Positions 1 to 51,601 of a stretch of DNA of 51,601 bases are shown here, piece by piece. The translations under genes and the position numbers were made by a program. The notes under the pieces were generated by a model that searched no databases, had not been told where the DNA came from, and saw only the letters and a list, made by a program, of their open reading frames with translations. The stretch's first letter is position 1. The number at the start of each line of letters is the position of its first letter. The DNA lies in sequence record DRR723986_17763; one strand, 5' to 3'.

Positions 1-78
1 GGTCATCCGTCTTCGGTCTTCCAGCCTGATAAGCAAAGGTTTTAAGGCAACAGCAATCTCTTCTGATAACTACCTCCA

Positions 79-876
79 CTATTTGTGTGGAATGGTCGTC
101 GCGTCCTTTGGAATGTTTCTTCCAATCATCGGGAATTGCTCCAAATCAACAACTTGACCGCTGATCGGTCCGCTTTCATCGGAAAGCCAATAAATACATG
201 CCGCTGCGATTTCTTCAGGCCAGATAATTCTTCCTGCAGGAGCGTACATTTTAGATAATTCTTTGTACCAAGTATCCGAAAGTCCATGTTCTTTTTTCCG
301 CTCAATTTCCTTTTCGGTAAGCACCCAGCCTGGATTTATCTGATTAACTCGTACACCATTTTCCCTGAAAAGAGAATCCCCCAAATTCCTGGTCATGGTC
401 ATTATTGCGCCTTTAGTAATGCTGTATGCCAATAGATTGTGCTCACCGCTCCATGCATTGATCGACCCAATATTCAAAACGGCACCATGACTTTCAATCA
501 AATGAGGCAAAGCGGATTTGATAAGAAATAATGGGGCGTAAGTATTTACCTCCATTAGTTTGTTTAAAAATGCTTTATCAGTAGTGTGAATATCTGATGC
601 TGCCACGATTGCAGCATTATTAACTATGCTGTCAATTCTTCCCCAAGTGCTAATCGCCAAGTCAACCAGTCTTTGCGTAGCTCCTTCATTAGACAGATCT
701 TCTATATGCAGTTTTGCGTTTTCAGCTCCGAGTTCAGATACTGCCTGAATGGCCAGATCCTCTTCCAAGCCATGAATGATCACTTTTGCCCCTTCTGATA
801 CCACCTTTTTGGCAATGGCTTTGCCAATTCCCATCGTGCTCCCAGTGACGATGATCACTTTGTCTTTTAATCTCAT
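79..876 (-). CDS. SDR family NAD(P)-dependent oxidoreductase
   Basis: TGSTMGIG Rossmann motif, NNAA, YSITK catalytic motif, NQINPG. Confidence 0.9.
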   Translation of the reverse strand: MRLKDKVIIVTGSTMGIGKAIAKKVVSEGAKVIIHGLEEDLAIQAVSELGAENAKLHIEDLSNEGATQRLVDLAISTWGRIDSIVNNAAIVAASDIHTTDKAFLNKLMEVNTYAPLFLIKSALPHLIESHGAVLNIGSINAWSGEHNLLAYSITKGAIMTMTRNLGDSLFRENGVRVNQINPGWVLTEKEIERKKEHGLSDTWYKELSKMYAPAGRIIWPEEIAAACIYWLSDESGPISGQVVDLEQFPMIGRNIPKDATTIPHK

Positions 877-877
877 C

Positions 878-1915
878 TTAAACAGGTTTTAATACACTTT
901 TTACTACTTCTCCACTATGCATTTTCTCAAAGGCTTCATGCCATTCTATTATCGGCCAAACTCCTCCTATGATTGGTTTTACATCTAATGTTCCACTGGA
1001 AAGTAAGCCAATAACTTTTTCCCAAATCGGCCAATTATGGCTGAAGCTTCCTTGCAGGCGCACATTTTTCTGTACTAATGGATCTAAAGAAAAATTGAAA
1101 GGGCTTGGCCCCCAGCCTACTTTGGTGATTTGCCCATTTGGGCGAACAAGATCCATGGCGATTTTCAAAGTGGCGCTGATTCCTGCTGCATCAATAATCA
1201 GATCAGCTCCCAACCCATCTGTTTTTCTTGCCCATTCTGAAGCATCGTTGATGATGGGAGTGACCCCATAGCTTTTTGCTATTTCCAGTCTACCTCGGTC
1301 CTTTTCCAAACCTAAAATGGCCACATCTCCACCGCAAATTTTTGCCACAGCAGCGCAAAGAATCCCGATAGTTCCGGGGCCGATAACGAGTACTCGATCT
1401 CCTGGTTTGATATGGGAATTGACCGCAACAGCGTTGTAGGCCACCGAGCATGGTTCGGTGAGGCATGCTTCCTCAAAGGAAAGACCTTCTGGAACACGGT
1501 GGAGGCAACGGGCGGGAACTCGCACGAATCGTGTCATGGCTCCATTTACTCCGTAGCCAAATCCTTTTCTGGTTGGATCAAGATTATATAAGCCAGTTTT
1601 GCTCATGGGATTCTGTGGGTCGATGACTGCTGCCGTTTCACTGACTACCCGATCCCCGATCTTCCAACCAGTCACCCGATCTCCAACCTCTGCTATTTTT
1701 CCTCCAAATTCATGACCTAAAACAACCGGATAATTAACGGGCCAGCTATGATCTGAAGTCCACTGATGCAGATCGCTTCCGCAAACACCCACATTTTCTA
1801 CTTCCAATAAAATGTCCTCATCTCCAATTTCCGGGACAGGAATTTCTCTGATTTCTACTGAGCCTTTTTTTTCTGAAAAATTAACTACGGCGGCTGATTT
1901 ACCTAGTATTGACAT
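878..1915 (-). CDS. Zinc-binding (MDR) dehydrogenase, sorbitol/threonine dehydrogenase-like
   Basis: CGSDLH and GHE catalytic Zn motifs, TEPCSVA, GPGTIG nucleotide-binding motif. Confidence 0.88.
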   Translation of the reverse strand: MSILGKSAAVVNFSEKKGSVEIREIPVPEIGDEDILLEVENVGVCGSDLHQWTSDHSWPVNYPVVLGHEFGGKIAEVGDRVTGWKIGDRVVSETAAVIDPQNPMSKTGLYNLDPTRKGFGYGVNGAMTRFVRVPARCLHRVPEGLSFEEACLTEPCSVAYNAVAVNSHIKPGDRVLVIGPGTIGILCAAVAKICGGDVAILGLEKDRGRLEIAKSYGVTPIINDASEWARKTDGLGADLIIDAAGISATLKIAMDLVRPNGQITKVGWGPSPFNFSLDPLVQKNVRLQGSFSHNWPIWEKVIGLLSSGTLDVKPIIGGVWPIIEWHEAFEKMHSGEVVKSVLKPV

Positions 1916-1927
1916 GAAATGGTAGGT

Positions 1928-2626
1928 TTAAAAGTTACTGATCGTTTGAGAATGTATAGCTGCGCAGATTTTCCTAAGAGAGGCTTCAAGATCACCATCA
2001 GCAGTTTTGAATGCGTCAGCATCTATTGTCAGTGGTGCACCTAGGACTACAAGTGGCGCTCCATATTGTGGACATTGAATGGCTTGTTCAAGCGAAAGTC
2101 CACCCACTGCCTGCACTGGCACTTTTACAGCTTTCACCACTTCACGTAATTGATCCAATGGACTTGGCATTCTGTGGCCCGCTGCGGCAATTCCTCTTCG
2201 CTCATCGTATCCAATATGATGGATCACAAAGTCACATCCCAAATCCTCTAAGAATCTTGCTCCTTCCACCATATCAGGGCAACCCAAGTTATCACCCATC
2301 ACTTTCACTCCATAATCTTTTCCTGCTTGCACCACACATTTGATGGTTTCCTTATGTGCTCTTGCCATCACCACTACATGGGTTGCTCCCGCTTTTGCCA
2401 TCATCTCTGCTTCCAGGTAGCCTCCGTCCATGGTTTTTAGGTCAGCGACGATTGGAACACCGGGGAAGGGTTCCCGCAATTTTCTCACTCCATGTAGTCC
2501 TTCGGCAAGGATCAAGGGAGTGCCGGCTTCAAGCCAATCTACCCCAGCTCGCATAGCCAAAGCGGCCGTTTCCAGCGCTTCATCAATGTCCGTCAGATCT
2601 AAAGAGATTTGTACTATAGGTTTCAT
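1928..2626 (-). CDS. OMP decarboxylase/HUMPS superfamily enzyme (3-hexulose-6-phosphate synthase / 3-keto-L-gulonate-6-P decarboxylase-like)
   Basis: QISLD, LEAGTPL, ADLKTMDGG (DxKxxD) motifs. Confidence 0.85.
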   Translation of the reverse strand: MKPIVQISLDLTDIDEALETAALAMRAGVDWLEAGTPLILAEGLHGVRKLREPFPGVPIVADLKTMDGGYLEAEMMAKAGATHVVVMARAHKETIKCVVQAGKDYGVKVMGDNLGCPDMVEGARFLEDLGCDFVIHHIGYDERRGIAAAGHRMPSPLDQLREVVKAVKVPVQAVGGLSLEQAIQCPQYGAPLVVLGAPLTIDADAFKTADGDLEASLRKICAAIHSQTISNF

Positions 2627-2804
2627 TTTGGGTTGGGTTACAAGTATTTCTATAAAAAAGGATCCTCTATAAATTTGAATGTGCTTAGATTTTTAAGATA
2701 AGGAAAATTGGAAAAGATACTTTCCTGATGTGGGATAAAAGGAAGATTATATTTTGAAGAAATGCATAACATTTGATTGGGGGTTTCTATCATGCATAAT
2801 GGAC

Positions 2805-2841
2805 AAAAAAAAGCTCCACCCGAATATCAGATGGAGCTTTT
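2805..2841 (-). terminator. Intrinsic terminator after PEGA-domain gene
   Basis: AAAAGCTCCA...TGGAGCTTTT stem with A8 tract (U-tract on minus strand). Confidence 0.75.
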
Positions 2842-2860
2842 AAGCCAATGGAAAAGAGAC

Positions 2861-4198
2861 TTATTGCTGAAGTCTCGCTTGAACTTCTTCGATCAGCCCT
2901 TCATATTTCTTAAGAATTCTCGCCCAGTCCTCGAATTTCTCATCGTCTTTCACAGTCACTTGATTTTGACCATCTAGGTATGCTTCCTGACTGATCAATT
3001 TGATTGCATAGGCTAATTGATCGGAATTTCCTCCGCTACTAACGATTACTCTGGTACGGATAATACTGGACTGAAAGTTCTGTACCTGCCAAGAAGTAGT
3101 CAAATATCCCGTGTTGAAATCAACTGTTTCCAGGATGTCAAAATATCTCGTAATGATAGAGCTCAGAATTCTCCAAGCTTCTTCAGAAGTATGAACTGTG
3201 TTGACTGGAACTGTAATTCTTACATTGGCCAAATCTGATGAAACTGAAGAAGTATAGGCTTCATCTACATTCATTTCTATAAAGTCAGTAACTGGTGGCT
3301 CCTGCATGTTTGCCTGATTGTAATAGTTCTTCACATAGCGGACGTAGCCATCCTTTTTTACCCGGATTTCTACATTTCCATTTTTAGGAACCTTCAAATC
3401 GTAACTGCCGGTGCCCACTGTTTTTCCTCCAATCTCAATGATTGCATCATTAGGGTTCGTGGTGATTTTAACCAATCGATCTTCTAATTGTGCTTTTTCT
3501 CTAACTGGAGGTTCTGGGTCTGTGTCAGGCTTGTTACAAAAAACTTTAGTGTACTCTACAAAGCCGTCCTTATTGACAGTGACAGTCACACAGTCGTTTA
3601 AAGGGATTTTTATGTCTTGATTTCCTCGGCCTACGCTGACCCCATTGGCTGTGACCACCCCATCTGCAGGTATCACTTCCAAGCGAACTTGTCTGTCTTT
3701 CAGTTCAAAATAATCCTTGGAAGGAGGGGTCTCACGATCCGGTGAGTTGTAATAACTTTTTGAGATTGGAGCAAAACCAGCTTTTCTTATCTCAACAGTA
3801 TGGAAACGATCTTTTTGTATGATAAGGTATATAGCCTTACTACCGATTACTCTACCATCCACAAGGATTTCGGCATCATATGGTTCAGCGGTGATTTCAA
3901 CTCTTCGGGCATCCAAAGACACGTATTGGTCTTTGTCCCATTTCAAGTCTCGGTTGTATTCCTTAATCACAGGCTCATAGCCTGGCTTGGTGATTTTGAT
4001 TCTGTTTCTACTATCTTTTTCAAGTTTGTATTCAATAGCTCCAGTTCCTAACTCTTGCTTATCAGAATCATCATAGTCATTGAGCAAAATGAATTTTGCA
4101 TCTGAATGATTGGCTGTGATTTGAAGTTTTTGAGAAAAGGAAAGGGAAGCAGAAAAAAGGAAAAGTAGGCTGAGTGTGAGTAAATTTTTATACTTCAT
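2861..4198 (-). CDS. Secreted PEGA-repeat protein
   Basis: Signal peptide; repeated ~70-aa beta units (ITAEPYDAEILVDG..KAGF; ITTNPNDAIIEIGG..KDGY). Confidence 0.75.
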   Translation of the reverse strand: MKYKNLLTLSLLFLFSASLSFSQKLQITANHSDAKFILLNDYDDSDKQELGTGAIEYKLEKDSRNRIKITKPGYEPVIKEYNRDLKWDKDQYVSLDARRVEITAEPYDAEILVDGRVIGSKAIYLIIQKDRFHTVEIRKAGFAPISKSYYNSPDRETPPSKDYFELKDRQVRLEVIPADGVVTANGVSVGRGNQDIKIPLNDCVTVTVNKDGFVEYTKVFCNKPDTDPEPPVREKAQLEDRLVKITTNPNDAIIEIGGKTVGTGSYDLKVPKNGNVEIRVKKDGYVRYVKNYYNQANMQEPPVTDFIEMNVDEAYTSSVSSDLANVRITVPVNTVHTSEEAWRILSSIITRYFDILETVDFNTGYLTTSWQVQNFQSSIIRTRVIVSSGGNSDQLAYAIKLISQEAYLDGQNQVTVKDDEKFEDWARILKKYEGLIEEVQARLQQ

Positions 4199-4291
4199 AA
4201 ATTGGTGGTTTGCGTTTAGCTTGCGCTAAATAATTCAAAATGAAGTATTAAAGCAATTAAAACACCAAGGAATTGTCCAATTTATCCACAC

Positions 4292-5362
4292 TTATCCCCA
4301 GTTTTTTCTGAGGAAATTTAACCAGTTTCCGTGCATTATTTTTTTGATATCCTGATTGGAATATCCTCTAATTGGCAGTGAATCAGTGAGTTTATTAAGG
4401 TCTTTTATGGTGGTAATATCTGCGGGGCATTGCTCAGTCCCAAAAGCGCCATCCAAATCTGAGCCAATTCCAATATGATTAGCATTACCTGCGATCTGAC
4501 AAATATGATCCATGTGATCTAGAACAGTATTTAAGGTCACATTTCTTTCTTGTGGAGTGGATTTTCCTCTTTCCCATCCCGGGCTCAGCATCCATGCATC
4601 CATGACCGCTCCGATCACAGCGCCACGATCTATCAATGCCTTAATCATTTCATCAGAAAACTGGCGATTGTGATCGACCAAGGCTCGGCAGTTATTATGA
4701 CTTGCCCACACAGGACCTTTGTAGATTTCCAGTGCTTGCCAAAAAGCCAAATCGCACAAATGAGTTGCATCCAGGATAATTCCCAGTTCATCCATTTTGC
4801 GCAACAATTCTTTTCCTTTTGAATTGAGAGGGGCGGAAGCATCTGTGCCGTGAGCATATCTACCAGGGCCATAATGTGCTGGTCCCAGAGCGCGAAGCCC
4901 ATATTCAAATGCTTTTTCCAAATAATCCAGATTCACAATAGAGTCAGCTCCTTCAAGGGAAAGAATGAATCCCACAGGTTTGCTGGAGCTGTCTTCATCA
5001 TTTTCCCAGAGGGCTAAATGTACATCTAAATCAACGAGATTTCTGATCTGCACCATCTCACCTTTTTCCACCATCGCCTGATACCAAGCTAATTGACCTT
5101 GGGTCTGAGCCCAAGCTTGCTCTGCGGAATGCCATCCAGGTAACGGATTTCCCGGTGCGACATAGCGTGCAATTTGTGTAGCGACGACCAACCCGATATT
5201 TCCTTCTCGAAGTGCTGGAAGAGAAACCACCGCATTTCCACGATCTGGCTTATCCTTTAGGCCCCTTTCCCTTGCATTGATCTCTGAAACTGGCAGCGTG
5301 AGGTCACGATTCCATTCCAGTGCATTCATACTCAGGTCGAGGTGGGCGTCGATTGTAAACAT
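4292..5362 (-). CDS. Membrane dipeptidase (peptidase M19 family)
   Basis: IDAHLD, LSLEGA, DATH, ASHNN, GIGSDLDG motifs. Confidence 0.9.
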   Translation of the reverse strand: MFTIDAHLDLSMNALEWNRDLTLPVSEINARERGLKDKPDRGNAVVSLPALREGNIGLVVATQIARYVAPGNPLPGWHSAEQAWAQTQGQLAWYQAMVEKGEMVQIRNLVDLDVHLALWENDEDSSSKPVGFILSLEGADSIVNLDYLEKAFEYGLRALGPAHYGPGRYAHGTDASAPLNSKGKELLRKMDELGIILDATHLCDLAFWQALEIYKGPVWASHNNCRALVDHNRQFSDEMIKALIDRGAVIGAVMDAWMLSPGWERGKSTPQERNVTLNTVLDHMDHICQIAGNANHIGIGSDLDGAFGTEQCPADITTIKDLNKLTDSLPIRGYSNQDIKKIMHGNWLNFLRKNWG

Positions 5363-5365
5363 TGA

Positions 5366-6076
5366 TCAGAAGCTTTGGAGCACGAAAACTGTGGGGATTT
5401 TATGTAGGTCTAGCGGAATTTGCCTCCACTCTTCAACGGTTTTGGTCAAGATCATTTCGTCCGATCCTGTGATATTTTTTGCGATGCAAAGCTTGGTTTG
5501 AGGAGCCAGGGTCTTCAGTAAATCTTCCAGCAATTGATTGTTGCGGAAAGGCGTTTCCATGAAGATTTGCGCTCTTCTTTCCCGAAGTGATTCAGCTTCT
5601 AGCTTCTTAATAGCAGCTGCTTTTTCTTTTTTATCAATGGGCAAATAGCCGTGAAAAGCGAAGGACTGACCGGAAAAACCGGATCCCATCAGGGCCATAA
5701 ACATGGAGCTAGGGCCAGAAAGAGGAACGACTTGAATCCCTTTTTTATGCGCATGTTCCACAGCCAAAGCACCCGGATCTGCGATTCCAGGACATCCAGC
5801 TTCAGAAATAATTCCTATATCAGCACCATTAATGAGTGGTTGCATGAGTCGATTGATAAACTCTGGAGAGGTTCCCTTGTCCAAAATTTCCATGTGGACA
5901 TGATCCAAGTTTACCCCTAGTTTCAAACTGGAAATGTAGCGGCGTGCTGTCCGCATGTTTTCCACCAGATATACTTTGGTGTTTGCGATCACTTCTCTCA
6001 CCTGTGGAGTGATGACTGCATCTTGGGTATTGTCCGCGAGAACATTGGGTATGAGGAAGAGTTTTCCTTTGGGCAT
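5366..6076 (-). CDS. rsmI: RsmI-like SAM-dependent (tetrapyrrole-methylase fold) rRNA methyltransferase
   Basis: ISEAGCPGIADPG, VVPLSGPSS, FHGYLP, FMETPFRN motifs; may be the second RsmI paralog of Bacteroidota. Confidence 0.7.
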   Translation of the reverse strand: MPKGKLFLIPNVLADNTQDAVITPQVREVIANTKVYLVENMRTARRYISSLKLGVNLDHVHMEILDKGTSPEFINRLMQPLINGADIGIISEAGCPGIADPGALAVEHAHKKGIQVVPLSGPSSMFMALMGSGFSGQSFAFHGYLPIDKKEKAAAIKKLEAESLRERRAQIFMETPFRNNQLLEDLLKTLAPQTKLCIAKNITGSDEMILTKTVEEWRQIPLDLHKIPTVFVLQSF

Positions 6077-6175
6077 TTTAGATTTGTTGTTTAAAAAAGA
6101 ACGGAAATTTTGATGAAATCGAGTTGTGTAGGGTTAGAAACTTTTCTTATTCTTAAAACTGCTCTAAAATCAAGC

Positions 6176-6934
6176 CTATTTCAAAAACCTTCTGATTTCC
6201 TCTACTACCGCATCAGGCTGTTCGGCATGTAGCCAATGTCCCGCATCTGCGATAAATTCCACCTCATTGTTTGGAAAAAAAGCATCAATATCATCCAAGT
6301 CGGATTGTTGCACATAACTAGAATTGGATCCTGCGAGAAAAAGAGTTGGTCCAGAGTAGGTTTTACCTTCTGGCAAAGCCTTTCCTACTTCGTTGATATT
6401 CTCAGTGATTACCGGCAGATTGATTTTCCACATAAATCCATCCGAATCTCTGCCAAGACTTTTTAGTAGAAACTGGCGAACTCCAATTTCCGGGATATAT
6501 TTAGCCAATTCCTCATCCGCTTCTTTTCTGGATTGAATTTCCTTGAGGTCAAGTGAATTTAATCCCTCCAAAATGCTCTGATGATGCACGGCGTAATATC
6601 GAGGAGCTATATCTGCCACAATCAGCTTCTCAACTTTCTCAGGATATTTAAGCGCAAAATTCAGCACTGTTTTTCCTCCCATGGAATGGCCCATTAGGAA
6701 AGCTTTTTCCAGACCTTCCTTATCCATCAGCTCTTTTAGATCCTCCACCATGACATCGTAATTCCACTCATCCGACTGAGGAGAATCTCCGTGATTTCGC
6801 TGATCAATGAGGTAAAGGGTATAGTTATCCTTGAGTTCTTTGGAGATGCTGAACCAATTATCCGCCGAGCCAAAAAGTCCATGAAGTATGATTAATGGCT
6901 TTCCTGTGCCTAGTTTTTTGAAATTTAACTGCAT
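6176..6934 (-). CDS. Alpha/beta hydrolase, YbfF-like esterase
   Basis: HGLFGS, DQRNHG, GHSMGG, AGHWLHAE. Confidence 0.88.
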   Translation of the reverse strand: MQLNFKKLGTGKPLIILHGLFGSADNWFSISKELKDNYTLYLIDQRNHGDSPQSDEWNYDVMVEDLKELMDKEGLEKAFLMGHSMGGKTVLNFALKYPEKVEKLIVADIAPRYYAVHHQSILEGLNSLDLKEIQSRKEADEELAKYIPEIGVRQFLLKSLGRDSDGFMWKINLPVITENINEVGKALPEGKTYSGPTLFLAGSNSSYVQQSDLDDIDAFFPNNEVEFIADAGHWLHAEQPDAVVEEIRRFLK

Positions 6935-7038
6935 TTTAGATTTTCGATATGCGAATTACGATTTACGAGATCCTTTGAACCTCAAACCATCATTCCTGTT
7001 CTCTGACAATTTTTCAATTTTTAATCTTTCAATTAATA

Positions 7039-7755
7039 CTACAATTCCAACTTCCTTCTATACATCTGAATCGTATTTTCCAAGCCATAATAAAGCGCAT
7101 CGCAAACTAACGCATGGCCGATGGAAACTTCATCGAGATAAGGAATGCTTTGTTTCAAAAATGCCAGATTATGCAAATCAAGATCGTGCCCGGCATTCAG
7201 TCCAAGCCCAAGTGCTTGAGCGATTTCAGCTACTTCCACATAAGGTTTGACAGCTGCATCCCGATCTTTGTGATAGTTGGAAGCATAAGGCTCGGTGTAT
7301 AGCTCTACACGATCCGTGCCTGTGAGTTTAGCTGGTTCAAAATATTTGACTTCAGGATTAATGAAAATCGAAACACGAACGCCAGACTCGTGAAGTTCGG
7401 CGACGATATCCTTCAACATTCCCTGATTTGAAATCGTATCCCAACCGTTATTTGAGGTAATCGCCGTTGGTGGGTCAGGTACAAGCGTTGCTTGAGCAGG
7501 TTTCACCAGGCGCACCAGCTCCATAAATCGCTTATCCGGATAGCCTTCAATGTTGAATTCTGTTGTTACTACTTTCTCCAGGTCGAGTACATCCTGATAA
7601 CGAATGTGGCGCTCATCCGGCCGTGGATGGACGGTAATCCCTTGTGCGCCAAAGCGCTCTGCATCCAGTGCTACTTTCACTACATTGGGATTGTCAGCTC
7701 CGCGGGCGTTGCGAAGAGTGGCGATCTTGTTAATATTTACGCTTAGCTTGGTCAT
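7039..7755 (-). CDS. pdxJ: Pyridoxine 5'-phosphate synthase
   Basis: [40 protein letters not shown]; start moved to ATG at 7755. Confidence 0.96.
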
Positions 7756-7817
7756 ATCCGAGTCGAAAAAGGTATTTTTGTCAGTATTATTAGAAGTGTA
7801 ACACAAACTTAGGACTA

Positions 7818-8270
7818 ATGAGTTTAAAGCAGAAAATAGAAAGTGAAATTAAATCAGCAATGATCGCAAAAGACAAAACCCGTTTGGGAGCTCTGAGATC
7901 TATCAAGTCGCTGATTCTTTTGGAAGAAACTAAAAGTGGAGCAAAAGCTGAAATCACTGAAGAGGACGAGTTGAAGTTATTGACCAAAGCTGCAAAACAG
8001 CGTAAGGATTCGGCAGATATCTACCAGCAACAAAACAGAGCTGATTTGTATGAGGTGGAAATGGCTGAGCTGGAAGTTCTGCAGGAATTTCTGCCAAAAG
8101 CACTTACTGACGAAGAAATCACTGCTGCTATTCAGGAGATTATCGCCCAAACCGGCGCTACAAGTCCAAAAGATATGGGTAAAGTGATGGGAGTTGCGAG
8201 CAAGCAATTGGCTGGAAAAGCTGATGGCAAAGTTATTTCTGAGAAAGTGAAAGCTATACTGAACAGCTAA
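7818..8270 (+). CDS. GatB/YqeY domain protein
   Basis: [29 protein letters not shown]. Confidence 0.92.
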
Positions 8271-8271
8271 G

Positions 8272-8817
8272 TTGAGCATCATAGATATCATCATAGTAGT
8301 CATTCTTGGTCTAGGAGCCTATGAAGGATACCGAAGAGGTTTTCTTCTTGGGGTCTTAGGCCTTTTTGGCTTTGTGATCGCGATCATTTTGGGGCTTTAT
8401 TTTATGGATCCCATGAACGATTGGTTGGCAGAAAATGTCACTGAATTCAATCTTGGTTTTCCAATTTTTGGTTTTATAGTCGTTTTCGTTCTTACGCTGT
8501 TATTTATAAAAGTAGCTGGCTGGATATTGAAGCAAGTGATGGATATGGTCCTTCTTGGACCCTTGGACGCTATAGTTGGGGCTGTTTTTGGAGTGGTGAA
8601 AGCAGCGTTTTTTATCAGTTTATTCTTCTGGCAAGCCAGTCTTTTCAAATTGGAGATGCCTAAGAAGTGGACGAAGGATTCCGAAATGCTGTATTTTATA
8701 GAGCCTATAGCGCCAGGAATTGTTGCTGCAGTTGAGCCGTTTTTCCCAAGCATAGAAGAAAGTTTGAAGAAGCTGGATGAGGTAGTGGAGGAAATCAAAG
8801 ATGCTACTACTGATTGA
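8272..8817 (+). CDS. cvpA: CvpA (colicin V production) family membrane protein
   Basis: IIDIII..GYRRGF N-terminus, LD.IVGAVFG, four TM segments; TTG start. Confidence 0.8.
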   Translation: MSIIDIIIVVILGLGAYEGYRRGFLLGVLGLFGFVIAIILGLYFMDPMNDWLAENVTEFNLGFPIFGFIVVFVLTLLFIKVAGWILKQVMDMVLLGPLDAIVGAVFGVVKAAFFISLFFWQASLFKLEMPKKWTKDSEMLYFIEPIAPGIVAAVEPFFPSIEESLKKLDEVVEEIKDATTD

Positions 8818-9373
8818 TAATTTTGATTCCTTTAGCCACATGTTGGCTGATTTGCTAAGGCAGACCGGGGAGCAATTACTAGTTCTTCGCAATGAGGTCA
8901 CACTGGAGGAAATCAAAAAGCTGAACTTTGACGGATTAATTTTATCTCCTGGCCCAGGGATTCCGCAAAATGCTGGAAATCTAACTAAAATCTTTGCTGA
9001 ATATTACGATAAAGTTCCAGTGCTGGGTGTTTGCCTGGGGCATCAGGCAATCGGGGAATTTTTTGGAGCAAACCTGAAAAAGAATACTGTTCCCACTCAT
9101 GGGAAAGTCCATCAAGTCAGAAAGACGAAAGCTCATCCATTCACGACAAGCATACCTGAATCTTTTAAAGTAACCCGTTACCATTCCTTACAATTAGCCA
9201 ATTTGCCAGAGGAACTCGAAGTGCTATTGGAAACTGAATCAGGAGAAATAATGGGCATGGCGCATAAAAGTTTACCGATTCTTGGGATTCAATATCACCC
9301 TGAAGCGCACCTGACTCAATATGGTTTGGAGTTGGTGAAAAACTGGGTGGAGCTACGAAAAATTGATAGATAA
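8801..9373 (+). CDS. Anthranilate/aminodeoxychorismate synthase component II (class I glutamine amidotransferase, TrpG/PabA)
   Basis: IDNFDSF, LSPGPG, GVCLGHQ, RYHSL, QYHPE. Confidence 0.92.
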   Translation: MLLLIDNFDSFSHMLADLLRQTGEQLLVLRNEVTLEEIKKLNFDGLILSPGPGIPQNAGNLTKIFAEYYDKVPVLGVCLGHQAIGEFFGANLKKNTVPTHGKVHQVRKTKAHPFTTSIPESFKVTRYHSLQLANLPEELEVLLETESGEIMGMAHKSLPILGIQYHPEAHLTQYGLELVKNWVELRKIDR

Positions 9374-9459
9374 GAAAGTGCATCTAGCTAAACCCTTAAC
9401 GGGTTAATCTTTAGAAAATTGAACAGTCGCATTTGATTTAAGTTCTTGCAATGGCGAAC

Positions 9460-9488
9460 CCTTGAAGGGTTTTGGATATCCTTTGAGG
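9460..9488. repeat. REP-like hairpin (CCTT..AGG family)
   Basis: CCTTGAAGGGT-N7-ATCCTTTGAGG; resembles hairpins at 10380 and 29491. Confidence 0.45.
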
Positions 9489-9527
9489 AGCTTTGAAAAA
9501 TCAATTATTCAACTCCTGCGAAATTCT

Positions 9528-9535
9528 TACCTTTG
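9528..9535 (+). promoter_or_regulatory. Bacteroidota -7 promoter element for rluA-family gene
   Basis: TACCTTTG matches TAnnTTTG. Confidence 0.6.
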
Positions 9536-9544
9536 TACCTGATT

Positions 9545-9622
9545 ATGAAATCGAGCAATATTCTTAAAGTGACAAAGAGAAATGCTTAAATGCCCTGCGA
9601 GATTCCATCTGACAATTGAAAA
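9545..9622 (-). ncRNA. Structured repeated element, copy 1 (candidate ncRNA; compare with Flavo-1 motif)
   Basis: Minus strand reads GTCAGATGGAATCTCGCAG...TTGCTCGATTTCAT; same arms as copies at 43614-43781. Confidence 0.6.
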
Positions 9623-9637
9623 ACAATTATTAAACAG

Positions 9638-10372
9638 ATGAAAAAGAAGCCATTCACGGTTGTCTATGAAGACAACCACCTTTTGATAGTAAATAAAGCT
9701 GCCGGCATACTCGTGCAGGGAGATAAGACTGGGGATAAGACCTTGACGGATTACCTCAAAGAATACATTGCTAAGAAATACGATAAACCAGGCGCAGTTT
9801 TTCTTCATCCTATTCACAGACTGGATCGTCCGGTAAGTGGATTGGTAGCTTTTGCCCGAACTTCCAAAGGCCTGGAGCGCATGATGGAGATTTTCCGCAA
9901 GCGAGAAATTCATAAAGTTTATTGGGCTTTGGTGAAAAGAAAACCGAGAGAGGAAAGCGGTAAGCTGACACATTACCTCGTTAAAGACGAGCAGAAAAAT
10001 GTAGTGACAGCTCATGATCGAGAAGTCCCAGGTTCCCAAAAAGCTGAGTTGAATTACAAGACACTTGGTTTTATGAATGACCACTGGTTGATCGAAGTTC
10101 GACCTGTTTCAGGTCGCCCGCATCAAATCCGGGTACAGCTTGCATCTATGGGTTGCCCGATTCGTGGAGATATCAAGTATGGCTTTGCGAAGCCTAATCC
10201 AGATGCGAGTATCAACCTACATGCATTCAATCTGGTATTTGTTCATCCAATCAAAAAGGAGAAGCTTTACCTAAGAGCTGCTGTGCCAGAGGAGGAGTTC
10301 TGGGAGCAATTCTTGGAATTCGAAACCATCAAGACGAAAGACCAGCATTTAGATAATTCCTTTAGCGGATAA
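9638..10372 (+). CDS. RluA family RNA pseudouridine synthase
   Basis: VNKAAG, HRLDRPVSG, SGRPHQIRVQL, GDIKYG. Confidence 0.93.
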   Translation: MKKKPFTVVYEDNHLLIVNKAAGILVQGDKTGDKTLTDYLKEYIAKKYDKPGAVFLHPIHRLDRPVSGLVAFARTSKGLERMMEIFRKREIHKVYWALVKRKPREESGKLTHYLVKDEQKNVVTAHDREVPGSQKAELNYKTLGFMNDHWLIEVRPVSGRPHQIRVQLASMGCPIRGDIKYGFAKPNPDASINLHAFNLVFVHPIKKEKLYLRAAVPEEEFWEQFLEFETIKTKDQHLDNSFSG

Positions 10373-10379
10373 CTACATA

Positions 10380-10408
10380 ACCTTCGGGATTTCATTAATC
10401 TCGGAGGT
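10380..10408. repeat. REP-like hairpin / possible terminator after rluA-family gene
   Basis: ACCTTCGGGATT-TCATT-AATCTCGGAGGT, 12-bp stem with G-U pairs. Confidence 0.5.
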
Positions 10409-10566
10409 ATTTTATTTACCGCAGTGAACGCGGAGTTTTACGCAGAGAAGCGCTGAGTTTAGTAGCCTTTAGTTCTTCTTTTTCTATTCTCGCTATTTTT
10501 TTCTTCTGACTTTTCATTTTTCATACATGACTAAAATTCATTTAAAGAATTCTTTAACTTTTCACT

Positions 10567-11064
10567 ATGAAATACATACTCCTGTTTTTAATTGTATCCT
10601 TAGCCGCCGCTTGCTCCAGTAAGCAACAGCCAAAAACCATCTACATCGTCCGCCATGCTGAAAAGCAGTTAACCGGGAATGATCCTGAACTATTGCTTGC
10701 TGGAGATGTACGAGCAAGAAAGCTTGCACAGATTCTAGCGGATCAAAAGATCACTCATATATTCAGTACCGACTATAATCGAACCCGATTGACAGCGGCC
10801 CCCACTGCAAGTGAGGCAGGAATTGAAATAGAAATTTACGATCCAAAGAATCATGATGCGTTAGTCGAACAACTTAGAAGCCTAGAAGGAAACATCTTGG
10901 TAGTTGGTCATAGTAATACAGTGGGAAAGGTTGCCAACTATTTTGTAGGAGACGGTGAGAAATTCCAGGATTTAGAGGATTCAGAGTACAATTTTATCTA
11001 TGAGGTAACTTTAGAAAAAGATGGCAATTCCGTTGTGGTAAGGAAGACATATAAAGATTATTGA
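10567..11064 (+). CDS. Histidine phosphatase (SixA/phosphoglycerate mutase superfamily) lipoprotein
   Basis: Lipobox AAAC, VRHAEK, RTRLTA, VGHSNT. Confidence 0.85.
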   Translation: MKYILLFLIVSLAAACSSKQQPKTIYIVRHAEKQLTGNDPELLLAGDVRARKLAQILADQKITHIFSTDYNRTRLTAAPTASEAGIEIEIYDPKNHDALVEQLRSLEGNILVVGHSNTVGKVANYFVGDGEKFQDLEDSEYNFIYEVTLEKDGNSVVVRKTYKDY

Positions 11065-11150
11065 TTTTGGTAAGTCAGTAGCTTGTAAAATTCATTCAAT
11101 CCTCTCTTTTCCGATTTTTTCCCTACCTTAAAATCTATATTTTAAATTCT

Positions 11151-12716
11151 ATGAATCGCCCAGAAAACCTCAGCCAGCTACAAGACACAACTAAAATTTG
11201 GGACATTGCCGTCATAGGCGGAGGCTCTTCTGGATTAGGAGTGGCCTTGGATGCCATCTCAAGAGGTCTGTCGGTCGTTCTTTTTGAAAAAGCTGATTTT
11301 GCCAAAGGTACCTCAAGTCGAAGTACCAAACTCGTACATGGAGGAGTGAGGTATCTTGCTCAGGGCGATGTGGGGTTAGTGTTCGAAGCACTCAAAGAGC
11401 GTGGTAAGCTATTGCAAAATGCCCCTCACTTAGCCCATGACCAACCTTTTATTATCCCGATTTATACCTGGAAGGACCGCATGATGTATAGTGTCGGCCT
11501 GAAGGTTTACGATTGGATGTCTGGCAGATTGAGTCTTGGCAAGTCAGAATTTATTTCTGTTGAAGAAACTCTCAGACGTCTTCCGGGATTGAAACCAGAT
11601 GGTCTTTATGGTGGAGTAGTCTATCACGACGGGCAGTTTGATGACGCAAGACTCGCGCTGAATATTGCCCAGTCGGCAGATGAAGCTGGCACTTGCGTGT
11701 TGAATTATGTCAGTGTGAATAGTTTGGTGAAAAATGAGGCTGGAAAGATTACCGGATTGAATGTTTCGGATAAACTGACCAGAGAAAAGTATTTAGTCAA
11801 TGCAAAAATGGTGGTGAATGCTACAGGAGTTTTTGCGGATAAAATTTTACAGATGGATAATCCTGAGGCTGCAAGAATGATTCAGCCTAGTCAAGGAATC
11901 CATTTGGTTTTAGATCTTGATTTTCTAGGTGGAAAAGACGCCCTGATGATCCCTGAAACGAAAGATGGAAGAGTGCTTTTTGCTGTTCCATGGCATGGAA
12001 AGCTCGTGGTTGGAACTACCGACACGCTTCGTGAAAAGCCAAAATTAGAACCTGAGGCACTTCAGAAGGAAATAGATTTTGTGCTGGAAACTGCTGCAGG
12101 ATATTTGGCTAAAAAACCTACAAGAGCAGATGTAAAGTCGGTTTTCGCAGGTCTTAGACCACTTGCTAGACCAAAAGAAGGAAGTACGAAAACCAAAGAG
12201 ATTTCACGCTCTCATAAAGTGATTTTATCAGAAAGCGGATTGGTTACTTTGACTGGAGGTAAATGGACTACATTCCGGAAAATGGGTGAAGATACAGTGG
12301 AGTATTTCACAAAAGTCACTGGTGAAAAACTGAGAGACAGTAAGTCTCTGGATATGAAAATCCATGGGGCAACCAACCGTGTTCCTGAAGGTCACTGGGG
12401 AATTTATGGGTTTGATGCCAAGCCTATCCAAGACCTCATAAAGGAAAACAAAACTTGGGAAGCAAAGCTGCATCCTGATTTCCCCAATATAGAGGCAGAA
12501 GTGATCTGGGCTGTGCGTGAAGAGATGGCGGTGAAGGTGGAGGATGTATTGGCCAGAAGAATACGAATGCTATTCCTAGATGCACAGGCTTCCATAGATT
12601 CGGCTCCTACAGTAGCTAGGTTGATGGCTGCTGAATTGGAGAAAGACGAAGCATGGATAGAATCTGAATTGGCTGACTTTAATAGGACAGCTTCGAAATA
12701 TTTGATTAAAAAATAA
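11151..12716 (+). CDS. glpD: Glycerol-3-phosphate dehydrogenase/oxidase (FAD)
   Basis: GGGSSG, GTSSRSTKLVHGGVRYL, DGQFDDARL, GGKWTT; adjacent to glpK. Confidence 0.95.
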   Translation: MNRPENLSQLQDTTKIWDIAVIGGGSSGLGVALDAISRGLSVVLFEKADFAKGTSSRSTKLVHGGVRYLAQGDVGLVFEALKERGKLLQNAPHLAHDQPFIIPIYTWKDRMMYSVGLKVYDWMSGRLSLGKSEFISVEETLRRLPGLKPDGLYGGVVYHDGQFDDARLALNIAQSADEAGTCVLNYVSVNSLVKNEAGKITGLNVSDKLTREKYLVNAKMVVNATGVFADKILQMDNPEAARMIQPSQGIHLVLDLDFLGGKDALMIPETKDGRVLFAVPWHGKLVVGTTDTLREKPKLEPEALQKEIDFVLETAAGYLAKKPTRADVKSVFAGLRPLARPKEGSTKTKEISRSHKVILSESGLVTLTGGKWTTFRKMGEDTVEYFTKVTGEKLRDSKSLDMKIHGATNRVPEGHWGIYGFDAKPIQDLIKENKTWEAKLHPDFPNIEAEVIWAVREEMAVKVEDVLARRIRMLFLDAQASIDSAPTVARLMAAELEKDEAWIESELADFNRTASKYLIKK

Positions 12717-12733
12717 CCCACAAATAACCCAAA

Positions 12734-14233
12734 ATGAGCCAAAATAATACCTATATAATGGCTCTAGACCAAGGTACTACAAGTTCTAGAGCCATTCTTT
12801 TTGATAACAAAGGCAAGATTATCTCAGTCGCCCAAAAGGATTTTAAGCAACATTTCCCAAAAGCAGGTTGGGTAGAGCACGATCCGGATGAAATCTGGAC
12901 TTCCCAGTCATCTGTGATGATTGAATCCCTGGTCAATAAAAAAATCAAAGCAAATCAGGTGGCTGCCATTGGTATCACCAATCAGCGGGAAACGACTATT
13001 GTTTGGGATAGAAAAACAGGCAAAGCGATTTATAACGCCATCGTCTGGCAAGATCGCCGAACTGCCAATTACTGTAACGAGCTGAAGGATAAGGGACATT
13101 CTGAAATGGTAGTTTCCAAGACAGGTTTGATCATTGACGCGTATTTTTCTGCCACCAAAATCAAATGGATTCTAGATAATGTAGATGGAGCAAGAAAAAA
13201 AGCTGAAGCTGGTGAACTTGCTTTTGGAACGGTAGATTCCTGGCTGATTTGGAACCTCACTTCCGGCAAAACGCATATCACAGATATCACAAATGCCAGC
13301 CGTACCATGCTTTTCAATATTCATTCGCAGGAATGGGATCAGGAGTTGATGGATTTGTTTGAGATTCCAGCATCGCTCTTACCTGAAGTAAAATCATGTA
13401 GTGAAGTCTATTGCGAAACTGCTGGAGATGTTTTAAGTGTAAAAATCCCCATCGCTGGAATTGCCGGGGATCAGCAGGCTGCCCTTTTCGGGCAACTTTG
13501 TACCGAGCCGGGCATGGCAAAAACCACCTATGGTACGGGATGCTTTTTGGTCATGAATACCGGCTCTGAAGCGGTCAGATCAAAGAATCAATTGCTTACT
13601 ACTGTTGCATGGAAAATCGGAGATGAGATCAATTATGCCTTGGAAGGTTCAGTATTTATTGGCGGAGCAGCTATTCAATGGCTTAGAGATGGAATAGGAC
13701 TTTTGGGTCATGCGAGAGAAAGTGAGCGTTTGGCAGAAAGTATAGATGGAAATGATGGGGTTTACTTCGTTCCTGCACTTTCAGGTTTGGGGGCACCGCA
13801 TTGGGATCAAAATGCCAGAGGAGCTTTTTTTGGAATCACCAGAGGTACAGAGAAAGCGCATATGGCTAGGGCGGCTTTGGAAGCAATTGCTTACCAAGTT
13901 TATGATGTGCTAAAAGCTATGGAAAAGGATGCCGGCAAGCCAACCAAAGAACTTCGTGTAGACGGTGGGGCTACAGCCAATAATTTTCTGATGCAGTTTC
14001 AGGCAAACTTGCTGGATTGCGAAATCAAACGACCAGAGATTATCGAGACCACAGCTATTGGAGCAGCATTTTTGGCGGGCTTAGCAATTGGGTTTTGGGA
14101 GGATCGAGATGAAATCCAAGAGCTATGGAATGCTGATAAAAGCTTTATTCCAAGTATGGAAAAAACAGATCGAGATAAATTGATACATTTTTGGCACAAA
14201 GCGGTGGAGCGCTCAAAAAACTGGGTTGAATAA
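12734..14233 (+). CDS. glpK: Glycerol kinase
   Basis: [39 protein letters not shown]. Confidence 0.97.
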
Positions 14234-14967
14234 TGAATGTATATCTAGCAGAATTAATAGGAACAGGTCTGTTACTATTATTGGGTTCAGGAGTTGTTGC
14301 GAACATGCTTTTACCAAAAACCAAAGGTCATGGTGGAGGAATCATGGAGATTAGTACGGCTTGGGCTTTGGCAGTTTATGTTGGGGTAGTGGTAGCAGGG
14401 CCATACAGTGGCGCGCACTTGAATCCAGCGGTAACTGTCGGGCTCGCTTTGACAGGGCAATTTGAATGGGCGATGGCGCCGGGATATATTATTGCTCAGG
14501 TTTTGGGGGCAATGATTGGAGTTGGAATAGCTTGGCTGTTCTATAAGGATCATTACGATGCTTCGGATGATGCAGGATTGAAGGCTGCGCCATTTGGCAC
14601 TTCTCCTGCGATAAGAAACCTGCCTTTAAATTTCTTTTCGGAGGTAGTTGGGACTTTTGTCCTGATTTTAGTGATCCTCTATAATGATGGAGTGGAAATA
14701 GGAGACAGCAATAAAACTCCGATAGGCATGGGTTCTCTGGGAGCAATTCCCGTTGCATTTTTGGTTTGGGTAATCGGCTTGGCTTTAGGTGGAACTACTG
14801 GTTACGCCATCAACCCTGCCCGTGATTTTGGTCCAAGACTCATGCACTCCATTTTGCCGATAAAAGACAAAGGAAGTTCTGATTGGGGTTATTCCTGGGT
14901 CCCGGTTTTAGGGCCAATTGTAGGTGCGGCACTCGCAGCGGGACTGTTTTTGGTGGCGGGATCTTGA
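14233..14967 (+). CDS. glpF: Glycerol uptake facilitator (MIP aquaglyceroporin)
   Basis: SGAHLNPAVT and AINPARD motifs; in glp operon. Confidence 0.93.
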   Translation: MNVYLAELIGTGLLLLLGSGVVANMLLPKTKGHGGGIMEISTAWALAVYVGVVVAGPYSGAHLNPAVTVGLALTGQFEWAMAPGYIIAQVLGAMIGVGIAWLFYKDHYDASDDAGLKAAPFGTSPAIRNLPLNFFSEVVGTFVLILVILYNDGVEIGDSNKTPIGMGSLGAIPVAFLVWVIGLALGGTTGYAINPARDFGPRLMHSILPIKDKGSSDWGYSWVPVLGPIVGAALAAGLFLVAGS

Positions 14968-15028
14968 TTAATTCTGGAAATTATCTTCGAATACTAAATC
15001 CCATTTTATCGCCAAAAATGTAATTTCA

Positions 15029-15074
15029 GTGATCGTAATCACCAGAAATACGTCTATTTGGTGATTACGATCAC
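15029..15074. repeat. Inverted doublet of a short palindrome (REP-like)
   Basis: GTGATCGTAATCACCA / TGGTGATTACGATCAC perfect 16-bp inverted repeat. Confidence 0.6.
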
Positions 15075-15095
15075 CGAATATCCGTTTCTAATGAT

Positions 15096-15128
15096 AAAAG
15101 CCTGAAATCTTCACGATCTCAGGCTTTT
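15096..15128. terminator. Bidirectional intrinsic terminator between glpF and acyl-CoA dehydrogenase
   Basis: AAAAGCCTGA...TCAGGCTTTT between convergent genes. Confidence 0.75.
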
Positions 15129-15149
15129 CTCATTTTGATTAAATAAAGA

Positions 15150-16292
15150 TTATTTCAATATCTCCCGGGCAATTACCATCTTTTGTATTTCTGAAGTTCC
15201 TTCTCCAATGGTACAAAGCTTGGAGTCACGGTAGAATTTCTCCACTGGATAGTCTTTGGTAAAACCATATCCACCAAAGATTTGGACCGCATCATTGGAA
15301 ACGGACACAGCCACTTCAGAAGAAAAATATTTTGCTTGAGCTCCAGCCAAAGTCACTTTTTCTCCTCGGTTTTTGAGATCAGCGGCTTTAAAGATTAACA
15401 GGCTGGAAGCCTCAACCTGAGTTGCCATATCAGCAAGCTTAAAGGAAATGCCTTGAAAGGAGCTGATAGGCTTATTGAATTGATGTCTTTCTTTTGAATA
15501 TTGAATAGATGCTTCCAATGCTCCTTCGGCAATACCTTGGCCTAATGCTGCAATGGAAATTCTCCCACCATCCAGAATCTTCATGGATTGAATAAAGCCA
15601 TCTCCAACTTCGCCTAATACCTGACTTTCGTGAACAATGCAATCATCGAAAAGCATCTCAGCAGTTTCCGAAGCGCGCATACCCAGCTTATCTTCTTTTC
15701 TTCCGCCTTTGAATCCTGGAGTGCCTCGCTCTACGATAAAGGCAGTCATTCCATGGGAATCACCGATTTCACCAGTTCGTGCGATCACTACAGCTACGTC
15801 GCCAGAGACACCATGTGTAATGAAGTTTTTAGCACCGTTGATAATCCAAGAATCACCTTCTTTCTTGGCGACAGTTCTCATATTACCGGCATCAGAACCG
15901 GTATTGGGCTCTGTCAGGCCCCAAGCGCCTAGCCATTCGCATGTGGCAAGTTTGGGCAAGTATTTTTTCTTTTGCTCTTCATTTCCAAACATCATAATAT
16001 GCCCAGAACAAAGCGAATTATGAGCTGCCATAGAGAGGCCTATAGATGGGTCAAGCTTGGAAAGCTCCACGATAGCGGTGACATATTCTAAGTATCCAAA
16101 ACCAGAGCCTCCATATTCAGTAGGAATCAAAACTCCCATGAGTCCGAGTTCGCCTAATTTTTTAAAAAGATCTATGGGGAAATGCGACCTATCATCCCAA
16201 TCCTTGCGAAAAGGGGTGATTTCTTTGGCTCCAAAATCACGAATCATCTCTGCGATCATCCGCTGATTTTCATTTTGATTAAAATCTAACAT
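15150..16292 (-). CDS. Acyl-CoA dehydrogenase
   Basis: LTEPNTGSDA, INGAKNFIT, QIFGGYG, IGEGTSEIQ. Confidence 0.95.
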   Translation of the reverse strand: MLDFNQNENQRMIAEMIRDFGAKEITPFRKDWDDRSHFPIDLFKKLGELGLMGVLIPTEYGGSGFGYLEYVTAIVELSKLDPSIGLSMAAHNSLCSGHIMMFGNEEQKKKYLPKLATCEWLGAWGLTEPNTGSDAGNMRTVAKKEGDSWIINGAKNFITHGVSGDVAVVIARTGEIGDSHGMTAFIVERGTPGFKGGRKEDKLGMRASETAEMLFDDCIVHESQVLGEVGDGFIQSMKILDGGRISIAALGQGIAEGALEASIQYSKERHQFNKPISSFQGISFKLADMATQVEASSLLIFKAADLKNRGEKVTLAGAQAKYFSSEVAVSVSNDAVQIFGGYGFTKDYPVEKFYRDSKLCTIGEGTSEIQKMVIAREILK

Positions 16293-16530
16293 GTTTAGCT
16301 ATTTGGGTTTATCGTCTCTTATTAAGAACCCTAAGATTCAGAAATAGTTTGGAATCAGCAAATTGAAGGATTCCATACTAAATTTTATTTTTAACTCTTT
16401 CTCAATCAGATAAATAAGCTTAGAGAGAAATAATCTTAGTATTCTATCTTCATTTAAATTAAACTCCACTTATAATAGAACCTTGCTAGAGAAATTTTTT
16501 TTGACTTATTTCCCACCAAACCAATTGTTT

Positions 16531-18471
16531 ATGAATTCATTTTACCGGTTCCTTGGAGTTTTTTCTATTCTTCTATATACGCAGTTTCTCTCTGCGCAGA
16601 CAACTTCAGAGTTGTTAGACAGCCTCAAAACGGAACTTTCTAAAGCTAAAACCGCCAATGATCGTTCTTTAATACTCTCAGAACTGACTTGGTATTATGT
16701 GCCAGTTTCTCAGGATACGGCAATTCTATTTGGAGAGGAAAACATTAAAGTAGCAAAGTCACTCGATGATGCCGCCGTGCTTAGCCAGGCTTACAGCGAT
16801 TTGGCTTATGCAAATATGGAAAAAGGTGAGTTGATAGAAGCAAAGAAGAATTATCAAGAGGCCTTGAAATTACGCTATCAAACGGGTGATTCTACAAAAA
16901 TTTACGGCACGATTACAAATCTCGGATCAGTGTATCAGCGGGATTTCCAATCAGACTCTGCCATGGTGAATTACCTTAAAGCTCTAAGTTTTTTTGAACG
17001 GACTGGGAATGAGCGTAATGCTGACTTTGTGCGAAATAACATTGGTGTGATTTATCTGGAAATGAGGAATTATCCCAAGGCTTTGGAGATACTGCAGAAG
17101 GTCGCAGAATATAGGAAGGCTCAGAATGTAGACTACTTATATGCTTCTACACTTACCAACATTGCCAGTATTTATAAAAACCTAAAGGACTATCAGAACT
17201 CAGAAAAAACTTATTTAGAAGCATTGCAGATTTTCATAGAAGAGGGTGATGACTACTACACCGCGACTACTTATAATAATCTTGCAACCCTCTACAATGC
17301 CCAAAAATATAGCAAGCTTGCCATTTCCTTTGCAGAAAAGGGATTGGAACTCGCAGCTCAGGTAGGGGCAGATTACGACTATGCTTTATTGGAATCAAAT
17401 CTTGCGCAGTCTTACCATGACCTCAAAGATTACCCTCAATCCCGGGAGTTTTACCTACGTGCTTTGTCCCACTTCAAAGCCCAAAATGCGGAAGATGATA
17501 TAGCTACCATGTATCTTTTGATGTCCCCGGTGTATGCAGCGCTGGGTATGCCTGACAGCTCGGCGTATTACACTCAAGCCTATTCTGATCTGAACAAGAA
17601 GCTTACCGAGCAGGAAATACAGCAGCTCACGTCTGATCTGGAAGCTCGCTACCAGTCTGAGCAAAAAGATGCTGCTATTTCCCGACAGCGACTCGAACTT
17701 CGAAATAAGAATTTTCAGCTTTACGGATCTTTGGTTTTAGCAGTAGTCTTAGGTGTAGTAGGATACTTGCTTTACAGCCAGCAAAAACTTAAGAATCGTC
17801 AGCTAGCTCAGGAAGGGGAGTTGAAAATTGCTTTGGCACAAATAGAAACGCAGAATAAACTTCAGGAACAGCGGATGTTGATTTCGAGAGATCTTCATGA
17901 CAATATAGGTGCGCAACTTACTTTTATCATTTCTGCAATCGAAAATCTCAAGTACTTTGACCCGATCAAGGATACGCTTTCTCATAGATATGACTCCATT
18001 GCAGATTTCACCAAGCAAACTATTACCGAGCTGCGGGACACGATCTGGGCGATGAACTCAGGACAAATTACCTTGGGTCAGCTTTCCGCTAGAATTTCAG
18101 ATTACCTAGAGAGAGCTGGAGTTTCTACACGCGGAATCACCTTTGATTTTGATATAGAAAAAAGTCTGGATCCCAATTTTAGCATGGTTTCATCCGAAGG
18201 AATTCAGATTTACAGAATAGTACAGGAGGCGATACAAAATGCTCTCAAATATGCTTATCCAAGCCAAATTACTGTGGCTGTAGCTCAGATTGGTAAGGGT
18301 TTCCAACTGGTGGTAAAGGATGATGGGACAGGGTTTGAAGAGTCACAGGTGAAGGCTGGAAATGGGTTGTACAATATGCGAAAGCGTGCCGAAGAGCTTG
18401 GAGGAAAGCTCGAGATACAATCAAAAACCGGCAAAGGCACATCCGTTACACTTTTAATTCCGAAAAAGTAA
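16531..18471 (+). CDS. TPR-repeat sensor histidine kinase (HisKA_3/NarX-like)
   Basis: Signal peptide, TPR repeats, single TM, ISRDLHDNIG H-box, QEAIQNALKY, DDGTGF, GNGL; start moved to ATG 16531. Confidence 0.9.
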   Translation: MNSFYRFLGVFSILLYTQFLSAQTTSELLDSLKTELSKAKTANDRSLILSELTWYYVPVSQDTAILFGEENIKVAKSLDDAAVLSQAYSDLAYANMEKGELIEAKKNYQEALKLRYQTGDSTKIYGTITNLGSVYQRDFQSDSAMVNYLKALSFFERTGNERNADFVRNNIGVIYLEMRNYPKALEILQKVAEYRKAQNVDYLYASTLTNIASIYKNLKDYQNSEKTYLEALQIFIEEGDDYYTATTYNNLATLYNAQKYSKLAISFAEKGLELAAQVGADYDYALLESNLAQSYHDLKDYPQSREFYLRALSHFKAQNAEDDIATMYLLMSPVYAALGMPDSSAYYTQAYSDLNKKLTEQEIQQLTSDLEARYQSEQKDAAISRQRLELRNKNFQLYGSLVLAVVLGVVGYLLYSQQKLKNRQLAQEGELKIALAQIETQNKLQEQRMLISRDLHDNIGAQLTFIISAIENLKYFDPIKDTLSHRYDSIADFTKQTITELRDTIWAMNSGQITLGQLSARISDYLERAGVSTRGITFDFDIEKSLDPNFSMVSSEGIQIYRIVQEAIQNALKYAYPSQITVAVAQIGKGFQLVVKDDGTGFEESQVKAGNGLYNMRKRAEELGGKLEIQSKTGKGTSVTLLIPKK

Positions 18472-18512
18472 GGTTCGATCCTGAAAGGATTTGATGGGAT
18501 GAAGCTGGCTAT

Positions 18513-18531
18513 ATAGTCCATTTGCCGTATT
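18513..18531 (+). promoter_or_regulatory. Putative regulator-binding site, copy 1
   Basis: ATAGTCCATTTGCCGTATT, 21 nt upstream of TAGTTTTG (-7 element, 18553-18560). Confidence 0.55.
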
Positions 18532-18585
18532 ACCTTGAGCTGTTGGATTAGCTAGTTTTGAAATGCTCCATCTTTTCATCTTTTA

Positions 18586-18873
18586 ATGGTCTTATCCATT
18601 TTTGAAAATCATTTACTAAGCCTATTAGTGCTTTTGGTTTTGGGCAGTATTGTACTGCTCCATTACTTGCTTTTCCGTGAATATAGGAGGCAGGATAAGA
18701 TTCAGAATAAAAGACTTCAGGAAATGGAAGGCTTGGTTCAAAACGAAATAAAACGCTCCCAAGGACTAAGCAATCAAGTAGGAGAGCTCTCCCAAATCAA
18801 AGAAAAAACACAGGAACAGTTAGATTTAATAAAGCTTCAAGTCGAGGCAGTAAAGAAGGATTCTGAAAATTGA
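18586..18873 (+). CDS. Small single-TM coiled-coil protein
   Basis: N-terminal hydrophobic helix followed by Q/E/K-rich coiled coil; own promoter-like element. Confidence 0.7.
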   Translation: MVLSIFENHLLSLLVLLVLGSIVLLHYLLFREYRRQDKIQNKRLQEMEGLVQNEIKRSQGLSNQVGELSQIKEKTQEQLDLIKLQVEAVKKDSEN

Positions 18874-18906
18874 TAGAATGCAAACCAAGCTAAAATGTAT
18901 TTGTTA

Positions 18907-18925
18907 ATAGTGCGTTTGCCGTATT
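18907..18925 (+). promoter_or_regulatory. Putative regulator-binding site, copy 2
   Basis: ATAGTGCGTTTGCCGTATT (17/19 identical to copy 1), 21 nt upstream of GATTTTTG (18947-18954). Confidence 0.55.
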
Positions 18926-18979
18926 CTTTACTAGTCCGTATTGATTGATTTTTGATTATTCAAAATCAACCAAAAGCAA

Positions 18980-19426
18980 ATGAAAAACTCCAGACTATTA
19001 TTATTCCTTTTTCTCTCACTTTCCATCCTAGCTACTTCCTGCTCAAAAGACGACGATGATCCGGAAGTAGGGGATTGTAGTACAGTGTGTACTGGAACTA
19101 TTGCAAGTGGAGAGACTGCAGGAACAGTGGCGCCTTCTATTGTGGGAAAATATACATTGACCATGCAATACGCTGCTGCCAACAGCCCTTTTCCTGATGG
19201 CACAGTTGGTGAATTTGAAGTGTATTCTGATAATAAACTTTACGCTAAGATCGGTGACAAATGTGTGACGATCAGTAACCCAATTCAAAGTGGTACTGCT
19301 GAAGTTGTATTCAAAGACAACTGCGTATTCAATCTTAAATTTGGTGTTTCAGAGAAAAATGGAGGTGGCTTAAATGAAATTAATATTGGAAGCAACACAG
19401 AGTTTTTAGGGCAATTTCACCTATAA
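18980..19426 (+). CDS. Lipoprotein of unknown function
   Basis: Lipobox ATSC followed by SKDDDD (acidic motif typical of surface-exported Bacteroidota lipoproteins); four further Cys. Confidence 0.8.
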   Translation: MKNSRLLLFLFLSLSILATSCSKDDDDPEVGDCSTVCTGTIASGETAGTVAPSIVGKYTLTMQYAAANSPFPDGTVGEFEVYSDNKLYAKIGDKCVTISNPIQSGTAEVVFKDNCVFNLKFGVSEKNGGGLNEINIGSNTEFLGQFHL

Positions 19427-19454
19427 TTATTTACGAAAATAGGTCTGTTAACAG

Positions 19455-19490
19455 AAAAGGCAGGAGCTAACTCAGAGCTCCTGCCTTTTT
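19455..19490. terminator. Bidirectional intrinsic terminator
   Basis: AAAAGGCAGGAGCT...AGCTCCTGCCTTTTT between convergent genes. Confidence 0.85.
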
Positions 19491-19508
19491 ACTGCTTGTG
19501 ATTTTGTC

Positions 19509-20327
19509 TTACCAGAAGATCGGCCCTTTTCCTAAGTACTTTTCAGCTATCGGCAAATAGTAGTCCTTCACATCTTCCAAATCATAGATCTTTGGAGATT
19601 TAGTGTACAAATCATATTGGTTAAAATCCAAAATCCACTCTTTGTATTGAGCGTCTTGCGGAGCTAAAAACTGTGTATAGCTGCCGCCGGTATGCCAAGG
19701 ATAAAATGAGTGATAGCGAACCATAGCCATTCCAGCTTCAGGGATCGTATTTTCTGAGTGATTGTTTAAAACTTGATAAAAATATTCATCATGTCCCCAT
19801 GCTAACTGGAGATTGTCCAAGCCACAGCCTTTTTCATAAACTCCCAATTCAGTATTGTAGCGAGGATCTTTCATGTCAGGATTTAGCTCATTGAATTCAG
19901 GGTAAACGCAGGTATCCGGTAGTTTTGCTCCAACCACAAACACGTCTCCTACCAGCCCCCATTGCTCGTCCTGGCTCGTTCCGTCCTCATCAGACCCGAA
20001 CAGATACATCACTTTGCCGAGATCGTGAATCAAACCGACCAACTGCATCCAGTCAGGACGATTGTCAGCACGTAAGGCTTCTGCAGATTGAATTAAATGC
20101 TGCACATTAGGCAAATCAAGGTCTGGATCGCTGACGTCAATGAGTGCATTGAGCTTTTCCATCGCATCCCAAAGGTTCATCGGCTTATCAAACGTTAGGT
20201 ATTTTGACTTCATCCGCTGCACATAATCGTAAGTTTGATACATGCGCATTTTTCTGTAATGCTCTTTCACGGCAGCTTTGATGTCTGCCTTGTTATAATT
20301 TCTGAATTCCTTTTCTGTAGTTTCCAT
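19509..20327 (-). CDS. Inositol oxygenase (MIOX family, HD-fold diiron enzyme)
   Basis: DVSDPD, QHLIQSAE, GLIHDLGK, WGHDEY, RYHSFYPWH, FNQYDLYTK; start moved to ATG 20327. Confidence 0.9.
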   Translation of the reverse strand: METTEKEFRNYNKADIKAAVKEHYRKMRMYQTYDYVQRMKSKYLTFDKPMNLWDAMEKLNALIDVSDPDLDLPNVQHLIQSAEALRADNRPDWMQLVGLIHDLGKVMYLFGSDEDGTSQDEQWGLVGDVFVVGAKLPDTCVYPEFNELNPDMKDPRYNTELGVYEKGCGLDNLQLAWGHDEYFYQVLNNHSENTIPEAGMAMVRYHSFYPWHTGGSYTQFLAPQDAQYKEWILDFNQYDLYTKSPKIYDLEDVKDYYLPIAEKYLGKGPIFW

Positions 20328-20331
20328 AGCC

Positions 20332-21936
20332 TTAAGCAATTGTACCTAAAATTACATAAATAATTACTGTGATTGCAATCAAAATCCAGCCCAGCATTGT
20401 GGCATGTTTCCAAGGAACAATGCTGAGTTTGCCTGAATCTACCATTACAAATGGATTTTTTACTGGAAATTGAGCAGATACCAAATGCATCACAATTAGA
20501 TTGAGTATAAACTCTATTCCCCAAATATGAACGAAATGGATGTTGACTTTAAGTATCAAATCCATCAAAATGTAGAATGCTAAGCCGAAAACCAATCCTG
20601 CTTTGGCTCCGGCTGCAGATACTTTTGGGAAAAAGAATCCTGCGATAATCACGGTAGCCATCGGGATAAAGAAGATGCCATTTAGCTGTTGCAAAAGCTG
20701 ATAAAGCCCTGCCGGTGCATTGGCCACAAAAGGTGCAACTAGAATAGAAACAATCGCCAAAATTGCTGAAACCCACTTTCCTATTCGGACGAGTTGACCT
20801 TCCTTAGCTGATTTCTTGATATAAACTTTAAAAATATCTAGGCTGAAAATAGTCGCTGCGCTATTCAAAGCACTATTGAACGTACTCAAAATCGCCCCCA
20901 TGATCACCGCTACAAAGAATCCTGTCATCCACGGCGGAAGCACACGCTTGACCAGCTCTGGATAGACGCTATCCTGGGAATCAAAAAGCGTATCACCGAA
21001 ATAATAGAAGCCTATAATCCCAGGAAGGACAATCACAAGTGGGATCAGGATTTTCAAAATTCCTGTAAATAATAATCCCTTTTGCGCTTCTTTCAGACTC
21101 ACCGCTCCTAGTGCTCGCTGCACAATGGATTGATGCATGGTCCAGAAATACAATTGATTGATGATCAGTCCGGTGAAAAGCACTTCGAAAGGAAGAATGG
21201 AATCTCTGGATCCCGGACCGATAGAAGGTTCTTTGCTGATCACATTAAACTTCTCGGGAGCATTGTTAAAGACCTTCACCAAGCCATCTATTACATTTCC
21301 ATCTCCAATATCCCAAAGCGCAAAGATAGGAACAAGCAAACCAGCGATCAGCAAGCCGAAGCCATTGATGGTGTCTGTGTAAGCGACCATTTTCAATCCT
21401 CCAAAAATCGCATAAACTGCTCCGATTACTCCCACCACGACTACTGTAAGCCAAATTCCTTCTTTTTGTGTGATCCCGAGTGTTTCCGAAATCCCAAAAA
21501 TTGATTCAATATTTATCGCTCCTGTATAGAGTACAATTGGAAGTAAGGTGACTACAAATGATGTGATAAGTAAAAGCGAAATCAGCGCCTGCGTCATCTT
21601 ATCATACCTTTTTTCCAAAAACTCAGGAATGGTAGTCAATCCCATTCTCAGGTATTTTGGGATAAAGTACAGTGCACCGATCACCAAAGCGATGGCTGAA
21701 GTGACTTCCCAAGCGATAATGATCGCTCCGTTTTTATAGGCTGATCCATTCATTCCTACCAGGTGCTCGGTGGAAATATTGGTCAGCAACATGGAACCGG
21801 CGATGACTACGCCGGTCAAACTTCGACCACCTAGAAAATACCCGTCTTGGGTGGCGAGATTTTGCTTGCGCAGCATCCACGTGGAGTAGATAGCTACGAA
21901 GCCTGTGAATGCTAGAAAACTGAAAAGAGTAAGCAA
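20332..21936 (-). CDS. Solute:sodium symporter (SSS, YidK-like), probable inositol/sugar importer
   Basis: GYFLGGRSL, SMLLTNISTEHLVG, YAIFGGLK, IVQRALGA; many TM helices. Confidence 0.9.
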   Translation of the reverse strand: MLTLFSFLAFTGFVAIYSTWMLRKQNLATQDGYFLGGRSLTGVVIAGSMLLTNISTEHLVGMNGSAYKNGAIIIAWEVTSAIALVIGALYFIPKYLRMGLTTIPEFLEKRYDKMTQALISLLLITSFVVTLLPIVLYTGAINIESIFGISETLGITQKEGIWLTVVVVGVIGAVYAIFGGLKMVAYTDTINGFGLLIAGLLVPIFALWDIGDGNVIDGLVKVFNNAPEKFNVISKEPSIGPGSRDSILPFEVLFTGLIINQLYFWTMHQSIVQRALGAVSLKEAQKGLLFTGILKILIPLVIVLPGIIGFYYFGDTLFDSQDSVYPELVKRVLPPWMTGFFVAVIMGAILSTFNSALNSAATIFSLDIFKVYIKKSAKEGQLVRIGKWVSAILAIVSILVAPFVANAPAGLYQLLQQLNGIFFIPMATVIIAGFFFPKVSAAGAKAGLVFGLAFYILMDLILKVNIHFVHIWGIEFILNLIVMHLVSAQFPVKNPFVMVDSGKLSIVPWKHATMLGWILIAITVIIYVILGTIA

Positions 21937-22256
21937 TTATTTTGGGTTGTGTGGGTTTATTGAAATTGTATTCTGGAAAAATAGGAAAATAGAACGGGTA
22001 GACAAAAGTTCCGGTGTTATCTAATGGTCAATAGCAAATTTCCCTTTTGATGAAGTTAAAGTGTCAAACACAAGGTTAGGTCTATTCTAAAAAATGATAC
22101 TTACCTCATTCAGGATTCTTTGGTCCCTACAGATATTTTTGGTTTAATGAGACGGATTAATGATATTGAAGTAGGTTTCTTTGGATTAAAAACTATAGTC
22201 ATAAGGAATTTCATTACTGCTTTTATCTGAAATAGTCCAATTTTTTCTTCTATCCT

Positions 22257-22931
22257 ATGGTAGCAACACTCAAAATAGAGCAATCTCAAAGGGTTGTAAA
22301 TATCGTTTTCCAAATTCTTTTAATCCTTATTCTCATCTTTGGTAATATTTCTACAATTGCTATCCCTCGAGGGATCATTGGATGGCAGATTTCCCATTTT
22401 TTCTTGATTGCTGTAGCGGATTTTTATGTAGATGACTTCCGGGAACCAAAATTAAAATACAGTCTATTGCTATATGCTGCTTTTGCAGTTTTTATCCTAT
22501 TTAGTCTTTCTGAAAATGTTTTTGATAAACTCTATATTCGTTTGCATGGTGCCATCCTGATTTTAGGGAATCTATTAGGGAGGAAGATAGATAGGCCGTT
22601 TTGGAAGCATATTACGGTAGTGTATTTGCTGATCCTCTGCGTGTATGAATATCGCAACAATGAAATGACGCAGGATTTAATAACTATCAGTGCCTACTCG
22701 GTTGTTGCAATTTTGATTTTAGGTTTGGTTGAAAAACTTTCCGAGCGTCATAAGAATTTTTGGATGCTGCATTCAAGTTTATTATTTGTTTGGATTATTT
22801 ATCAAGGGCCATATTACAGAGAAGCATTTGTGTTTTTAATAGGAGGTACAGCCTACGAATTGACGAAGCTTTTTATCAATGAGCTGGGATTCAATTTTGT
22901 TTTTAAAAAGGATAAAGGAAGTATGGGCTAA
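22257..22931 (+). CDS. Hypothetical multi-pass membrane protein
   Basis: 224-aa hydrophobic ORF in AT-rich DNA; no motif recognised. Confidence 0.55.
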   Translation: MVATLKIEQSQRVVNIVFQILLILILIFGNISTIAIPRGIIGWQISHFFLIAVADFYVDDFREPKLKYSLLLYAAFAVFILFSLSENVFDKLYIRLHGAILILGNLLGRKIDRPFWKHITVVYLLILCVYEYRNNEMTQDLITISAYSVVAILILGLVEKLSERHKNFWMLHSSLLFVWIIYQGPYYREAFVFLIGGTAYELTKLFINELGFNFVFKKDKGSMG

Positions 22932-23019
22932 CCCGATGACGATTGGTTTTATAGCTCTTTTGTTTTCCAGTTTTAAATTCAGGATGCATTACTTTAGTGA
23001 ATTCAATTAGCTGACGATA

Positions 23020-24432
23020 ATGAAAAAAATAACGAAAACTGCTTCCTTAATTATATTGATGTTCTTGGCTTCCCTGAGCAGCTTTGCTCAAGATATCACC
23101 GGCCAGTGGAATGGAGCACTGAAAGTTCAGACTGTCCAGCTTCGGTTGGTTTTTAATATTGAAAAATCAGAAAGCGGCTATAGCGCAACCATGGACAGTC
23201 CTGATCAAGGTGCATTTGGGATTCCAGTGACCTCGACCAGTTTCGAGGATGGTAAACTGAAAATCTCGATTACCAACGCCAATATAAAGTACGAGGGAAC
23301 GCTGGGTGATGACAATGTTATCGTCGGGGTTTTTACTCAGGCGGGTCAGGCCTTTCCTATGAATCTGTCCAGAGAGGAAATAGAAAAAGTAGTAGCAAAA
23401 AGACCACAGGAGCCTCAAAAACCTTTTTCTTACCGCTCTGAAAATGTGATTTTTGATAATAAACAGGCGGAAATATTATTGGCTGGTACACTTACGATGC
23501 CCGAGCAAGACGGGATATACCCAGCGGTGGTGCTGATCTCAGGGTCTGGTCCGCAAAATCGTGATGAAGAATTAATGGGGCATAAGCCTTTTTTGGTTTT
23601 GTCAGACTATCTGACTAGAAATGGGATTGCTGTATTGCGCTTTGATGATCGAGGCACGGCAGCTTCCACAGGTGATTTCAGTGCTGCTACTTCTGTTGAC
23701 TTTGCTACTGATGTAGCTTCGGCTGTGCAGTATTTGCAGTCAAGACCGGAGATAGACAAAAGTAAAATAGGTCTTGTCGGGCATAGTGAGGGCGGGATCA
23801 TCGCGCCTATGGTGGCGGGAGATTCTGATGACATTGACTTTATCGTGTTGCTTGCGGGGACTGGAATTCGTGGAGATAAACTACTTCTTGCGCAACAAAC
23901 ACTGATCGGGGAAGCTGCCGGGATGAGCCCCAATCAGCTTGAAGAAAATGAGATGATCAGCAGGAAAGCTTTTGAAATCATGGTCAAAGATCAAAGCGAT
24001 GAGGAACTTGAAAATGGTATCAAAGCCTACATGACTCAGGTGTTTCGCAATATCCCGGTAGAAAATGTGCCCGGAGGTATGACTGAGGAGGAGTTTGTTG
24101 CAGCTCAAGTGACCCAACTTACCAGTCCTTGGATGCAGAATTTTATCAAGTATGATCCAGCCCCGGCTTTGGAAAAAGTAAGCTGTCCGGTACTGGCGAT
24201 CAATGGAGAAAAAGACCTCCAAGTCCCACCGAAGGAGAACTTGGAAGCAATCAAAGCTGCCTTAGCAAAAGGAGGAAATACGAACGTGACTACGGTGGAA
24301 CTGGCCGGGCTGAATCACTTATTCCAGGAAGCTGAGACTGGCTCACCTAGCGAGTATGCTGAGATAGAGCAGACCTTCTCACCAAAGGCGCTTGAGGTGG
24401 TCACGAATTGGATCAAGGAGCAGGTGAAGTAA
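23020..24432 (+). CDS. Secreted alpha/beta hydrolase with N-terminal beta domain
   Basis: Signal peptide, ISGSGPQNRD, GHSEGG nucleophile, GEKDLQV, LNHLFQ. Confidence 0.88.
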   Translation: MKKITKTASLIILMFLASLSSFAQDITGQWNGALKVQTVQLRLVFNIEKSESGYSATMDSPDQGAFGIPVTSTSFEDGKLKISITNANIKYEGTLGDDNVIVGVFTQAGQAFPMNLSREEIEKVVAKRPQEPQKPFSYRSENVIFDNKQAEILLAGTLTMPEQDGIYPAVVLISGSGPQNRDEELMGHKPFLVLSDYLTRNGIAVLRFDDRGTAASTGDFSAATSVDFATDVASAVQYLQSRPEIDKSKIGLVGHSEGGIIAPMVAGDSDDIDFIVLLAGTGIRGDKLLLAQQTLIGEAAGMSPNQLEENEMISRKAFEIMVKDQSDEELENGIKAYMTQVFRNIPVENVPGGMTEEEFVAAQVTQLTSPWMQNFIKYDPAPALEKVSCPVLAINGEKDLQVPPKENLEAIKAALAKGGNTNVTTVELAGLNHLFQEAETGSPSEYAEIEQTFSPKALEVVTNWIKEQVK

Positions 24433-24456
24433 TTAACTCCATAAATAGCTTCTGAC

Positions 24457-27423
24457 TTATGTTGATATAGCAAAATCTTTGCTTGTCGGCGGTACCTCCT
24501 TCTTCCCCTTCAGCCCCACTTTCCACATGCCATGTACATCCACGGCGAAGGTCCCGAATTCCTCTACGACCTTGCCTCGCATTTTGTAAAATCCTTGGCC
24601 CTGAAAAGGAAAGCGCTTCAACGAAGGAGGAAAATGCACCGTGTCCAGCCAGTCTCCCTTGGGATCCAGAAAAGTCCCAAAAGCCATGTGCTCCCGGTGT
24701 ATCGTTCGTACGTCTTTCGTGACTACGAGTCGACCGAGAACTTCCACATTTTTCCCTAATAACTGTGGAAGTTGGGCTGCCAGAACAGTTCCTTTGCCAT
24801 CGTGAGCACAAAGACGGAACATGTCCGTAAGCGCAAAACCCAGCACATTGATCTCGTCTAGCGCGTCTTCCAGCGGGTAATCAGGAAAATCCGGTAGGGT
24901 AAAATCCATGGGAGGTTCCTTGAAAAGTGCCGGAGAATCAGGAATAGACGTGAGATGCTTTTGGGCGAAATTGGCTTTCCAAAGCAGTTTTTTCTTTCCC
25001 AAACCTGTAAACTCAAATGCCCCCACACTGATCAGAATATTCAGTTGCTCCGGACCGGCATGCGTGCGCTCGATAAAATCCTCCAAACCCAGGTAATCTC
25101 CATTGGCCTGCCTTTCTTCCAAGATCAAATCGCAGAGCTTCTTTTCCAGTTGCTGCACGTGGATCAAACCTACGAAGACCTCCTCTCGAATGATGTTGGT
25201 CAGGTACTCACTGCGATTGACACAGGGTGGGTTGACCTTTGCTCCGGTTCGCTTGAGCTCGTGGAAATAGAATTCGGTGCTGTAAAATCCTCCAAAGTTA
25301 TTGATCACCGCCACCATAAATTCCATGGGGAAATAGGTCTTCAGGTAAAGACTCTGGTAGCTTTCCACTGCAAAAGAAGCTGAGTGCGCCTTGGAAAAGG
25401 AATAGCCGCCGAAAGATTCCATTTGCCTCCAAACTTCCGCTGCGACGGTGTCATCATGCCCTAGTTTCTTGCAGTTTGCAAAGTACTTTTCCCGGATCTC
25501 ATTGAAGCGATTGTGCGATCTGTACTTGCCCGACATGGCCCGACGCAGAATATCCGCCTCGCCCATATCCAGTCCTGCGAAGTGATGGGCAACCTTGATC
25601 ACATCTTCCTGATACACCATCACGCCGAAGGTTTCCTCCAGCAATTCCTTCATTTTAGGATGCAGGTAGATGATCTTTTCGGGATCGTGAAATCGCTCGA
25701 TGTATTGCTTCATCATCCCCGACTGCGACACGCCTGGTCGTATGATGGAACTGGCCGCTACCAGTGTGAGGTAATCGTCACATTTGAGTTTGGTGAGGAG
25801 CTGGCGCATGGCCGGACTCTCGATGTAAAAGCAGCCGATCGTATCTGCTTTCCGGATTTGCTCGGCGACTTTGAGGTCACTCATAAACTCTTCTACCCGA
25901 TGGATATCGATGTCGATTCCCCGGTTTTGCTTCACCAGTCGGATGGCTTCCTTGATATGTCCCAATCCGCGCTGACTGAGGATGTCAAGTTTGAACAGGC
26001 CGATTTTCTCTGCCAAAAACATATCGATCTGTGCCGTGCAAAAGCCCTTTGGTGGCAGTTCGTTGACCGTGTATTGATAGATAGGCTTCTCGGAAATCAG
26101 CATTCCGCCCGGGTGAATGGAAAGATGATTCGGGAAATTTTCCAGCAGCTGTCCGTATTTCAAAATCGTGCGCTGGATTTTATCCTCATTCATCGGCTGA
26201 TCCTTGCCTCGGACGAGTTGGTCGATTTCTTCTTTTGGCAGACCAAAAACTTTCCCCAACTCACGGATCACGGCTCTGCGCTGAAAGGTGCTGTACATTC
26301 CCAGGAGGGATACATGATCTTTACCGTAGCGCTTGAAAATGTAATCGATCACTTCATCCCGGTCTTTCCAGGAGAAATCTATGTCAAAATCCGGCGGGGA
26401 AGTCCGGTGTGGATTGAGAAATCGCTCGAAATACAAGTCGAGCTTGATCGGATCCACATCGGTGATTTTCAGGCAGTAAGCTACAATGGAATTGGCGCCA
26501 CTTCCTCGTCCTACGTAGTAAAAGCCACGATTTTGCGCATAGCGGATTACGTCCCAAACGATCAGGAAATATGCGTTGAAATTTAGATCATTGATGATTT
26601 TCAGTTCTTTGATTACCCGTGCTTTGGCTACAGGATTATTGCCATAGCGATAGTGAAAGCCTTCCATGGCGAGCTTTTCCAGTAAAATACGGTCATCTTC
26701 TCCGCTGGCGCTGTAATGCTTTTTGTTTTTGTCGGTGTGGAGTTCGGTTTTAATTTCACAGGAATCGATCAGCTGTAGCGTATTGCTGATCATGCCGGGA
26801 AAATTCCGAAAAGCACTCATCAGCGCTGCTTCCGACACAAACATTTCATCCGGGGAGGCAAAGTCCTTTTCTCCCAGTTTACTGATCAGCGTATTCTTGC
26901 CGATGGCTCGAAGCAGACGATGGATATTGAAAGCAGTTTTGTCCTGAAAAGTTACCGGATGTCGGATGATGTATTTCTTGGGAAAGGCTTCCACTTCCTG
27001 CTTTTTGACGCGATTCAGCTCGCTCGCCAATACGCCGATGAATTCATGTTCTTTTAGATTTTGCGCAGCAAAGCTTCCAAAAGGATAAATAATCAGCACT
27101 TCTGAAAAACAGTCAGGTCGCTCAGGAAAAGCTAATTCCTGCTGTAAATGCTGAGACAAAAACCGATTGATTTCAAGAAGTCCCGCATCATTTTTCGCCA
27201 ATAAGGTATAGCAGAAAACATCGGCGTTTCGGATTTCCGTTCCGACGATGGGTTTGATGTTTTTTACCCTACAGAAATCCACGAAATCCCAGCTGTCTGC
27301 CGTGCTGTTGATATTGGTGAGGCCAAGAGAGGAAAGGCCGCGTTCGGCTGCAGCATCCACGAGCTTTTCGGTGCTGAAGGTGCCGTAGCGGTAGCTGAAC
27401 CAGGTTTTACAAGTAATAAACAT
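24457..27423 (-). CDS. dnaE2: DNA polymerase III alpha-like, error-prone DnaE2 type
   Basis: GRGSGANS, LYFERFL, PPDFDIDF, KLDIL, FSKAHS; 988 aa; coupled to dinB. Confidence 0.9.
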   Translation of the reverse strand: MFITCKTWFSYRYGTFSTEKLVDAAAERGLSSLGLTNINSTADSWDFVDFCRVKNIKPIVGTEIRNADVFCYTLLAKNDAGLLEINRFLSQHLQQELAFPERPDCFSEVLIIYPFGSFAAQNLKEHEFIGVLASELNRVKKQEVEAFPKKYIIRHPVTFQDKTAFNIHRLLRAIGKNTLISKLGEKDFASPDEMFVSEAALMSAFRNFPGMISNTLQLIDSCEIKTELHTDKNKKHYSASGEDDRILLEKLAMEGFHYRYGNNPVAKARVIKELKIINDLNFNAYFLIVWDVIRYAQNRGFYYVGRGSGANSIVAYCLKITDVDPIKLDLYFERFLNPHRTSPPDFDIDFSWKDRDEVIDYIFKRYGKDHVSLLGMYSTFQRRAVIRELGKVFGLPKEEIDQLVRGKDQPMNEDKIQRTILKYGQLLENFPNHLSIHPGGMLISEKPIYQYTVNELPPKGFCTAQIDMFLAEKIGLFKLDILSQRGLGHIKEAIRLVKQNRGIDIDIHRVEEFMSDLKVAEQIRKADTIGCFYIESPAMRQLLTKLKCDDYLTLVAASSIIRPGVSQSGMMKQYIERFHDPEKIIYLHPKMKELLEETFGVMVYQEDVIKVAHHFAGLDMGEADILRRAMSGKYRSHNRFNEIREKYFANCKKLGHDDTVAAEVWRQMESFGGYSFSKAHSASFAVESYQSLYLKTYFPMEFMVAVINNFGGFYSTEFYFHELKRTGAKVNPPCVNRSEYLTNIIREEVFVGLIHVQQLEKKLCDLILEERQANGDYLGLEDFIERTHAGPEQLNILISVGAFEFTGLGKKKLLWKANFAQKHLTSIPDSPALFKEPPMDFTLPDFPDYPLEDALDEINVLGFALTDMFRLCAHDGKGTVLAAQLPQLLGKNVEVLGRLVVTKDVRTIHREHMAFGTFLDPKGDWLDTVHFPPSLKRFPFQGQGFYKMRGKVVEEFGTFAVDVHGMWKVGLKGKKEVPPTSKDFAIST

Positions 27424-27424
27424 T

Positions 27425-28573
27425 TTAGGTGCGGGTTAGGGTGATGGCTCGAGTGAGGCTTTTTTCGCCGTAGCGGTTTTTGATCCAGTCGATGGCTTGG
27501 TACAGGTTTACACCTTCTTCGGTGTCTTGGAAAAGGTCGATCTGCTGATTTCCCTGTACGAGATGACTGACTTTTACACCGACCAGCCGCACGAGCATTC
27601 TCCGGTCATAGAGCTTGGCAAAGAGTTCCTTGGCTCTTTCCAGCAGTACTTCATCCGAACTGGTGTACGATATAATGCATTTACGGCTGACCGTGTCGAA
27701 ATTTGCATAGCGAAGCTTCACCGTGATGCAACCGCAGAGCTTGCGTTTTTGGCGAAGCTCAAAGCCGACTTTTTCCGTCATTCGCACGAGCTGGCTATTG
27801 AGAAAAGCCATGTCGATGGTGTCCGACTCAAAGGTGTTTTCCGTGCCAATGCTCTTTTGCTCGGTGTATGGAATGACCGGTGATTCGTCAATTCCATTGG
27901 CTTTTCGGGAAAGGTCGATTCCCCATTTTCCCAGGAGATTTTGCATCATGCGTGGAGGAATCTCGCTGAGTAAGCGGATGTTTTCTACGCCCATTCGCTC
28001 CAATAAGGTGGAGGTTTTTTCACCTATCCCCGGCATTCTTCGAATTGGAAGTGGTGCTAGGTAGGGTTTCTCCTTGCCAAAAGGAATAGTCGTCTGCCCG
28101 TTCGGTTTGGCGTCATGGGTGGCAACTTTGGATACGAGTTTGTTCACTGCCAAAGCGCAGGAAATCGGTAAGCCAGATTCCTTGACGATCTTTTCGCGTA
28201 GTTCTTTGGTGAATTTTTCGCAGCCAAAAAAGCGATCCATTCCTGTCATATCGATGTAAAATTCATCGATGGAAGCCTTCTCCATCAGCGGAACCTGCTC
28301 CTGAATGACTTCCGTGACCAAGCGCGACTGCTGGCTGTAGCTGTCATGATCGCCTTTGATATAAAATGCCGAAGGGCAAAGTCTACGTGCCAATTTCATC
28401 GGCATGGCGGAATGCACCCCAAACTTTCTGGCCTCATAACTACAAGAAGCTACCACACCACGATCGGAACTGCCTCCGATGATGACGGGTTTTCCCTTTA
28501 ACGCTTCGTTTTTCAACCGCTCCACAGACACAAAAAACGTGTCTAGATCCAAATGCACGATATGCCTTTCCAT
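27425..28573 (-). CDS. dinB: Y-family DNA polymerase IV
   Basis: HLDLDTFFVSVE, SYEAR, SIDEFY, KPNG, C-terminal QIDLF clamp motif. Confidence 0.93.
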   Translation of the reverse strand: MERHIVHLDLDTFFVSVERLKNEALKGKPVIIGGSSDRGVVASCSYEARKFGVHSAMPMKLARRLCPSAFYIKGDHDSYSQQSRLVTEVIQEQVPLMEKASIDEFYIDMTGMDRFFGCEKFTKELREKIVKESGLPISCALAVNKLVSKVATHDAKPNGQTTIPFGKEKPYLAPLPIRRMPGIGEKTSTLLERMGVENIRLLSEIPPRMMQNLLGKWGIDLSRKANGIDESPVIPYTEQKSIGTENTFESDTIDMAFLNSQLVRMTEKVGFELRQKRKLCGCITVKLRYANFDTVSRKCIISYTSSDEVLLERAKELFAKLYDRRMLVRLVGVKVSHLVQGNQQIDLFQDTEEGVNLYQAIDWIKNRYGEKSLTRAITLTRT

Positions 28574-28586
28574 TTCTCGGATTACT

Positions 28587-28603
28587 TGCTATATTTGATA
28601 GTA
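28587..28603. promoter_or_regulatory. Palindromic operator candidate for LexA-like repressor
   Basis: TGCTAT-ATTTG-ATAGTA (CTAT-N5-ATAG) overlapping TATATTTG -7 element between divergent dinB and repressor. Confidence 0.6.
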
Positions 28604-28642
28604 TTAGTATCATTTTATTGTCATTAATTGTATCGAATAAAA

Positions 28643-29455
28643 ATGGGAAGTCAAAGCTTTTTCTGGGCGGGCAATCTGAAATTTCTTAGAAAGCGACGCA
28701 AATTGAGTCAGGATATGCTGGCTGAGAATCTTGGCATGACTCGAGCCAAACTGAATGCACATGAAAATGGACATAGCAAGTCACCGGCAATCGAGGATTT
28801 GCTGCTGTGTGCGGATTATTTCAGGATGAGTGTGGATACGCTGCTTCGGGTGGATTTGTCCAAACTAAGTGAACTGAAGATCCGTGATCTGGAAGCTGGA
28901 AATGATGTGTTTTTGAGCGGTTCGAAAGTTCGGATTCTCGCCACCACAGTGAGTTCAAGTAATGAGGATAACATAGAGCTTGTGCCGATTAAAGCCAAAG
29001 CTGGCTATTTGGGCGGTTTTGGAGATCCAGAGTATTTGAGCACACTGCCGGTTTTCAATTTGCCAAATCTGTCAAAGGATAAAAAATACCGCATGTTCCA
29101 AACCGAAGGGGATAGCATGCTGCCGATCGCGGATGGTGCCTATGTGATCGGTTCGTACTTGTCCGAGTGGAGGCTAGCCAAAGAAACTCCCTGCGTGGTG
29201 GTGACGGCAAGTGAGGGGGTCAGTTTTAAGATGTTAAGTTTTCAGGCGGAGGAGAGAAGCTTTTTGCTTCGTTCGCTAAATCCAATTTACACTCCTTATA
29301 GGGTTCCTGCAGAGGAAATCCGTGAGATATGGAAGTTTGAATATTATATGAGTGATGAGTTTCCGCAGGAGCCGCTGACGTTGCAACAAGTTGGGATTGA
29401 AATTTCGGAGATTAATAGGAAGTTGGGGTTGATGCAGAAGGGAGGGGAGCTTTGA
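28643..29455 (+). CDS. XRE-HTH / S24 peptidase repressor (non-canonical LexA-like)
   Basis: N-terminal HTH_3 (NLKFLRKRRKLSQ), Ala-Gly site KAGY, GDSM serine, FK lysine; start moved to ATG 28643. Confidence 0.88.
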   Translation: MGSQSFFWAGNLKFLRKRRKLSQDMLAENLGMTRAKLNAHENGHSKSPAIEDLLLCADYFRMSVDTLLRVDLSKLSELKIRDLEAGNDVFLSGSKVRILATTVSSSNEDNIELVPIKAKAGYLGGFGDPEYLSTLPVFNLPNLSKDKKYRMFQTEGDSMLPIADGAYVIGSYLSEWRLAKETPCVVVTASEGVSFKMLSFQAEERSFLLRSLNPIYTPYRVPAEEIREIWKFEYYMSDEFPQEPLTLQQVGIEISEINRKLGLMQKGGEL

Positions 29456-29490
29456 GAGATTATTTCTCGCGACGACGCAGCGAATGAGTT

Positions 29491-29523
29491 AACCTTTGAG
29501 GTCTTTTTTTGACCTCGAAGGTT
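29491..29523. repeat. REP-like hairpin (CCTT..AGG family)
   Basis: AACCTTTGAGGTC-T7-GACCTCGAAGGTT. Confidence 0.6.
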
Positions 29524-29607
29524 TCGTCTAGATGATTAATCTCCCGCTCCCGACAGCTGTACGGGAGGCGCGAAGGCAGGTTTTTTGAGGATATATTTTT
29601 TAATACA

Positions 29608-29896
29608 GATCCTGCCTTTGGCACTCGTTGGTTCGAACTTCCACCGTAAACCCAGAATTACATTCTGGGCTTTTATAGACCTTGCCGTTGGCAAGGGATT
29701 GGAAGTCCCAATACGCGTGATGATTGTTGGACTGAAGCTATGTGAATAGCAATAGATCAACGTGTGTAAGCAGTATTTTATCGACTCTAGTGCGCTTTTT
29801 GTGCCAACGGCACAACCATTAACAGCCCCGAATTCAGAGAAGCGAAATTCTGGGTAAAACCAATTCGAAATCACTAGGAGTGCCAAAGGCACGATC
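29608..29896. mobile_element. REPIN/MITE-like non-autonomous element (two inverted composite palindrome units)
   Basis: 19-bp terminal inverted repeat with 1 mismatch; nested IRs ACCCAGAATT/AATTCTGGGT and TGCCGTTGGCA/TGCCAACGGCA. Confidence 0.6.
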
Positions 29897-29994
29897 AGTT
29901 CTACAGCATATTAATAAGTGAAATTTCACTAGTTTTGCCCTTTAGCCAATCGCTAAATCCAATCGTAACACCCTTTAATTTTTATACCTCAGTC

Positions 29995-31161
29995 TTGACT
30001 AAACCACTTTCCTCTCAATCACTCCTTATCACCGGGATTATTTTGGTTTCGATCAATTTGCGCACCTCGATAGCGTCGGTTGGACCTTTGATTCCATTTA
30101 TCCGGGAGGACTTAGGCTTGTCCAATGGCTTGGCGGGATTTCTCACCACACTTCCTCTGTTGACGTTTGCTACATTTTCTCTTTTTGCTCCTAGGATAGG
30201 AAAGCGACTGGGGATGGGAAGAGCCGTGTTTTTGGGAGTTGCTATTCTTACTACCGGAGTGATACTGCGTGTGTTGGGAGGAATAGAATTGCTGCTTTTT
30301 GGTACAGCGCTGACTGGAATAGGGATCGTGATTGCCAATGTGCTGCTGATTCCTTTGATCAAAGTCAGACTGCCGGAGAAGCTAGGCTTGATGACAGCTT
30401 TGCTGGCTACGATGATGTCGCTTTTTGCCGCGATTGCTGTAGGTATGAGTGTGCCGATTGCGGTGGATTGGGATTTCGGATGGCGGGGATCTTTGGCGTT
30501 TTGGGCTGTATTTATGGTTTTGGCGATGATACTATGGATTCCACAACTTCAGCGACCTAAGGCAAGTCTCACTGAAGTCACCGATCCTGCAAAAAATGTG
30601 TGGAAATCCAAGTTGGCCTGGCAGATCACTATTTTCATGGGCTGTCAGTCCGTGATGTATTTTACCATGGTGACCTGGTTGCCGGATATGTTGATTTCCC
30701 GGGGTTGGACTCCAGCACAAGCGGGTTTTGTTTCTTCTATGATGCAGGTGGTTTCTCTTCTGGGATCTTATTTTGCTCCCAATTTCCTCATCAAACTCAG
30801 GGAGCAAAGTGGAGTCGTATTGGCTGTGGGAGTAGCCTATGTGCTAGGTTATTTAGGTTTGTTTGTAGAAAACGAGTGGGTGACTTATGCTTCGCTGGGA
30901 ATCGTAGGGATTTGTATGGGATCGAGTTTGAGTATCGCTTACACACTCATTGCTTTGCGCACCGCTGAGGATCAGACCACTGCCAAGCTTTCAGCAATGG
31001 TGCAGTCTTCTGGTTATTATTTGGCAGCGCTAGGCCCTTTTCTTTTTGGCGTGTCGCTGGATCTTTTTGACAACTGGAATGTGTTGATTTTCTTCTTGTT
31101 ATTCTTTGCTTTAGCCTTTACCTTTTTCGGGGTACCGGCAGGAAGAGATAGCAAAATCTAA
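29995..31161 (+). CDS. CynX/NimT family MFS transporter
   Basis: NLRTSIASVGP, GFLTTLP, WRGSL, SAMVQSSGY; TTG start inferred. Confidence 0.88.
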   Translation: MTKPLSSQSLLITGIILVSINLRTSIASVGPLIPFIREDLGLSNGLAGFLTTLPLLTFATFSLFAPRIGKRLGMGRAVFLGVAILTTGVILRVLGGIELLLFGTALTGIGIVIANVLLIPLIKVRLPEKLGLMTALLATMMSLFAAIAVGMSVPIAVDWDFGWRGSLAFWAVFMVLAMILWIPQLQRPKASLTEVTDPAKNVWKSKLAWQITIFMGCQSVMYFTMVTWLPDMLISRGWTPAQAGFVSSMMQVVSLLGSYFAPNFLIKLREQSGVVLAVGVAYVLGYLGLFVENEWVTYASLGIVGICMGSSLSIAYTLIALRTAEDQTTAKLSAMVQSSGYYLAALGPFLFGVSLDLFDNWNVLIFFLLFFALAFTFFGVPAGRDSKI

Positions 31162-31230
31162 TTCCAAATATTATTTCGTCCTTCATGGAATAGGGTGTAA
31201 TTTTGCGCTCAAATCAAGACCCTGTTTGCT

Positions 31231-31833
31231 ATGCAAGAATTCCTTCAAACTCTAGGCGTGTCCGAGCAATTGTTTGATTACCTGATTATGCCTTTGCTTA
31301 TCTTCTGTGCAAGAGTCGGAGATGTGTCGATCAACACCCTGAGAATCATGTTTATGATGAATGGGAAAAAGAATATTGCGCCATTTTTGGGTTTTTTTGA
31401 GGCTCTGATCTGGCTTTTGGCGATTGGTCAGATTTTTCAAAACATAGATAATCCGCTGTCTTATCTGGCTTATGCGGGTGGATTTGGTACTGGGACGTAC
31501 GTGGGGATGTATTTTGAGGAAAAATTGGCGCTTGGAAGAGTGCTTGTGAGGGTGATTACGCCGAAACCACTTCCAGATTTGATTGAGTACATGAAAGAAC
31601 GTGATTTCCGCTTTACCAATGTGGGTGGCGAAGGTCGCTTTGGAAAGGTAAATCTACTTTTTACTGTAATGAAACGTGATTCTTTGAAGGAATTTGTGGA
31701 CAAAGTGCAGAGCATAGACGAAAAAGCATTCTATACTATCGAGAGCGTGAAGCGGGTATCTGAGGACGATTTAAATGTGATGGATGACAAGCCACGATTT
31801 AATATGAGTTTCTTCAGCAAAGCCCGTACTTAA
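31231..31833 (+). CDS. DUF2179/DUF5698 (UPF0316) membrane protein
   Basis: IFCARVGDVSINTLR, GFFEALIW, YAGGFGTG; TAATTTTG promoter at 31198. Confidence 0.85.
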   Translation: MQEFLQTLGVSEQLFDYLIMPLLIFCARVGDVSINTLRIMFMMNGKKNIAPFLGFFEALIWLLAIGQIFQNIDNPLSYLAYAGGFGTGTYVGMYFEEKLALGRVLVRVITPKPLPDLIEYMKERDFRFTNVGGEGRFGKVNLLFTVMKRDSLKEFVDKVQSIDEKAFYTIESVKRVSEDDLNVMDDKPRFNMSFFSKART

Positions 31834-32546
31834 TGGCCAATTCCTGGTTTCAGTTTCAGCAGTTTCGGGTCAATCAGGATCGCTGTGCAATGAAAATCAG
31901 CACCGATGCTGTGATGCTTGGAGCTTTGGCAGGAGCCGAATCGCCAGTACAAATATTGGACGTAGGAACTGGCACCGGCGTGATTGCCTTGATGCTTGCG
32001 CAGCGATTTCCAGAGGCAAAAATTCAGGCTGTAGAGATAGATTCTCAGGCGGCATCTCAGGCTTTGGAGAATTTTCAGATAAATACTTTTTCGGATCGCA
32101 TGCAGCTTTGGGAAGGTAGGTTTCAGGACTTCGAGCCTCAGCAGAAATACGATCTGATTGTCAGCAATCCGCCTTATTTTCCTGATCATCTCAAATCATC
32201 CAATGCGCAGCGAAATATGGCTTTGCATACAGATGAGCTTTCCTTTGAGGATTTATTGGGAAAAGTGGGAGAACTTCTTGCTGAAGATGGACGGTTCTGG
32301 GTTATTCTTCCGCCACGACAAATGCAGGATTTTAAGAAGGAAGCAGAGGTGAAAGGATTGTTTCCTGCAAGGAAATTCACACTCCAAGACAAGCCCGGAA
32401 AACGAATACAACGGGAAATTTGTGCTTTTTGCAGAAGTCAGAATGAGGTAGATGCTTCAACCATTTTTATCAAAAATGAAGATGAAACGCCTCATGAAAC
32501 TTATGCGGGTCTAGTTTCAGAATTCCTGCTTGGCTTCAAGGCTTAA
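31833..32546 (+). CDS. yfiC: tRNA1(Val) (adenine(37)-N6)-methyltransferase
   Basis: FQFQQF..CAMKISTD, LDVGTGTG, VSNPPYF. Confidence 0.88.
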   Translation: MANSWFQFQQFRVNQDRCAMKISTDAVMLGALAGAESPVQILDVGTGTGVIALMLAQRFPEAKIQAVEIDSQAASQALENFQINTFSDRMQLWEGRFQDFEPQQKYDLIVSNPPYFPDHLKSSNAQRNMALHTDELSFEDLLGKVGELLAEDGRFWVILPPRQMQDFKKEAEVKGLFPARKFTLQDKPGKRIQREICAFCRSQNEVDASTIFIKNEDETPHETYAGLVSEFLLGFKA

Positions 32547-33873
32547 CCTCCCGAACTTCTTCCCGGAAGCGAATTCCATGACTTTTCAGCTCAGCCAAAA
32601 TCGGATTATAAATTTCCGGAAGTACAGGGACGTGGAGGCCAGTTAGGTTGATTTTTCCATCCAAAAATAAATCAACAGCAAGCGCAAGTGGTAGGCCTAC
32701 TGTCTTTGCCATAGCGGTGTAGGTTGCATCTTCCCCAATGCATACCAGACTTGATCTGATCTCTTGGGTGCCTTCCCCAGTTTTGATTTCGAAAAGGTGC
32801 TGCATCACAATCATGTCCTTGTCTTCTGGGTAAAGCTTCCAATTCTTTTCGAGAATTGCCTGCAAAATTGCGGCTGGAGAACCGCTTATATTCGGTAGCA
32901 AATCATTCCCGAAAAAGCCCAACCACTGGATTTTTTCCCAGGTAGGAAAATCAAAATCAGGGATCAGATTGCCTAACTTTTCTTCCACCGAAAGCGTGGG
33001 GTCGTAAGGCAGAAATGAATTTAGGAACTGTCTCAGCGTAGTATCTTCCGGCAAATTCATCTGAAAACTATCATCACACATTCCCAATTGCACGAATACA
33101 TTCCAGGCTTTGCAGTAGCCATCTCTTCGCAATGTTCCTCTGAGCATGGTTCCTATATTTTCCAGTCCATAGACCTTTCTGTAGCTGAGTGAATCCCTGT
33201 TTGGATAGCCATCAAAATCCCCTAATCCCGGAAATTGGATAGTTTCCAGCCGGTTGAAAAGCTGATGGTAGGGAACAAACTTCAAATCGCCTTTTTCTAT
33301 GTAGCGTGAAGTGCCCTGACCTGCCAGCACCACGTTTCTGGGGTTCCATGTGAATTTGTATTTCCAGGGATTGTCTTCTGACTCCGGCGCGAGAAGTCCA
33401 CCGCAATAGGATTTGAAAGAGATGATTTCATCGCCTTTTGATTTCACATAGTCAATGATCTGCATGGCTGACATGTGGTCAATTCCTGGGTCAAGGCCGC
33501 ATTCGTTGAGGAAAAACAATCCCTTTGCCTCGATTTCTGATTTCATTTCACGCATTTCTTCCGACTCATAGGATGCCGAGAAAAAGTGTTTTCCAAATTC
33601 CAGACAGTCTTTTGCCACTTTAGGATGCATAAAAGCGGGAAGCATGGAAATCACCAGATCTGCTTCTTTGATCATAGACTGCCGAACATGCGAATCTTCA
33701 ATATCTAGCTGACGCGCTTCAGTATTTGGCTGATTTTTAAGCTTTTCCTGAGCAGAAGCTAGGTGGAGATCCGCCAAAATCAACTTGCGGTCTTTGGCTT
33801 GGCAGCTTTTGGCTAAGAAATCGATCAGAAAAATGGCGGATTTTCCACCTCCTAAAATCAGAATGGTATGCAT
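32536..33873 (-). CDS. Saccharopine dehydrogenase family protein
   Basis: ISMLPAFMH, ECGLDPGIDH, SYCGGL, YKFTWNP, YPNRDS, MAKTVG. Confidence 0.9.
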   Translation of the reverse strand: MHTILILGGGKSAIFLIDFLAKSCQAKDRKLILADLHLASAQEKLKNQPNTEARQLDIEDSHVRQSMIKEADLVISMLPAFMHPKVAKDCLEFGKHFFSASYESEEMREMKSEIEAKGLFFLNECGLDPGIDHMSAMQIIDYVKSKGDEIISFKSYCGGLLAPESEDNPWKYKFTWNPRNVVLAGQGTSRYIEKGDLKFVPYHQLFNRLETIQFPGLGDFDGYPNRDSLSYRKVYGLENIGTMLRGTLRRDGYCKAWNVFVQLGMCDDSFQMNLPEDTTLRQFLNSFLPYDPTLSVEEKLGNLIPDFDFPTWEKIQWLGFFGNDLLPNISGSPAAILQAILEKNWKLYPEDKDMIVMQHLFEIKTGEGTQEIRSSLVCIGEDATYTAMAKTVGLPLALAVDLFLDGKINLTGLHVPVLPEIYNPILAELKSHGIRFREEVREVKP

Positions 33874-33994
33874 TGCATGTCGGGTTATTGAAGCTAAAAT
33901 GGAGAATATATTTTAGGGTAAAAAATTGTAGAGAGAATATAAAAAGGAACATTTCCCTACCTTAATCGTTAGGAAAACTCCAATTTACCCAACG

Positions 33995-34477
33995 ATGAGC
34001 AAGAAAATAAAAATAGAAGCTGAGTTTGAAGAACTGGGCTGGGATGAACTGACTATCGAAGAGCAACAGCTGATGATGCGGGCGAGAAAAGTGTCAGAAA
34101 AGGCTTATGCGCCCTATTCTGACTTTCATGTAGGTGCGGCTGTGCGACTTGAGTCTGGAGAGATTCTTCAGTCCAGCAATCAGGAAAATGTGAGTTTCCC
34201 TGTTGGCGTTTGTGCCGAGCGATTGGTGCTTGGGTATGCTGGAGCCAATTTCCCTGATCTGGCAGTTAAGCAAATCGCCATTGTAGCGAGAAGAAAAGGC
34301 GAGGAGATTTGGGCTGGAGTTTCGCCTTGTGGGCTTTGCCGGCAGACGATCAATGAAATGGAAATGCGATTTAATCGGCCAATCAACATCCTAATCCAGA
34401 ATCCTGATGGAAGTGTACTTCGCTTTCCCGGAATTCAGACGCTTTTGCCTTTTAAGTTTGACGATTTGAATGCTTAG
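33995..34477 (+). CDS. cdd: Cytidine deaminase (homotetrameric type)
   Basis: AYAPYSDFHVGAA, NQEN, CAER, PCGLCRQ. Confidence 0.93.
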   Translation: MSKKIKIEAEFEELGWDELTIEEQQLMMRARKVSEKAYAPYSDFHVGAAVRLESGEILQSSNQENVSFPVGVCAERLVLGYAGANFPDLAVKQIAIVARRKGEEIWAGVSPCGLCRQTINEMEMRFNRPINILIQNPDGSVLRFPGIQTLLPFKFDDLNA

Positions 34478-35129
34478 TATTTTGAAGAAAAGTATCAATT
34501 TTCAGTATCAAGCGCATTACTCGGTCACGCATGAGCCTACTTTCGAAGAGAAGGAAATCTGGCTGGTGCTGCACGGCTATGGGCAATTAGCAGAGTTTTT
34601 TATCCGAAAATTCCAAGGCTTTGATTCTTCAGAGCGGCTTTTTGTTGCACCTGAAGCTACTAATTATGGATATCTCACTGGCTTTGCGGGAAGAGTTGGA
34701 GCCAATTGGATGACTAAGCATGAGCGGGAAATAGCCATTCAAAACAACCATAATTACCTAGACCTTTTGATGGAGAATTTGCTTTCGCAGTTTAAAGAAA
34801 AACCAAAAATCAATGTGCTGGGATTCTCACAGGGTGCGGCGACGGCCACGCGTTGGGCAAGTAGATGGCCAGGTCAGGTAAATCAGTTGGTACTTTGGGC
34901 AGGGGGATTTGCTGAAGATTTGATTTTGGAAGATGCCCGTAAGAAATTTTCCAAGACTAGACTGACGCTAGTTCTTGGGGATCAGGATGAATTTATTACT
35001 TCGGAAAGTATTGAAAAACAGGAGGGTTTGATCAAAAGTTTGGGCAAGGAGGTGAAAAAGCTGTCTTTTGCCGGAGGCCATGAGATTGATATTGAAATGC
35101 TTTCAAAAATTCTTGATTCAAGTAATTAA
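34470..35129 (+). CDS. Alpha/beta hydrolase (phospholipase/carboxylesterase family)
   Basis: HGYGQ, GFSQG, GDQD, GGH. Confidence 0.85.
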   Translation: MLSILKKSINFQYQAHYSVTHEPTFEEKEIWLVLHGYGQLAEFFIRKFQGFDSSERLFVAPEATNYGYLTGFAGRVGANWMTKHEREIAIQNNHNYLDLLMENLLSQFKEKPKINVLGFSQGAATATRWASRWPGQVNQLVLWAGGFAEDLILEDARKKFSKTRLTLVLGDQDEFITSESIEKQEGLIKSLGKEVKKLSFAGGHEIDIEMLSKILDSSN

Positions 35130-35224
35130 ATCCCATTATATTGGCGCTTCAATTGCTTAATTAATACTATAATTTGATCACAATTCGACTTTCACTATTT
35201 TTCTGAAAATTTTGTAAACCATCA

Positions 35225-35662
35225 ATGCTTTCGCTTACTGAAAAGGAGATAGACCTTATCTCAACCCAATTACTCAAAGGAATGATCTGTTTCTATCAGA
35301 TCGACAAGAAAAGAATTCATCAGATGCCAGATGATGAGGATTATTACAACTATGATCTGACTGAGGCTGAAGAGGATGTACTGGATGAAATCGAAGAAAA
35401 CCCGGACAATTATGCCGAGTTTACCCAGATGGAGCCAGCTCAGGAGCATCAGATGATGCAGGATTTTATTGACCGTCGAGTCAAAGAGAAAAATCTAGCG
35501 GATGATTTGGTGAGCTCACTGACCAAACCAAAGGCAAATACCGCTTTCAAGTTTTTGATCGATGATTCCAAGTACAAATCCGAATGGATAGAATTCCGAA
35601 AGGAAAAGTACTACGACTGGATCAAAGAGCAAGTTGATAGTTTCAACTACACCGAAGATTAA
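35225..35662 (+). CDS. UPF0158-like acidic protein
   Basis: Acidic; MMQDFI..L..SL..K...FK..W..FR pattern. Confidence 0.6.
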   Translation: MLSLTEKEIDLISTQLLKGMICFYQIDKKRIHQMPDDEDYYNYDLTEAEEDVLDEIEENPDNYAEFTQMEPAQEHQMMQDFIDRRVKEKNLADDLVSSLTKPKANTAFKFLIDDSKYKSEWIEFRKEKYYDWIKEQVDSFNYTED

Positions 35663-35669
35663 GACATTT

Positions 35670-35701
35670 ATAGCCGTTCAATTTTGGGCGGCTATTTTTT
35701 T
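35670..35701 (+). terminator. Intrinsic terminator
   Basis: ATAGCCGTTC...GGGCGGCTAT followed by T-tract. Confidence 0.75.
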
Positions 35702-35748
35702 ATAACTCCACTGAGTGAGATTTCGCCAATATTTCATATTTTAATTGG

Positions 35749-36255
35749 ATGCAAAAGTTGCCTGATTTTTTAATACGGAATACCCTTGAGCCAGGAGACC
35801 TTGGACAGGTGGCGGCATTACATGGCAAAGTCTATTCAGAAGAGCATGATCTCGGGCTAGGTTTCGAAGCTTATGTCATGGAGAGTTTGCTTGAATTCTA
35901 TCGCGCCTACAATCTAAAAAGGGATAAAGTCTGGGTTGTAGAAAGTGAAGGTAAGCTGGTCGGCTTTGTATTACTGATGCACCGCCCTGCAAATAGAGCT
36001 CAGTTGCGGTATTTTATCCTCGCAAAAGAATTTCGAGGTTTTGGTATCGGAAGCAAGCTCATGAAAGAATGGATGGAGTTCTATCTTGACAAGAACTACG
36101 ATGCTGCCTATTTGTATACCACAGCTGGATTAGATGCAGCAGCAATCTTATATGAAAGGATGGGCTTCCGCAAAATAAGCGAGATGAAGTCTAGGAATTT
36201 TGGTTTGCCTCTGTTGGAGCAGTATTATGAGTTAGTTACTCATCCGAAAAAGTAA
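35749..36255 (+). CDS. GNAT family N-acetyltransferase
   Basis: AQLRYF, RGFGIG, LYERMGF. Confidence 0.88.
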   Translation: MQKLPDFLIRNTLEPGDLGQVAALHGKVYSEEHDLGLGFEAYVMESLLEFYRAYNLKRDKVWVVESEGKLVGFVLLMHRPANRAQLRYFILAKEFRGFGIGSKLMKEWMEFYLDKNYDAAYLYTTAGLDAAAILYERMGFRKISEMKSRNFGLPLLEQYYELVTHPKK

Positions 36256-36262
36256 AGAATGT

Positions 36263-36298
36263 AAGTGGTAAGAAGTTCGGAAATTTCTTACCACTTTT
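36263..36298. terminator. Bidirectional terminator
   Basis: AAGTGGTAAGAA...TTCTTACCACTT between convergent genes. Confidence 0.7.
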
Positions 36299-36303
36299 AA
36301 TTC

Positions 36304-36963
36304 TTACCGAATGCTCTTAATCACTTGTAAAGTTTCTTTGATTTTATTCTCCAAGAGATCGTATTGCTGATTTTTGATCCAGTCTTTTTTGAATAGTTGG
36401 GAGCCCATTCCCACGCAGTATACTCCAGCATCAAACCATTCTTTTAAGTTTTCCTGTGTTGGTTCTACTCCGCCAGTTGGCATGATATGCAACTCAGGGT
36501 AAACAGACTTGGCTGCAGCTACAAATGCCGATCCCACCACATTTCCTGGGAATGCTTTTACTAAAGTTGCTCCAAGTTTTTTTGCATGAAAAATCTCTGA
36601 CATGGTCGCACATCCCGGGACCCAAAAGACATCCTTAGAATTGCAGAAAACCGCCAGTTCTGGGATTAAAGCAGGAGAAACAATAAAATCTGCTCCAGCT
36701 TCGATAAATGCATTTGCATCTTCGGTAGTGAAAATGGTGCCTATACCCATGACCATATCTGGATATTTGCCTGCATATGAATAAAGCTCCCTGAAAACCT
36801 CTAGCGAGTTTGTTGCCCTATTGGTGAATTCAAAAACCCGAATACCTGCTTTATAGGAAGCGTCAAGAACGCCTTTTGCTACTTCTATATCTACATGATT
36901 GAATACAGGAATCATCCCTGTTTCGCTCATAGCTTTTAACATTTCACTGTTTGAAAATCTCAT
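36304..36963 (-). CDS. eda: KHG/KDPG aldolase
   Basis: FEFTNR, GIGTI, FIVSP, VKAFPG, MPTGGV. Confidence 0.88.
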   Translation of the reverse strand: MRFSNSEMLKAMSETGMIPVFNHVDIEVAKGVLDASYKAGIRVFEFTNRATNSLEVFRELYSYAGKYPDMVMGIGTIFTTEDANAFIEAGADFIVSPALIPELAVFCNSKDVFWVPGCATMSEIFHAKKLGATLVKAFPGNVVGSAFVAAAKSVYPELHIMPTGGVEPTQENLKEWFDAGVYCVGMGSQLFKKDWIKNQQYDLLENKIKETLQVIKSIR

Positions 36964-36970
36964 CTTATAA

Positions 36971-37966
36971 TTATCGTAAAAGTTTACCTACATTTTTTCC
37001 TTCCACCAATTGGCTCACTTCATCTACAGAGACGAAATTGGCATCACCTGGGATAGAGTGTTTTAGCACCGAAGCCGCAACTGCAAAATCAAGTGCATTT
37101 TGATCGTCGAAATGCAATAGTCCATAGATCAATCCAGCCATATATGCATCTCCACCTCCGATTCTATCCACGATATGTGTCATTTCGTAGGTTTTGGACT
37201 CTAGCATGGTTTCACCATTCCAAAGAACTCCGTTCAGATCATTGGCCGATGCGCTGATGGAATCACGATGTGTGGTGGAAACATATTTAAGTGATGGGCA
37301 CATGGTTTTGGCTTTTTCACACGCTTGCAAATAGTCTGTGTCTGTGATTCCCATGCAGTTTTCGAAGTCGGTCAGACCCGCGATGATCAGATGCGATGGT
37401 TTGATCAATTCTGGCATGATATCCATAGGGCCTTTGCCATATTGCCATAGATTTCTTCGGTAATTGATGTCCGCGCTGATTTTTACACCGAGTCTAGAAG
37501 CAGCGTTTACGGCAGCTTTGCAAAGATCAGCGGCAGATTGGGATACAGCAGGAGTTATTCCCGTCCAATGGAACCAATCTGCGCCCTCAAATATCTTTTC
37601 CCAGTTGAAGTCATCTGGATTTAAATTGGAAAAGGCGGAATCAAAACGATCGTATATTATTTTGGAAGAACGTTGCATAGCTCCATTTTCCACAAAATAA
37701 ATACCCATCCGACCTTCATTGAATTGGATGAGGGAGGTATCTACTCCTGCAAATTGCAACGTGTTAGTAGCAGCCTTGCCGATATCGTTGGTGGGGAATA
37801 CAGTCACATGAGCTGCAGATTCCCCCCAGTTTGCTAGTGAGATGGCTACATTTGCCTCGGCACCGCCATAAATGACGTCATAAGATCTGGTATTGATGAA
37901 TCTCTCGTAACCCGGTGTAGAAAGGCGGAGCATGATTTCGCCAAGCGTGATAATTCTATGAGGCAT
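36971..37966 (-). CDS. kdgK: 2-dehydro-3-deoxygluconokinase (PfkB family)
   Basis: GEIMLRL, GGAEANVA, HWTGIT, DINYR, DRIGGGDA; adjacent to eda; start moved to ATG 37966. Confidence 0.85.
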   Translation of the reverse strand: MPHRIITLGEIMLRLSTPGYERFINTRSYDVIYGGAEANVAISLANWGESAAHVTVFPTNDIGKAATNTLQFAGVDTSLIQFNEGRMGIYFVENGAMQRSSKIIYDRFDSAFSNLNPDDFNWEKIFEGADWFHWTGITPAVSQSAADLCKAAVNAASRLGVKISADINYRRNLWQYGKGPMDIMPELIKPSHLIIAGLTDFENCMGITDTDYLQACEKAKTMCPSLKYVSTTHRDSISASANDLNGVLWNGETMLESKTYEMTHIVDRIGGGDAYMAGLIYGLLHFDDQNALDFAVAASVLKHSIPGDANFVSVDEVSQLVEGKNVGKLLR

Positions 37967-38252
37967 TTGTGAGCTGGGTTTAAAGGATGATGAGTTTCCG
38001 AAAAATTGTGGAGGCAAATTATGTTCTAATTGCCAATTAATTATAGGACAATAATAAATGTCAAAAATTGGTTTACCAATTTTTTCTCTTCAATTTTTTG
38101 TAGGGAATAGAATAACTTCAAGGATTGGTTGGTCAGTGATGTTTCGTATAAAGAGTGATTTCTTTGAGTTTTACCGTGCCCCTTCAGAATATTTTTTTAA
38201 TTTTGCCCCAATTTGGACTTAAGCAAAACTTTCTCTTCAATCTCCCTCTCTA

Positions 38253-41072
38253 ATGCCTAAAGATAGCAGCATCAAGCACGTTCTCATCATTGGTTCAGGT
38301 CCCATCGTTATTGGTCAAGCTTGCGAATTTGATTACGCAGGCTCCCAAGCATCCAGGTCTCTTCGTGAAGAAGGTATCACTGTGACGCTGATCAATTCCA
38401 ATCCTGCAACGATCATGACCGATCCGGTCACAGCAGATAATGTGTATTTGCTCCCTTTGGAAAAGAAATCCATCGTACAAATCCTCAAAGATCATCCAGA
38501 CATCGATGCCGTCCTTCCTACCATGGGTGGACAGACCGCGTTGAACCTTGCAATAGATTGCGACAAAGGTGGCGTGTGGGATAAATATGGTGTCAAAATG
38601 ATCGGCGTTGATATCGATGCGATTGATACTGCCGAGAACCGTGAAAAATTCAAAGCGCTGATGGAAAAAATCGGCGTGGGCGTATGTAAAGGTTCCACAG
38701 CTACATCTTTTCTTCAGGGAAAAGAAATCGCACAAGAAATTGGTTTCCCATTGATCATCAGAGCTTCCTACACCTTAGGTGGAGCAGGTGGTGCATTTGT
38801 GGAAACTGCAGAAGAATTTGAACAAGCGCTTTCTGCAGGTTTGCAGGCATCTCCAGTTCACGAAGTATTGATCGAGCAGAGTATTCTCGGATGGAAAGAA
38901 TACGAGCTGGAAGTAATGCGTGACAACATCGGTAACATGATCGTGATCTGTTCTATTGAGAACTTTGATCCTATGGGTGTGCATACAGGTGATTCTATCA
39001 CAGTGGCACCTGCGATGACCTTACCTGATACCACGTTTCAGCGCATGAGAAACTATGCGATCACGATGATGAATAGCATCGGGAATTTTGCAGGTGGCTG
39101 TAACGTACAGTTCGCTGTAAGCCCTGATAACTCTGAAATTATCGGTATCGAGATCAACCCTCGAGTTTCCCGCTCTTCAGCTTTAGCTTCTAAAGCGACT
39201 GGATACCCAATCGCGAAAGTAGCTGCTAAACTGGCTATAGGATATAATCTGGATGAGTTGAAAAACTCTATTACCGGAACAACTTCAGCATTTTTTGAGC
39301 CTTCCATAGATTACGTAATTGTAAAAGTTCCTCGCTGGAACTTTGATAAATTCAAAGGTGCCGACCGAAGACTAGGTCTATCGATGAAGTCGGTAGGTGA
39401 GGTAATGGGAATCGGAAGAAATTTCCAGGAAGCCCTACAGAAAGCATGTCAGTCACTAGAGATCAAGAGAAATGGTCTTGGAGCTGATGGCAAAGAGCTG
39501 CGCAATCAGGATGAGATTTTATATTCTTTGGCTAACCCAAGCTGGAATAGACTTTTCCATGTCTACGATGCATTCAAACTTGGGATCTCGTTCAGAACTA
39601 TCCATGATTTGACAAAAATCGATAAGTGGTTCTTGAAGCAAATCGAAGAATTGATTCACTTGGAAAGAGAGATTGAAAAATTCAAATTGGATACTATTCC
39701 GATGGAATTGATGGATCTCGCTAAGCGAAAAGGGTATGCGGATCGTCAAATCGCACACTTGCTTGACTGCTTGGAAAGCGAAGTTTTTGACAAGCGCTAC
39801 ACAGAAATGGGTATCAAGCGAGTTTATAAGTTGGTTGATACTTGCTCGGCTGAATTCGAAGCGAAGACTCCATATTATTATTCTTCATTCGGTACTGAAA
39901 ATGAGTCAGTAAAATCCGATCGTAAAAAAGTAGTGGTTCTTGGATCTGGTCCGAACCGAGTAGGTCAAGGAATCGAGTTTGATTATTCTTGTGTACACGG
40001 AGTTTTGGCAGCCAAAGAATGTGGCTACGAGACCATCATGATCAACTGTAACCCAGAGACAGTTTCGACTGACTTTGACATTGCAGATAAACTATACTTC
40101 GAGCCAGTTTTCTGGGAGCATATCTACGAAATCATCCTACACGAGCAGCCTGAAGGTGTGATCGTTCAGTTGGGTGGTCAGACAGCTTTGAAGCTTGCTG
40201 AGAAGATGGAGAAATACGGTATCAAAATCATCGGTACTAGCTTTGAAGCGTTGGATTTGGCCGAAGATAGAGGAAGATTCTCCAGCTTATTGAAAGATCT
40301 AGACGTTCCTTATCCTGAATTTGGAACTGTTCATAATACAGATGAAGCGCTTGAGCTTTGTAAGACGATTGGTTTCCCTCTTTTGGTTCGCCCAAGCTAC
40401 GTGCTAGGTGGACAGGGTATGAAGATCGTGATCAACGAAAAAGAACTTGAGCAGCATGTGGTGGATGTCTTGAGAGATATTCCTAACAATGAAATTTTGC
40501 TTGATCACTTCCTAGAAGGAGCTATTGAAGCAGAAGCTGATGCGATTTGTGATGGTGAAAATGTGTACATCATAGGTATCATGCAGCACATCGAGCCTGC
40601 TGGAATTCACTCTGGTGATTCCTACGCTGTGCTTCCTCCATACAACTTGGGAGATTTGGTGATTCGTCAGATCGAAACCTATACTGAGAAAATTGCCCTT
40701 GCACTGAAAACTGTAGGCTTGATCAACATCCAGTTTGCAATCAAAAATGACAAGGTTTATATTATCGAAGCAAATCCAAGAGCTTCCCGTACGGTACCAT
40801 TTATTTGCAAGGCTTACAGAGAACCTTATGTAAACTATGCCGTAAAGGTGATGTTGGGAGAGAAAAAAGTGACTGACTTTGAATTCAAGCCTTACAAAAA
40901 AGGTTATGCTATCAAGGAGCCAGTTTTCTCTTTCCATAAATTCCCGAAAGTAAATAAAGAATTGGGGCCTGAAATGAAATCAACCGGTGAAGCGATTTAC
41001 TTTATCGACGACCTGATGGATGATTATTTCTTGAAAATCTACGCAGAGAGAAATCTCTATTTGAGTAGATAA
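38253..41072 (+). CDS. carB: Carbamoyl-phosphate synthase large subunit
   Basis: GSGPIVIGQACEFDYAG, NSNPATIMTD, two ATP-grasp halves, GPEMKSTGE. Confidence 0.97.
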   Translation: MPKDSSIKHVLIIGSGPIVIGQACEFDYAGSQASRSLREEGITVTLINSNPATIMTDPVTADNVYLLPLEKKSIVQILKDHPDIDAVLPTMGGQTALNLAIDCDKGGVWDKYGVKMIGVDIDAIDTAENREKFKALMEKIGVGVCKGSTATSFLQGKEIAQEIGFPLIIRASYTLGGAGGAFVETAEEFEQALSAGLQASPVHEVLIEQSILGWKEYELEVMRDNIGNMIVICSIENFDPMGVHTGDSITVAPAMTLPDTTFQRMRNYAITMMNSIGNFAGGCNVQFAVSPDNSEIIGIEINPRVSRSSALASKATGYPIAKVAAKLAIGYNLDELKNSITGTTSAFFEPSIDYVIVKVPRWNFDKFKGADRRLGLSMKSVGEVMGIGRNFQEALQKACQSLEIKRNGLGADGKELRNQDEILYSLANPSWNRLFHVYDAFKLGISFRTIHDLTKIDKWFLKQIEELIHLEREIEKFKLDTIPMELMDLAKRKGYADRQIAHLLDCLESEVFDKRYTEMGIKRVYKLVDTCSAEFEAKTPYYYSSFGTENESVKSDRKKVVVLGSGPNRVGQGIEFDYSCVHGVLAAKECGYETIMINCNPETVSTDFDIADKLYFEPVFWEHIYEIILHEQPEGVIVQLGGQTALKLAEKMEKYGIKIIGTSFEALDLAEDRGRFSSLLKDLDVPYPEFGTVHNTDEALELCKTIGFPLLVRPSYVLGGQGMKIVINEKELEQHVVDVLRDIPNNEILLDHFLEGAIEAEADAICDGENVYIIGIMQHIEPAGIHSGDSYAVLPPYNLGDLVIRQIETYTEKIALALKTVGLINIQFAIKNDKVYIIEANPRASRTVPFICKAYREPYVNYAVKVMLGEKKVTDFEFKPYKKGYAIKEPVFSFHKFPKVNKELGPEMKSTGEAIYFIDDLMDDYFLKIYAERNLYLSR

Positions 41073-41147
41073 TTAGAGCTGAAGTCATAATTCTAAAAGC
41101 TGAATAGGGAACATTAAATTGAATAAAGAATAAAATATTAACCTATT

Positions 41148-41408
41148 GTGTGGAAATTTCTTGTAATAGTACTCGGAGTTGGTTGGCTACTCGGCCAACT
41201 AATCCGATATTTTCTTCGAAGTAAACTAGCGAAATTTGCGCAACATGTGAATGAAGTCGCTAAAGAGGCAGAACGAGAACAAAGAAAAAGTACTCAGACT
41301 TCTAAAGACGGGATTCATGTGGATGTTATTCCGAAAAAATATGCTGAAAAAAGGCAAAAAGATATCAAGGGCGGAGAATACGTCGATTATGAAGAAGTGA
41401 AGGAGTAA
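41148..41408 (+). CDS. DUF4834-like small membrane protein
   Basis: N-terminal TM, C-terminal GEYVDYEEVK; GTG start. Confidence 0.75.
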   Translation: MWKFLVIVLGVGWLLGQLIRYFLRSKLAKFAQHVNEVAKEAEREQRKSTQTSKDGIHVDVIPKKYAEKRQKDIKGGEYVDYEEVKE

Positions 41409-41424
41409 TCCTTCACTTTTTTTT
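41395..41424 (+). terminator. Intrinsic terminator overlapping stop codon
   Basis: AAGTGAAGGA-GTAA-TCCTTCACTT plus T-tract. Confidence 0.75.
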
Positions 41425-41425
41425 A

Positions 41426-42610
41426 TTAAAGCATCCTACACCAGAACACTTTAAAACCACTTTGGGTTTTGGTTCCAATCAAAAAGTCCTCTCCCCCATC
41501 TTTTACACCAAGTTTCTTTTTCAGGACTTCCGAGCCGCTAGCATAATTCCGTGTAATCACATTTACCTTTCCCGTAGGAAAGAGCTTTTTGATTTCAGCT
41601 TTCTTAGTCTGGACTTCCTGAATTACTTTGAATACTCTTGCAGGGATTTCCGTAGGAACTTCAAATGAAGTGTACAGATGACTATTTGGCTCCAGTTTGC
41701 TCAATCCAAATCGCTCTCCAAAAGTTTTAAATGCTCCTGCTTTCAGTACTCCAGAAAAAGGCTCAATCAAATACTTTTCTACTTCTCTGTATTCAGATTG
41801 GCTACTTTCTTCTTCATTCAAATCAAATGAAAAACTGATTTCTTTCGCTCCTAGATCAATAGCTTCAATTGTCAAAGGGGAAGCAGTTGCTTCTTTCTTC
41901 CAATGCAAAAGCAATTCCTTCACTTCATTTTTTACAGAGATTACCTGAACCTTTTGAATGTCTGGAATCTCAGAGACTGCTTGTGAAATATCAAGCATAG
42001 GAGATACTTTCAGTAGGATAGCATCCGCTTTACTTTTCATCATCTCCCAAGAACTGACCACGTCAGGCTCGCAATCCTGAAGCTTGTAAAGCTTTTGATT
42101 ACCTTTTCCCCTGCGAGCTGGATCAGCGTAAATCAAATCAAACTGCTTTTCCGACTGAGCTAAAAATGCTAAGCCATCACCCTTCACTATGTCGAATTTC
42201 TTTGGGGCTAACACTTCGAGGTTGTGCTCAACAATCTCAGCTAACTCTACTTGCTGTTCGCAGTAAATGGCTTTTTCAAAGGCTGTGCTAAGAAAAAAAC
42301 TGTCTACTCCGAAGCCCCCAGTGAGGTCAATCATGAGTTTTCCGGCTCGGTTTCTAGCTTTGAATTCGGCTGTTAGCTCAGATGAGCTTTGCTCCAAAGA
42401 AATAGAAGCAGGAAAAATCACTTGAGGATTAGATGCCCAAGAAGGAAGTTTCTTGGCTGCTTTTTGTCGTGCAGAGATTTGTTGCACAGCGGCTTTTAGA
42501 TCGAAATCAGTTTTGCCCTGATATCTAAAAAGCAAAAGTGCAGGATCTTCCGTAAGATGATCCTGCACAAATTGTTGGAAGTCGGCCCGATGATATTGGG
42601 TCAAATCCAT
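41426..42610 (-). CDS. Class I SAM-dependent methyltransferase with THUMP-like domain
   Basis: SLEQSSS, DLTGGFGVD, YADPARR, KVSPMLD. Confidence 0.82.
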   Translation of the reverse strand: MDLTQYHRADFQQFVQDHLTEDPALLLFRYQGKTDFDLKAAVQQISARQKAAKKLPSWASNPQVIFPASISLEQSSSELTAEFKARNRAGKLMIDLTGGFGVDSFFLSTAFEKAIYCEQQVELAEIVEHNLEVLAPKKFDIVKGDGLAFLAQSEKQFDLIYADPARRGKGNQKLYKLQDCEPDVVSSWEMMKSKADAILLKVSPMLDISQAVSEIPDIQKVQVISVKNEVKELLLHWKKEATASPLTIEAIDLGAKEISFSFDLNEEESSQSEYREVEKYLIEPFSGVLKAGAFKTFGERFGLSKLEPNSHLYTSFEVPTEIPARVFKVIQEVQTKKAEIKKLFPTGKVNVITRNYASGSEVLKKKLGVKDGGEDFLIGTKTQSGFKVFWCRML

Positions 42611-43599
42611 TAAATCAGGCCGTTTGCGAGCGCGTATTCTGCGATTTGCACGGCGTTGGTTGCAGCGCCTTTTCGGAGGTTGTCAGCTACAATCCACATA
42701 TTTAGAGTATTAGCCTGAGACTCATCTCTTCTCAAGCGGCCTACGAATACCTCGTCTTTTTTATGCGCTGTGATCGGCATTGGATAGATGAAGTTTGCTG
42801 GATCGTCCTGTACGATTACACCAGGAGCTGCAGCCAGCAATTCACGGACTTCCGCCAGGTCAAAGTCTTCTTTGAATTCTACGTTAACTGCTTCAGAGTG
42901 TCCACCCATAGTTGGGATTCTCACTGTGGTGGCAGTTACTTGGATTGTGTCGTCGCTGAAGATTTTCTTAGTTTCCTTGATCATTTTCATTTCTTCCTTC
43001 GTGTAGCCATTTTCTTGGAACACATCGATGTGAGGAAGTACATTCATGTCAATTTTGTGAGGATAGACCATGTCTGCCTTTTCTCCTGCACGCTCTGCCA
43101 TCATCTGATCTACCGCTGCTTTGCCCGTACCGGTCACCGACTGGTAAGTAGACACTACGATTCTTTTGATGCCGTAGCGGCTACGCAAAGGTTCCAGAGC
43201 TAATACCATTTGAATGGTAGAGCAATTTGGGTTTGCGATGATCTTATCTTCTTTGGTCAATTCCTTGGCATTGATCTCAGGAACGATCAGTTTTTTGGTC
43301 GGATCCATTCTCCAAGCTGAAGAATTATCGATGACAATAGTACCTACTTCAGCGAATTTTGGAGCCCACTCTGTAGAAGTGCTTCCGCCTGCTGAAAATA
43401 TAGCCACTTCAGGTTTCAATGAAACAGCTTCTTCAAGCCCAATAACAGTGTAAGGTTTACCTTTATAATCAATCTGTTTACCTACCGATCGCTCGCTGGC
43501 GACTAATAGAAGTTCGTCAAAAGGGAAATTGTGCTCTGCTAGCACCTCTAGGATTTCTGAGCCTACCAAGCCGGTAGCTCCTACCACTGCTAATTTCAT
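42610..43599 (-). CDS. asd: Aspartate-semialdehyde dehydrogenase
   Basis: VVGATGLVG, DNSSAWR, ANPNCST, STYQSVTG, DNLRKGAATN. Confidence 0.97.
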   Translation of the reverse strand: MKLAVVGATGLVGSEILEVLAEHNFPFDELLLVASERSVGKQIDYKGKPYTVIGLEEAVSLKPEVAIFSAGGSTSTEWAPKFAEVGTIVIDNSSAWRMDPTKKLIVPEINAKELTKEDKIIANPNCSTIQMVLALEPLRSRYGIKRIVVSTYQSVTGTGKAAVDQMMAERAGEKADMVYPHKIDMNVLPHIDVFQENGYTKEEMKMIKETKKIFSDDTIQVTATTVRIPTMGGHSEAVNVEFKEDFDLAEVRELLAAAPGVIVQDDPANFIYPMPITAHKKDEVFVGRLRRDESQANTLNMWIVADNLRKGAATNAVQIAEYALANGLI

Positions 43600-43613
43600 A
43601 TGATTAAAATAGT

Positions 43614-43689
43614 TTTTTAAAGGCCATATGGAATCTCGCTGAATTTATAACATCTCGGAGTGTGAGAAATTATCCATGCTCGATTTCAC
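43614..43689 (+). ncRNA. Structured repeated element, copy 2
   Basis: GGCCATATGGAATCTCGCTG...ATGCTCGATTTCAC. Confidence 0.6.
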
Positions 43690-43705
43690 CAGTTTGAAAT
43701 TTGTC

Positions 43706-43781
43706 TTTCAAAGGTCTGATGGGATCACGCAGAATTTTGGTTCAATTCAATTATTGAATCCTTAATCTTGCTCGATTTCAT
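43706..43781 (+). ncRNA. Structured repeated element, copy 3 (tandem with copy 2)
   Basis: GGTCTGATGGGATCACGCAG...TTGCTCGATTTCAT. Confidence 0.6.
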
Positions 43782-43816
43782 CTCTTTAAAAGTAGTTGTT
43801 GAAAATTTTTGAAGCA

Positions 43817-43824
43817 CAAAAGTA
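43817..43824 (-). promoter_or_regulatory. -7 promoter element for asd
   Basis: TACTTTTG on minus strand, about 220 nt upstream of asd start. Confidence 0.55.
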
Positions 43825-43955
43825 AGAGCTACTGATTCATTTTCAGGCATGAGGCTTAAATATTTTGGTGAAAAAGTAATAAAAGCTAACAAAAAGAATA
43901 GTTTGAGATCATTTTGCTATTTATATTTAGACTACATTTTTTATTTGACTGGTTT

Positions 43956-46478
43956 ATGGTTGGCTTATTTTTTATTTGGCAATTGGTCTATACAGCGGTT
44001 TTCCCAGTTGGGCTAGTGTTTGGCTTTGCTGCGACTAATCAGATTCAGCGTTTCGAAACAGAATTTATTATTATTAATCATCCAAATGAGTTCTTGACAG
44101 GATGGTTTGGCAATGAAATCAGGGCGACTTCTTCCCGAATTTATCAGGCAAATGGTTTTGGAAGAAATGGGAGCAGAGCGTTGGCTGTACAACCGATTTC
44201 TACTTTTGATGGGGAAATTATTATCAGACTTTCTCCATCTGAATTCTCTGATCCTCAAGTGCAATTCTGGGCTAGATCTATGAAAAACGGAACAGGTAAT
44301 AGAGCTGCTCAGGTTTATTTCAGTTGGAGTAATAGTTTGGAGGGTGAGTATTCAAGTGCAGAATTATTGGGTGGAGAAGCTGAATTCGCAAATGAAGATC
44401 AGGATTTCAGGAATTTTGAACTTGATATGCCTGATCGCTTTTCTGGGGATGTAGAAATTTATTTAAAATTGGTAATAAAGTATGGCGCAGGTTCTGGCTC
44501 TTGTGCAAAATGGTTGATGGATGACTTTGAGTTTGGGGGATTTGTAGTGGATAAAATACCCCCAAAGATTACAAAGGTTCGTGGATATGATGAGAAACAA
44601 ATTGAAATTCAGTTTGATGAAGCGGTAGATCCAGTGTTTTCTGAGTTTGCCTTTAATTATAGCCTGAATGAAATAGAACCATCATTTGTGAATAGGAAAT
44701 TGGATTCTTTGGTGTATTTAAGTTTTGATGAAAAGCTTGAGCATGGGAAAAGGTATGAGTTGATGGTCTCCAAGGTTCCAGATCTGGAAGGAAACTTTTT
44801 AAAGGACACAGTGATTTCTTTTCAGTTTTTCGATCCGACTTTTATTCCTTCCAAAACGCTTGTGATCAACGAAATTATGCCTGCTCCGAAAGCAGATCTT
44901 GACTTGCCGAATGTGGAGTTTGTGGAAGTTTTTCATGCAGGCGAATATCCTATTAGGCTTGAAGGGTTGTCATTTTCTAACTCAAGATCTACTGTACTAC
45001 TCACGGGTGAATGGATTGATCCTGGGGATTTCTTTCTTTTGGCACCAGAAAGTCATGCTTCACAATTGAACGAATATGGAAGGGTGATTCCACTTAAGAA
45101 TTGGCCAACACTTTTGAATTCAGGCGATCAATTGTGGTTGAAAGATGATCGAGGAAGTGAAATCGACATGATTTCTTATGCAACGGGCAGTTGGGGAGGT
45201 AGCGAATTTGCTGGTGGTGGATATAGTTTGGAAGTTGCTAATCCATTCTATGCCTGTGAGCAAAGTGATTTGCTGAAAGCTTCGGTAGATCCCCTCCGTG
45301 GAACTCCAGGTCGGCAAAATTCAGTATTTGATTTATCTCCTGACGGAAGCTTACCGGCCCTAAATTTATTTGAATTCACTTCTTCTAAGAGTCTGCTTCT
45401 GACCTTCTCAAAACCGATTTTGGCAGGTTTTGATCAATCAAACTTTAAATTTGAACCAAGCTTGGGGATTGATTCTGTCTTCCATTTATCTTCCAAGCAA
45501 ATTCAGATTCTCGTTTCGGAGGAATTCGTCTTGAATAAGATTTATCATCTCAGTATAAATGGAATTACAGATTGCTCGGGGAATGAATATATCCAAGCTG
45601 AGGCTCTGCTACTAGTACTGCCAATCCAAGCTCAGATTGGAGATGTGCTTATCAATGAGCTGCTTTTTAATCCCAAAACAGGCTCACCAAAATTTGTGGA
45701 ACTGGTTAATGTGACGGAGAATTATATGGAAGTCAAGGATTGGATGCTGGCAAATCTCGATGATTCAGGAGAAATAGACCAGGTGAAAAAAATCAGCGAA
45801 GCTTCAGTAATCATTCCACCCCAAGGTTTTCTAGCGATTACCACCAATGTGGATCAATTGAAGCTGGATTTCCCGAAGTCAGCCTTTGGACAAATTATGC
45901 AACTATCTGCACTTCCTAGCTATCCGATTGCTGGCCAAACAGTAGTTTTATTGGATTCTGCAGGGGAGGCTGCTGATTCTTTTTCCTATTCAGAAGATCT
46001 GCATCATCCGCTTTTGAGGGACCCGAAAGGAGTTTCCTTGGAGCGACTTTCTACAGATTCGCCAGCTTCTTTATCCGATAATTGGCATTCTGCCTCAGCT
46101 ATTGAAGAATATGCAACACCAGGCCGAAGGAATTCTCAGGTGATTTTGGGTGAGTTCGAAGGAGAATTGATTCAAATTGAGCCTGAAGTTTTTGATCCAG
46201 AAGGAAGTAATGGTAATACCTTTACGACTATTAAATATGAACTTGATCAAGCTGGATGGATAGGGAATTTTAGGGTTTACTCTACAGCTGGTCAGTTGAT
46301 GCAGGTATTGGCTCAAAATGAAATGCTAGGTACCTCAGGATTATTTACTTGGTCTGGTACTGACAGTCAAGGAAGGGTAGTGAGGCCAGGATATTATGTG
46401 CTTTTAGTAGAATTATATGACTTATCCGGTCAGATAAGGACAATTCGCAAAACTATGGTTGTGGCAACAAAACTTTAA
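43956..46478 (+). CDS. Lamin-tail-domain / Ig-like repeat protein with T9SS-type C-terminal domain
   Basis: Two INE(I/L)..P..(E/K)FVE LTD units, TPGRxNS repeats, C-terminal FDPEG..FTWSG..GYY; start uncertain (43914 or 43956). Confidence 0.8.
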   Translation: MVGLFFIWQLVYTAVFPVGLVFGFAATNQIQRFETEFIIINHPNEFLTGWFGNEIRATSSRIYQANGFGRNGSRALAVQPISTFDGEIIIRLSPSEFSDPQVQFWARSMKNGTGNRAAQVYFSWSNSLEGEYSSAELLGGEAEFANEDQDFRNFELDMPDRFSGDVEIYLKLVIKYGAGSGSCAKWLMDDFEFGGFVVDKIPPKITKVRGYDEKQIEIQFDEAVDPVFSEFAFNYSLNEIEPSFVNRKLDSLVYLSFDEKLEHGKRYELMVSKVPDLEGNFLKDTVISFQFFDPTFIPSKTLVINEIMPAPKADLDLPNVEFVEVFHAGEYPIRLEGLSFSNSRSTVLLTGEWIDPGDFFLLAPESHASQLNEYGRVIPLKNWPTLLNSGDQLWLKDDRGSEIDMISYATGSWGGSEFAGGGYSLEVANPFYACEQSDLLKASVDPLRGTPGRQNSVFDLSPDGSLPALNLFEFTSSKSLLLTFSKPILAGFDQSNFKFEPSLGIDSVFHLSSKQIQILVSEEFVLNKIYHLSINGITDCSGNEYIQAEALLLVLPIQAQIGDVLINELLFNPKTGSPKFVELVNVTENYMEVKDWMLANLDDSGEIDQVKKISEASVIIPPQGFLAITTNVDQLKLDFPKSAFGQIMQLSALPSYPIAGQTVVLLDSAGEAADSFSYSEDLHHPLLRDPKGVSLERLSTDSPASLSDNWHSASAIEEYATPGRRNSQVILGEFEGELIQIEPEVFDPEGSNGNTFTTIKYELDQAGWIGNFRVYSTAGQLMQVLAQNEMLGTSGLFTWSGTDSQGRVVRPGYYVLLVELYDLSGQIRTIRKTMVVATKL

Positions 46479-46545
46479 ATTTTTATATTCACAACGAAAA
46501 TCCAAAGGATAAAATAGTATCTTAAGAGGCAAACACCCCAAAATC

Positions 46546-46716
46546 ATGGTCAAAGATCTCATTACCGAAGCATTGCAGACGCTTCATCTGCAACATGGCA
46601 AAGACCTCAAAGAGGTTGCCCAATACCTTAAAATGAAATATCGAGTTGAAGTCGGACTATTGGTTCTCCAAAGTCGTCTCAAGAAGGTACTACTTGAGGA
46701 AAAAGCCGTCGCATGA
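46546..46716 (+). CDS. 56-aa small protein, possible HTH (below ORF-track cutoff)
   Basis: MVKDLITEALQTLHLQHGKDLKEVAQYLKMKYRVEVGLLVLQSRLKKVLLEEKAVA; A-rich start context; terminator over stop. Confidence 0.7.
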   Translation: MVKDLITEALQTLHLQHGKDLKEVAQYLKMKYRVEVGLLVLQSRLKKVLLEEKAVA

Positions 46717-46726
46717 TGGCTTTTTT
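46700..46726 (+). terminator. Intrinsic terminator overlapping small ORF stop
   Basis: AAAAAGCCGTC-GCAT-GATGGCTTTTTT. Confidence 0.75.
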
Positions 46727-47120
46727 ATTTTTAGCTGATGAGTTCATGGTCAAATTATAGGGAAAAATATTTTTATGATCTGGAATTTGATAGTGAGTTT
46801 TTCCATTCAAGGGTTCCTGTGTAAGACTATTTCTATGAATTGAGCCAGATGTCGAAAGATGGAATTTGTAGTGTTTTGATTATCAGATTTTTGAAAGAAC
46901 CTTCGGAGATTGCTTTTTCTTTTACTTTTATAAATAGTTATGCGTACCTGGTTTCATGTAGATAGGATCTTCTCGCTAACAGCCTTGATTTTTACTTAAG
47001 CTTGAAATTTTCAAGTAAAAGCTGTGTAATGAATCCTTGTAAATCCAACACGTACATGTATTTTAGAGAACTAATTCTAAAAACAACCGTCCCAATACTA
47101 TTACCTAATTTTAGCTGGTT

Positions 47121-47504
47121 ATGAGCAAGGAAGAAAAGACCGCATATTCTCAGGAAGAATTAAAAGAATTCGAAGTGATCATCTTAAAAAAGCTTGATAG
47201 CGCGAAGGAAGAATTACTTTCTTTGAAAGAATCACTCAGTAAGAAAAATGATAGTGGTACGGATTTCACAGCATCCACCTCGAAATTGCTAGAAGATGGT
47301 GCGGATACACTGGAACGTGAAAGTCAGAACCAACTGGCGGCAAGACAACAGAAATTCATCTACAATCTTGAAAACGCATTGATCCGTATCAAAAATGGAA
47401 CATACGGTATTTGCGTAGATACTGGTAAACTTATTGCAAAGGAAAGATTGATGGCTGTGCCTCATACCATGCATTCCATTGAAGCAAAACTCGCTAAAAA
47501 GTAA
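47121..47504 (+). CDS. TraR/DksA family transcription factor
   Basis: Coiled coil, ALIRIKNGTYGIC..TGKLI.KERLMAVP. Confidence 0.9.
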   Translation: MSKEEKTAYSQEELKEFEVIILKKLDSAKEELLSLKESLSKKNDSGTDFTASTSKLLEDGADTLERESQNQLAARQQKFIYNLENALIRIKNGTYGICVDTGKLIAKERLMAVPHTMHSIEAKLAKK

Positions 47505-47507
47505 ATT

Positions 47508-48068
47508 TTGGATTTCCTCCATAGGCATATAGAAGCATTGATTTTTTGTGCTCCGGATCCTTTACCCAAGGAGGAGATAGTAAAATGCCTTTCAGAAATG
47601 TTTGAGGCTGAAATTCCTGTTGATCATGTTGATGATGCCATTAATGAATTGATAGGGAAATATCAATCAGAAGATTTTTCATTTCAATTGGAGCATTTGG
47701 GTGGTGGATATCAGTTTTTGACTAAGCCTGCCTATCAGACTTCCATTGGCATTCTTCTTCGTCAGCAATCTCAAAAGAGATTGTCAACAGCACAGCTAGA
47801 AACTTTGTCCATCATTGCCTACAAGCAGCCAGTTACCAAGGGAGATATAGAGCAAATCCGAGGGGTAAATAGCGACTACTCTGTTCAAAAGCTTTTGGAA
47901 AAAGAATTAGTGGATATAAAAGGCAAATCCGACGGGCTAGGTAAGCCAATTTTATATGGAACTTCGAGAAAATTTATGGAATACTTTGGCATTAATTCAT
48001 TAGCTGATTTGCCTCAACCAAAAGATTTTTCTCAACCAGACAACCAAATTGGGGAGGAAAGAGACTAA
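47508..48068 (+). CDS. scpB: SMC-Scp complex subunit ScpB
   Basis: IEALIF, LETLSIIAYKQPVT, IEQIRGV, YGTSRKF..FGI..L.DLP. Confidence 0.93.
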   Translation: MDFLHRHIEALIFCAPDPLPKEEIVKCLSEMFEAEIPVDHVDDAINELIGKYQSEDFSFQLEHLGGGYQFLTKPAYQTSIGILLRQQSQKRLSTAQLETLSIIAYKQPVTKGDIEQIRGVNSDYSVQKLLEKELVDIKGKSDGLGKPILYGTSRKFMEYFGINSLADLPQPKDFSQPDNQIGEERD

Positions 48069-48688
48069 TTGCTTGGCGTTACTTTAGCCAATTGAGCGAT
48101 CAAATATTTTCTACCAGAATTTACCTCCTCGCATAGCACTCGGGTTCTTCGCGTTTCGCCTTTTTCAAATTCTCTTCCAGAAAGGAAAAACCTGTTTCCT
48201 GGCTTCAAATCTGAAAGGAAAATCACATCAGAATTGCTGATTTTTTCATCGTATTTACTCATTTCCTTCATGAGAAATAGGTCACGGGACGAGCTGGCTT
48301 TGGGGTTACTCATGTGCTTGCGCAAAGGAATGAGTAGGTCTATAGGGAATACCGCCGTTGAGAGTAGAGGTAGCATTAATTGCTGAAAAATAGCTTTCCA
48401 TTCCATACCATGGGGCGTGATGGATTGGCCATACCGTACATAGGCATGAAGGTGGGCAACTTCATGAATGTAAGTCAGGAGAAACTGGTACGGGTTAAGA
48501 TCCGCATTGATGGTGATAGTTTGGATTGTTCTATCGGAGCGAAATCTAAAATCTCCCAATTTCGTTTTTCGGGAAGCAGTGGTTTGAAATGAAAATTGTT
48601 CTTTTGTCCAAAGATCCACAGCATAATTGACTGCAGATAAAGGAATTTTTTTTAATAGGATTTGCCTCAGGGATTCTGCTAAAATCAT
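48065..48688 (-). CDS. SprT-like zinc metalloprotease domain protein
   Basis: RKTKLGD, HEVAH, PHGMEW. Confidence 0.85.
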   Translation of the reverse strand: MILAESLRQILLKKIPLSAVNYAVDLWTKEQFSFQTTASRKTKLGDFRFRSDRTIQTITINADLNPYQFLLTYIHEVAHLHAYVRYGQSITPHGMEWKAIFQQLMLPLLSTAVFPIDLLIPLRKHMSNPKASSSRDLFLMKEMSKYDEKISNSDVIFLSDLKPGNRFFLSGREFEKGETRRTRVLCEEVNSGRKYLIAQLAKVTPSN

Positions 48689-48700
48689 TGTGAAAAATAC

Positions 48701-48729
48701 AAAAAAAAGAGCCCCGACATGCGGGGCTC
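48701..48729 (-). terminator. Intrinsic terminator after small lipoprotein
   Basis: GAGCCCCG-ACATG-CGGGGCTC with A8 tract. Confidence 0.8.
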
Positions 48730-48751
48730 AATACATTTAGGAAGGGAAGAA

Positions 48752-48949
48752 TTATTGAGCAGGCTCAACAACTTCAACAGTCTCTTCTACTACTACTGTA
48801 GTATCAGCTTCGATGATGATTTCTTCCTCAACAACTGGCTCTTCAACTACCTCGATAGTCTCAACAGTTTCTTCTTTAACTTCTTTGTTACCGCATGAAG
48901 CTACAGCGAACATGCTAGCGATTGCGAAAATTGCAAATACTTTTTTCAT
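48752..48949 (-). CDS. Small acidic lipoprotein
   Basis: Lipobox VASC; E/V/T-rich tail; TACATTTG promoter at 48976-48983 (minus) and own terminator. Confidence 0.8.
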   Translation of the reverse strand: MKKVFAIFAIASMFAVASCGNKEVKEETVETIEVVEEPVVEEEIIIEADTTVVVEETVEVVEPAQ

Positions 48950-49026
48950 TTTTTGTGGTTTTCTTAATTACACTGCAAATGTATTACAGTTTTCATCAAT
49001 AAAACAATAGCCCGTTTAAATATATT

Positions 49027-50340
49027 TTATTTGTTTTTGTAAATTATTTTTACAGGAACTCCCTCGAAATCAAAGTTTTCGCGAAGTCTGTTTTCCAGGT
49101 ATCTTGTATATGGTGATTTGATGTACTGGGGTAAGTTGCAGAAGAATGCAAACACCGGATTTTTGGTAGGAAGCTGAGTAGAATATTTGATTTTTATATA
49201 CTTTCCTTTCCAAGCTGGCGGAGGATATCTTTCGATCTCAGCTAGCATGACATCGTTCAGTTTGGAAGTTGGGATGCGTCGAGTTTTATTCTCGTAAACT
49301 TTCACAGCTAACTCAATTGCCTGAAAAATCCGTTGTTTTTCAACTACTGAAGTAAAGATGATCGGGATCCATTTGTTTTCACCTAATTTCTCTAACATAT
49401 CATCTTTGATCTTGCCCATGGTTTTATGATCTTTTTCGATCAAATCCCATTTATTCACCATGATCATCACGCCTTTGTTATTCTTAATTGCGAGAGAGAT
49501 CAGGTTCATGTCCTGTGCTTCCAGCCCTCTGGTAGCATCCACCATGACAATTACCACATCTGATTCTTCCAATGTTCTTAATGAACGCATAACCGAGTAG
49601 AATTCTACATCTTCAGTTACTTTGGATTTCTTTCGGATTCCAGCTGTATCTGTTATTATGAAATCCTGTCCATAAAGCTGATAGCGAGTGTGTATAGAAT
49701 CTCTTGTGGTACCTGCTTCATCCGTTACTATCGAGCGATCTTTGCCGATCAAGGCATTTAAGAAAGACGATTTTCCAGCGTTTGGTCTACCTAGAATTGA
49801 AATCTTAGGGGTGTCAGCATCTGGATCTTCTATTCCTTCGTCTTCGAAGTGGGTGATTACCGCATCCAAAAGCTCCCCAGTACCACTACCACTTGCAGAA
49901 GCAACTGGATAAACCTCGAAGTCACTTACACCCAAGGCATAGAATTCGTGCATGGCAAAGCTTTTTTCTTGATTATCTGCTTTGTTTGCTACGACATAGA
50001 TGGGCTTCTTGCTGGAGCGAAGTTCTTTTGCAAACTCGCTATCCAGATCTGTTAGTCCTGTGTGACAGTCAACTATAAATAAAATCACATCAGCTTCTTC
50101 TATGGCAAGTTTTACCTGCTTACGGATCTCAGCTTCATACATATCCTCAGAGCCTGTCACATATCCTCCTGTGTCAATCACTGAGAAAAACTTTCCAGCC
50201 CATTGCGCATGTCCGTAATGACGATCACGTGTTACACCACTCATATTATCTTCAATCGCCTTTCGTTCTTCTACTAGTCGGTTGAAAAGAGTGGATTTGC
50301 CCACGTTAGGGCGTCCTACTATCGCTACTATATTTGCCAT
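49027..50340 (-). CDS. der: Ribosome biogenesis GTPase Der (EngA)
   Basis: Two G domains GRPNVGKS and GRPNAGKS, DTGG/DTAG, NKAD/NKWD. Confidence 0.97.
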   Translation of the reverse strand: MANIVAIVGRPNVGKSTLFNRLVEERKAIEDNMSGVTRDRHYGHAQWAGKFFSVIDTGGYVTGSEDMYEAEIRKQVKLAIEEADVILFIVDCHTGLTDLDSEFAKELRSSKKPIYVVANKADNQEKSFAMHEFYALGVSDFEVYPVASASGSGTGELLDAVITHFEDEGIEDPDADTPKISILGRPNAGKSSFLNALIGKDRSIVTDEAGTTRDSIHTRYQLYGQDFIITDTAGIRKKSKVTEDVEFYSVMRSLRTLEESDVVIVMVDATRGLEAQDMNLISLAIKNNKGVMIMVNKWDLIEKDHKTMGKIKDDMLEKLGENKWIPIIFTSVVEKQRIFQAIELAVKVYENKTRRIPTSKLNDVMLAEIERYPPPAWKGKYIKIKYSTQLPTKNPVFAFFCNLPQYIKSPYTRYLENRLRENFDFEGVPVKIIYKNK

Positions 50341-50342
50341 GA

Positions 50343-51236
50343 TTAGGTTGGGTCGTACCCAAATTTTTTCAGTTTCAATTTATTTTTTCTCCAGTCTTGC
50401 TCCACCTTCACGAAGGTTTCAAGGAAGACTTTCTTGCCGAAGAACTTTTCTAATTCTTCTCGGGCTTGTATTCCCACTTTTTTCAGTGCAGCGCCTTTAT
50501 CACCTATGATGATTCCTTTCTGACTATCTCTTTCTACATAAATAATAGCCCGGACGCTGATAATATTTTTTTTCACCTTAAAGTCTTCGATGGAAACTTC
50601 AGAACTGTAAGGGATTTCCTTTTTATAATTTTCGAAGATTTTCTCGCGGATAATCTCAGAGGCAAAGAACCGCTCAGATCTATCGGAAAGTTCCGCTTTG
50701 TCATAAAATGCAGGGTGTTCTGGAAGCCTATCCAGAATCTCTTGCATGATTTTATCCGTATTGAATTTTTCTCCGGCAGAAATTGGAATGACTAGCTCAG
50801 ACTTGATTCTTGAAGTCCAATAAGCTGTAACTTCTTCCAACTGACCGGGTTTGGCTAAGTCGATTTTGTTGACTACCAGCAATACAGGAACACCAGATTC
50901 GTTGATTTTCTCAATCACATGCTCGATATCAGCATCTGTTTCGTAAAGATCGGTTACAAAAAGAATGATGTCAGCATCTTCCAGCGAGATGTTGACAAAG
51001 CTCATCATGTTCTTCTGAAGCTCATATTGTGGTTTCAGCATACCTGGAGTATCAGAAAACACGATCTGATAATTATCGGAGTTAGTCAGTCCAATGATTC
51101 TGTGTCGAGTCGTCTGAGATTTGGAGGTGATGATCGATAGTCGCTCCCCTACAAGGATATTCATCAATGTAGATTTGCCCACATTTGGTTTTCCTATGAT
51201 GTTGACGAAGCCTGCTTGATGTTTTGGTATATCCAT
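50343..51236 (-). CDS. era: GTPase Era
   Basis: GKPNVGKSTL, QTTR, DTPG, NKID, KH domain SQKGIIIG. Confidence 0.97.
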   Translation of the reverse strand: MDIPKHQAGFVNIIGKPNVGKSTLMNILVGERLSIITSKSQTTRHRIIGLTNSDNYQIVFSDTPGMLKPQYELQKNMMSFVNISLEDADIILFVTDLYETDADIEHVIEKINESGVPVLLVVNKIDLAKPGQLEEVTAYWTSRIKSELVIPISAGEKFNTDKIMQEILDRLPEHPAFYDKAELSDRSERFFASEIIREKIFENYKKEIPYSSEVSIEDFKVKKNIISVRAIIYVERDSQKGIIIGDKGAALKKVGIQAREELEKFFGKKVFLETFVKVEQDWRKNKLKLKKFGYDPT

Positions 51237-51251
51237 TGTAGAAATTTTTTA

Positions 51252-51259
51252 CAAAGGTA
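51252..51259 (-). promoter_or_regulatory. -7 promoter element for era-der
   Basis: TACCTTTG on minus strand. Confidence 0.6.
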
Positions 51260-51468
51260 CTTGATTTTTAGATACTACTTACTTTTTTGGGGGTTTGGCA
51301 AAATAAAATTTGGCTTTAAAATGGTGTTTTTATGGCGATGATTATGACTTAGGTAATTGATTGAATGATAAACAGCTGAGAGGTTTGCTGGTAGCATACA
51401 CTAGCTAAGAATGGTGTTTCAATCCATACCTAAGAGAATGGCTATCGAAATATTTTTCTTGTGAAGAG

Positions 51469-51499
51469 TTTGCTTTCCAAAAATAAAGGCCTACTTTTG
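51469..51499 (+). promoter_or_regulatory. Consensus Bacteroidota primary-sigma promoter for tRNA
   Basis: TTTG-N19-TACTTTTG. Confidence 0.7.
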
Positions 51500-51564
51500 T
51501 ATCACAATTAGCCGAAAGGGCAGATTTAGATAAGAAAAAGAAGCTTTTTGCTTTAAAAATATAT

Positions 51565-51601
51565 CGCGGGATGGAGCAGTTGGTAGCTCGTCGGGCTCAT
51601 A
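51565..51601 (+). tRNA. tRNA-Met(CAT), initiator type, truncated by window end
   Basis: CGCGGGATGGAGCAGTTGGTAGCTCGTCGGGCTCATA; C1 start, GGG in anticodon stem, CAT anticodon 51598-51600. Confidence 0.92.

Follow-up and report, generated by a model that had tools for sequence, protein, structure and literature searches.

Tandem repeats in the asd leader as likely members of a mobile, start-codon-occupying repeat family of the Cyclobacteriaceae

Two short structured repeats stand head to tail in the leader of the asd gene in the stretch of DNA analysed here, which comprises the 51,601 nucleotides of sequence record DRR723986_17763 and is referred to as the window. These repeats are probably, at a likelihood that we would put at about 75%, two units of a non-autonomous and mobile interspersed repeat family of the Cyclobacteriaceae, which occupies start codons. 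A unit sits between a promoter and an ATGAA start, in the sense orientation, and units stack head to tail. For this DNA, it had already been proposed that a structured element is present in multiple copies and lies in housekeeping-gene leaders, and this proposal is supported; among the possible natures that were offered for it, the mobile unit is the one favoured by the evidence. Within the library searched, the literature gave no account of this repeat family, nor of repeats or MITEs from Algoriphagus or the Cyclobacteriaceae.

The first-pass annotation had placed two structured copies in the asd leader and a third one near position 9545, and on this a pattern search and a covariance model agree. 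The consensus pattern matches the window exactly three times, at 43628-43688 (+), 43719-43780 (+) and 9546-9608 (-), the two matches on the asd side being spaced 91 bases apart, and it finds no match in 100 dinucleotide shuffles of the window. When every window position is scored with a covariance model derived from seven copies, the same three sites are returned, with E values of 6.6e-24, 6.4e-22 and 9.7e-13, the next best position having an E value of 0.72. On the strand of the gene, the unit is the reverse complement of the consensus first proposed, and the full units are slightly longer than the span first noted (43614..43781). The features of the window are as follows.

43690..43781, minus strand: distal unit of the asd tandem pair, 92 bases (pattern and covariance model)
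43600..43689, minus strand: proximal unit of the asd tandem pair, 90 bases (pattern and covariance model)
9545..9637, plus strand: third unit, 93 bases, before the rluA-family gene (pattern and covariance model)
43597..43630, minus strand: start-codon helix of the proximal unit, CATATG (43630-43625) with CAT (43602-43600) and the asd ATG (43599-43597)
42610..43599, minus strand: asd (aspartate-semialdehyde dehydrogenase), 329 aa, starting with ATGAAAT
43817..43824, minus strand: asd promoter box TAnnTTTG, a Bacteroidota-type -7 box (from the sequence)
9528..9535, plus strand: -7 promoter box of the rluA-family gene (from the alignment of filled and empty sites)

Head to tail, the asd pair measures 182 bases and fills the gap from the promoter box to the ATG (43599 to 43781). 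In the distal unit, the 5' box ATGAAATC lies at 43781-43774, the 3' arm GATCCCAT at 43726-43719 and the A-rich tail at 43718-43690, and the last CTG adjoins the GTG that opens the proximal unit. The proximal unit has its 5' box GTGAAATC at 43689-43682, its 3' arm GATTCCAT at 43635-43628 and its A-rich tail at 43627-43600, with the terminal CAT directly 5' of the asd ATG. In the third unit, the 5' box is found at 9545-9552 and the 3' arm ends at 9608, followed by the helix CATCTG...CAGATG and the ATG of the rluA-family gene at 9638. We take the gene behind the tandem pair to be asd, as its product fits the N-terminus of aspartate-semialdehyde dehydrogenase known to us, and the rluA-family gene encodes a pseudouridine synthase, whose orthologue in the nearest genome carries the Pfam domain PseudoU_synth_2. 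TAnnTTTG is the -7 promoter consensus of the Bacteroidota, and it is present at 43817-43824 on the minus strand, where the asd promoter element had been placed; most asd loci compared, filled and empty alike, retain this box together with the sequence around it. A frame of 854 aa (43914-46478, plus strand) runs divergently from asd across the common intergenic region. A comparison with Rfam had been suggested, with Flavo-1 as the first candidate. When run over the whole window with Rfam 15, it matched no family at the gathering score, Flavo-1 included, and the stretch 43500-44000 gave four weak matches at E<=10, none near the gathering score and two of them touching the units.

The genome nearest to the window, G001 (genomes are given by number), has 75% of sampled words in common with it. 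This genome holds 80 covariance-model matches at E<=1, and 71 (70 distinct) at E<=0.001. The family is present in 26 of the 37 genomes of the genus, many of which have at least about 61 matches; genomes of 2-3 Mb mostly have none. In a survey of one genome per genus, at a completeness of at least 90%, 25 of the 81 sampled genera of the bacterial family carry the element, six of them at or near the scoring cap with 40-46 matches, and in other families of the order two of 24 genomes gave one weak match each. With the exact-arm pattern and one genome per species, at least 123 stretches were obtained, the estimate being about 2200. Their titles mostly name Algoriphagus, and also Lunatibacter, Lunatimonas, Cyclobacterium, Aquiflexum, Anditalea and other Cyclobacteriaceae; mis-binning probably accounts for a small number of unexpected MAG labels among them. 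Pairwise identity among the G001 copies has a maximum of 89% and a median of 54%, so no recent burst is visible, and the asd units of the window find their best G001 match at 79-84%, with no near-identical twin. Separately, a 10-base motif of the 3' arm occurs four times on one strand, with a period of 321 bases, at G001:C1:969078-970050; this is probably a tandem-repeat coding region that is unrelated to the element.

On the gene strand, a unit opens with ATGAAATC, GA and GCA; behind a variable stretch it continues with TGC, GA and GATTCCAT, and about 28 A-rich bases then lead up to the ATG. Structurally, it is made of two modules. The first is a hairpin of ATGAAATC with GATTCCAT, which contains a fixed A.C mismatch, a GA/GA internal loop and a tip that is free to vary, and whose ATGAAATC box resembles a gene start. 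The second is the A-rich tail of about 28 bases, in which the first NTG pairs with the last CAN', lengthening the helix that the ATG of the gene forms with the CAT of GATTCCAT. The hairpin stem and this start-codon helix are mutually exclusive because the CAT is common to both. The asymmetry of G.U versus A.C and the GA/GA positions are as originally described: the outer stem has its A.C position in 64 of the 70 G001 copies, and the GA/GA loop is intact in 55 of them. In nearly all copies, the mismatches between the two arms fall on the same three positions, and the core between them has a mean identity of 46%, although the copies were found by those same arms and the comparison of arms with core is biased to that extent. 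Within the unit, bases 1-13 and about 50-62 make up the inverted repeat. A partner of the right end (the A-rich tail and CAN') was looked for at the left end of the unit and is absent there. In G024, a divergent subfamily has plain pairs in place of the GA/GA loop and retains the A.C.

The start-codon helix, CATNTG...CAN'ATG, is 91% paired over the 70 G001 copies. Its middle pair is G-C in 22 copies, A-U in 15 and C-G in 11, and the covariation score is 0.173 versus 0.085 in shuffles, with none of 500 shuffles reaching 0.173. Sliding the helix partner abolishes this covariation. A set of 163 strict copies drawn from many genomes has A-T as the middle pair in 45, C-G in 43 and G-C in 48, with 27 non-pairs. 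Three lineages standing behind the three classes were considered as an explanation and rejected: the class of the middle pair is untied to the core and only faintly tied to the tail (identity of 0.654 versus 0.625; 1 of 300 permutations), and the classes are thus not just three lineages.

Several copies depart from this general plan. Mini copies, with both boxes and the tail and without the variable core, occur at the asd locus of G029 (L043) and in G001 (L198, L210, L225, L229, L234), and look like a deletion of the hairpin tip between GAGC and GCGAG repeats. A smaller second hairpin repeat, TCCCGA...TCGGGA followed by CAGG, with a variable loop, lies at one fixed point in the GATTCCAT box of several units. 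A third hairpin repeat, CCTGCC...GGCAG followed by ACAGG, lies just 3' of the 5' GAGC. The loci concerned are in G001 (L206, L209, L216, L218, L231) and at the rluA genes of G025, G036, G030 and G022 (L236, L240, L241 and L253). Both of these smaller hairpin repeats look like nested mini-insertions with a site preference of their own.

The placement of the units is strict. All copies examined are on the sense strand of the downstream gene and directly upstream of a start codon, and every unit ends precisely at an ATG with AA behind it. This terminal ATG opens a frame of at least 80 aa (or one that is open to the locus end) in 63 of the 70 G001 copies, and in 3 further copies the frames are of 72-77 aa; by comparison, other ATGAA sites in the same G001 loci open such frames in 141 of 557 cases. 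Positions 4, 5 and 6 after the ATG are A in 128, 125 and 111, respectively, of 130 non-tandem strict copies. Pfam hits downstream of the G001 copies, from a scan of 62 of the 66 frames of at least 60 aa (four small frames of 72-95 aa being omitted), include queA, dnaN, pfk, trpF, rsmB, L25, dps, divIVA, ubiA, ompH, miaB, lacI, rimK and four susD, among others, and the domains often begin at residues 1-5 of the proteins. The downstream genes are functionally unrelated and form no regulon, and the terminal ATG is the real start. An exception is trpE in G001, where the unit ends on ATGAAAAAATAA and the trpE start lies 19 bases further on; the unit therefore abuts the sequence ATGAA, and not the start codon as such. 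Upstream of this trpE, at L007:1352-1487, there is a tryptophan leader with a short frame that contains three consecutive Trp codons, followed by a terminator hairpin. This leader scores 42 bits against the Rfam family Bacteroid-trp (gathering score 49, E 0.0015), and the repeat unit is wedged between the Trp attenuator and trpE. The tandem state is common, as 28 of the 163 strict copies have another unit behind them. The tandem arrangement in the asd leader had been likened to cooperative regulatory RNAs, but in a family in which pairs are common, it does not indicate cooperative ligand binding.

Empty and filled versions of the same sites are available for comparison. In G001, the asd locus has the same promoter and flanks as the window (100% and 97% identical), and the flank runs straight into ATGAAATTAGCA; relative to it, the window has exactly 182 extra bases, with ATGAAAT at both ends. 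The asd site is also empty in G036, G030, G025, G035, G026 and others, carries a tandem pair in G014 and G034 and a mini copy without the variable core in G029, and holds a decayed copy in four more distant species. A riboswitch or another dedicated asd leader was rejected on these grounds, as the asd promoter leads straight into the ATG in G001 and many further species, and on the 46% identity of the core. An asd-specific or amino-acid-responsive leader likewise finds no support, given that G001 has the promoter without the element and that the genes served are unrelated. The rluA site is filled, exactly before ATGAAAAAG, in the window, G001, G025, G029, G034, G014, G036 and G030, and is empty in many species, in which the promoter box lies 11 bases from the ATG. 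G022 and G024 carry different copies of their own at this site, and their relatives are empty.

The ends of the insertions are equally regular. At the rluA site, ATGAAA is found at both ends when the site is filled and once when it is empty, and the same holds at asd with ATGAAAT. The left copy is always ATGAAATC, whatever sequence follows the ATGAA of the gene. As far as the sequences can tell, these end repeats would fit a 5-base duplication of a fixed target and a box borne by the element equally well. From the filled and empty patterns at asd and rluA, it follows that gain and loss are precise and recurrent; slippage between the ATGAA(A) repeats would offer an easy route to precise loss. 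Since the asd units have no twin in G001 and identity among copies is low, the difference at asd is equally likely to be a recent precise loss in G001 or a gain in the lineage of the window. The asd pairs of the window, G014 and G034 are 65-78% identical in all pairings, a range within which identity does not decide on orthology. It had been said that patchy presence and random orientation would recast the element as a simple REP-like repeat. The presence is indeed patchy, but the orientation is fixed, so this label is too weak.

Modules can also be exchanged. At the rluA site, a new hairpin stands before the same tail in G014, and a new tail stands behind the same hairpin in G034. Such swaps would fit an insertion beside an existing unit, followed by a deletion between conserved boxes, and a target at the left end of each unit would also explain the tandem pairs. 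Two species have a nested insertion at the rluA site that has removed the GATTCCAT box. Without the repeat, the native mRNA of the rluA-family gene would be leaderless or nearly so (window 9528-9640, L242-L258), and with the repeat its leader is roughly 100 bases long.

Because the promoters lie upstream of the insertion points, transcription would include the unit in the leader of the mRNA, and the tail of the unit would replace the native sequence before the start codon. A search for RNA runs yielded two, with 0.06 and 0.05 of the sampled words, shares too small to bear on the leader. In folding predictions for 56 G001 leaders, the start codon has an unpaired probability of 0.25, versus 0.50 in shuffled leaders, and the best folds contain the start-codon helix in 30 and the outer stem in 10 of the 56. 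This predicted pairing fits a regulatory and a neutral role alike. The effect on the host gene is expected to be small, with the start codon kept and, according to the fold models, partly paired. An internal frame coupled to the gene in the manner of the mycobacterial MIRUs was considered as a design principle and rejected. Of 143 copies, 35 have a frame that leads from the first ATG of the unit to the TGA of ATGA; in the others, this frame meets an earlier stop (94 copies, in 36 of them within 10 bases of the start), is in frame without a stop (10) or passes the end out of frame (4). When any ATG is allowed, a frame ending at this TGA is found in 65 of 156 copies, the other two frames giving 36 and 6 of 156. 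Unit lengths fall into all classes modulo 3 (35, 59 and 48 of 142), and the coupling frame is only a partial feature.

It is conceivable, though we consider it unlikely, that the family is instead a sense-strand translational switch that has spread. The start codon would then be free when GATTCCAT pairs with the 5' box, and hidden when GATTCCAT pairs with the start codon itself, and a factor that binds the GA/GA hairpin, or temperature, would set the balance, so that some 70 genes would be controlled together. The two pairings are mutually exclusive by sequence, the start-codon helix covaries, and the start is predicted to be more paired than in shuffled leaders. The arms and the GA/GA loop (55/70) are kept around a core of low identity, and the wobble changes, excluding the fixed A.C, lean towards the sense strand, with 42 of sense type versus 22 of antisense type (p=0.017). 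However, this excess could stem from strand-biased mutation, and the genes served are without a common function. The asd gene of G001 and the rluA gene of many species do without the element, the number of copies ranges from 0 to at least 61 within one genus, and in two species the nested insertion at rluA removes the GATTCCAT box. We know of no factor that binds the hairpin of the unit. Against the mobile reading, the conserved arms beside a free core could also reflect selection on resident copies, and thus a function for the host.

A mobile element of this kind would have to recognise its target. Two partners are available to the central GATTCCAT box, the ATGAAATC at the left end of its own unit and the ATGAA on the right, from which we infer a pairing-guided recognition of both junctions on a single strand. 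In the proposed mechanism, this pairing would read the target and bring the two junctions together for a single-stranded cut-and-join reaction guided by base pairing, a logic known from IS200/IS605 elements and REP sequences. A more detailed proposal, which we put forward tentatively and hold to be possible rather than probable, is that of a single-strand element that homes to start codons by pairing. In this proposal, an internal TTCCAT guide would read the ATGAA both at the target and at the left end of the element, and the fixed A.C mismatch would keep the complementary strand from bearing a second target. The element would bring a replacement leader, which would keep the gene that was hit expressed, and the mover would act in trans, as a domesticated Y1-type or a novel enzyme.

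Candidates for the mover were sought among the genomes. With exact half-sites, a search of G001 and G036 for an autonomous element with the same ends gave, one orphan pair aside, no plausible pair at the kb scale. The half-sites of the two genomes pair at 44-112 bases, with 50 such pairs in G036; one further pair spans 164 bases, and the orphan pair, in G036, is 7.3 kb apart. Among 11 5' halves of G001 that lack a partner, 10 fall within ordinary coding DNA, as by chance, and one is a decayed copy. A classical MITE derived from a DDE element was rejected in view of the lack of terminal inverted repeats at both ends and of a transposase-encoding full-length element in G001 and G036. The Y1 (HUH) domain is present in 25 of 25 element-bearing genera versus 26 of 56 without the element (p=6e-7, a value that overstates the association, as the genomes are related). 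As a control, IS110 was found in 13 of 25 versus 22 of 56 genera; it shows no association across genera, is lacking in G001, and was rejected as a driver. The Y1 transposase was also set aside as the driver and is kept as a lead only: G022, with 61 copies or more, gave no Y1 match, Y1 is present in genomes of the genus that are free of the element, and none of the Y1 genes of G001 adjoins a copy. G001 has five RAYT-like Y1 genes of 148-169 aa (L270-L274), each flanked on both sides by GC-rich hairpin repeats of its own, so that several separate REP-like systems coexist in this genome; the present element was looked for beside these five genes and found beside none.

An antisense RNA, or a fold of the antisense strand that acts on the leaders of housekeeping genes, had been proposed in the first-pass annotation, and we now regard it as very improbable. 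Its basis is the fixed stem position, at which 64 of 70 copies show A.C when read on the sense strand and G.U when read on the other, with a second such position in the distal asd unit, and a single-stranded DNA form of the antisense strand is possible during transposition. The other strand indicators point the opposite way or nowhere. The GA/GA loop reads UC/CU on the antisense strand, and this loop and the remaining wobble changes favour the sense strand, strand-biased mutation being a possible contributor to the wobble excess. RNA folding of the two asd units of the window gives -14.4 and -23.4 kcal/mol for sense, and -12.3 and -25.7 kcal/mol for antisense, with no consistent preference. 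No antisense promoter was identified, the antisense strand of the tail offering by eye only a near-match to the -7 box, and an antisense regulator that acts in trans would not need the fixed position and orientation at gene starts. A double-stranded DNA site, such as an operator or a nucleoid-protein site before many genes, is the least probable reading of all: it would suit the conserved inverted repeats near promoters, but a symmetric dimer site would not call for the differences that recur at three positions between the arms, the small helix has a middle pair that is not fixed but covaries, and the units lie downstream of the promoter boxes and are missing from orthologous promoters.

The mobile repeat family is thus of interest beyond the asd leader. 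In the literature searched, only the mycobacterial MIRUs were noted as repeats that settle on start codons, and their mechanism is unexplained. The present family would be an independent case, with clean empty and filled sites, a fixed target of five bases and a box that can pair with both junctions. It occurs in the Bacteroidota, a phylum in which translation is initiated without Shine-Dalgarno pairing. Two questions become testable with it, namely by what means gene starts are located by a mobile element, and how a gene copes with a leader that has grown by 90-180 bases. For annotation, the family should be masked or modelled in the Cyclobacteriaceae because it mimics a structured regulatory RNA before housekeeping genes. 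The tail of the unit may be usable as a portable initiation region for expression work in the Bacteroidota. If the homing proposal were true, the element would represent a natural, sequence-programmable system for precise DNA insertion at gene starts, and its units would give the hosts a mobile layer of 5' leaders, which in G001 would cover about 70 genes.

Among known systems, RNA thermometers and the expression platforms of riboswitches hide a start codon in a helix. The present units resemble them in that two pairings exclude each other and that the start codon takes part in one of these, but their core is variable, with no conserved ligand pocket, they serve no coherent regulon, and they are not conserved at orthologues. 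Classical MITEs (Correia, ERIC, BOX) are small and abundant, are often transcribed together with their neighbours and are able to fold; they have terminal inverted repeats, produce short duplications of variable sequence and insert in either orientation. Here, in contrast, there is no inverted repeat at the right end, ATGAA is the flanking repeat in all cases, and the orientation is fixed. The REP/REPIN elements with their RAYTs are closer, as short, geneless hairpins in high copy in genomes with Y1 (HUH) enzymes. REPs are mostly found after genes and in both orientations, whereas the present element lies before genes in a single orientation, and the Y1 genes of G001 are flanked by other repeats.

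Elements of the IS200/IS605 group insert in an oriented manner beside a fixed target of 4-5 bases, without a true duplication. For IS608, parts of two sources describe a transposase that binds subterminal imperfect hairpins, and cleavage and target sites that are read by base pairing with short internal sequences (PMC3201880, PMC5934647). The present element shares the oriented insertion, has a fixed ATGAA at both junctions and contains an internal box that is pairable with either junction. It differs in having a single large hairpin, whose foot is the left end, and in that no transposase-bearing element with the same ends was found in G001 or G036. The MIRUs, in the portion of a 2025 review that concerns them (PMC12548453), appear to be mobile and to insert at start codons, with an internal frame that ends 4 bases into the start of the gene. 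Like them, the present units are short repeats, often in tandem, that run in the direction of the neighbouring gene, here in the sense orientation at ATGAA starts. Unlike in MIRUs, the coupling frame is not general, and the present element has a conserved hairpin and a start-codon helix, neither of which is known to us from MIRUs. The two belong to different phyla and are likened by description, so that any kinship is one of analogy only. By this analogy, MIRUs are the closest known counterpart of the repeats in the asd leader, and the mechanism may be nearest to that of REPs or of single-strand elements of the IS200/IS605 type.
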